A stretch of DNA of 64,000 nucleotides, from NCBI RefSeq assembly GCF_009914755.1, contig NC_060944.1. One strand, 5' to 3'. This document shows positions 1 through 64,000 of the stretch, in pieces. Within the stretch, counting starts at the first letter, position 1; every line of letters begins with the position of its first letter. Made by a program: the position numbers and the translations under genes. Source of the stretch: the human T2T-CHM13v2.0 reference genome, Homo sapiens. Under the pieces are notes generated by a model. That model was given only the letters and a program-made list of their open reading frames with translations. It had not been told where the DNA came from and made no database searches.

Positions 1-1086
1 GTGGAGAGTGGCCTGTAGGGGACCAAGGGTGGAGACAGAGGGCCAGTGAGTAGGCTACTGCACCAGTCCAGGCAAACACTGAAGACCTGTGTATATGTGT
101 TGTTCCCTCGGTCTGTCTCAGGTCTGTTGAATAGTAAGAATGCTTTGCTCTGTTGAAGATGATTCCGTTCTTTACATAAGTAATTAAATGTCTTTCCTTT
201 GCTGTTTCCTGATACCTAAATGCAGTAATATATGCTCATGATAGAAAACTTAGAAAATAAAGAAAAGCATTAAACAATAAAGATTTCCAACTCCTACAAC
301 TCAAAGAAAACAGATAAATCATCCTACTTTAGAGGACTAAATGTACAGGAACTCATTGATTTGCTCATCAAAAGGTGAAGAGGGAAGAGTAGCAGCCCCA
401 GGTAGAGCTACCCAGCAGGCGAGGCTGCCCTCAGGAACCACAGCCTTCCCTTTCCTAATGATTTCTACTCTGTGGCACCCACACTTCCCTCCTCAGGGCT
501 CTGGTGTTATCCTCCTTCTGGGTCTCCATCATATCTGCTCTCAGCAAAAGATCCAGCTCATTCATCCAGCCCCAAGGGACAGGGCTTCACCTCCGGACAA
601 GGGTGAGATGAATGAGGTCTTGGACACAGAATTTAAGAAGTCAAAAACCTCAGCCATCAAGATAAATCATATTAAAATGCAATGGTTTAAAAAATTAAAA
701 TTAATTTTAAAAGTCCATGAACAAAATATAAACATTTAAAATAAAGACAGGGTCCAACCTTGCACCTGCACAGTCCTGCCTTGCTCTCTGCACCCTAACC
801 CAGCCCTGCTCAGCCCAAGAGCTTTGAATCTGAATACAAATCATTCCAGACTTCAAGATCAAGTTAAAGTGTTAATCGTCTACCAGAATGTGATTTCTAG
901 CTTTAAAAAGAAAACCAAGAAAACAACTTCCACATCAATGCAAAGGTTTTCTCATTTCACCAGGTTTTTGTTTTCCGTCTGTTTACCTGATGGTTTACTA
1001 AAGAGGTGAAGAAGTCTGTGGCTGAATGAACACATTGAATAATTGCAGAGACTTAAATTCTCAAATATTCATAAAAATATTTTACC

Positions 1087-1400
<314 letters not shown>

Positions 1401-1450
1401 TAGACCGCTGTGATGACCATCTTCTTATTGACCCTCCTTTGTCTCTGGAG

Positions 1451-1625
1451 CCCCGCCACCTGCCTTCTACCTGGAGCCTTCCTTCCAGGTCCTTCTTCAA
1501 CATCAGCTCCAGGATCTGCAAGATCTTTGGATATGGCCGCTGCAGAAGGAAGGAGAACCACTTCCTGGAGAAGCAGGAGTGAGCCAGGATCTGCCACACA
1601 AGAGAGCCGGGAACCCAGGGCATGG
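1451..1625 (+). pseudogene. Kunitz-domain pseudo-exon, BPTI/PTI-UPTI-TKDP-like
   Basis: After a pyrimidine tract and ggag|, it reads (A)PPPAFYLEPSF / frameshift / RSFFNISSRICKIFGYGRCRRKENHFLEKQE*ARIC. Kunitz spacing from R20 to C55 is exact. C5>Y (TAC), C14 deleted, C51>stop (TGA). Confidence 0.85.
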
Positions 1626-2097
1626 GTTAAGGCGAGGAGCAGGTCCGGAGGGAAGATCTGAGGCAAAGAGGTAGAGTTCACAGGTCCTACACCCCTCGCA
1701 CCTACACAGTGTCCCTCCTCTGATGCTGAGGCTCTCTCTGCCTTCCGAGGAGAAAGTGGCGACGTGTCCTGTGAAACCGCAGACTTAACACATCTTCCAA
1801 AAGCCAGCTTGGCAGGAGGTCACTGCTAGAAGCACCTCTGAAATAATCTGAGCCGTCTTACCTGTTCCCCTTTTTCAGATGGGAACACTGAGGCAGCCAC
1901 CCTGCAGAGTGAGTCTGCAGTGCTCCTGAGCCACCCCCCTCCAGGCTTGGCAAACTCACTGCCTTCTTGTCTGTTGCCTTGACTGCAGGGAGGACCAGAG
2001 GTGCTCATTTCTGGGAGGGTCTAGGATCTGCCAGCTGCACAGTGTCCAAGTCAAGGGCTTCAGCAACGACAATTAACAAATTCCTTTCTCTTTGCAG

Positions 2098-2770
2098 AGA
2101 GCCTGTCACCTGTGCTGCCTTGAGATGCTGACATCTGAGGATGCCCCAGACAGGGCCTGTGGCTGCTTTCTGAAATAGTGCAGCACCTTCTCTGCTTCCT
2201 CCTCAACCTTCTCCTTCACAGCAGAACCCTGCCTCCTTCCTCTCCCCACAGGCTTGTTTCAGCATTGATTTGATCAACTGAGCACCACGAGAACACAAAC
2301 CACATTCCTTTGTTTTTTCATCACGTTACCCCCAGCACTTAGGACAGTGCCTGGCACAAAGGAGGTAGTCTGTAAATATTTGCGTAATGAATGAATAAAG
2401 GAGGGCATGAGTACATCTCCTCTGCCCAGCACGGATGACAGGCTGAGGGTTTGAATCCAGGACTCTCTCACCGTAGCCCTCATTCTCACTGCATCCTCAC
2501 CTTCGTCCTCCACCCCCCACCCCCCCACTGGGTTCCTTGGGGATGGCAGGGGTGGAGTTCCTGGCATCCAGTTCTGAGCATCAGCTCTGCCAAGTAGTGG
2601 TGGCGGGGGGGTTTTCATGAAAGAATCCCCCTCGCTCCCTGTGATGTTGGACATTTTTCCTTGTCTGTGTAGTTTCAGGCTTTGTCTCTCTGGCCTTATA
2701 CAATATTTAAAAACATTCATTTTCCAGTTAAACAAACTGGATTGGATACTGTTGTTTGCAACTAAGAACC
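2098..2770 (+). pseudogene. Terminal exon / 3' UTR remnant of the same Kunitz pseudogene
   Basis: Strong acceptor ttcctttctctttgcag|AG AGC CTG TCA, compared with the BPTI C-terminal E-N-L-stop; downstream sequence resembles the bovine PTI 3' UTR as recalled. The end coordinate is approximate. Confidence 0.6.
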
Positions 2771-3319
2771 TTAATATTGGGTGATCTTCCCAATATTTTG
2801 CAGAACAGCAGCATCACCGCTTTTCCTGCCATCAGACTGGGCCCTACCAGTTGTAAGAAGAAAACCCATTGCAACACCTACCTCTTAATGGCCACTCCAA
2901 GCTACACAAAAACCTGAGTGATGTTTCAACATTAAAGCCTTTTCTTTTTTTTTTTTTTTTTTTTACTTTTGGGCCAGGTCAGATTGAGGGGTAGGTTGTT
3001 CTCCTGGTCTCTCTGAAGGAGAAGGGAAGGAGCATGAGGGTCAATTGTCTGCTTATCTAAGAAATCCCCTTCCCTGAAGTTGTGTGTGTGTGTGTGTATC
3101 TCTGTATGTGTGTTGTAGGGTGGTGGTGGTGGTTTGTTATTTCAGTTACAGCAATAACAACTACCCATTTAGTGGACACCGACCATGTACCAGGCTCCAT
3201 GCTTAGCCTTTTACACGCATTATTTCATTTAATTCCCAAGAATCCTGTGAAGGAGGGTGCATTATGGTCCCCAGTTTACAGAGGGGGATATGGAGGCACG
3301 GTGATGTCACGTAACTGCC

Positions 3320-3726
3320 ATATTGTTTTCCTGGGGCAACTAGAACAAAGGACTACAGACTGACTGGTTTAAACAACTGCAATTTACCCTCTTAAATTCT
3401 GGAGGCCAGAAGTGTGAGATCAGGGTGTCCACAGGGCTGCGTTTGCTCTGAAGAAGCTGGGGAAGGATCTGTTCCAGGCCTCTCTCCTGGCTTCTGGAAG
3501 CTCCTTGACTTGTGGTCACATAAATCCAGTCTTCACATAGTGTTCTCCCGTCTGTCCCCTTTTTAAGGACACCAGTTGTATTGGATTAGGGCCCACACTG
3601 ATGACCTCATCTTAACTTGATTACCTTTGTAAAGAGCCCATCTCCAAATAAGGTCACATTTGGAGGGACCTGGGGGTTACGACTCCAAGTAGCTTTTTTG
3701 GGAGGACACAGTTCAACCCATAACAG
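3320..3726 (-). mobile_element. MLT1-type MaLR LTR within a MIR
   Basis: ggaggccagaagtgtgagatcagggtgtcc...ggacacagttcaacccataaca motifs. Confidence 0.7.
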
Positions 3727-4629
3727 CTGATAAATGGCAGAACCCAGGCATATGTGACAGACCCAAAGGCTTTGTCCTTTGGGAGGAAGATTGTGTAAAT
3801 TAGAGCCCAGACTTTCCAGCCAGGCTATAAAAGTCCTAATTCTGGGTTTGTCTGAATTTGGGAATTTGGGGATCTAAGAAGCAGCTTATTAGGTAAGGTG
3901 GGCGTGGGGGTGAGAAAGGGTGAGGCATCAAGCCCCCCATCACTGTTTGTGACTGAGCTTAATCCCATTGGGAATGCTGGGAGCAGGGCCAGACAATTCC
4001 TCGCAGCAGCTATCACCCCCTTTCCCTAGGAGAGCAAGTGTTTATGCACCAGTGGAGATATTCAGGCACCAGTCTCCATATGGACTGAGGGTTTCCGGCT
4101 GATCTGGGCCTGGGCCCTCCTTGTGTGGCTTCCAAGGAAGCCCTCAGGCAAAGAGATGCAGACACTAGCACTTGGAAATCAGCTGGTGGCACCGAAGGAG
4201 TCAGGTCCGGGGTAAGGGTAGGGCACATATCTTCTGCCACACTCTGTATGTGGCTTTGAACAAGTGATTTAACTTGTAGGTGTGCTCTGTACCTGTCTTC
4301 TCCCTGTGTGGGGTTGTTGTGTAGCTAAGTGAATTAACACATGCTGAGCCCTTGGACCATGTAATGACTGCAACTTAAACATTAACTATGATTATTATTG
4401 ACTAAATGATACTGCCCCCTACTGGAAAATGTGTGACCCGGACATCACTTAGAAACTAGTGCTGGATGGCATTTGGGAGGGAATCTGATCCAACTTCCTC
4501 ATTTCACAGATGAGGAATTCAGACCTAAGAAAGGGAAGTATGTTGCCCAATGTCACACAGCTAACATATATAATCATTATAATAGACAACCCAGGCAGCC
4601 TCATTCACTTGTTCATTCATTCACTCTCA

Positions 4630-4981
4630 TGTGTGTGTATATATGTATATAATTATATACATATATAAAACAGACATGTATATAGCATATATTATGTGTA
4701 TATAATATACATATTTTATATATTTATACATATTATTTCTATTAATATATAATTACATATACACATGTGTATATGCACATATGTATATAATTATATACAT
4801 ATGCATATAATATATATTATACATGCACATACACATGTATATAATTATATACATATATATGCATATATACACACACATATGTATCACTAGTGTTTGTAAG
4901 TGATATCCGGGTCACTCATTTTCCAGTAGGGAATAGTATAATTATATACATATATGTGCACATATATACATAATACATATG
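4630..4981. repeat. (TA)/(CA)-rich low-complexity repeat
   Basis: Imperfect tatataattatatacatat units. Confidence 0.85.
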
Positions 4982-5269
<288 letters not shown>

Positions 5270-5383
5270 TCACTCCTAAATATTAAGCACCTGTTTTGTG
5301 ATAGGCACCAGGAAAACAGTAATGACCAAAACGGTAGCCTCCAAATTTGTTTGATCCCTCACACCACCCATTTCAGTAAAAGG

Positions 5384-5691
5384 TTTTTTTGTTTGTTTGT
5401 TTGTTTGTTTTGTTTTGGAGATGGGGGTCTCACTCTGTCACCCAGGCTGGAGTGCAGTGGTGTGATCTCAGCTCACTGCAACCTCCGTCTCCCAGGTTCA
5501 AGCGATTCTCCTGCCCAGCCTCCCGAGTAGCTGGGATTACAGGCGTCTGCCTGGCTAATTTTTGTATTTTTAGTAGAGACAGGGTTTCACCACGTTGGCC
5601 AGGCTGGTCTCGAACTCCGGACCCCAAGTAATCTTCCCGCCTTGGCCTCCCAAAGTTTTGGGATTATAGGCATGAGCCACTGTGCCCGGCC
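5384..5691 (-). mobile_element. Alu (S-type)
   Basis: Reverse Alu; (TTTG)n tail; TSD aaaaggttttt. Confidence 0.95.
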
Positions 5692-6647
5692 CAGGAAAAG
5701 GTTTTTGAGTGTGCAGTTCCCGTATTTATAAGTATGTGCATATTGTTGTACTAATATGTACATTATAAGTATTCAATAATATAAATTTTAATAAAGTATA
5801 GGCTAGAAATGAATAAACTGAAGTTTCTAAATATTTTCTTTCTGTACCACAGTGCACCCCACTTAGGAGTTGGCTGGACCAGAACAGGGGAGACAGAGGA
5901 ATAGTTTCAGCAGCACAAACGCTGCGAGAACCCAGGTGGAGGCCCTTAATCTCACCTGAAGAGGTCAAGGCTGGCGTCGCAGAGGAGGCAGCGCTCATCC
6001 TGGATTTTGAAGGATGAACTGAATTTTATCAGGTAGAAAGAAAGAGGAAAACATAAGCTTTTGGGTGTGGCAAAGATGTGGGCATTAGAAAAAGGATTCT
6101 AATTTCCTTTACCTCCCGCCTCTCCGAAAGGAGTATTTGTATTGGTTTCCAAGTAGCTGTTCTGCATCATAGGAGACCCCAGCTTATTCCTCAAAGTTCA
6201 CCCAACCCTGAATATAGGTGAACCTGGAGTGCCGTCAGTGGGTAGAAGGGGAAGAGGAGTAACCTAGGAGAGATGGGGGAACCACCTCATTTGCATGAGA
6301 GTCGTGCCCTTCTCCCCTGTAGCCTGAGTTTCCTGCTTCCCTCTGCTCCACCCAGCTCATCAGGAGAGAGCCCACTACCTTTCTTACCTCTAAGAAGCAG
6401 ACCCATGGGGGGAGTGGCATAGGTGTGTGCATGTTGGGATGGGAGAGGGATTTGGTGCTGGAAGAAGAAAAGTTGGGAAAGGCTTCTGAATAATGAAAAC
6501 CCAGAATTTCATAGAAGTCAGCTCATTAGTCAGCCTTAGCTTTCGTACTTTCTCCAATGGGAAGCTCACCTCCTCTTGGCACCAGGTTCCAGCTGATAGC
6601 ACTCATTATTAGAAGAGCACTCTTGTTTCCCATTAAACCAGCATATG

Positions 6648-6941
6648 GGCCAGGCATGGTGGTTCATGCCTATAATCCCAGCACTGAGGCAGGTGGATTG
6701 CTTGAACCCAGGAGTTCAAGAGCAGCCTGGGCAACATGTTGAAACCCTATCTCTACAAAAAATACAAAAATCAGCTGGGCGTGGTGGCATGCACCTGTAG
6801 TCCCAGCTGCTCAGAGGCTGAGGTAGGAGGATCACCTGATTCTGGGAGGTGACGATTGCAGTGAGCTGTGATTGTGCCACTGTACTCCAGCCTGAGCGAC
6901 AGAGTAAAACCCTGTCTCAAAAAAAGAAAAAAAAAGAAACA
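6648..6941 (+). mobile_element. Alu (J-type)
   Basis: Alu dimer with A-tail. Confidence 0.9.
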
Positions 6942-7836
6942 AATATGTGTCCCCTTTGCCCCTGGCCCTTCATTTCCACATGGGTCCTGACTACTCTCAA
7001 GAAGCCCACTAACCAGGTCAGCTGTCTTTGTACTAAGACAGTTCTGCAGAGATTGAGAAATGGTAATCAAAGTACTTCCACCTCCCACAAAGTGTATTTT
7101 TGGTTCTTGTGCAACATTTTGCTAAGTCCCCTCCAGGAGCTTTCAGTCTCTTAGGATTCATAGTTAAGAGAATCTCTTTTTAAAGCTCCCTACAATATCT
7201 GCAGAGGCTGCCAGATGGTAGCCCCCCTTGTGAGGTGCCCCTCACTGGGGATGGGGAGAGAGGCAACTGTAGGAAGAGGAGGGTGCTCAGTAGGGTAAGA
7301 GCTCCTGAGTCACCCCCTGCCTTGCCTCCCCCAGTTAAGCAAGAGCTGTGGCAATGTAATTCAGAAATAGAAAAGAGGATGGCTGAGAGGAGGGGGTAGG
7401 AGGTAGGTGGTGGGCAGGGGTCCAAGGCTCATGAAGGTATTTCTGAGGATGCACCACTCTTCAAGTTCATTATTAGACCTTCTAGCTGCAAGGCATCATG
7501 GGAACAATCTGTTTGGAATCCAGTGGGTTCCCAGCCAAAGAGACGTTCTCGCCAGCTCCTCCAGGCAGAGCTCCTTTGACAATGCATTCACACACCTGCC
7601 TCCGAGAAGATGGGGGCTGGAGGGACCTTTGGAGAGCAAAGTCTAACTGCCTTGCTGCAGATGAGAAAACCGAGGCATAGAGTGCTGGAATAGCAGGGAT
7701 TGTTAAACAAGTGAGGACATAGACTGGGCGTTAGATACAGCTAGTTCTCACTCACTGCCTTGTGGTCTTGCATACGTTTCTCAACTTCTCTGAACTTCAG
7801 TTTTCTTATTGATAAAATATGGATGATGACAATACC

Positions 7837-8793
<957 letters not shown>

Positions 8794-8935
8794 CCTCTGC
8801 TTTTTTTCTCATGTTGATCTCACAGAATCATAGTGATAATTAAATGCTATGATATTTGTGAAATTCCTTGTACAAGTACCTGGCAGAATAACTTCTCGAT
8901 AAATAATGCTTGGATGATAAAAGTAATAGTAATAA

Positions 8936-9293
<358 letters not shown>

Positions 9294-9385
9294 AGGAGCT
9301 TGGTACTAATTAGAGGGGTTCGGCTTTAGTAGCTATTACCATGTGACTGTTTAGTAGATATTACTGTGTGACCATAAGCAAGTCA

Positions 9386-9586
<201 letters not shown>

Positions 9587-10029
9587 TTATCCATGCACTC
9601 GTTCAGCACACGTTTCTTAGAAAGGGTATTCGGTGATTGAAAGTGCAGACCAGACTCCATGGATTCAAATCTGACTCTGCCAATTTACTGGTTGTGTGCG
9701 CAAGTCACTTCACTTCTCTGTCATTATTGATGCATCTGTAAAATGGGGTTGGTAATAACAGCTCCTGCCTCTTTGGTTGTTACTGAGGGAGGGGAGGTTA
9801 ATACACGTATAGACTTTGGAATAGTGCCTGCACTCAGGAAGGACTCAATAGCCATGCTATGATTGAGTGCCGACTGTATGTGCTGGGCACTGTTCTAGGT
9901 GCTGGGTCACAAGAGTGAAGGCAGCACACAAGCTCCCCACCCTCCTGGAGCTGACATTTCAGCTGGAGAGAATAATAATTGAGTGAGATAAGTTTCAGGT
10001 GGTGATAACTGCTATGAAGAAAAGAACTC

Positions 10030-10186
10030 AGGGAGGGAGGGATAGCCCTGGGAAAAATACCTAATGTAAATGACGGGTTGATGGGTGTAGTGGGCCAGCA
10101 GGGCACATGTATAGCTACGTAATGAGCCTGCACGTTGTGCACACGTACCTTAGAACTTAAAGTATAATAATAAAAAAAAAAAAGAA
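10030..10186 (+). mobile_element. L1PA 3'-end fragment with A-tail, inside an L2
   Basis: atacctaatgtaaatgacgggttgatgggt...acctt agaacttaaagtataataataaaaaaa. Confidence 0.85.
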
Positions 10187-11089
10187 AATAACTCAGAATA
10201 CAAGGTGAAGAGGGGCCAGTTTAGGCAGGATGGTTCTGAGTGGAGTGAAGGAAGGAGCCGTGTAGGCCTCTGGTGGATGCAGAAGAAAGAATGAATGCAA
10301 AAGTCCTAAGGCAGGAACAAACTCTTCCTGCATGGCAGAAAAAGATAGGCAGGGGCTTGATCACAGCCATGACAAGGTATTTAGATTGTAATTCCATGTA
10401 CAGTGGAAACCACAGAAGGGCTTGGAACACGAAAGTAACGTGATCTGATTTAATTTTTAAAAGGTCACCAGCTGCCATGAAGAGAACATAACACACCAAC
10501 AATGGAGAGAGGTCTGGAATGGATAGAGATCTGAGGTTTTTCACCCAGTTGGAAAATGGTACAGCAGGAGTGGCTGACATGGCCCAGGGGTTGTATATAG
10601 AATCACAATGATAGGAAAAGGGCAGTTCTGCTCTTGCCTTACCGCGTGATCCTGGAGAGTGTCACCTGTCCCTCAGGTTCTCGTTTACAACAGAAGGTGG
10701 CGCCACGTGTGATAATTCAAGCATCCCTTTTAACACTCATGTAATCATGTAATGCAGCCAATAAACACTGCCACAAGGATCTGTTTTACAGTTATGCTCC
10801 TTAGAAGCATTTATGAAGCATTTCACACGAATTCTTCTAGTACTTGCTGGGAATGTCCCTGCAGGTCCTGTGCTATGCTGCCTGAACTTGGGATGCCAAT
10901 TCAGCCACTGTTTTCTCCTCTGTAAGGTGGGGATGACAAAATCTGCTCTGCCCACTTCTCAGGAATGCATGAAGTATGACATTAGAGAAAGCCTGGCGAA
11001 GAAGTTTTTGTTTTTTGAGAGGGCAGCATGGAGAAGGGGTTTCTTTCTTTTCTTTTCTTTTCTTTTTTTTAGTTACTTTACATCATGGA

Positions 11090-11353
11090 CTTTTTTTTTT
11101 TTTTTTTTTTTTTTTGAGTCAAGAGTCTCGTTCCATCACTCAGGCTGGAGCGCAGTAGCATGATCATAGTTCACTGCAGCCTCGACCTTCTGGGCTCAAG
11201 CATCCTCCCACCTCAGCCTCCTGAGTAGCTGAAACTACTGGCACATACTACCATGCCTGGCTAATTTTTAAAAACTTTTTGGAGAGACAAGTTATGTTGC
11301 CCAGGCTGGTCTCGAACTCCTGGACTCAAGCGATCCTCCACCTCGGCCCCTTG
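11090..11353 (-). mobile_element. Alu (J-type, truncated)
   Basis: Reverse Alu with a long T-tail. Confidence 0.85.
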
Positions 11354-11840
11354 GCTGATTCTTTTGGAACTTTCTTCCTTGTGTGTAAATTTAGGTGTGT
11401 TACCTAAATTGTTACTATTTGATTTTTCAGATTTAAGACTTACCACTATGGAAAACGAGGACTTGGCTTTCTTTTCCACCTGCCTCCATGACTTTTACAA
11501 ACCCTTTCTATGACTCATCCTCCCAGTGGCGTTATACTATAATGTTAATCCGATCAATATTCGATATTCAGGTTTAAATCCAGGTTCTCATTCCTGGACT
11601 TTTCCCCATACCTGTTGAGACGACACTACATACGGCTTCCTTCAAAAACTAGAAGCATCTGGGAAATGGAGAATTCTAGCATTGCTTCTCCTTCTTAGGG
11701 AGATGGTGTTATGGATAACAGAGAGTTAATAGCACAAGCTTTGGTGTCAGAAGGACTAGAGTGTAATTCCTGGCTTTGCTGGTCATGCCTGCAAGACTCA
11801 AGCCAATTGCTTTCTCTGCCAACTTTGGTTTCTTCACCTA

Positions 11841-12214
<374 letters not shown>

Positions 12215-12377
12215 TCAATTAAAATGAGCTTTTATATTCCGCCCACATCCTGCAAAGAAAATAACTTCTATTGAGAGATTACTCAGTTGGCACATAATAC
12301 CGCCTTATTTCTTCTTCCACCACACTCCCTCCATTTTCCCATGCTACAGAGGAAAACAAGGCATTCAGAGTGTCTCA

Positions 12378-12662
<285 letters not shown>

Positions 12663-13809
12663 TTATGGCCCAGAAACTCTTTCTTGGACTGGGCTGGGGA
12701 CTGGCGTGTCCTAGCTGGCTGCACCTCACAGGGCACACATGGGGGAGACTCAGCATCTGGAAAGTAGGGTGTTACTCCCTACTCCTCTTACCTTGAGCTA
12801 GCTCTCCAGTGGGTTTCGAGCTTCAGTGCACAATACATACATGATCTGAAAAGCCTCAAGCTGCAAATCTGGTTTAAAGAGGTCCTGTGTGAGTTGTGTC
12901 TCCAGAAACTTGGCAGAAATGAAGTCTTTCTGGAGGAATCTACCTTTGAGTCCTCAAAGAATTCCCACAAGATAAAGTTCTAAGGCACGAGAGCTCACAG
13001 TCAAAAATTACAAAATAAAAGGGAAGCAAGGCCTGGTGAGAGTCAACTGAAATGACAGAGGATGCAACAAAACCCACACAGCCTAAGATTTCCAAGGATA
13101 GAAAAACAAGAATATCAAACAAGTGTATTAAATATATTGTTCGGGGATGAACACATATGTGGTTAAACTGTAAAGCAAAGCAAAGAACTGATAAGTATAC
13201 ATTTTAAGTTGTTTGCTCTGAGGGGGAAGGAAAGAGAAATGACATTATAGGAACACAGAAGGATTCACAGATCATATTAATATCCTGACAGCAAGCGCTC
13301 ATACATCCACCACCCACATTAATTTCACAAGTGTTTGCTGTGTTGTTATTCTTTGTATTTTCAACATGTCTTATAAATATTATTTTGCTGTCTGTGGTTT
13401 CATAAACACAATAAAAATATAGCTTGGGGCTGGTTCATTCTGATTGCTTGCATGAGTGAGTCCACCTTCTCCCTAACCACCGGACTTCTTATGTTGGGTA
13501 AATATATGGTTGCAAAATTTTTTCCTCCTTTTTCTAAGCTGGGTGGAGAATGTCTTCCCCACATGTTTCCAGTAAATTCAGATGTTGCTTTCTCTGCCCA
13601 TAGTTTCCTTAGGCAGAGGGAATAAATCCCCCTGCTGGCTGTCTAGAACACTTTTTTAAAAACCAATCTCTTATCAGAACTGCCTGTTTCCTTGTCCGTC
13701 TCCCCTGCTGGGCCACTGGGCCTCAAGCGATCCTCCCGCCTCAGCCTCCCAAACTGCTGGGATTACAGTCACAAGCCAGTGCACCCAGTCCCAGATTTTG
13801 TTTTTCTAA

Positions 13810-14690
13810 TACAGTTCCGCTAGTTCTATTAATAGCTAAAATGTAAACACTGAAAACTCTTTTGAAACTAAAGAGGGGAAAAACAAGTAAAAGAGGTTTT
13901 TAAAAATTAAACTACCATGGAAACTGGTTTACCCACAATTTTGGTTCACAACCTTCATTGGATTACCTATTGGGGAAAACAAAGTTTAGCCATGTAAACA
14001 GGTTCCAACTTGCCAAAAATATAATTTGGGTTCAACCATCTTTTGTAAACTGGTAAGTTTGTGTTGCTGTCTCATGGCTAGAGTTCCAAGGTAAAAAAGA
14101 TAGGACCTTTGTGCATGTACTCATGTGTTTAACTGAAGGTTCTTACCTAGGTGAACAGGCTATTAAAATAGTTAACAAGGAAATAACTTGAAATGATGAC
14201 TAGATTTGTCTAATATCTCAGTTCTCATAGTCATCTAGATAAACTCCTAAAAATAAATAGGGTAAATATAAATGGGATAAATGCTTGAAGGTAAACTTTT
14301 TGTTTAGTTTAAAAATCTGACAATTATTTAAAATGCTCATTGGACATCTGGGTGATGTCCAATTAAGAAAGGGTTATGATATGGGGAAACATTTCTAAGA
14401 ATTGTGGAGTCGTTCTCATTTATAATGCTGCTATCTGAGTACAAAGCCCTAGTTGATAACTCTTTCCTTCAACTTTAATGTCAGCTCCTGTAATTATTTT
14501 TTCCCTCCAGTTCTAGCCACTGTTGCAGCCTGATGCTAAAACATTTTATTTCAAAGGTCTAGAAAATCAATGATTTTCTCCAGGATAACTTGATTCTGTA
14601 CTCAGACTCAGTTCAGCATTGCTTGCATCCCAGTTTTTTGCTAAAATTTAAGGTTACTAAGAATAAAAATTCTAGCTAATATATAATCTT
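13810..14690. mobile_element. ERV1 (MER4-group) internal fragment
   Basis: AT-rich MER4-int-like motifs similar to those in the 36.7-40 kb element. Confidence 0.5.
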
Positions 14691-14839
14691 TTTTTTTTCA
14701 GAGCAAGTGTGGAAATTTATTTTTAAAGGCTTTAGAACAGTAAAGAAAGGAAAATACACTTGGAAGAGCCCTGAGTGGGCACCAAGGTCAAGTGCCTATA
14801 ATTTTATATATAAAAAATGTGCCAAAGATGATGTGCCTT

Positions 14840-15040
14840 TTTTTCCCCCAAGTTGGAGTCTTGCTCTGTCATGCAGTCTGGAGTGGAGAGGCACGATCTC
14901 AGCTCACTGCAACTTCTGACTCCCAGGTTCAAGAGATTCTCCTGTCTCGGCCTCCTGAGTAGCTGGGATTACAGGTGCCCACCACCACACCTGGCTAATT
15001 TTTATATTTTTAGTAAAGATGAGGTTTCACTATGTTGGCC
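14840..15040 (-). mobile_element. Partial Alu
   Basis: Reverse right arm plus linker. Confidence 0.85.
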
Positions 15041-15554
15041 TCTGTTTGGCAGTGTATGGGTATGCAGTGGGTACTCACAAATGCTGGTTAGACACCTGCA
15101 GGCTTGTACTAAGGACCAGGTTTGGCAAACATCAGTGTTTGAGGGAGTCTGATTTGAGAGTGTGGAAGTTGAGAATCATGGCAGGAGATGGACTCTGCTA
15201 TTCACTACTATGAATCAACCTTGGTCCCTGTTCTTGGGGGAGACCACAGGCCAATGGAAAAAACAGAGATGTAACTAATTGCTGGTAGCGTTATGAGTAA
15301 CTCTGTTGGGTAAGCCATTTGGTAGGAGGCAGAGAACTGGAGGCAAGACCTATGTACTTGCAGAGAACATTGTTAGCAGGACTGGCCTAAGGGCACCTTT
15401 CTCCCTTCATTCATCAGAAAGGATCAAAGCTGCTGCTAGGAGAGGAAAAGGGAGCTGGGCCAGCCCTGGCTGTAACCCTTTACAAGAAATAAAGCTGTGA
15501 AAGAACCTGTGGAATCATTTTCAGCTCAGAACACAGAGCAATATTTTTACTCTC

Positions 15555-16495
15555 TCTTACGGGTGGAATTGTGTCCCCTCAAATTCATATGTTGAAATCC
15601 AGTACCTTGGAATGTGGCCTTATTTGGAGATAGAGTCTACATAAGCAATCAAGTTGAAATGAGGTTATAGGGTGATCCCTAATCAAATATAACTGACACA
15701 CTCAGAGAGACTATTTTATTTTATGTATTTTAAAAATTTTTTAATTTAAATCGTTTTTGGGGAGCAGGGGTTTTTTTGTTACATGGATAAGTTCTTTGGT
15801 GGTAATTTCTGAGATTTTTTGGCGCACCCATCACCCGAGCAGTGTACACTGTACCCAATGTGTAGTCTTTTGTCCCTCATCCCCTTGCCCCTTCCCCCCA
15901 AGTCCCTGAGTCCATTATATCATTCTTATGCTTTTGTATTATCTTAGCTTAGCTCCCACTTATAAGTAAGAACATACGATATTTGGTTTTCCATCCCTAA
16001 ATTACTTCACTTAGAATAATAGTCTCTAACTCCATCCGGGTTGCTGCAAATGCCATTATTTTGTTCCTTTTTCTGGCTGAGTCGTATTCCATTGTGTATA
16101 TATGCCACATATTTTCTTTATCCACTCATTGGTCAATGGGCATTTAGGCTGGTTCCATACTTTCGCAATTGCTAATTGTGCTGCCTTAAATGTGTGTGTC
16201 CAAGTGTCTTAGAAAAAGAGAAAATTTAAAGAGACACACATATAGGTAGAAAATTGTGGGAAGATGAAGGCAGAAACCGGGGTGATGCTCCTACAAGCTA
16301 AGGAACAGCAAGGATTGCCAGAAAAACTTCCAGAAGCTAAGGGAGGGGCATGGAACAGATTCTTCATCACAACCCTCAGAATGCACCCACCCTGCTGACA
16401 CTCTAATCTTGGACTTCTGACCCCCCAAACTGTGAGAGAATAAATTTCTGTTGTTTAAGCCACCCAGTTGGTGGTATTTTGTTACAGAAATCCTA
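15555..16495 (+). mobile_element. MLT1 LTR split by a minus-strand L1 3' fragment (about 15713-16210)
   Basis: MLT1 motifs on both sides; L1 3' UTR motifs (cccacttataagtaagaacat, ttcacttagaataatagtctc) in the middle. Confidence 0.7.
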
Positions 16496-16874
16496 GGATT
16501 GCTTTGCAAAATATTCTCTCTTAATCTATGTTGAGCTAATGAGGCAAGAAATATCTTCATATTGTAAATTTAAAAACTGAGGCTCAGAGAGGTGAAATAA
16601 CTGCCCAGGGTCTCAGAACTAGGAAGTGATAGAATTGGGACTCAAATGATCTCTTCTTGACTCCAAATCTCAGGCTCTTACCAGTTCTTATGGGATGGGT
16701 AGTAGGGGCAATTTGACAAATAATGAAACTACTTGCTTGTTTCTTCTTCAATTCTGTTACAGATTGATTTCTGTGGGTTAACCTCAGTAATTTACAGCCT
16801 GTTCTAATTCTGTATAGTCCCCCCACGGGTCCAACAGGGTTATAAAGAACCTCACCAACAATCTTCGCCTGCTC

Positions 16875-17419
16875 CAGTTACCTATTGCTGCATGACAGCA
16901 AACCATCCTAAAGCTGGTGTAAAATAGAATCATTTCATTAGACTCATGGATTCTATGGGTCAGAATTTTAAACAGGACACAAACATGAGAATGGTTCATT
17001 TCTGTTCCATGATGCCTCAGGCCTCAGCCGGGAAGACTCAAACAGCTGGGGGTGACGCGATGACTGGGAGCTGGAATCAGCTGGTGCCTTCTTCATTCAC
17101 ATGGCTAGCACCTGGGCTGGCATGACTGAAAGCCTGGGCTCAGCTGGGATTGCTAACTGTAGCGCCTACATGTGGCCTCTCTATGTGCCTTGGGCTTCCT
17201 TACAACAAGGCAGTCTCAGGATAGTCAGGCTTCTTCCATGGCAGCTCAGGGCTCCAAGAGCTAGTGTTCCAGTTAAAAGGGTAGAAATTGCACCATCATT
17301 TATGATCTAGCCTTGGAAACCATATAGCATTACATCTACTAGACTCTCTTGGTTGAAGCAATCACAGACCAACTCAGATTCAAGGAATGAGATACAAACC
17401 CCACTTCTCTATAGGAAGG
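16875..17419 (-). mobile_element. Old MLT1-type LTR
   Basis: cagttacctattgctgcatgacagcaaaccatcctaaa...ggctctcagctgggat-type motifs. Confidence 0.55.
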
Positions 17420-17809
17420 TGATATGGTTTAGCTTTGTGTCTCTATCCAAATCTCATCTTGAATTGTAATCCCCAGGTGTTAAGGGAGGAACATGTTGGG
17501 AAGTGATTTAATCATGGGGGTGGTTTCCCCCATGCTGTTCTCATGATAGCGAGTGAGTTCTCACGAGATCTGATGTTTTTATAAGTATTTGGAAGTTCTT
17601 CCTTCGTTCACTCTTCTCTTTCCTGCTGCCTTGTGAAGAAGGTGTCTGATTCCCCTTCTGTCGTGATTGTAAGTTTCCATGATTGTAAGTTTCTGCTATG
17701 ATTATAAGTTTCCTCCCCAGCCATGAAGAACCATGAGTCAATTAAACCTATGTCTCCATAAATTATGCAGTCTCAGGTATTTATAGCAGTGTGAGAAGTG
17801 ACGAATATA
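17420..17809 (+). mobile_element. THE1/MST-type MaLR solo LTR
   Basis: TGATATGGTTTAGCTTTGTGTC...CCAAATCTCATCTTGAATTGTAATCCCCA...CAGTCTCAGGTATTTATAGCAGTGTGAGAA. Confidence 0.85.
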
Positions 17810-18000
17810 GAGGGGTATAAAACAACTGTTGACATGTTTAAAAACTGCTACAACACTCTTGGCCTCAGGGTAGGAAAATCTCATGGGTCTCATGCTTCCC
17901 TTTGGGATGAATATGGCTTTCATGGCAGTTGTGGGTACCCATCCTTTCCATCCTAGGAAGGACCAGAAAAATTGGGTTGTCATCCTGCTAGTAGACGAAT

Positions 18001-18560
18001 TAGTAACCATGGAAATGAGTCCAAGCTCATACTACTCACTGCATGACATTCAATAAGTTGAGAGACAAGGTATTGGGGTACTGAAGGCAACTTTATTTCA
18101 GAAAGCCAACAAACTGAGAAGATGGTGAACTAATGTCCTAAAGAAACATCCTAAGTTAATAGAATTGTAGGCTCTTTTTATGTTGGGAAGGGGAAGAGAA
18201 AGGGGTTTGAGATCAAGAGGTGATCAAGGATCACAGACATCTGGGTGGCAGTGAGGGTCCAAGGGGGTGTGGTGAAACTTCTTTGTCCTTGGTCAGGTCA
18301 CAATGCTCCTATAAATCATCTTTAACACAATATTGTTACTTGTGTATACACCCTCCTTATCTCCTCTGGGGTTAATTTGGGGAAGGGACTATTAGCAACC
18401 TTGCTTTAAACTATAAACTAAATTTCTCCCATAGTTAGCTCAGCCTATGTGTAGAAATGAGCAAAAGCAGTTAACCTAAAATATGTCACCACAGGAGTGG
18501 GGTAGGAGTTTGGGGCAAAATAGAGCTAGTTTTTGCTAAGCCTCCTTTTTTACTGCTACA
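18001..18560 (-). mobile_element. ERV1-type solo LTR (family unassigned)
   Basis: LTR-like ends (gtaacc...tgctaca), a reverse poly(A) signal (tttatttc) and MER4-group composition. Confidence 0.5.
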
Positions 18561-20905
18561 ACCTCACAGCTTCTCCCTGTGACTTTATCTTAGGGTGGAA
18601 AGTCTAATAAATCAGACCTGTCTCCCGATGTGATGGACTGACCAGTACCCAGTAATTCATGATCTTTTGCCTAATAAAAGGAACCACTACTATCAATGCT
18701 TTGCTAAGACAACTGCAAAAATCCTCTTACTACTAGTCCAGTTTCCATAGCTGTCCTCTTACAATGCATTCTTCAGAGCTGCCAGAGGGATTTTCAAAAA
18801 TTATAAATCAGATGATTTTGTCCCCCAATCTCCCAGCTTTTACTAGCCCATGGCTTCCCATTGCACATAAAAGATATGTTGCTTTTCATAGCCTTCAGGG
18901 TCCTTCATGATCTTGTTCTTGCCTAGCTCTTTGATTTCATCTCCCTTGATTTTAACTCTGCTCCAGCTATACTGGTTCTCTTACTCTTCTTGGCATTCAT
19001 CAGGCTTCTTCCTGCCTTAGGATCTTTGGACTTGCTTTAACCTTTTTTGGTAATGCTCAGCCCCAGATGATGTTGTAGATAGATGTTACACATCATTCAA
19101 GTCTCAGCTGTTGATAAAGAAGACTCTTGGGGTGAGCTTGATCAAGGAATGTTTGATGAGACAATGAGCCCAGGGAAGGTTTGTGCAGCATGAAGTAAGT
19201 AATGTAGCTGGAAATAAAAGTTGGTATCAGTCAAAAAGGCAGGCTAAGGAGTTCAGCCTTTATCCTGAAGGCAGTGAAGATCCAGTAGAATTTACAGTCA
19301 AGGAATTAACTCGACAAGTGCACTGTTCTAGGAAGATTATTTGGTTTAGGGCTGGACCTGAGCCACTTCAAATAGACAAGCTCTGCTTTTCATGGGTTTT
19401 TGTGCAGAGACCATGTGTATTTTTTTTTTTTAATGAGGATTTGGTTTGAACATTATTGCATGTATGCCACAAGGATCTTAACTGTGAGTTAGAAGAGAAT
19501 GAGAGCTGAGAGAAGTCCACTGGATTTGGAAATGAGGAACTTGGTGGTTACACTGGTATAGGGAGTAAGATCTCTTTGGTTACTAGCAACAGAAACCAAC
19601 TCTGGCTGTTGTAAACAGAGAAGAAATTTATAAAAATGGGATGTAGTCGGCATCCATTCTCCTTTCCTAATAATATCTCTAAGTTAGCCAGAGTTGAATT
19701 TTACTGCTTGCACCCAATAGCACTAATTGATTCAGTTTAGCTCTCAGAACTGAAGGAAAGGCTAAAAGAACACAGCTTGGAAAGAATGGTAAAGTCAGAA
19801 CTGAGTTCTTCCCAGGACACCTCTGAGTTAGCTCCATAAATTTTCAGGTCTTTTATCATTCATTGCTCAAGATTACAGTTCTAGGAACAGTATTTGATTG
19901 GCCACTCTGCCTGGGGGTAGGGCAGACACATTAATTGACAGTCTCCCTGGCCCCACCTGTCTTGGTCTGGAGGAAGTTATTTCCTCCAAAGCAAACTCAG
20001 GGTGATTTATCAGAAAAAGGACAAATGAATGCTAGGTGACAAAACAAAATAGTCAATATATCCAAAGAGAGAGGTTTCCATGGAATGAAAGGAAGTTTGA
20101 CTGAGTCCAAAAGTCTAAAAGGAGAGGCCCATTGCATGGTTAAAGGCACCTTTTTTGTTCCTGGAAACTTCTTAAATCTTCACCGTTAACTTGTTTACAG
20201 TCATTTTAGAGTGGGCATGTCTACAGCTAATTGACATCATCTACCACTATAAACTTTTCCTTCTTTCCTTTCTGCTTCTTTTCTTCCTCCTCTTCCCTGA
20301 TATATATTTTTTTACACTCATGAAGTCAAGTCCAAAACTTTGGATGCATCATCTACGTTAACCTCAGATAGATCTGTGTGAATGTGTATAATATTGAAAT
20401 AACTGGGACAACACAAGTAATTTGGCAAGAGTCTTCCCTCTGATTTACTGGCTGTGTTTCCTCCAGCAAGTCACTTTGCTTAGCTGAATCTCAGTTTCTT
20501 AACGTGTAAAATGGGAGTAATAATACTTAATCCATAAGATTGCTAAATACATATAAGCTATCTTTCACCAAACACTTACTATGTGCCCACTCCAGAGGTC
20601 ACAAATTTAAATGTCCTCCTGGGGTCAGGTGAGCACTGTGAATGGAACTAGTTGCAGAGAGGGAGGATGGTGGTGGTGGGGATTATGGGAAACTGGAGGG
20701 AATGCTTCCCTCATAGAAAAAGAGTAGCTGTACTTAGGTTCTGGTTTTCAAAGTATGGTCCCTAGCCCTGCAGCATTGGCATCACCTGGAAACCTGTTAG
20801 AAATGCAAATTCTCAGGTTCCAGACCTACTAATCAAAACTCTGGGGATGGGGATCCTGCAATCTGTATTTTAATAAGCCTTCCAAGTGATTCTGATGCAT
20901 GCTTA

Positions 20906-21221
20906 GGCTGGGCACTGTGGCTCACACCTGTAATCCCAGCACTTTGAGAGGCCAAGGCGGGCAGATCACCTGAGGTCAGGAGTTCGAGACCAACCTGGCC
21001 AACATGGTGAAACCCCGTCCCTACTAAAAATACAAAAATTAGCCGGGTGTAGTGGCGCCTGTAATCGCAGCTACTTGGGAGACTGAGGCAGGAGAATCGC
21101 TTGAACCCAGGAGGCAGGGGAAGGGAAGGGAAGGGGAGGAGATGGGAGGGGAGGGGAGGGGAGGGAAGCCTGGGGGACAGAGCAAAACTCAGTCTCAAAA
21201 AAACAAAAACAACAAAAAAAA
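20906..21221 (+). mobile_element. Alu (S-type) inserted in a MER5A-like element
   Basis: TSD tgattctga(t/c)gcatgc; MER5 motifs at 20740-20905 and 21222-21260. Confidence 0.9.
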
Positions 21222-23636
21222 TGATTCTGACGCATGCTCAATTTTGAGACCTGCTGCTCTAGCTGATGGTTGTTATATCTAAGATTGCAGGACTGTGTTG
21301 CCAGATCTTTTACTTTTTCCAAGAGAAGCTAGAGGTTTATTTTTATATGAAATTCGCTACTTTTAAATCTTGGCAACTAATTTAAAAATTTAAAACATAC
21401 TGTGTAGTTAATAATGTATGTGCTCTAGCCAGATTTGCAACCTCTGATTTATGCTTTTTCCTTTAACCCTTATAATAATCTTATAAAACCCTTATAATAA
21501 TCATCCAAGACTGTTAGGATGATACACAGTTTATGCAGGAAGAAGATGCAGGCCCAAAACATGAAGTGTTTCTCTAAGTCACATAGCCAGAAAGTGGCCA
21601 TGGATGCATTGTCCCTGATTGGGCATGGATGCATTTGGTTCTAAAGCCTCTGCCCTTTTAAATGATGTAAAGAGAATATCTATAACTATACCTAGCACGG
21701 AACTTGGCACCACAAAAGCTAAACATCTGATGCCATTGACTGATGAAAATTCCTTCCCCATCCTTCTGCCTGGCCCTGCCACTCTCCCTCAGTCTGTATT
21801 CCTGTAAGAGAGAGCCAATCAATAGGGTGCTCATAAGGGCCTGGGAGGAGCAAGGCTGGGCAGTTTCCTGGCCCAGGGAGCTGAATAGGGCCCGGAAGAA
21901 AGCTGTTGGCAGCAGTGCCTGGGGCTGAATGTACAGTAGCCAGCTGGGTCCACGGGCTAAAAACTGGCTGCTCACCCCAGTGTTCTCTTTGTGCCCTAGA
22001 CTGGGTTTCACTAGCCTGTTATGGGCTGTGTTCCCACCTGGCTCCTGCCCTCATTGTTGACTGAGCTCAGAGTAAATAGCCCTGGCCCCTCCCAATAACG
22101 TCCCCAGTCCCCAAGTTGAGCATGAGAAGCTGGGGGAGGTGTTCTCAGCATCCATTTTGGGGACAGTGGCCAGATGTACTCACATCACCAAACCCTACTC
22201 ACCTGTCACTATCATCCCAGTGTTCACTGCCCCAGGGCCCCTCTAGCCTCCAGCAGCAAAGACCTCCTGGGGCTTCTAGAACCTCAGATCATTGGAGCAG
22301 GAAGCACTTCTTGTCTAACTCCCTGGGTAACTCTGTTTTGGCACTTAACCCCCTGGATTCTAAAGCTTCATTTATACTTATTGGTCTCCTTCGTCACAGG
22401 AGACACTTATCTGTGGAGCACTCATGGCCATGTATCCAGTACCTATCATGGGTCAGGCCTGGAGTCCCTGTGTCAATCAGTGTGGATCTACTCTCAATGC
22501 TCCCAGTGAGTACATGGTTGTTCCGTGGCAGGAACGTTGCATTTGTGTTCTCACTGAAGTCCCATATAGGTGTCATTTTCACTGATGATGTGGCAGCTCA
22601 GATCCAGGAAAGGATTCATTCCAGGGCCCTCAGGTGGGAAGTGGTGGAGGTGGGAGTCAGACCCCAGACCCTGTCACCCCTTCAAGACCAGTGCTGGAGG
22701 GCCCCTTTTGACGACTTTCTCTTCACCAAGCGTCTTGCCCTGCATATGTCACACAGTAGGCACCCAGTGAATATTTACGACGGAATGGAAAAAACAAGGG
22801 CCTGGAGGGAGAGACCTGGGTTCAAAACCTTATTTGTACAGCTTTGCAGGGGACCTTGTGGTGGAGGTGCGGTCCTAAATCCCTAAACACTCAGTTCCTT
22901 TGTCATATACAGCTGATAACAGTAACTCCCCGGTCAGAGGACCGGCGACAATTCCTTGAGACAAGGAGCACAGAGCCTGGCACAGTCAGCCCTGATCAGG
23001 GGCCGGTAGGACAAAGAGAGGGAGACAGAAACACACACCCAAACGGCTTGAGACTGCTAGGTGCTTCACCTTCCTGGGCCTGTTTCTGATGAGGAGGGTT
23101 TGTTTATTAATAATAAGTGCTATTTCTGTAGCCCCTACTATGTGCTCTGTATCACTACCCTAGCCCTCCATCAAGAGGGATCTGCCCTCTCATCTGGCTG
23201 ACCCCAAATCGAACCCTTTAACCCGCATGCTCTACTGCCTCCCTGCGGGCCCTGCCTTATCCTCCTCAACCGCCCACTGGGGACACTCTGGAGAAACCTC
23301 GGAGTCTTGGAATAGAAACCCAGGAGCCCTGAGCCTTGGCCCTCAGGCCCCAGGAGGGAGGTCAGGAGGGAGGCGTGGACAAGGGTCCGGCCGTAGCTGG
23401 TCCCGTCCTGGAAGCTGCTTAAGTTCCTGGTTCCCACCGGGGCCAAGAGTGATACCTGATCCTGGGGGATTGTGAAATGACCTCATGTGGCAGCCCGCCC
23501 GCGGTGCCCGCAAAGCCCTCCACCCTCCCCTTCCCCGCTCGGCTCCACCCCTACCCCACGCCCCCTCCCGCGCGCGCGGTTAAATCCCCGCACCTGAGCA
23601 TCGGCTCACACCTGCACCCCGCCCGGGCATAGCACC

Positions 23637-23715
23637 ATGCCTGCTTGTCGCCTAGGCCCGCTAGCCGCCGCCCTCCTCCTCAGCCTGCTGCTGTTCGGCT
23701 TCACCCTAGTCTCAG
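23637..23715 (+). CDS. WFDC2: WFDC2 (HE4) exon 1 coding part: signal peptide [27 protein letters not shown]
   Basis: agcaccATGc at 23637; hydrophobic leader; phase-1 donor CAG|gtgagt after 23715; matches the human HE4 N-terminus. Confidence 0.98.
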
Positions 23716-24243
23716 GTGAGTGGGGCGGGGAGAGGCCCGGCGCCTAGAGGGGCCGAGCCACGAGCGCCAGGATGGAGCCAGGCGGAGGCGTAGCCTCTGG
23801 AGGCTGGGGAAGTGGGAATTCCGGGGGCGGAAGTGGCGGGGACCCTTGGAGCCTAGGGTGTGGGGTCCAATGTGCTGGAGGTGGAGAGACCACTGATGGC
23901 TGCAATTTGGGAGGATTCTGTGCTGAACGCGGACACTCCGTGGCTGCAGTGGGCTGGGGGTGGGGGCTGCTCTGCCTCGACCTCGGAAGCTCCGAGACGC
24001 TCAGCTGTGCGGCGTCCCCTAGGGCTGAGATCTGAGGGCCCCGACGCCAAGGGTTAGGGAGCTCTCGTACTCCCAGGGGTCAGGGACTCCTGGTCTGGAA
24101 GAAGGAGTCTCTGGGGGCTGTAAGGGGACTCCTAGGGCCAGAGACTGAGAATTCCTTGGGGTTAAGGTTTGGAGCAGGAGGTGGGCATCCTCTGGGGCTG
24201 GCGCTACGCCCCACCCTCGACTGTCCCGGGCCTCCCCTCCCAG

Positions 24244-24387
24244 GCACAGGAGCAGAGAAGACTGGCGTGTGCCCCGAGCTCCAGGCTGACCAGAACTGCA
24301 CGCAAGAGTGCGTCTCGGACAGCGAATGCGCCGACAACCTCAAGTGCTGCAGCGCGGGCTGTGCCACCTTCTGCTCTCTGCCCAATG
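24244..24387 (+). CDS. WFDC2: WFDC2 exon 2: first WAP four-disulfide domain ([44 protein letters not shown])
   Basis: Acceptor cctcccag|GC, donor G|gtaacc, 144 nt, phase 1-1; 8-Cys WAP pattern; N-C-T sequon at 24294. Confidence 0.98.
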
Positions 24388-25007
24388 GTAACCCCACGGC
24401 GGCCGAGCGGGAACGGGGCGGGGCCGCGCTGGGCTGGGAGGAGGTGGGAGGGCCCGGGTTCCGGGAACAGGGGCGCCCCCGGACCCGGGGACCCCCGGGA
24501 AAGTCAAGGCGGTTGAAACCAGATCCGTCAGTCCTCTCCCTCGCACGGCCCAGGGGTAGACAAAGGCGTCGTTGAAACGCAGCCAAGGGGGGGTCCCCAC
24601 CCCTAGCTGGGATTCGAGTCTCTGGTGCATGACGGGCTTCCGGGCACGCACAGCCGGGACATTGTTCCCCGCGGCCTGGGGACCCGGGGCCGCAGTTTCC
24701 TTCTCGAACCGGCCGAAGCCTGCCCTGCGGGAAAGCCCGGAGCCTGGGGCGCTCACCTCTCCTCTTGGAGTCCCTCCCTGGGGGCCTCCCCCAGCCCTGG
24801 GGAAAGACTGGGAGAGCCTGGCCTGGCAAGATTTTCCCCAATTCCTCTGTCCAGGCGGAAAGGAACTTTACAGATTTAGGAAAATGCCCCGCTCATCTTA
24901 AAGATGTGTAAGGGAGCATCGGTGAGAAAAAAATGTTCTTGCCCAAGGTCACACCGCCATCCCATGGCTGCTGGAGTCATAGTGAGGGTTCAGCTTTTGC
25001 CTTTCAG

Positions 25008-25136
25008 GCCAACTGGCTGAGTGATTCGAAGAAAGTGAGGAATCCTCCCTGGACACTGTATCGCCCTTCGTCGTCTTTCAGTCAATCTCTTCCACTCTAA
25101 GGATTGAGTGAGCGCGAGCTGGGGACTCTCTCAAAG
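25008..25136 (+). other. WFDC2: WFDC2 alternative 129-nt cassette exon (G-Q-L-A-E-stop)
   Basis: Acceptor cttttgcctttcag|GC CAA CTG GCT GAG TGA; donor AAG|gtgctt; matches my recollection of an HE4 splice variant ending GQLAE. Confidence 0.7.
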
Positions 25137-25974
25137 GTGCTTGCTGGAGCTGCAGTCTCCACCAGGCTATCAGAACAGGGGGTGGCTTAAACAGCATGGA
25201 ATCTCAGCTTTCCGTTCTCCAGAGGAAAATGCTGAGGATTAGAGGCAGGGATAGGACCTGGAGAGAACCAAGGTACTGTAATGATGTTCTTTATCCAGAA
25301 TACAGCCCCTGTGACTTTTCCTCTCTGTTATTTCCTTGAAGATGCCAGCACAGGCTGGGAAGGTTTGTAATACGGTGACCCAAGACACCGATCAGCAGGG
25401 AGGTGGTAAGTGGAGGGGGACTGGCAGCCCACCAAGGGCAGCTTCAAGGTCATGAGTCCCCTCCTCTGGGCCAGGGAGAGGAGGACCAGAAGGAGAGAGG
25501 AAGATTTGGAGAGAAAGCAGGCAGCAGCCAGATGAGAGAGGTGGAGGAGCAAAGGAGGGAGTCTTTGCTGTTTGATGGATGAAGAATTTGTTCCCTTATC
25601 TCAGATGGACAGACTGAGGCAGGAAGAGGGACAAGGTCAGATGGCCTCCTGAGCCAGGGAGGCAGCCTGGAGGTTTGAATCCTAGTTCTGCCATTTTCTA
25701 GTTATGTGATCCTGAGCATGTTGTTTACCTCTCTGAGCCTCTGCTCTAAGATGGGAATAATTCCAAACTCTATAGGATTGGCATGAGGACTAAATGAAAT
25801 AATGCATCTAAAGTGTCTATTAGTGAGAAGATACTCCATACACAGTGGCTTGTTTTGATCATAAATGGTTCCCTATTTATTTCCAGGGCAGCCCAATATT
25901 ACAGGTTCCTACTCCTTTCAAGAGAATGAATTTCTTTGTATTAGGAAGTCAAGACTGTTGGCAACTTAACAACA

Positions 25975-32757
<6,783 letters not shown>

Positions 32758-33496
32758 TGATCTGTCAGCCACTTTCCTTGTCCTCTACAGCTAATCACCC
32801 AGTTCTGTGCCTGTGTTTTACACACAAAAACCTGCACATATTTATAGCAGCTTTATTTATAATTGCCAAAAGTTGGAAGCAACCATGATGTACCTCAGTT
32901 GATGAATGGATTTGGCTGGGCCTGGCTCCCCTCTATCTAACCTGGGAAGTGGAGTGTGATTGTGTGTGTGTTTGTTAGTGGAAGGACGTGTGGTTTCTCT
33001 CTGCATGGATGAATGAGTGTATTTGGAGGGTCATGGTGCTGAGAGACTGCAACTGGGATTCGGTCTGTGGGTATGAGTGAAGATTATAAGTGTGTAACCC
33101 CTCACATGTGTACTGTACTTTACACTTTAAGTGGCAGCATAGTGCTTAACCATGGCAGCAGCAGTTAACACATAGACTCTGCAGCTAGATTTCTTGGGGT
33201 TCAAATTCTGCCTCAATTCTGTGTGACCTTAGGCAAATTACTTAACTTCTCAGTGCCTCAGTTTCCTCACTTGTAACACAAGGAAATATTAACAGATCCC
33301 TCCCCTTCTTTTAGGATTATTGTGAGAATTAGAAGAGTTAATATATGTTAGGGGCTTGATACCTGGCATGTAATAAGAGCTAATTAAGTGTTCACTGTTA
33401 TAATTTCTCATAACTACAGAGTAGTTTGATATTTCAGGGAGAAATAATATATGTTTGTTTCCCACTGCTTTCACAACAACCCTATGTTGTAATTAG

Positions 33497-33582
33497 CACT
33501 GTTCCACTGGCACCTAAAGACACGGAGGCTCTGGGAGATTTCTGGCCCTAGGCCACGAAGGCCCACTTGGGACTCAAGCTGA
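33497..33582 (+). other. WFDC2: WFDC2 alternative acceptor exon segment (ALFHWHLKTRRLWEISGPRPRRPTWDSS*)
   Basis: aattag|CA CTG TTC CAC TGG... in phase 1, ending at TGA 33580-33582; matches a recalled HE4 variant C-terminus. Confidence 0.65.
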
Positions 33583-33726
33583 GGTCCTGTGATTCCATTT
33601 GGGAGCAGGAGGAGGGATTTGCAGGTGATCTTCCTGGGCCTCCTGAGAGCAGCTCAGGTGCCCAAGATGGACTCAGGCAGGCAGCTCTGCTGTATGTGAA
33701 GCCCAGTGAGGGGCAGTGGGGGGGCC

Positions 33727-33948
33727 ATGCTGCAGGTACAAGTTAATCTCCCTGTATCGCCTCTGCCCACTTACCCTTACTCCTTTTTCTACCCAGATAA
33801 GGAGGGTTCCTGCCCCCAGGTGAACATTAACTTTCCCCAGCTCGGCCTCTGTCGGGACCAGTGCCAGGTGGACAGCCAGTGTCCTGGCCAGATGAAATGC
33901 TGCCGCAATGGCTGTGGGAAGGTGTCCTGTGTCACTCCCAATTTCTGA
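33727..33948 (+). CDS. WFDC2: Alternative WFDC2 ORF starting in intron 2 ([23 protein letters not shown] + WAP2), no signal peptide
   Basis: gccATGc is in frame with exon 3 (ORF track 33706..33948); matches a recalled short HE4 isoform. Confidence 0.6.
33797..33948 (+). CDS. WFDC2: WFDC2 exon 3: second WAP domain ([50 protein letters not shown])
   Basis: Acceptor ttctacccag|AT; TGA at 33946-33948; donor G|gtaagt after 33949. The spliced CDS is 79+144+152=375 nt = 124 aa plus stop. Confidence 0.98.
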
Positions 33949-34178
33949 GGTAAGTGAACGGGAAAGAGAAAGTGCATTGATGGCCAGGTGTTGTGGGAAA
34001 CAGGAGAAAACGTCACCCAGGCGGAGGTGAAGGGAGGTTAGTTGCAGGGACAGTTGGGAAAGGTATACCAGTGGGGTGACCCTCAGCCTGTTCTAAAAGA
34101 AGAGTGAAAGGTGGGTAGTCTGATGAGCTGCATTGGGGAGGCTGTCTCAGGCAGAGGGAACAGAATAAGCAAGAGCTT

Positions 34179-34498
<320 letters not shown>

Positions 34499-35225
34499 AG
34501 CTTGGTGGTACCCTTGGGTTGAAATCTCGTGGTTGTCATGTGCTACTTTTAACAATTTCTCAGCAAAGTAACCTGAAGATAACTGATAGAATCCAATAGT
34601 GCAGAGATGAGCAATTGAAATCTAGAGAGGGGGTGTGCTCTTGGTGCCCGAGAGGGAACTATGGTTTCTCTAAACTAAGCTATGGTCTCCCTGGAGCCAG
34701 GGCTCTCAGATGCCAACTGCATGGATAGGCTTTGCAGTCAAGAAGACCTTGGTTCAAATGTTAGCTCTGACACTTACCTAACCTTCTCACCTCCCTGAGT
34801 CACAGTTATCTCGCTTATAAAATGTAGCTAAATAAGATCTAATTGATCAGATAATCCCATTTTAACCTAAAGAAGAAGGCATGGCAGAACTTCCTAATAG
34901 TAGAAGGATTCTTGGGGAGAGAAATGGCCATGACCCCTCAGGAAGGCCACAGTGGACATCTGGGACCACAGTATACCCAGGTGCCTGCTAGGGATGGTCT
35001 GACCACAGTATACCCAGGTACCTGCTAGGGATGGTCTGAAGGAGAAGAGTATGTCTAGAACCTGTAGAAAATGCAAGCAGAGCCCCCAGAAGGTGAGGCT
35101 TTGCTGTGTGGGTGTGTGGGATGGGGTGGGGTCAAGGAGCTGGTCTAGGATTTAAGCTGCAGGTACTCCTGCCTAGTCTAATGGATATTGTTGTTGATGG
35201 TATTGTTATAATTTTCTTCCTCCAG

Positions 35226-35387
35226 CTCCAGCCACCACCAGGCTGAGCAGTGAGGAGAGAAAGTTTCTGCCTGGCCCTGCATCTGGTTCCAGCCCACCTG
35301 CCCTCCCCTTTTTCGGGACTCTGTATTCCCTCTTGGGCTGACCACAGCTTCTCCCTTTCCCAACCAATAAAGTAACCACTTTCAGCA
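35226..35387 (+). other. WFDC2: WFDC2 exon 4 (non-coding 3' UTR)
   Basis: Pyrimidine tract ttttcttcctccag|CTCCAGCC; AATAAA at 35366-35371 followed by a GT-rich downstream element. Confidence 0.9.
35366..35371 (+). terminator. WFDC2 polyadenylation signal
   Basis: AATAAA about 16 nt before ttcagca, followed by gttctgtctctgtct. Confidence 0.85.
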
Positions 35388-36019
35388 CGTTCTGTCTCTG
35401 TCTCCCCTGACTTGGGTTGAGGTGGGTGGGCAAGTGTTAAGGGTGTGACCAGATCATCCAGGCATGAAGTCCAGAGAAGGATCATCTGGTAGGTGTTAGC
35501 ATTCTCCTGGTGGATCCCTGCATCAACCCTATGAATCTGGTCATTATTCCTCCAGGAGGATGGATGAGAAAAACGAGGCTCAGACAGGTGGTGGGGTGCT
35601 TCCAAAGTCACTCAGATTCATTGCTGGGGGTGCTGATAAGCAGCAGCATGCACCAGGTGCCAGACACGGTGCTGGGAGGTTTGCTTATGAGATCCTCTGG
35701 GTCCTCAAAACAATCCCCAGAGCAGTTAACAACATACCCCTGTCATAGACCTGGACTCCATGAGGTTACTTGCCAGTGGCCACACAGAAAGATGGCAATC
35801 CAGGATCCTCTCTTGTTGATACTTTAAGTCAAAGTTTTATTTTATATAAGTAATATAGTCATATGCATCCAAACTCAAAAGATTAAAAAAAGATATACAA
35901 TGAAAAGTGTCTTTCACCCTTTATCCCCTGTCTCCACCTTCCACCCCAGCCACCAAGTTGTTTTCTATAAAGACAAAAAATGTTCTCAGTTTCTTGGGTT
36001 TCTTTTCAGATATGTATCC

Positions 36020-36250
36020 CCAGCTCTCAATCCTTTCTCTCTCCCTTCTCTATTTCTTCCTCTTTTCCTTTCTATTCCCCCTCTATGCCTCACTCTATTC
36101 TCTTTCTCTCTCCTCTATTCCTTCCTCTCCATCCTCCCCCTCTCCATACTCCCTCTCTTAATGCCCCTCTCTCTATGTACTTTCCTCTCTCTCCATAGTG
36201 TCCCCTTCTACTTCTCTCCCCACTCCCTATCTCTATCATCTCTTTCCATC
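36020..36250. repeat. CT-rich low-complexity tract
   Basis: Pyrimidine-dominated sequence. Confidence 0.8.
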
Positions 36251-36376
36251 TGTTAGAGTAGGTAGTTAGACATGAGCAGGACAGGAGAGGGCTCCCCCCT
36301 CACACGCCCAGGAATGTCAGGTGACGATCAGGTGATGGTCAGGTAGTGGTTAAACTGTCTCTCTAAAATGATCACT
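36251..36376 (+). mobile_element. Truncated ERV1 LTR (MER50-like) 5' end
   Basis: TGTTAGAGTAGG...GGAATGTCAGGTGACGATCAGGTGATGGTCAGG, cut off by an Alu. Confidence 0.6.
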
Positions 36377-36377
36377 G

Positions 36378-36657
36378 GGCCGGGTGCAGTGGCTCACGCC
36401 TGTAATCCCAGCACTTTGGGAGGCCGAGGCGGGTGGCTCACCTGAGATCAGGAGTTTGAGACCAGCCTGGCCAACATGGCCAAACCCCATTTCTACTAAA
36501 AATACAAAAATTAGCCAGGCATGGTGGCATGCACCTGTAATCCCAGCTACTTGGGAGGCTGAGGCAGGAGAACTGCTTGAACCCGGAAGGTGGAGGTGGA
36601 ATGAGCTCAGGTCACACGACTGCACTCCAGCCTGGGCAACAGAGAGAGACTGCATCT
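36378..36657 (+). mobile_element. Alu lacking an A-tail
   Basis: Alu dimer ending gagactgcatct with no poly(A). Confidence 0.9.
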
Positions 36658-39600
36658 TATTTTTATTTTTTAAAGTTACAAATAAAAGTTTTCTTGGCTC
36701 TGAAAAACAAAGATCAGCAATGTTTTAAGTAAAAAGTCATAGAAGGGTTATTTTAGTCTTCTATTAGTTCAGTCTATGCAGTTAACACCTGTTCTGCTTG
36801 ATATTCATAAACATTTCAGCTCTCCATGAGAGTCCTGAAAGTTTTTTCCTCGATTCTAATGTCACAATCTCCAAAGGTATCAGAAACCTGCATTCAAGAG
36901 CACCTGTCAAAGTCCTATAGCTGATTATAAACCACCTTTTGAAGAGAATCAAAACAAGACAATAATTGTGGGTGACAAAAAGTCTTAGGACAGCCACTAC
37001 TAAAGCCACATTTGACAATTTTGGTTACTTCTGTGGCATACAATTTTACACAACAATTATAATTATTAATTACATACACTAAGCCATATCAGAATTACAG
37101 GACTTTCCAGTAATTTTGGAACATATACTAATAACATATTTATACAAATACAGCCCAAAGAAAGCCAAACACCATTTTATATTTGACAATGCTTCCTGTA
37201 TGATTTTTATACCAAATAAGCCAAATATGTCATTTTTGGACTTTAGGGGACCTAATAGCTATAAGATTAATTAGGTCAGAAAAAGACATAATTTGTAATT
37301 TGGTTTTGGAAAGTTTGTTACTATCAAAGGTTTAAAACACTTGATATTATAGAAGAGAATCATAGGCCACCATAAGTCATCTAGCCAAAATAACTCAAAA
37401 ATTTTAAAAAGGCAAAAAACTTTATTCATGGAAAATCTTGTTCAAGAGAAAGCCAAATTTCACCTTTGCATTAGTGTACTATTAATATCAAACCCAATTC
37501 TTAGTAGAACCTTAGACAAATCTCTTCAATTTTAATGTTCGACCCTAAGGTAAGATTCTTATAAATCTTATGACCCTTTACAATTTTTGTTAAAGAGCAG
37601 ATCAGTGCTCCAAGGAAATCCTTTTGTGCTTTTATTCCAATGTTCAATTTACAGAAAAACCGAATAATGTCACTTTAGCTTTAGCCAATATGTTCACATA
37701 TAAAATTTCTTTTACCAGATTAATCTTTCACAAACCTATCACAACTTGCTCAAACCTTCAGCTTTATGCTATCTTAGTTAAAACCTTTAACCCTCTAAAC
37801 TAGTGTAGCCAAAAAACTCCCACATTTCCATGCCTTCTTATAATCTTTTACCAAAAACACATTTCACTTTCCTGACACACCTTGCATGTAAAACGTTTCT
37901 GTAGTAGTCTCCATTGCATGTTACACTGTTAACTCTTAGAAACTTTTGTTGTTGCTGAAAAACCTGATAAGTGAGTGATTTTTAATTTTGTAGCAGGTGT
38001 GGAGCCTAAGATACGAGACAAAAATGCAGATAAGGTATCCTTCCATCATAGTGAGGGGGCATCCCTAACTCCGCATGTCCACAGGCCTTACCTAGAATCT
38101 AATAGCTCAAAGAATAGCTCTTCTTTGACTTTTCAAAAGTCAAAGAAGCAGTTCATGATCTTAAAGCGTTTAGCAAACCTAATTATCTGACCTAATTTAG
38201 ACCAAATGTCTTTATTTTACCAATAATTTTTTAAACTGTCCTTCCAAAGCTTACTAAAGTCACGTGAACTAAAAGGCATTAGTTTTTATTTTCCTGACAA
38301 AATATTTAAGCGCTTATTTTTAAGCCAATTAATCAGAGCTCCTTCATATATAAATGTCACACACACAACACATATAAATATACAGACAGCAGAAGATCCA
38401 GTAGTTGTTACGATTTTTTATTTGGCAGTTTTTAAGTTTCTTAATTGGATTACTGGCTTCAGGGTGGGGTCCTTTGAGGAACAGGGTTAGGAAAACATGC
38501 CGTTTCTAGGGCTTAATAAGCAGATACAGATGGAAAGCAAAACAGATCCCCCAAAATTCAGGGTCCTATTTTTATACCGGATCCTCAATTCCCAAAAAAG
38601 AAATACTACAGAACAAGACAATGAATGATCTTACTGTGAGTTTCATTGCAAGACAACCCAGAGTCAATCAGCCCATTCTGTGATCAGCCTATCCCCCACG
38701 GAAGCCTTATCTCAGTGGTGGGGTGGGGGATGGGGACGTTTCCATACCTTCCAGGTGGCTGAGAGCACGCCTCTCTGATCCAAACGTGCAGAGAGCCAAG
38801 TATCCCGCCATAACTGCCACTGGCCATGCCCAAAAGTATATTTGCTACCTAGTTATTACACACCAAAGCTCACTCATAATGTGAAGTAATTTCTGATACT
38901 CTAAAAAGTAAAAAATGTCAGATAACGCAATGCAAAACAGAACAGAGCCTTAGCTTTTGAGAGAGATCTATCTGCTTCCAATCCCTGGGTCTTAATGAGG
39001 AAAACAGATGTTTTCCCTAAAACGGGGTCTGTGGCACCTCCTCTGTTTTTCTCAAGGAGTCCAAGGCTATTAGAAATTATCTTAGGTCCTCTCACATGTG
39101 CATCAAGAGTGGCAAGAAGGCAAAACAGAGAAACAATTCAGTTGACTGTGAAAAAAAAAATACCTTTTTTTTCCCCTTGTCTTGTTTTCCCCTTGTAAAA
39201 AAAAATACTTTTTTCTTCATAAGATCCAAGAAGAGAAAAAAACATAAAGACCTTTTAAATATACGTATAGCTTGGATATCTGCTTTTAATTAAGCTAACT
39301 TTTAACAAAATCTCTTATTACCAGACTCTAGCCGGGACAAACAGCCAATATTTATGGCCTTTAAACTTTACCAAAGGTAATCTCCCAGGTGAAACCAATA
39401 AGCCTTAACTAAGGTTGTGACTTAACCACAGGTGTACGAAGTATTTTCAAACAGGTGGTAAGCAGTTTTTACAAGATTTAGAATCTACAAAGGTAGCTTA
39501 GAGAAGGGAAAATTCAAAAAGGAAAGCCAGATGTTGTTCAAGGAGGGGCAGAGAATCAACAAATGGCAAAGCTCACGTAGATATCAAACTAGAAAGGACT

Positions 39601-41147
39601 AATTCCCTGAGCTGGGAATTGAACCCTGAATGTGGGCTGCCATTGTGAAAAGACAAATCCTTAGCTACTAAGCTTCAGCATTGGGCAGTTTCCATTTCTT
39701 TTCTTAGAAGGACCCTAGAGGCAGCCAATTTTGAGCTTGCAAAGGCTTTTAACTGCTCAAGACAATTTTTAGGGCTATGACGTGAACCTCAAAATTCCTG
39801 TCCTCTGGATGCTGGAGACTAAGAAGGTATACCACCATATGGTTACAACAAGCTTCCAAGGGCATAAGACAAGGGGAAAACTTCAGTCAGTTTTTTGTTT
39901 GTTTCAGGGACCTGCCGCAAAGTTTGTAACTGACCAGTGTGCCGGACTGGCTTGAACAGCAAGCTTACCGGGTCCTAAGCCCATATTCTATCCTAAGGTA
40001 CCTCTCTTTATGACAGAAAAATACAGAAAGACAAATTCATAGCACAAATTACACCAGATTTGCTACAGCTTAATACTAGCCACATGAAGGCTTTTGTTTC
40101 ATTAATTGAAACTTTGCAGAGGAGGCAGTGATTTTTACCATTCCTACAGTCGGCGCGCACAGAGAGAGGCCAGAAGTCTGACTGGTAAGAAATTCTTACC
40201 CTTTTGCTGGCATGCCAGGTTTCTGGGTTCCCTTTCCCTGAGTGGCCCTAGCAAATCTACTTGCTGCATCATAGCCCTGGAGGCCAAGCTGCAACACAAA
40301 ATTAAAAAAAAAAAATCTCAATTTTGTAAGATGCTGCCCAGTGGGTTGCATGGGGTAACCAAATGAACATTTTCCATTCCAGCCAGAGCAAAATACGTGT
40401 GACAAAACATAGACATTAGCCGCTCTGCTTAGCACCCAATATCTAACTGGCAAGGCTCAAACTTGCCCCCGGTTGGGCCTTGTCATCTTTAATCCATTCA
40501 AAGTGGGGTGGAGTGACCTCCGACCCGGAATTTCAACATGTGGTCTCTGGGCAAGATGGAAGAGCAGGTAGTCTCAAGTAACAGAAACGATAGGAAAAGA
40601 AAAGGAGAGAAAGAGAGAGTAAGAGAGAGAAGCCTGGTCTGAGGCAGGGTGGGGAAGCGGGGAGCTCAGGGAGACCAGAGGAATACCCACCCATTGCAGC
40701 AACACTGAATCAAAAGTTCAGGCAGGTACTTGTCAGTCACAAAGGGATCTTTTCCAGCAGTCCCATCAGCTCTCAAGTTGCCCCCTCTGGGGAGAAAAAA
40801 GTTCCCCATGTTCCAAGATCCTGTACATGCCTAATCCAGTCACCTGTAGCCATCAGCAAACAGTGCAAGGCAGATTAATCCAGAGAATAGCAGTTAACAT
40901 TTCATAGTGCCAAATCCATTTCTAACCAAGAGGGATGTTACTGAGGGGGACCTCTGACCCACTGTCTTTCTCTTTTCTTTCTAACCACTGTCTTTCTCTT
41001 TTCTTTCTTTTTTTCTCTTTCTCTCTTTCTTCTTTTTGAGATGGAGTTTTTTGCTGTGTTGCCCAGGCTGGAGTTGTGCTTCATCCTAAGGTACCCCTTT
41101 TTATGACAGAAAAATACAGAAAGAAAAATTTACAAAATACAGAAAGA

Positions 41148-42414
<1,267 letters not shown>

Positions 42415-42677
42415 TAGAAGGGACTCTAATTTTTCTAAGTTAAGCCTTTAACCCAGGTTTGGTCAAGTGTCATTGCTTTTTATTAACAGGGGCCTTTAAG
42501 CCTCTTTGTCTTAGGAGGGACTCTAACTCTCCTAAGTTGGGCTTCTAACCCAATCCCATCCTTTACCCAGGTAAAACGTACCCCACCACATATACAGAGT
42601 TGGCCAATTGGTGCTGCAGTCTTTTTCTTTGGGTCAGAAGTCTCTTCAGTATAGTCGCTTCATGGTGGCCAGGAAGA

Positions 42678-43313
42678 TGTTACCAGAAAGGAGTCCGGAT
42701 CCAGACCCCAAGAGAGGGTTCTCAGATCTCACACAAGAAAGAAATCAAAGCAAGTCCGTAGAGTAAAGTGAGAAAGCAAGTTTATTAAGAAAGTAAAGGA
42801 AAGGGAAAAAGAGTGGCTACTCCATGGGCAGAGCAGCCCCAAGGGTTGCTGGTTCAAGATTTTTATGGTTATTTCTTGATTATATGCTAAAACGGGTGGA
42901 TTATTCATGAGTTTTCATGGAGAGGGGAAGAGATTTCCCAGAACTGAGGATCCCTCCCCTTTTTAGTCTATATAGGATAACTTCTGAGTGTTGCCATGGT
43001 GTTTGTAAATTGTCATGGCACTGATAGGAGTGTCTTTTAGCATGCTAATGCATTATGATTAGCATAGAATAAGCATTGAGGATGACCAGAGGTCACTTTC
43101 ATTGCCATCTTGGTTTCAGTGGGTTTCGGCTGGGTTCTTTACCACATCCTGATTTATTAGCAGGGTCTGTGACCTGTATCTTGTGCCAACCTCCTATCTC
43201 ATCCTGTGACTAAGAATGCCTAACCCTCTGGGAATGTAGCCAAGCAGGTCTCACCCTTATTTTATCCAGCCCCTATTCAAGATGGAGTCACTCTGGTTGG
43301 AAGGCCTCTGACA
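42678..43313 (-). mobile_element. MER41B-like ERV1 LTR (5' LTR of the provirus)
   Basis: On the minus strand it begins TGTCAGAGGCC...CCAGAGTGACTCCATCTTGAATAGGGGCTGG and ends ...CTGGTAACA; an adjacent PBS-like TGGCCACCATGAAGCGAC resembles tRNA-Arg. Confidence 0.9.
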
Positions 43314-44392
43314 CAATGATTTCTTACTTTAATCCTGGGGTGTATGCTTATCCTTTGGGGTGAGGGAGAAGGAGAATAAGGGAGTAATGTCAGTGACTCT
43401 GGCCCCCCAGGAACAGCCTTCATGTCCTTCCCTTCTCTACCCACCGTGGAACATGAGAGATCTGGAAAGTTTCAGTGACATTGTCTGGAATATCTGGCCA
43501 GCCTGGCTTGGTGTCTATCAGGCTTTATCTTCCTCATCTTCTTGTGGGACCAGGGACTAGGGACCAGACAAGGCCCCAGGGCATCTCCATTCACTCCCAG
43601 GGGCACAAACTGATAGAGCCTCCTGGTGGGAGTGGGGATGCTTTGTGCATATGATAGCCCCTTGGCCAGAGATGGCAGTGTAGATTTTCCCAGCTCCCCA
43701 CTTTCTGATTTCTATTTTTGTCCATGCTCGGGGCTCCCCAACCTTTTAGGCAGAAACAGAGGCATCCAGTGATGGGTTGGGAAGAGTTGCTGGGAACTCG
43801 GTGTGTGACTACCACTAGCTCCACTTTCTCCTGTCCTTCTACAGGTTTGCATTCTGAAAGAGTGGCCCAGGCAGGGTGATGTCTAACCCATGGATGGCAA
43901 AGGTGTCCACATGCCATCATTTCTTCCACCAGCACCCATATCACATGATTGCTGCTCCTTTCCATTAGCCCATGTGTGGCCACAGAGCCCTCAGCACAGG
44001 GCTCCAGGCAGCTGCTACAGCTGCCCATTGATTGGGGTTGATAGATAGATTTGCTACCCCTGATTTAACTCAAGAAATAAAATGCTAATGATGAAAAGTG
44101 AGACCTGGCAGTTGAGGTTTTACTGAGTAAGAAGACTGCACAGGGGACCCTGAGCAGGGGTCCAAAGGAGATGGGACCTCAGGCCCTCCACCAGAAGCTT
44201 AAGAGGGGGTAAAGCTTTTTCAAGGGGTCCCTAGCCCAGAGGCCTCCTGCAGAAGATGAGGTGGAAGTTGCCAGGGATCTCAGTAATGCACAGGAAGAAG
44301 CTACCAGGGAAGGAGGACTGAGAGGTGGGATGGGGCAGGTAAGAAAGCAGGGGTGGGTTAGACGAGGCAGAACCTCTGGCTGAGACCCTTCC

Positions 44393-45570
44393 TTTAATTT
44401 TCTTTTTTAAGCTGCTTGGTCAATAAGTTTATTGTTTTTATCTGAATAATCTTATAGAAAATGACTATTTGCCAGATGTGGTGGAACGTGCCTATATTCC
44501 TAAGTACTTGGAAGGCCAAGTGGGGGAGGATTGCTTGAGCCCAGGAGTTGGAGGCTACAGTGAGCTATGATTGTGCCACTGCACTCTGACTTGGGTGACA
44601 GAGCGAGACTCTGTCTCTGAAAAAAAAAAAGAAAAAGGAAAAAGAAAAGACAAGAAAATAGTTGTTTGGCTTAGCGCTCAGCAGCCTGCTCCTGAGCTCT
44701 TAGAAAACTTGCCTTCTGAGCTACTCAATCTTTCTTCTGGACAGGGGACGTCTTGGGATGGTTCCACCTTTTCTTAACTTCTTCCCCAGGCTTCTTCTCG
44801 TGAACTGGATTCTCTTGTTCAGCATCATGAGCTTTCTTACATGTCTCTCCGTCATGACTGGAGTTATGTTGTTCTTTATGTATTGAGAAAATTGTTTCTT
44901 GTAAACATCTTCATCTTCTTACATTGGGTAATGCATATAATCTGCGATCTTCTCACCCAGGATGTGCTTCTGCATTGAACTCCCTGCTTTCTGAATTGGA
45001 ACCAGGGAATTGTTTGGTAACTGTGAGGGATAGAAAACCTCAATCCACACCTCCCTTCAGGGCCCCCCTACCTTTATTTCCGTTGGTAGTTCTGGCAAGT
45101 AGCAAGTGAAGGCACCAAGTAACCATCAATGCTTCCCATGTGATACCCATCTCTGCTCACCTCCACTTGACCTTCATAGGTGTTGTCCATGCCAAGACTA
45201 TTGAGGGGCCTTCGGGTCAGCACAGGCCAGTACAATGTGCTGCATCATAATCTGGCTGGCCAACCTTCATGCTACACTCTAGACATTCATGAACATATGC
45301 TGTGCAGACAATCATATTCCCTTCTGTGTGGGCAAAAACCATATGACAAATGATCTCTCTGTTAGTTGCATGAACTATCCTGAATTTTGGTGTGTTCTAC
45401 TTATTTTCATCCTGGATTACCAAGTGTGTCTGAGCATAGTAATCAGTTTAACCCACTGGTCTTCTAAATGTCATCTGTATCTCTTAAAGTAGGCCTTACT
45501 CTTAACAATTTTAACACACTCCATCCTCCGGAACAGAGAGCTGTGTCCATGGCTTGACACAGACCTGCAG
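44393..45570 (-). pseudogene. RPL5P2: RPL5 processed pseudogene
   Basis: Minus-strand ATG at 45524 (MECVKIVKSKAYFKRY, cf. MGFVKVVKNKAYFKRY) to RAQEQAAER-TAA at 44671; intronless; frameshifts and stops; 3' UTR with AATAAA and a poly(A) remnant at about 44393-44408. The symbol is from recall of the locus. Confidence 0.9.
44470..44655 (+). mobile_element. Alu monomer (FRAM/AluJ right arm) in the RPL5 pseudogene 3' UTR
   Basis: Old Alu monomer with A-tail; degenerate TSD agaaaat(g/a). Confidence 0.8.
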
Positions 45571-46239
45571 CGTGCAAGGGGGGCCAGGCAAGGCGGAAGC
45601 CCTACGATCATTCTTTGATCAACTTTTGCAGCCAAGTGAATGCTGTAGGTTGGGGACTCTGAAGATTTGTGATTGGAAAGGGGGAAGGAAAAAGGACAGG
45701 GTCCCAGACTGGTCTCTTCCCCCTCTTCCAGGCCTTGATGGGCCACACTTGATATAGGCAGACCACAGCAAAGCTTAGTTTTGGCCAGGAGAACAGCTCC
45801 CAGGGCCCAGGAATCCCAGTAAACAGGTGGATCGAGATGGGACAGCCAACCTCAAGGCCCCTCGCAGAACCACTCAGCCCAGCTGCCCCTCCAGACGTCA
45901 GGGCAGGGCTTCTTCCCGCACTTATTTTCTCCCATTTCCGATGGCAAACTGCTTTGCAGATGCCTCTAAAGGCCATCCCCAGCCCAGGAAGCCATGTATG
46001 GTAATACCTACATGGAAACAGACATCTTCTCTGCAGGAAAGTGCAGGTTTGGGGTTGGAGCGATAGTAAGAAGTTACATGAGTGAGCTGGAGCTTAGAAA
46101 ATAAAGTTCTAAAGACAGACCAGTCAGGGAGGGGAAGGTCCTGCCCCAGAAACAACATCAGCAGAGGCATTCACTCATTCAATATTTATAAAGCACTTAC
46201 TATGTGTTCTATTCTAGGTGGTGGGGATTTGATAGAAGG

Positions 46240-46245
<6 letters not shown>

Positions 46246-46300
<55 letters not shown>
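46246..46300. repeat. (TG)n microsatellite ending in (CG)n
   Basis: About 24 GT units followed by gcgcgcg. Confidence 0.95.
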
Positions 46301-46899
46301 GTGGAGAGGATAGCCAATAAATAAATGAACTAACACATATATAACATGTTAGGTGGAGGAAAAGTTATGGAGAAATACACAGGTAAGAGGAATAGTGAGT
46401 CTGGGGGTGGGGTAGAGATGGGGGTGATTACTTTGCAAAGTAGTCAGGGAAGGTCTTAAAGTATTATTCAAGTAGTGAACTCAGTGAAGGAGGACATGAG
46501 CTGCGTGACAACCCATGAGAAGAGGAATTTAGAGAGAAGAGAGTTCCAGAACAAAGGACCTGAGGTCAGAGTGTTCTCAGGGTGTTGGGGATCATCCAGG
46601 AGGCTGGCATGGCTGGGGTGAATGAGTGGTCAGGAGCCTGAGGTGAGTTGAAGTCAGAGAGGTAGCATGGGCACAGAGAATAAGGGCCTTGTGGCTCATT
46701 GCAAGGATTTTGCCTTTTATTTGGAGCAAATTTGGGAGCCACTGGAGGAGTTTGAGCAGAAGAGTGACATATGACTTCAGTTGGAAAAGGATCCTTCTGG
46801 CTGCTGTGTTGTGAATACTACAGGGGAGATGCAGAACCAGGGAGGGCAGGTAGGTCACTGCAACAGGGCAGGCAAAAGCTGGCTTAAAAAAATGCTTCA

Positions 46900-47383
<484 letters not shown>

Positions 47384-47512
47384 TCAGTGACTTAAGGCAA
47401 CAATCATTCGCTCTCACTCCCATATCTGTGGGTCTGCTGGGGTTCAGCTGATCTAGGCTGGGCTCAGCTGGTTCTTCTTGAACCAGCAGGTTCCATAAAA
47501 TGTATTCCCTGG

Positions 47513-48211
<699 letters not shown>

Positions 48212-50234
48212 CTAGTGGAAGAAACTGCAGACTCTTTGATTGTGGATATAGGGAGGGTGATGAATTGGAGCCAGTAACTCAATCTACCACAGTTATTATG
48301 TTTAATAACAAGATATGCTTTGGTTGCTCTGATCCATTTATTCTGGCTGTGGGAAAAAAAGCACCATATGCTGGTTGCTGATTGAGAGCATGTACAGTAT
48401 CCTGCGAGATAGAACCTTACCCACTCGAAGTTTTATTTCCAAGTTGTTAATGTCACACCTGCAGGACATCCCACCATTCCACAAGTCTGGCTGCTTCTGG
48501 GTGATGGAGAACAGGATAAAACTGGTGAATCCCATGAATAACAGGCCCTTTCTTTCTTTATTTTACTGTAGCACTCTCCCTAGATGTCTGTATGGTTAAT
48601 CTTCACTCACCTCATTCAAGACTTTGCTTAAGTGTAACCTTCTCAAAAAGGCCCACTATGACCATCCTCATTAAAACTGCAACCTCTGCATCCCCAGTTC
48701 CCCTTATTCTACTCACTTTTTCCCCATAGCACCTTGTACTACTATTAGTCTATATAATTAAATTATATATTATGCTTATTGTTTATTTTCTGGGCCCCAC
48801 CCTGAATATAATATTTATTATCTTTGCCCCACTCAGAGTGTTTGTGATCAAGAAGGGGAAAGGAAAAGATTATTGTTTTGTCCGTTTTGTGTTTGGCATA
48901 TAGTAGGCACTCAATAAATATATGTTAATTGAATGAATGAATGAGGAGTTCTTTTCTAGAAGCAATATTATATGGGATACAGTCACTGTGATTAAGAAAT
49001 TCCACAAATCCATGGGTACCAGTACTGGCACAGGCATGGAAGGCAAGGAAATAAAATTCAAATTCAGAATATCTATTCCAGTGAGGGCCAATCACCCCTG
49101 CCTCCATGCTTTTGAAGGGGTCTCATGTACCTGTCACCAGATAGCTGGTTCATTTTCTCTGGTTAACGGCACCATATCAGGGCTTAGATTGGCCATCACG
49201 CTAGCAGGCTCACTGCTGGAGTACACTGCTGTATACCATAAGTGTCAATAGGCCAATCAGCCTTGCTAAGTGGGAAGTCCATGTCATTGGCCCCAGGCTT
49301 AGTCCCTACCACTGTCACATGGTGCTTTGTTCATGAGCCCCCTGAGCAAGCACTAGGGTGGCCAGGGAGACAGGCTGACTGACATCTATGGGGGTGTCAT
49401 CCTCTCTAAGTGATTACAAGAGCTTCTCTTGTAGCTTTTGTGAAGTGCCTGCGGGACATTGAGGGAGGTCTTGGCCCATCTCCTGGGCTCAGTTCCTCTT
49501 TGGCTTTGAAGCCCAGTAAATAGCTAATTCTATATGTTGTCATACTGGGTACTGGCCATTATTACATTGTCACAATGGGACTGTGCAAGTGTGCTGTCTC
49601 AGTTTCACATAGCTTCTGCAGGAAGATGGTACTAATTGTGTAGTAAGAAACTGTGTTTATAACCTGGATATTAGATCAAGATGGTGAAGATTGCTTCACA
49701 TTTTTACAACATATCAGGGTGATATGTTGCAAATGTAAGAAACTTGGTAAACCCCATGTGGGATTTCCTCTATCTAGTAGGCTTGCACCAACCCAAAATA
49801 TTCCTTGTGAGGAAACTGGAAGGTTACAGAAGCAACACTCATTGAAAATCCCCCCAATCTTATGTCCTCTGTAATGCTTTTCTGAAAATGCATCATCTGA
49901 TCATATTGCAGTAAATGCAACTGCTATATGATTTAAACGTTCATTTCTCTAAGCCTCAAACCCGGTCCAATTCCATTTATGTAGTGTCCAACCTAGGGCT
50001 TGGTTTAAGTGAGGAGAGGTCAAGAGTAAGACAAGATCTCTTCCGGATTTTGAGGTGTCCTAACACCCATTATTTGCAAATGAGCTTAAGTCCTTTCAGG
50101 GACCACCCCAGCAGAACATGGTGTCCAGAAGAGTCAGAGGAGCTAATTATTGGATTCAATCACAGACCAGTGCAGGGATCTTGGAGTCCAAAATACACTC
50201 TTCTTGGGCAGGGAAGGGGAGAGGCTGCCCGCTA

Positions 50235-50838
50235 CTGTAACTGGCAAAAGGGTTTGGCTGCTTGCCACTTGTAAAAAGAAGCCAGTATAATGAGAATGAA
50301 GTGTGATAAAAAGAGAGCAAGATTTTATTATCCATGCTAGATAGAGGAGAAGTGGATGTAATTCTTTCCAAAGATTTCCACTTTATGATTTGTAGAGGAA
50401 ACACGGGGTCTTTTAAAGACAGGGTTCAGAATGCAGAAGAGGCAGGGGGCTAGGAGGTGTCAGGTGGGGTGAGCCACTCCAATGGGTTGTCTTGAATTAT
50501 TGTTCCATCTGGTGAAGGGGCCAGCACCATTGTGGCTGAAAGTGTCTGGTCCGTATCAGGATCTGGTCCCTGAAGCTTCTAAGGCAACATATTGACCAGA
50601 TAAGTGAGTATGATGTGTGTTTAACAAGCATCTAGGTAAATACATGTGCGAAAGGTGTGGGAGCGCAGAATGGGAAAAGAAAGGGAGTGGAGGTTTACAG
50701 CATATTCCAAAGCTGTGTTTCGAGATGAAAGGAAACACATATGCAGTTTGTCTCAAAGTTATATCTTGAGACTGGGGAGAAAGGAGGCAAGAAAACAAAG
50801 TTTTAAAATGTGGTTTGAAGCCAAGCTCCTCAGTTACG
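50235..50838 (-). mobile_element. ERV1-type LTR within ERVL/MaLR internal remnants
   Basis: tgtaac...cagttac ends; reverse AATAAA (ttttatt). Confidence 0.45.
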
Positions 50839-51434
50839 CTATTAAATGCAATCCATGCTATTAAGACAGAAATTGTGGTAGAGCTAGGATCTAGTAATGC
50901 TACCCTTTCCTGCCTACTGCCAGTCTTGGAAATTCTTGCCCCCAGCCTGGCCCTCACCCTTCACCCTAATGCTACCATCATCCATCCGCCCCACTTTACC
51001 AGTCCCAGTGCTTCTGCAGTACCAAGTCCCACAGCCCCATACCAGCTGTAATGGCTCGAGCTTTCCCTTCTTCACTTTTGCTCCTGCTGGTGCTGTGACT
51101 GCTGCATGGTTCCACTTGTCCTGTCCATTGATGCAGCCTTTGGAAACGCCAACTTGAAAAATAAGCGAATGGCAAAAAAATCCTCCTCCTTTCCCACCTC
51201 ATCACTATGTTTACCCAGTTCATAATTCACCTTAAGGTCATGGCAAAGAGAGAGGGTGGGGAAAAAGTACAAATGGAGTGATGGCAGACAAAACAAACAA
51301 ACACAAACAAACAAACAAAATGAGCCCTCTAGTCATTGCTGCAGCCTGTTGGCCAGGAGATAGGGGTCTGCTTAGCTTAGCTAGTAGAGGTGGTGCTTGG
51401 AGGAGCTATAGCATGCACCACCCCACTCCCGCCG

Positions 51435-51772
<338 letters not shown>

Positions 51773-52218
51773 TAGCATTAGTAAATCCTGCCTGCAGAGC
51801 ATACAGGTCTTAGACACAGAAGTTTCTGTATATCCCCCTCCCCAGCTGAGACTTTAACCCCCAAATGTCCAGGGCCCAGCCACACCAGACATGTTGGGAT
51901 GAGCTCATTACATAAAAACTTGGTGAATTTGCAAGAGATGGGACCCCTGGGGCTGCTCTGCCCTAGAGTTTATGGCCTTCACATCTTGAACACCCCTCAG
52001 AGGATTTCTCCCTGGATGAACAATCCATAGCCTGTGGTTTATTATGGGTTAGGGTTAGGGCTTTTGCACCACCTGGGGGATAGACAATGAAGGCAACTGC
52101 CCTCTTCCATCAATCTCAAAGTAAATACAAATGGGAAGGTTTGTGGTTTCCTCAGCAAGCAGAGCTCTGTGAAGCTAGGTGGCACCACAGGATCTACTTC
52201 AAACAAGACCCCAATGTT

Positions 52219-53253
<1,035 letters not shown>

Positions 53254-53489
53254 CTAACATTTTACAACATTTTTCTTAATCCTCTCTGTGTCTGTCTTTC
53301 TCTGACACACACACACATACACACACATATACCCCACATATTATGTTTGTTCATAGCATATGGGAATAAGTTGCAGACATCTTAAATACTTCAGTGAATT
53401 TTCTAAAATAAAGGTATTCTTTAAAATAGCCTCAGTACAATAGTCACATTCAGGAAATGAGCATTAATACAGTACTATTATCTAATCTA

Positions 53490-54460
53490 GAGGCAAAACT
53501 GGCTACATAATTGTAGGGGTACCCAGTGCAAAGTAAAAATGTGGAGCTCCTTGTTCAAAGAAACAGGGGAAAACATCACTAAAGGTACTCAAATAAAAGG
53601 CTTTTTTCTTTCTTGCAGAGTCTCTCTGTCTCTAGACCTCTCATGGAGCTTTTTATTTATTGTTTCTGTCACTCTCCCTCAGGCACGGGGATAGTTGTGG
53701 AGCAGTGCAGACCCTCAGAACTACCTAGGGTCCCTGACCGCTACTTGGTGGTGTGTCCTGGAGGGTTCCGCTTGCTGCTGAATTCCTCCTCATGCCAGCT
53801 GCCAGACTGAAGCTCTGTGACCCAGCTAGGGGTGGGAAATCAATCTTCCTTGTCCATAGGTCCATTGCACCAACCCATGGATGGGCAGTCCCCAAGCGAT
53901 TGCAACCTCTGTGCTGAGACATGCTCAGTACAGGATCAGGATAGGTGAGAGGCTGGCTCCTGCCAAGTCACCAGTTGAATGTATTGTGCTGCTGCCAGCC
54001 TGGGACTGGGACAGTAATTGGCACTCCCTGAAATGCCACAGGATGTGCACACCTAACTCTGACCCTTCCTGCACCCTTTCCCAAGCCCCCACTGGGAGTG
54101 GTTGGCAACGGTAGAACATGAGCCTCCCCTTGCCAATGTGATTCAACTGTCATCTGCATAGCAGCAGTCAGGGGGCAAAGGTGGAAAGGGGCGGGCTGAG
54201 CAGAGCCATGGTGTCAGTGGGTGGAGGGCGAGTTGCTGAGAACCCATCCCAGGGAGGCAGCAAGAGGTGGCACTGCTCTTGAGTCCGGACGCCTAGCTCC
54301 TGGAGCATGCACCATCGTCTAATTAACCTTCACTTACAAACACAAATTTAAATAACTGAGAATTTTAAGACAATGACCACAGGGAATTACATCCTGGGTG
54401 CAGGGTCCTTCTGTGTCCAGGGCCCTGTGTGATTTGGGTGCATGCCTACAAAGCCCATCT
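53490..54460. mobile_element. MER45B-like hAT DNA transposon
   Basis: Ends resemble MER45 (ctggctacataattgtagggg...cagtgcaaagtaaaaatgtgg; cagggccctgtgtgatt); nested in an old L1M. Confidence 0.55.
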
Positions 54461-57042
54461 CTAGACCTTATTCGGATTCTACAAATTGTCTCAATAATGT
54501 CCTTTACAACAAAAGAAAATCTTGGATCCTGTGTTGCATTTAGCTGTCACACCTCTTTAATCTTCTTTCTTTTTCCTTTTTAAAATTACTTAGTTCAGGA
54601 GCAGATCTTCCTTTAATCTTCTTTCATCTGGAAAAGTTTCTCAATCTTTTTTTGTCTTTCATGACATTAACATTTTGGACGATTAAAGGCCATGTATTTT
54701 ACAGACTGTCTCTCAATTGAGTTTATCTGCTATTTCTTCACAATTAAATTCATGTTATGCGTTTCTGGCAGGAATACTATAGAAAAGATACTGTGTTCTT
54801 TGTGGTGGATCATACCACGAGGCACATGCTGTTGATTTGTTTTGTTACTAATGGTGTTAACTTTGACTACTTGAGTAAGATGGTGGCTGCCTATTTTCCC
54901 ATTTGCAATAAATAAGTATTTGTGGGAAGATACTTTGGATCTATGCAAAAATCTTATTACTTCTCAAAATTTTACCCACTAGTTTTAGCATACATTGATG
55001 ATTCTTGCCTAAATCAATGATTATTTAATGGTTGCTAGATGATGTTTTCCTTTTATTTTTTTCTTTTATTTATGTTTTTTGTAGAGACGGTCTCGTTATA
55101 TTGCTCAGGCTTGTCTTGAACTCCCAGCCTCAAGAGTTCCTCCCACCTCGGCATCCCAAAGTGCTGGGATTACATGTGTGAACCATCATGCCCAGCTGTT
55201 AAATGATGATTTTCTAATTCTATCCTTGACCCCTTGTCTACCTTTACTGAGCCCTTTTTGGCTTCCTATCCTTGCCTACGATGTGACATTTTGATGTGTT
55301 CCATCTACTCTTCTGAGCCTGTGGGCACGATGCGGGTAGGGGAGGTTTGGGACTCTGATCTCTCTGAGGTTTGGGTTAAATGTCTTAAGCCAGGGTTTAC
55401 TCCATTAGTTAATGGAGTGTCTTACTCCCGAGAGGGCATTAAGCTTCACTTTCCCACCATCCTTCTTTCTCTCCTTCCTTCCTTCTATAATTCAGAGACT
55501 ATGAGAATCATGGCTCTGACTCATAGCTTAACACTTTAACTCTAAAAAAGAAATCCCAGGTCCCTCTTTTCCTCCATGGTATCATGTCTACAAAACTAAT
55601 CTACAAGTACTTGTTGAGTACTTATTCTGTGCATACCGTTTTGCTTGGCTCACTGTAGAGAAGAAATGTGTAAGGCAAAGTCACTGCTTTCAAGAACCCA
55701 CAGCTGTAAACATGAAGAGTAGAAGCAGGCAGGCCTGGAATATCTCTGTGTAGTCTACATGGAGAGGTCCAGGGGATTTTATGGGATGGGGAGGTAAATA
55801 GGTCATGGCAGAGCTGAACTTTAATGATAACAAACTGATTAAAAAGCATTGGCTCTAGAATTAGACTTTGATTCCAACACCATCTTCATTCCTTCCTAAT
55901 TTGTTATTCTGGGCAAGTAATTTATCTTTCTGACCTTCAACTTTTTCATTTGTAAGATACAGATATTAATAGAATCTTCTTCTCAGGGCTATTGCGAATA
56001 TTAAATGAGATAATGCATGCAAAGCACTTAGGTTGGTTCCTGACATATCCTAAGTGTTTCATAAACAGTAGTTATTAAAATCTTAAAGGAAGGTATTATG
56101 TGTCAAAAGCTTTTCAAATGCATGTCCACAGTTGACCCAGAAATTCCACTTAGAATCTATCATGAGTAAACAACCAGAAATACCCATAGTGATTACTTAC
56201 TATATCGAGAAAACCTCAACAACCTTTAACATTTAACATTAACATGTAACCATTGAAGCTTGTTTAAATAAATGGTGATCTCTTTATGCAAGTAAAGCTC
56301 TACACATATTAGCAATTATGTTACAGAATATTTAATGATACAAGAAAATCTTTACCTAATATTGTCAACTGGGTAAATCTATGAATCTGCATTAATATAT
56401 ATTCTTAAACTGTTCTCTATCCCATATATTCTTTCATTCTTCCCAGAAACATTTTTAAAGGACTTGAGGAGCTTGCCACTGCCCCAAGGGGCATTTGGAA
56501 GATTTTTCTCTAGCAAGTGTGAATTAAAAAATTTAATGGGACCTCAATATTATGTCAGGAGGGTTCTTCCCAGTGCTCATGTAGCATATCTGGCACACAC
56601 TAGCCTCTGGTACACTTTGTGAGAGTTAAGTTTATCTGTTTGTCTTTGCATGCCAGCAACTTTTATAACACAAGAGCTCTCAGAATCCAGACATGGTGAT
56701 TTAGAACTACTGGGTATTTGTACTGATAGGGACCAGGCACTATGAGCCTTGAGCTTTCACCTGTGAATAAATCTCAGGGAAGAAGGAGAGGAGAGGGAAG
56801 AGACCAAAGAATCGACATTTTCTCCCCACAGTGTGGCCTTTTTATTGATTTAAAGAGAAGAGACGTGAAGCTGCAAAACTTTTTTGGTAGCAAAGCAGGG
56901 TGTTTTTATCAGTTCTTATTTTTTGCTTTGAATTCTCAATGCCACTACCTCTGTCCAAGCTTACAATCCATCATAACCAGATGATGGTAAAGCTGCCCAC
57001 CCTGTTTCTCTAAACAAATCTTCCCAATTCTAGAACTGAGAC

Positions 57043-57332
57043 TTTTTTTTTTTTTGAGACAGAGTCTCACTTTGTCTCTCAAGCTGGAGTGCAGTGGCAT
57101 GAATTTGGCTTACTGCAACCTCCGCTTCTGGGTTCAAGTGACTCTTATGCCTCAGCCACCCAAGTAGCTGGCATTACAGGTGTGCACCACCATGCCTGGC
57201 TAACTTTTTTGTATTTTTACTAGGTTTCACCATGTTGGCCAGGCTGATCTTGAACTCTTGGCCTCAAGTGATCTGCCCACATTTGCCTCCCAAAGTGCTG
57301 AGATTACAGGTGTGAGCCACCACTCCCAGCCA
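57043..57332 (-). mobile_element. Alu
   Basis: TSD agaactgagacttt. Confidence 0.95.
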
Positions 57333-57680
57333 AGAACTGAGACTTTAAGCTCTCACTGCATTTGACTCTGGGCAAGTTGCTCCTGGTGGCAGTCAGACTT
57401 CTCAGATGACTCCAATGACCTCCACTTCCTGGTTTTTATGCCTTTGTGTGTTCTCCTCCTCGAGTGTGGACTGAACCTAGTGACTTGATTCTAATGAGTA
57501 GTGATGTCATGGAAAATGTTGGGACGTCACTTCTGAGATTAGGTTACAAAAGACTATGACTACAATAACTTATTGTATATTTCAAAATAGCTAGAAGAAA
57601 AACTTTGGAATGTTCCCAACACAAAGAAATGATAACTGCCTTGGGTGATGGATATGCCAGTTATTCTGATTTGATTATTA

Positions 57681-58076
<396 letters not shown>

Positions 58077-59957
58077 TCAGTCTCTCTGGAGCTTCTTGCT
58101 TGCTCACTCTGATAAAGCAATCTATAGGTTATGAGCTGCTCTCTGGAAGGACCCACTGACCAACGAACTGGAAGTGACCTGCAAGCAACTGAATCCTGCC
58201 AGCAACCATATAAGTGGGCTTGGAAGTGCATGCTTCCCTAGTTGAGCCCCAGCCAGCCAACAATTAGACTTCATCCCTGTAGAAGACCCTGATCCACAGG
58301 ACTAGTTCTGTAGTCCTTGTGTCCTGCCTCTTCCCTCACCTCCTGTGAGAGTTCCCCTGAATTCCTGCCCTGGTGGTACAGAATGGTGTATCCAGTCTGC
58401 CCCCACTGCAACAGAACTGCCTTCTCTTTGGGAATTTGTTTCTTCACAGAATCACAGGATGTTATTTTCAAAGGGTGTCTGTGCTTGTGTTTAACCTTGT
58501 GCTATTTTATAATAATGAACCATTGGAAACCAAGTAAACTAAGTAAATTACAATGCTTGGTAAGTCAGAATATTATGTAGCCATTAACAATGACACCAGA
58601 GAATATTCACCCACCTGGGAAAAAGTTTATAATATAATGCTAAGTAAAAGTCTTGGTAGAAAAAAAAAAACGCTGGTAGAAAATAGTGAAAATAGTACAC
58701 ACTCTCTCTCCCTCCTTCTCTCTCTCTCTCTATATATATATATACACACACACTATATAGAGAGAGTATATACTTATTGTATATGAGTACTATTTTTACT
58801 ATTTTCATATATATAAACATTTATAATAGCATATATAAATTTATACAAAAATATATAGCATTATATACTATATATAAAGTATATATACTTTATATGCATA
58901 TATAAAGTAATTAAAAGCCTATGGAGAGGATATTACTTTGAGATGCTAATTGGAGCTTTATACCTGTAGATCTACTTCTCTTTGGTCTTTCTCTCACTTC
59001 TGGCACCTGGACATTCTACCTCATGCCTGGGGAGGAGACAGGACAGCATTATACAGCTCGCAGAATATTTAAATTCTTGGCTTGTAGAGTTCAAAAGAGA
59101 AGGTTCAGATCTAAGACAAAGGGCTTATTTGGAGATAACTGAGCAATTAAGGGTATCAGGGATCTTAGAGATCATTAGACCATCGGAGCTAGAACCTTAA
59201 TTTTGGGAAGAAAGTGTTTTAATTACATCAGAGTGAATGCAGATCACGAGATGAAAGAATATATGAAAAACCAGAATCAGGTTTTAACAACCCCTTGCTT
59301 CCTTTCTGCTCCCCGCCATGTATAAAATTCTCCCCATTGGAGGTTTAAAGAAGAGAGTTAGAAGGGAACCAGAGGAAATGAATGGTGGTTTGGGATCCTG
59401 AGAAGGGGGTTCTTAGGCCAATAGGGTACCAGGTATATTTGGGAATCAAGAGAAATGACCACAGCCAGGGTATACTTCCACAACTAGGAAGTATGAATTG
59501 AGGAACCACTAGTTAGAACTGAGAACCCTTGCAGGGTAGATCAGAAATTGGAACATGGGAGGTCTATGTATAGGGTTTTTAGAGGGTCCCTTTGAGTTTC
59601 CTATAGTCCTAGGTGGTACAGAGCAGTGAGGTATTTCTTGAGCTCTAAGGAGCAGCAGTGAGGTATTTCTTGAGTTCTATGGGGCATATAAGTCACTGAG
59701 TGAGCTCTCATCAAATGAGGAGGATGCAACAGTTACCTGCCAGAAAAATATCTGGCAGGAATAAAACAGTGTGTATATATGATAGTGACCAAGAATCAAG
59801 CACACTTCCCATTGGATGCCTTGGAATTAAGCCAATGCACTGGAATGTAGAGGCAACCCTTAGGGGTATGTGGCCGTCAAACTAATGAAATGACAGAAAT
59901 TAATTTCCATTACCTGGTTAAATGGAAGATCAAAATGAAAATTCAGGCCAATTACAA

Positions 59958-60258
<301 letters not shown>

Positions 60259-60692
60259 GCCAGTTACAATTTTTTAAAAGACATTTTGAGCATATCTGAG
60301 TTTGTAGTAGAGTTTCATTCTAGCTACAAATTGCACTTCACTGCCAGGTACTCAATGCTCTTTGACCTCCAGACTTTCACCATCTCCATCACAATTAGAA
60401 AAATTTTCTCAACAGTTGTTGGGTCTTTGCATCATTCCCTCCAGATCCAAAGTCCAGGGCAGGAGCAACTGACTGGCTAAGTTCATGTCACACACTCGCA
60501 CTCAAGCAGCCAATCAGAAGAGAGAGGTAGTACCTGGACTCTTTTCGTTTCCATAGAGGAGAGGAACTCAGCTAAGAACCATCAGCTACCAAACTCCCAG
60601 CTGGGGTAATAGGCACTTCATTCCTGAAAGGAAATATGGGTGCTGTCCATAGCAACTGCCAGAAACCTTTGGGTAGGAACCTGAGGCAAGTT

Positions 60693-61209
60693 CAGTAGTC
60701 CGCCCTTATCCGTGGGGCATGTGTTCTGAGATCCTCAATGGATGCCTGAAACCATGAATAGTATTGAACCCTATACACTATGTTGTTGTCCTATACATAT
60801 ATAGTTATAATAAAGTTTAATTTATAAATTAGGCATAGTAAGAGATTAACAACAATAATAACAAAACAGAACAATTATAACAATACTCCAGCATCACTTA
60901 TCTTGCATTTTTTGGGCATTAAGTAAAATAAAGGTTACTTGAACACAAACACTACAATACTGTGACAGCCGATCTGATAACTGAGTTGGTTTCTAAATGA
61001 CTAATGGGCTGGTAGCATGTGCAGGGTGGATACACTGGACAAAGGGATGATTCACATCGTGAGCAGGATGGCACAAGATTTCACCCCAATAACAATGTGC
61101 AATTTAAAACTTATGAATTGTTTATTTCTGGAATTTTCCATTTCATATTTTTGGGCCAAGGGTAACTGAAACCACAGACAGTGAAACTGAAAATATGGGG
61201 GAACTACTG
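60693..61209. mobile_element. MER44/Tigger7-like DNA transposon
   Basis: Terminal inverted repeats CAGTAGTCCGCCCTTATCC ... ATATGGGGGAACTACTG followed by TA. Confidence 0.75.
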
Positions 61210-61537
61210 TACTCATATGAATTTTGGCTTTTGCTCTGAGTTAGATGAAAAGTCAATGAAGGATTGCTAATAGCAGAGTATCAGGACATAAAGAATCTTT
61301 CTGGCTGTTCTTTTAAGAATAAACTGTAGAGAGCAAGGACTAAAGCCCTGAGACCAGTTGGGAGGCCATTTCCGTTTTAAAAAATGGATGATAGATGGAC
61401 CACTAAAGGGTGGGTGAACAGCGGATAAGTGTTGTGTGAGCGTGTGGACTAACTTGTCTATCTCCACCTGTGCTGAAGGTTTGTCTTGTCTGAAGCTGTT
61501 GAGTATTGATAGAATGATGCAATTTTAGTCATGAGAC

Positions 61538-64000
<2,463 letters not shown>

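What the first reader, a model, noticed from the sequence alone, without database searches (positions are those of the whole stretch)
1451..2770. Relic human aprotinin (BPTI/PTI)-family Kunitz inhibitor gene upstream of WFDC2
Seen: a branch-point-like ttgac, a pyrimidine tract and ggag| are followed by CC CCG CCA CCT GCC TTC TAC CTG GAG CCT TCC TTC = (A)PPPAFYLEPSF. After a frameshift comes RSFFNISSRICKIFGYGRCRRKENHFLEKQE*ARIC with exact Kunitz spacing (BPTI numbering R20, F22, N24, C30 at 1517, F33, Y35, G36, C38 at 1541, R39, K41, N43, F45, C51>TGA at 1580, C55 at 1592). Candidate phase-1 donors lie after 1619 and 1625, and a strong acceptor at 2097 starts AG AGC CTG TCA. Recalled knowledge: BPTI reads AQRPDFCLEPPY...YGGCRAKRNNF...ENL*, and pig uterine plasmin/trypsin inhibitor reads PPAFCREPPY...YGGCRGKQNNF. 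The LEP and C-R-x-K-x-N features fit these better than CTI or SPINT3 (G-N-x-N). In cattle, the CTI/PTI/STI/TKDP cluster lies between PIGT and WFDC2. Inference: this is a unitary pseudogene of that lineage, which would make it older than artiodactyls. Exon 1 was not found and probably lies upstream of the window.
Basis: partly seen in the sequence, partly recalled or inferred. Interest (0 to 1): 0.9.

Follow-up and report, generated by a model that had tools for sequence, protein, structure and literature searches.

The report
Dead human Kunitz inhibitor gene relic
Between PIGT and WFDC2 the human genome holds the broken remains of a small protease-inhibitor gene that looks most like cattle aprotinin (BPTI), is now spliced into a non-coding RNA, and suggests this gene lineage may be older than published.

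Summary
Window 1451-1625 is a decayed Kunitz/BPTI exon. It scores 24.6 bits on Pfam PF00014 (cut-off 21) and is the only Kunitz match between PIGT and WFDC2. Family spacing is exact from R20 to C55. A Tyr codon sits at Cys5, 26 nt covering the binding loop are missing, which shifts the frame, and a TGA sits at Cys51. A phase-1 acceptor at 1450|1451, a phase-1 GT at 1626, a short last exon from 2098 and AATAAA at 2394 give the three-exon layout of this locus. RefSeq lncRNA NR_159957.1 uses both acceptors.

It is not the published human CTI pseudogene. I found that CTI exon-1 relic 18 kb away, next to PIGT, on the opposite strand.

A PTI/STI/TKDP (aprotinin) lineage is favoured:
- The N-terminus reads P-A-F-x-L-E-P.
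- A published bovine BPTI primer has its single best match in the window at 1458-1485.
- The acceptor lies 17 nt before Cys5.
- C-R-x-K-x-N is shared with BPTI.
- The ML tree groups it with ruminant PTI-like proteins (88/94).

The assignment is not secure. An AU test does not reject CTI (p 0.53), and the C-terminal 35 residues alone resolve nothing. No exon 1 was found. No mammalian genome DNA was available for synteny.

The parts
1404..1450 (+). 3' end of the intron before the Kunitz exon: branch-point-like TTGAC, a pyrimidine tract and AG at 1449-1450. An Alu-sized masked repeat (1060-1375) lies just upstream.
   Evidence: Sequence. Masked repeat. The acceptor is used by BestRefSeq NR_159957.1, whose exon starts at 1451.
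1451..1486 (+). N-terminal part of the Kunitz exon in frame 1: (A)PPPAFYLEPSF. A Tyr codon (1468-1470) sits at the Cys5 position. The exon starts in phase 1, 17 nt before that codon.
   Evidence: Identity to ruminant PTI-like proteins is 5-6 of 11, against 2-4 of 11 for CTI. The bovine BPTI forward primer matches 20 of 28 at 1458-1485, the unique top among all positions of both strands.
1486..1487 (+). Break: 26 nt are missing relative to family spacing. This removes residues 11-19, including Cys14 and the P1 position, and shifts the frame.
   Evidence: 16 nt where 42 are expected.
1487..1594 (+). C-terminal two thirds of the Kunitz domain in frame 2, R20 to C55, with exact spacing. Cys30, Cys38 and Cys55 are kept, Arg replaces Gly37, and TGA (1580-1582) sits at the Cys51 position.
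   Evidence: Pfam PF00014 24.6 bits. Genome scan 26.8 bits. BPTI 23.1 bits as the best single-domain PDB hit.
1595..1625 (+). Tail after Cys55 (HTREPGTQGMG plus 1 nt), up to the first GT (1626, ATGG|GTTAAG, phase 1). This is the probable ancestral donor, by inference. A TAA follows in frame at 1628.
   Evidence: The tail shows no significant DNA similarity to the BPTI reverse primer region.
1626..1670 (+). Former intron sequence now included in lncRNA exon 3. The lncRNA donor is at 1670|1671 (AGAG|GTAGAG).
2098..2435 (+). Last exon. A strong acceptor (ctttgcag|AG) is followed by xAG AGC CTG TCA ..., giving (E)SLSPVLP and a stop. AATAAA lies at 2394-2399 and the transcript ends at 2435.
   Evidence: Homology to the PTI-family last exon is inferred only from position and a 3-residue resemblance: P0027 ends in ASL.

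Best explanation
Window 1451-2435 is exons 2 and 3 of a dead, non-processed, secreted single-Kunitz-domain protease-inhibitor gene of the CTI/PTI/STI/TKDP group. This is the group that occupies the PIGT-WFDC2 interval in cattle. It is a second gene, separate from the human CTI pseudogene, and most probably the human counterpart of the aprotinin-type (PTI/STI/TKDP) branch.

It can make no inhibitor. The codon for Cys5 is Tyr. A 26-nt gap removes the protease-binding loop with Cys14 and P1 and shifts the frame. Cys51 is a stop. No signal-peptide exon is detectable.

What still works is RNA processing. The old phase-1 acceptor of the Kunitz exon, the acceptor of the last exon and the old AATAAA are used by lncRNA LOC105372631 (NR_159957.1). 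That transcript starts just after PIGT and splices across 18 kb into the relic.

Shown: the domain identity, the breaks, the gene architecture, the transcript usage, and the separate place and strand from CTI exon 1. Inferred: the PTI-branch orthology, the ancestral donor at 1626, and the homology of exon 3.
For: **Domain identity**
- Pfam PF00014 scores 24.6 bits against a cut-off of 21.
- The genome scan gives 26.8 bits, and this is the only Kunitz match in the interval.

**Gene architecture**
- The acceptor is phase 1, as in all genes of this locus (Clauss 2011, Discussion passage).
- There is a 427-nt intron, a short coding last exon and AATAAA.
- RefSeq exons 1451-1670 and 2098-2435 use these sites.

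**Separate from CTI**
- Five of 6 CTI/ELP precursors with a signal peptide hit chr20:47165128-47165187 on the minus strand at E<=0.5, with 50-60% identity and best E 3.6e-4.
- That site carries the start codon and the frameshift described by Pharo 2012.
- The relic lies 18 kb further on and on the plus strand.

**PTI branch**
- In-register identity over the N-terminal 11 positions is 5-6 for 4 ruminant PTI-like proteins and 2-4 for 8 CTI.
- Those PTI-like proteins are true BPTI kin. P0026 aligns over its full length with the BPTI precursor, signal peptide included, at 97 bits.
- The bovine BPTI forward primer printed in Clauss 2011 scores 20 of 28 at 1458-1485. This is the single best of about 128,000 positions; the next best is 18.
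- The Kunitz exon in PTI/STI is 192 bp and in CTI 216 bp (Pharo). The BPTI primers amplified P2 to W from bovine genomic DNA. This leaves 14 or 17 nt before Cys5 in PTI. The relic has 17, whereas CTI needs about 53.
- The C38-R-x-K-x-N motif is shared with BPTI, which is the top single-domain PDB hit at 23.1 bits. For sequences of similar length the comparison is 22.5-22.7 bits for BPTI against at most 19.5 for all 37 local domains.
- The ML tree of 38 rows puts the relic with the 4 PTI-like rows at 88/94.
Against: - The AU test does not reject relic + CTI (lnL difference 0.02, p 0.526).
- The relic's branch is very long (3.9).
- With its N-terminal 11 residues blanked, its nearest rows are TFPI K1 and SPINT3.
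- Over the C-terminal 35 positions, CTI matches 13-14 and ruminant PTI-like proteins 10-13.
- The N-x-S sequon at Asn24 is a CTI/SPINT4 trait. Pharo found none in PTI/STI/TKDP.
- An ungapped frame-2 reading from 1427 also gives 'LEP' at the right register without any deletion. This makes the N-terminal evidence less independent than it looks. I rank that reading lower because its register gets only 15 of 28 with the primer and would make the acceptor phase 0.
- The tail after Cys55 shows no similarity to BPTI DNA.
- No exon 1 was found: the best plus-strand tblastn hit upstream has E 2.6.
- BPTI itself could not be put in the tree.
- Pharo 2012 holds that PTI/STI/TKDP arose in ruminants only 25-35 My ago.
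Confidence: 0.6

Rival explanations
1. The relic is the 'missing' exons 2 and 3 of the human CTI pseudogene, moved 18 kb and inverted. Pharo 2012 wrote that these exons were 'excised or transposed' in primates.
For: The AU test does not reject relic + CTI. CTI has the most C-terminal identities among interval genes, 13-14 of 35. The N-x-S sequon at Asn24 is as in CTI. The tail ...EPGTQ resembles CTI tails ...PPGTR and ...APGSQ. Human CTI lacks its own exons 2-3.
Against: The strand is opposite and the relic lies on the wrong side of CTI exon 1. No single inversion produces that arrangement. The acceptor lies 17 nt before Cys5, not the roughly 53 nt that a 216-bp CTI exon needs. The motif is L-E-P, not Q-L-P. 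The BPTI primer hit also argues against it.
Confidence: 0.15
2. It is a dead lineage-specific duplicate of CTI or of another Kunitz gene of the WFDC locus such as SPINT3. It arose outside artiodactyls, and its BPTI-like residues are convergent or chance products of neutral decay.
For: The C-terminal part alone scores highest with SPINT3 (19.5 bits) and TFPI K1 (19.2) among local domains. With only that part, the tree places the relic by TFPI K1 and SPINT3. The locus is known for repeated Kunitz duplication (Clauss 2011, Pharo 2012).
Against: The N-terminal motif and the exon offset fit PTI. SPINT3 has 29 nt before Cys1, and EPPIN, WFDC8 and SPINT4 have 5. SPINT3 shares 2 of 11 N-terminal positions. 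The relic lies where the bovine PTI/STI/TKDP block lies, between CTI and WFDC2.
Confidence: 0.2
3. It is a chance Kunitz-like pattern in non-coding DNA, and the exons are simply lncRNA exons.
For: The genome-wide E-value is only 0.02. Three of six cysteines are gone.
Against: The score is above Pfam's curated cut-off in two searches. Spacing is exact over 36 positions. It lies in the one interval where relatives lie in cattle. It has a phase-1 acceptor and a three-exon layout. The primer hit is the unique top in the window. A look-alike elsewhere in the window (13246-13347, minus strand) failed Pfam, which shows the test can say no.
Confidence: 0.03

Closest known systems
Bovine pancreatic trypsin inhibitor (BPTI, aprotinin) and its ruminant kin STI and TKDP
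   Same: Both have a single Kunitz domain and a three-exon layout. Both carry P-x-F-C-L-E-P before the loop and C-R-x-K-x-N after Cys38. The relic has 17 nt between the acceptor and the Cys5 codon, which is compatible with the 192-bp PTI exon. Both lie between CTI and WFDC2.
   Different: The relic is broken by a Tyr at Cys5, the lost binding loop, a frameshift and a stop at Cys51. It carries an N-x-S sequon that PTI/STI/TKDP lack. Its tail after Cys55 is 9 nt longer and not similar. No signal-peptide exon was found. The group has been described only in ruminants.
Colostrum trypsin inhibitor / marsupial early lactation protein (CTI/ELP) and the human CTI pseudogene (Pharo et al. 2012, PMC3426482)
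   Same: Same gene group, same interval, same three-exon plan and a sequon at Asn24. CTI is also a pseudogene in human.
   Different: Human CTI exon 1 lies 18 kb away on the other strand. CTI has a 216-bp Kunitz exon with a long N-terminal arm and C-Q-L-P. The paper reports human exons 2 and 3 as absent.
SPINT3, SPINT4 and SPINT5P, the Kunitz-only genes of the human WFDC locus (Clauss et al. 2011, PMC3209443)
   Same: Same locus, the same phase-1 second exon, and small secreted single-Kunitz products. SPINT5P is likewise annotated as a pseudogene.
   Different: Different acceptor offsets, 5 or 29 nt. The N-termini are unrelated, 1-2 of 11. They lie on the telomeric side of WFDC2. That paper's 1.8-Mb six-frame screen found six motifs and not this one.

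Membership tests
Kunitz/BPTI domain (Pfam PF00014) | Profile score at or above the curated cut-off | tested here: met
   24.6 bits against 21 on the 31-aa piece. 26.8 bits in the genome scan.
Kunitz/BPTI domain (Pfam PF00014) | Six cysteines with spacing C-8-C-15-C-7-C-12-C-3-C | tested here: not met
   Only Cys30, Cys38 and Cys55 remain. Cys5 is Tyr, Cys14 is deleted and Cys51 is TGA. The spacing of what remains is exact. It is a relic, not a working domain.
WFDC/semenogelin-locus three-exon secreted-protein genes | Second exon begins in phase 1, followed by a short third exon with the 3' UTR | tested here: met
   The exon starts with codon positions 2-3 at 1451. GT at 1626 is phase 1. Exon 3 starts at 2098 and AATAAA lies at 2394. 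The rule is stated in Clauss 2011.
WFDC/semenogelin-locus three-exon secreted-protein genes | First exon encoding a signal peptide | tested here: not met
   No plus-strand hit better than E 2.6 in 21 kb upstream. A small ORF in lncRNA exon 2 that looked like a BPTI signal peptide by eye gave no PDB hit at E<=10.
PTI/STI/TKDP (aprotinin) lineage | C-L-E-P after Cys5 and P-x-F before it | tested here: met
   PAF-Y-LEP. Identity is 5-6 of 11 to 4 PTI-like proteins and 2-4 of 11 to 8 CTI. The BPTI primer matches 20 of 28 as the unique top hit.
PTI/STI/TKDP (aprotinin) lineage | Kunitz exon of 192-196 bp with a short arm before Cys5 | tested here: inconclusive
   The relic has 17 nt before Cys5. 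With the 26 missing nt added back in the count, its length is about 201 bp. PTI is 192, TKDP 196 and CTI 216. The split of the 192 bp into 17+153+22 is inferred, not read from bovine DNA.
PTI/STI/TKDP (aprotinin) lineage | Monophyly with PTI-like proteins on a tree | tested here: inconclusive
   The clade has 88/94 support, but CTI is not rejected at p 0.526 and the C-terminal part alone gives no signal.
PTI/STI/TKDP (aprotinin) lineage | Orthologous position and orientation relative to bovine PTI/STI/TKDP genes | not testable with these tools
   No mammalian genome DNA is on hand. Gene orientations are in Pharo's Additional file 9, and supplements are closed.
CTI/ELP | Reverse strand next to PIGT, and a 216-bp exon 2 with an arm of about 18 residues before Cys1 | tested here: not met
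   The relic is on the plus strand, 21 kb from PIGT and beyond CTI exon 1. The sequence upstream of 1451 is a pyrimidine tract with stops in frame.
CTI/ELP | Conserved N-glycosylation sequon in the domain | tested here: met
   N-I-S at Asn24 against N-S-T in CTI. The trait is also found in several other human Kunitz domains, so it is weak evidence.
Processed (retrocopied) pseudogene | No introns, and a parent gene elsewhere | tested here: not met
   There is a 427-nt intron with splice signals. No human domain is closer than the bovine proteins.

The most novel reading that the evidence does not exclude
The aprotinin (PTI/STI/TKDP) branch is not a ruminant invention of 25-35 My ago, as published. 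The split from CTI predates the human-cattle ancestor. The two genes stood between PIGT and WFDC2 on opposite strands. Primates lost both, and the human genome still carries the corpse of its own aprotinin orthologue, kept visible because a lncRNA reuses its splice sites and polyadenylation signal.
Probability: 0.5. Interest if true: 0.6.

Novelty: new member of a known kind. Interest (0 to 1): 0.5.

Why it matters
It corrects the published picture of this locus in two ways. A 1.8-Mb screen of the human locus reported six Kunitz motifs and missed this one. The study of the human CTI pseudogene reported that the Kunitz exon had been lost from the interval.

If the PTI assignment holds, the origin of the most-studied protease inhibitor, aprotinin, moves back from ruminants to at least the common ancestor of humans and cattle. 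Its absence in humans then becomes a dated gene loss rather than a gene that never existed.

It also gives the uncharacterised lncRNA LOC105372631 an origin. Its last two exons are the exons of a dead protein-coding gene.

Tried and rejected
**Searches and tests that gave nothing**
- A word search with the relic itself (window 1370-1579, region 31-70) found no candidate. This means only that no named protein shares three 5-residue words with it.
- The BPTI reverse-primer region compared with 1580-1640 scored 9 against a null mean of 11.6. There is no similarity.
- A second Kunitz-like stretch at window 13246-13347 (minus strand) gave tblastn E 0.02-0.13 with 6 queries but no Pfam Kunitz match. 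I took it as chance.
- Signal-peptide searches with P0026 residues 1-38 and P0030 residues 1-44 over the 21 kb upstream gave a best E of 2.6.
- An ORF in lncRNA exon 2 (L001:3366-3440) resembled the BPTI signal peptide by eye, about 10 of 26 against the alignment. It found nothing in the PDB at E<=10 and was dropped.
- The Atlas look-up of P0026 gave Kunitz clusters with phylum-level taxa only. That is no help on the range of the lineage.

**The ungapped frame-2 reading**
This reading runs from 1427 with no deletion, and I considered it seriously. Its BLOSUM62 score against P0027, counted by hand, is about equal to the gapped reading (13 against 12). It too groups with the PTI-like proteins. 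I ranked it second for three reasons. Its register matches the BPTI primer at 15 of 28 rather than 20 of 28. Its extra residues are simply the pyrimidine tract and AG of a used acceptor. It would make that acceptor phase 0.

**Literature**
- None shows this relic described.
- LOC105372631 occurs in one paper (search listing only).
- I read passages and sections 5, 7, 10 and 13 of PMC3426482, and passages and section 5 of PMC3209443.
- I read one passage of PMC1817651, a reference-list entry that held nothing useful.
- PMC1153045, on the BPTI/STI gene structure, is not held.
- The 'ENL' end of BPTI is recalled. The tool output shows only that 3 residues follow the aligned W (chain of 99, alignment to residue 96).

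**Rows left out of the tree**
Six human domains without standard spacing were left out: COL7A1, SPINT4, TFPI2 K2, WFDC6, WFIKKN1 d1 and the chr2 relic. BPTI was also left out because it is not a stored protein.
Full report
**1. What is in the sequence**

- A pyrimidine tract ends in AG at 1449-1450.
- From 1451 the plus strand reads, in frame 1, (A)PPPAFYLEPSF.
- From 1487 it reads, in frame 2, RSFFNISSRICKIFGYGRCRRKENHFLEKQE, then TGA, then ARIC.
- In BPTI numbering, R20, F22, N24, C30, F33, Y35, G36, C38, N43, F45 and C55 stand at exact family spacing.
- The Cys5 position is a Tyr codon (1468-1470).
- The Cys51 position is TGA (1580-1582).
- From the L6 codon to the R20 codon there are 16 nt where the family has 42. 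So 26 nt are missing, and with them residues 11-19: the binding loop, Cys14 and the P1 site.

**2. Is it more than chance?**

- Pfam PF00014 scores the 31-residue piece at 24.6 bits, E 2.9e-5, above the curated cut-off of 21.
- A six-frame PF00014 scan of the whole reference genome lists it among 33 matches, at 26.8 bits with one TGA inside. It is the only match between PIGT and WFDC2.
- phmmer against the PDB returns 77 Kunitz chains at E<=1.
- A control look-alike elsewhere in the window (13246-13347, minus strand) failed the same Pfam test.

**3. Gene anatomy**

- The acceptor at 1450|1451 is phase 1 in the frame-1 reading. Clauss et al. 2011 state that the second exon of every gene of this locus starts in phase 1.
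- The first GT after Cys55 is at 1626 (ATGG|GTTAAG). It is 31 nt after the Cys55 codon, again phase 1, and a TAA follows in frame.
- A strong acceptor at 2097|2098 opens a last exon with a few codons. AATAAA lies at 2394-2399.
- RefSeq lncRNA NR_159957.1 (LOC105372631, BestRefSeq) has four exons: chr20:47163271-47163397, 47165297-47165522, window 1451-1670 and window 2098-2435.
- So the lncRNA uses both old acceptors and ends 36 nt after the old polyadenylation signal. Its donor at 1670|1671 lies 45 nt beyond the probable old donor.
- The 427-nt intron rules out a retrocopy.
- No human Kunitz domain is closer to the relic than bovine proteins are. It is therefore a unitary pseudogene.
- The segment is not in a masked repeat, and RefSeq has no Kunitz pseudogene here.

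**4. Relation to the published human CTI pseudogene**

Pharo et al. 2012 (PMC3426482; passages and sections 5, 7, 10 and 13 read) report the following:
- ELP/CTI lies on the reverse strand between PIGT and WFDC2.
- Human CTI keeps a frameshifted exon 1 but has lost exon 2 (Kunitz) and exon 3.
- Cattle carry CTI next to PIGT, followed by a 602-kb block with PTI, STI and TKDP1-5 before WFDC2.

I fetched the 20 kb upstream of the window. I then searched chr20:47162001-47206000 with 13 proteins obtained.
- Five of the 6 CTI/ELP precursors that carry a signal peptide hit chr20:47165128-47165187 on the minus strand at E<=0.5 (50-60% identity, best E 3.6e-4).
- The start codon is at about 47165212, and a frame change comes after nine codons. 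This matches Pharo's description.

That relic lies 3 kb beyond PIGT. The Kunitz relic lies 18 kb further on and on the other strand. No single inversion turns CTI exons 2-3, which should lie between PIGT and exon 1, into this arrangement. The relic is therefore best read as a second gene.

**5. Which branch of the group?**

*For the PTI/STI/TKDP branch*

(a) Four ruminant proteins (P0017, P0026, P0027, P0030) carry C-L-E-P. P0026 aligns over its full length, signal peptide included, with the BPTI precursor at 97 bits. The relic shares 5-6 of 11 N-terminal positions with them and 2-4 of 11 with eight CTI proteins.

(b) The gene-specific part of the bovine BPTI forward primer printed by Clauss et al. 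scores 20 of 28 at 1458-1485. This is the single best ungapped match among all positions of both strands of the 64-kb window; the next best is 18.

(c) Pharo gives Kunitz-exon sizes of 192 bp for PTI/STI, 196 for TKDP, 216 for CTI and 175 for SPINT4. Clauss amplified BPTI from P2 to the W after Cys55 out of bovine genomic DNA, so that whole stretch is in one exon. With phase-1 borders this leaves 17 or 14 nt before Cys5 in PTI. The relic has 17, while CTI needs about 53. Human SPINT3 has 29, and EPPIN, WFDC8 and SPINT4 have 5.

(d) After Cys38 the relic reads R-R-K-E-N and BPTI reads R-A-K-R-N. All 37 other domains in my set lack the Lys: 35 have Asn there, and COL28A1 and the WFDC8 neighbour d1 differ. 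BPTI is the best single-domain PDB hit at 23.1 bits. For chains of like length the comparison is 22.5-22.7 bits for BPTI against at most 19.5 for any local domain.

(e) An ML tree of 38 rows and 56 columns joins the relic to the four PTI-like rows with support 88/94.

*Against, or limiting*

- The AU test does not reject relic + CTI (lnL difference 0.02, p 0.526).
- The relic's branch length is 3.9.
- With its N-terminal 11 residues blanked, it sits by TFPI K1 and SPINT3.
- Over the C-terminal 35 positions CTI has 13-14 identities and the ruminant PTI-like proteins 10-13.
- The N-I-S sequon at Asn24 is a CTI and SPINT4 trait that Pharo did not find in PTI/STI/TKDP.
- The tail after Cys55 shows no DNA similarity to BPTI.
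- BPTI could not be added to the tree because it is not a stored protein. My counts against it, 5 of 11 and 14 of 35, were made by eye on the alignment.

**6. A second reading of the N-terminus**

Frame 2 can be read without any gap from 1427. It then gives ...PPLSLEP... with L-E-P again at the correct register and Ser and Thr at Cys5 and Cys14. I rank this reading second for these reasons:
- Those residues are the pyrimidine tract and the AG of an acceptor that transcripts use.
- The acceptor would then be phase 0, against the rule of the locus.
- The BPTI primer matches that register at only 15 of 28, a score reached at 138 positions, against the unique top of 20 of 28.

Either reading groups the relic with the PTI-like proteins. 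The two are not independent evidence.

**7. Exon 1 and exon 3**

- No signal-peptide exon was found on the plus strand in the 21 kb upstream; the best E was 2.6.
- The two upstream lncRNA exons have good splice sites but no matching ORF. A 25-codon ORF in lncRNA exon 2 that looked like the BPTI signal peptide by eye found nothing in the PDB at E<=10.
- With one carried nucleotide, exon 3 reads (E)SLSPVLP and then a stop.
- P0027 ends in ASL. BPTI has three residues after the aligned W, which I recall as ENL.
- This is a three-residue resemblance at the right place and no more. CTI last exons also start with Glu.

**8. What it does**

As a gene it does nothing. It has no start, no signal peptide, no binding loop and a premature stop. 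Its acceptors and polyadenylation signal still work for a lncRNA that starts just beyond PIGT. Whether that RNA has any role is unknown. One paper mentions the locus name (search listing only).

**9. Known or new?**

- Clauss et al. screened 1.8 Mb around the locus in six frames and reported six Kunitz motifs, all on the telomeric side.
- Pharo et al. reported the human Kunitz exon as absent.
- RefSeq calls the transcript uncharacterised.
- Seven literature searches found no description of the relic.
- The GENCODE pseudogene track and the supplements of both papers could not be seen. Pharo's Additional files 5, 6 and 9 may bear on the human alignment and on bovine gene orientation.

**10. Verdict**

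This is a real, unannotated unitary pseudogene of the CTI/PTI group, and it is distinct from the CTI relic.

| Claim | Confidence |
|---|---|
| It is a Kunitz gene relic | about 0.95 |
| It belongs to the CTI/PTI/STI/TKDP group | about 0.85 |
| It is the aprotinin-branch counterpart | about 0.55-0.6 |

The last claim would move the origin of that branch from ruminants to before the human-cattle split. It needs cross-species genomic alignment, which these tools do not offer.

Noticed in passing
outside the window: chr20:47165128-47165212, minus strand (locus L001:3128-3212): Human CTI exon-1 relic: a start codon, nine codons, a frame change, then CLAICLVGMTSSEKTSSELK. It is 50-60% identical to CTI/ELP signal peptides. 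It sits about 85 nt from lncRNA exon 2 (47165297-47165522), head to head with it.
   Followed up: yes
window 1060-1375: A masked repeat of Alu size and sequence character ends 75 nt before the relic's acceptor. It lies inside what would have been intron 1.
   Followed up: no
window 13246-13347, minus strand: A translated stretch with C-7-C-11-C-3-C and an N-x-T gave weak tblastn hits to CTI proteins (E 0.02-0.13) but no Pfam Kunitz match. I took it as chance.
   Followed up: yes
G000 chr2:169940949-169941083 (+) (L031) and chr9:32707430-32707537 (-): Two other weak PF00014 matches in the genome scan (32.1 and 23.7 bits), each with two in-frame TAG codons. They are possible further Kunitz relics elsewhere in the genome.
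   Followed up: no
window 2500-2530: A C-rich run (ccaccccccaccccccccac) lies just beyond the lncRNA's 3' end.
   Followed up: no
L001:3366-3440 (+), inside lncRNA exon 2: A 25-codon ORF (MKWTPCLEVVLHTLEGLLGATENVP) resembles the BPTI signal peptide by eye, about 10 of 26. It has no statistical support: nothing in the PDB at E<=10 and no tblastn hit with ruminant signal peptides.
   Followed up: partly
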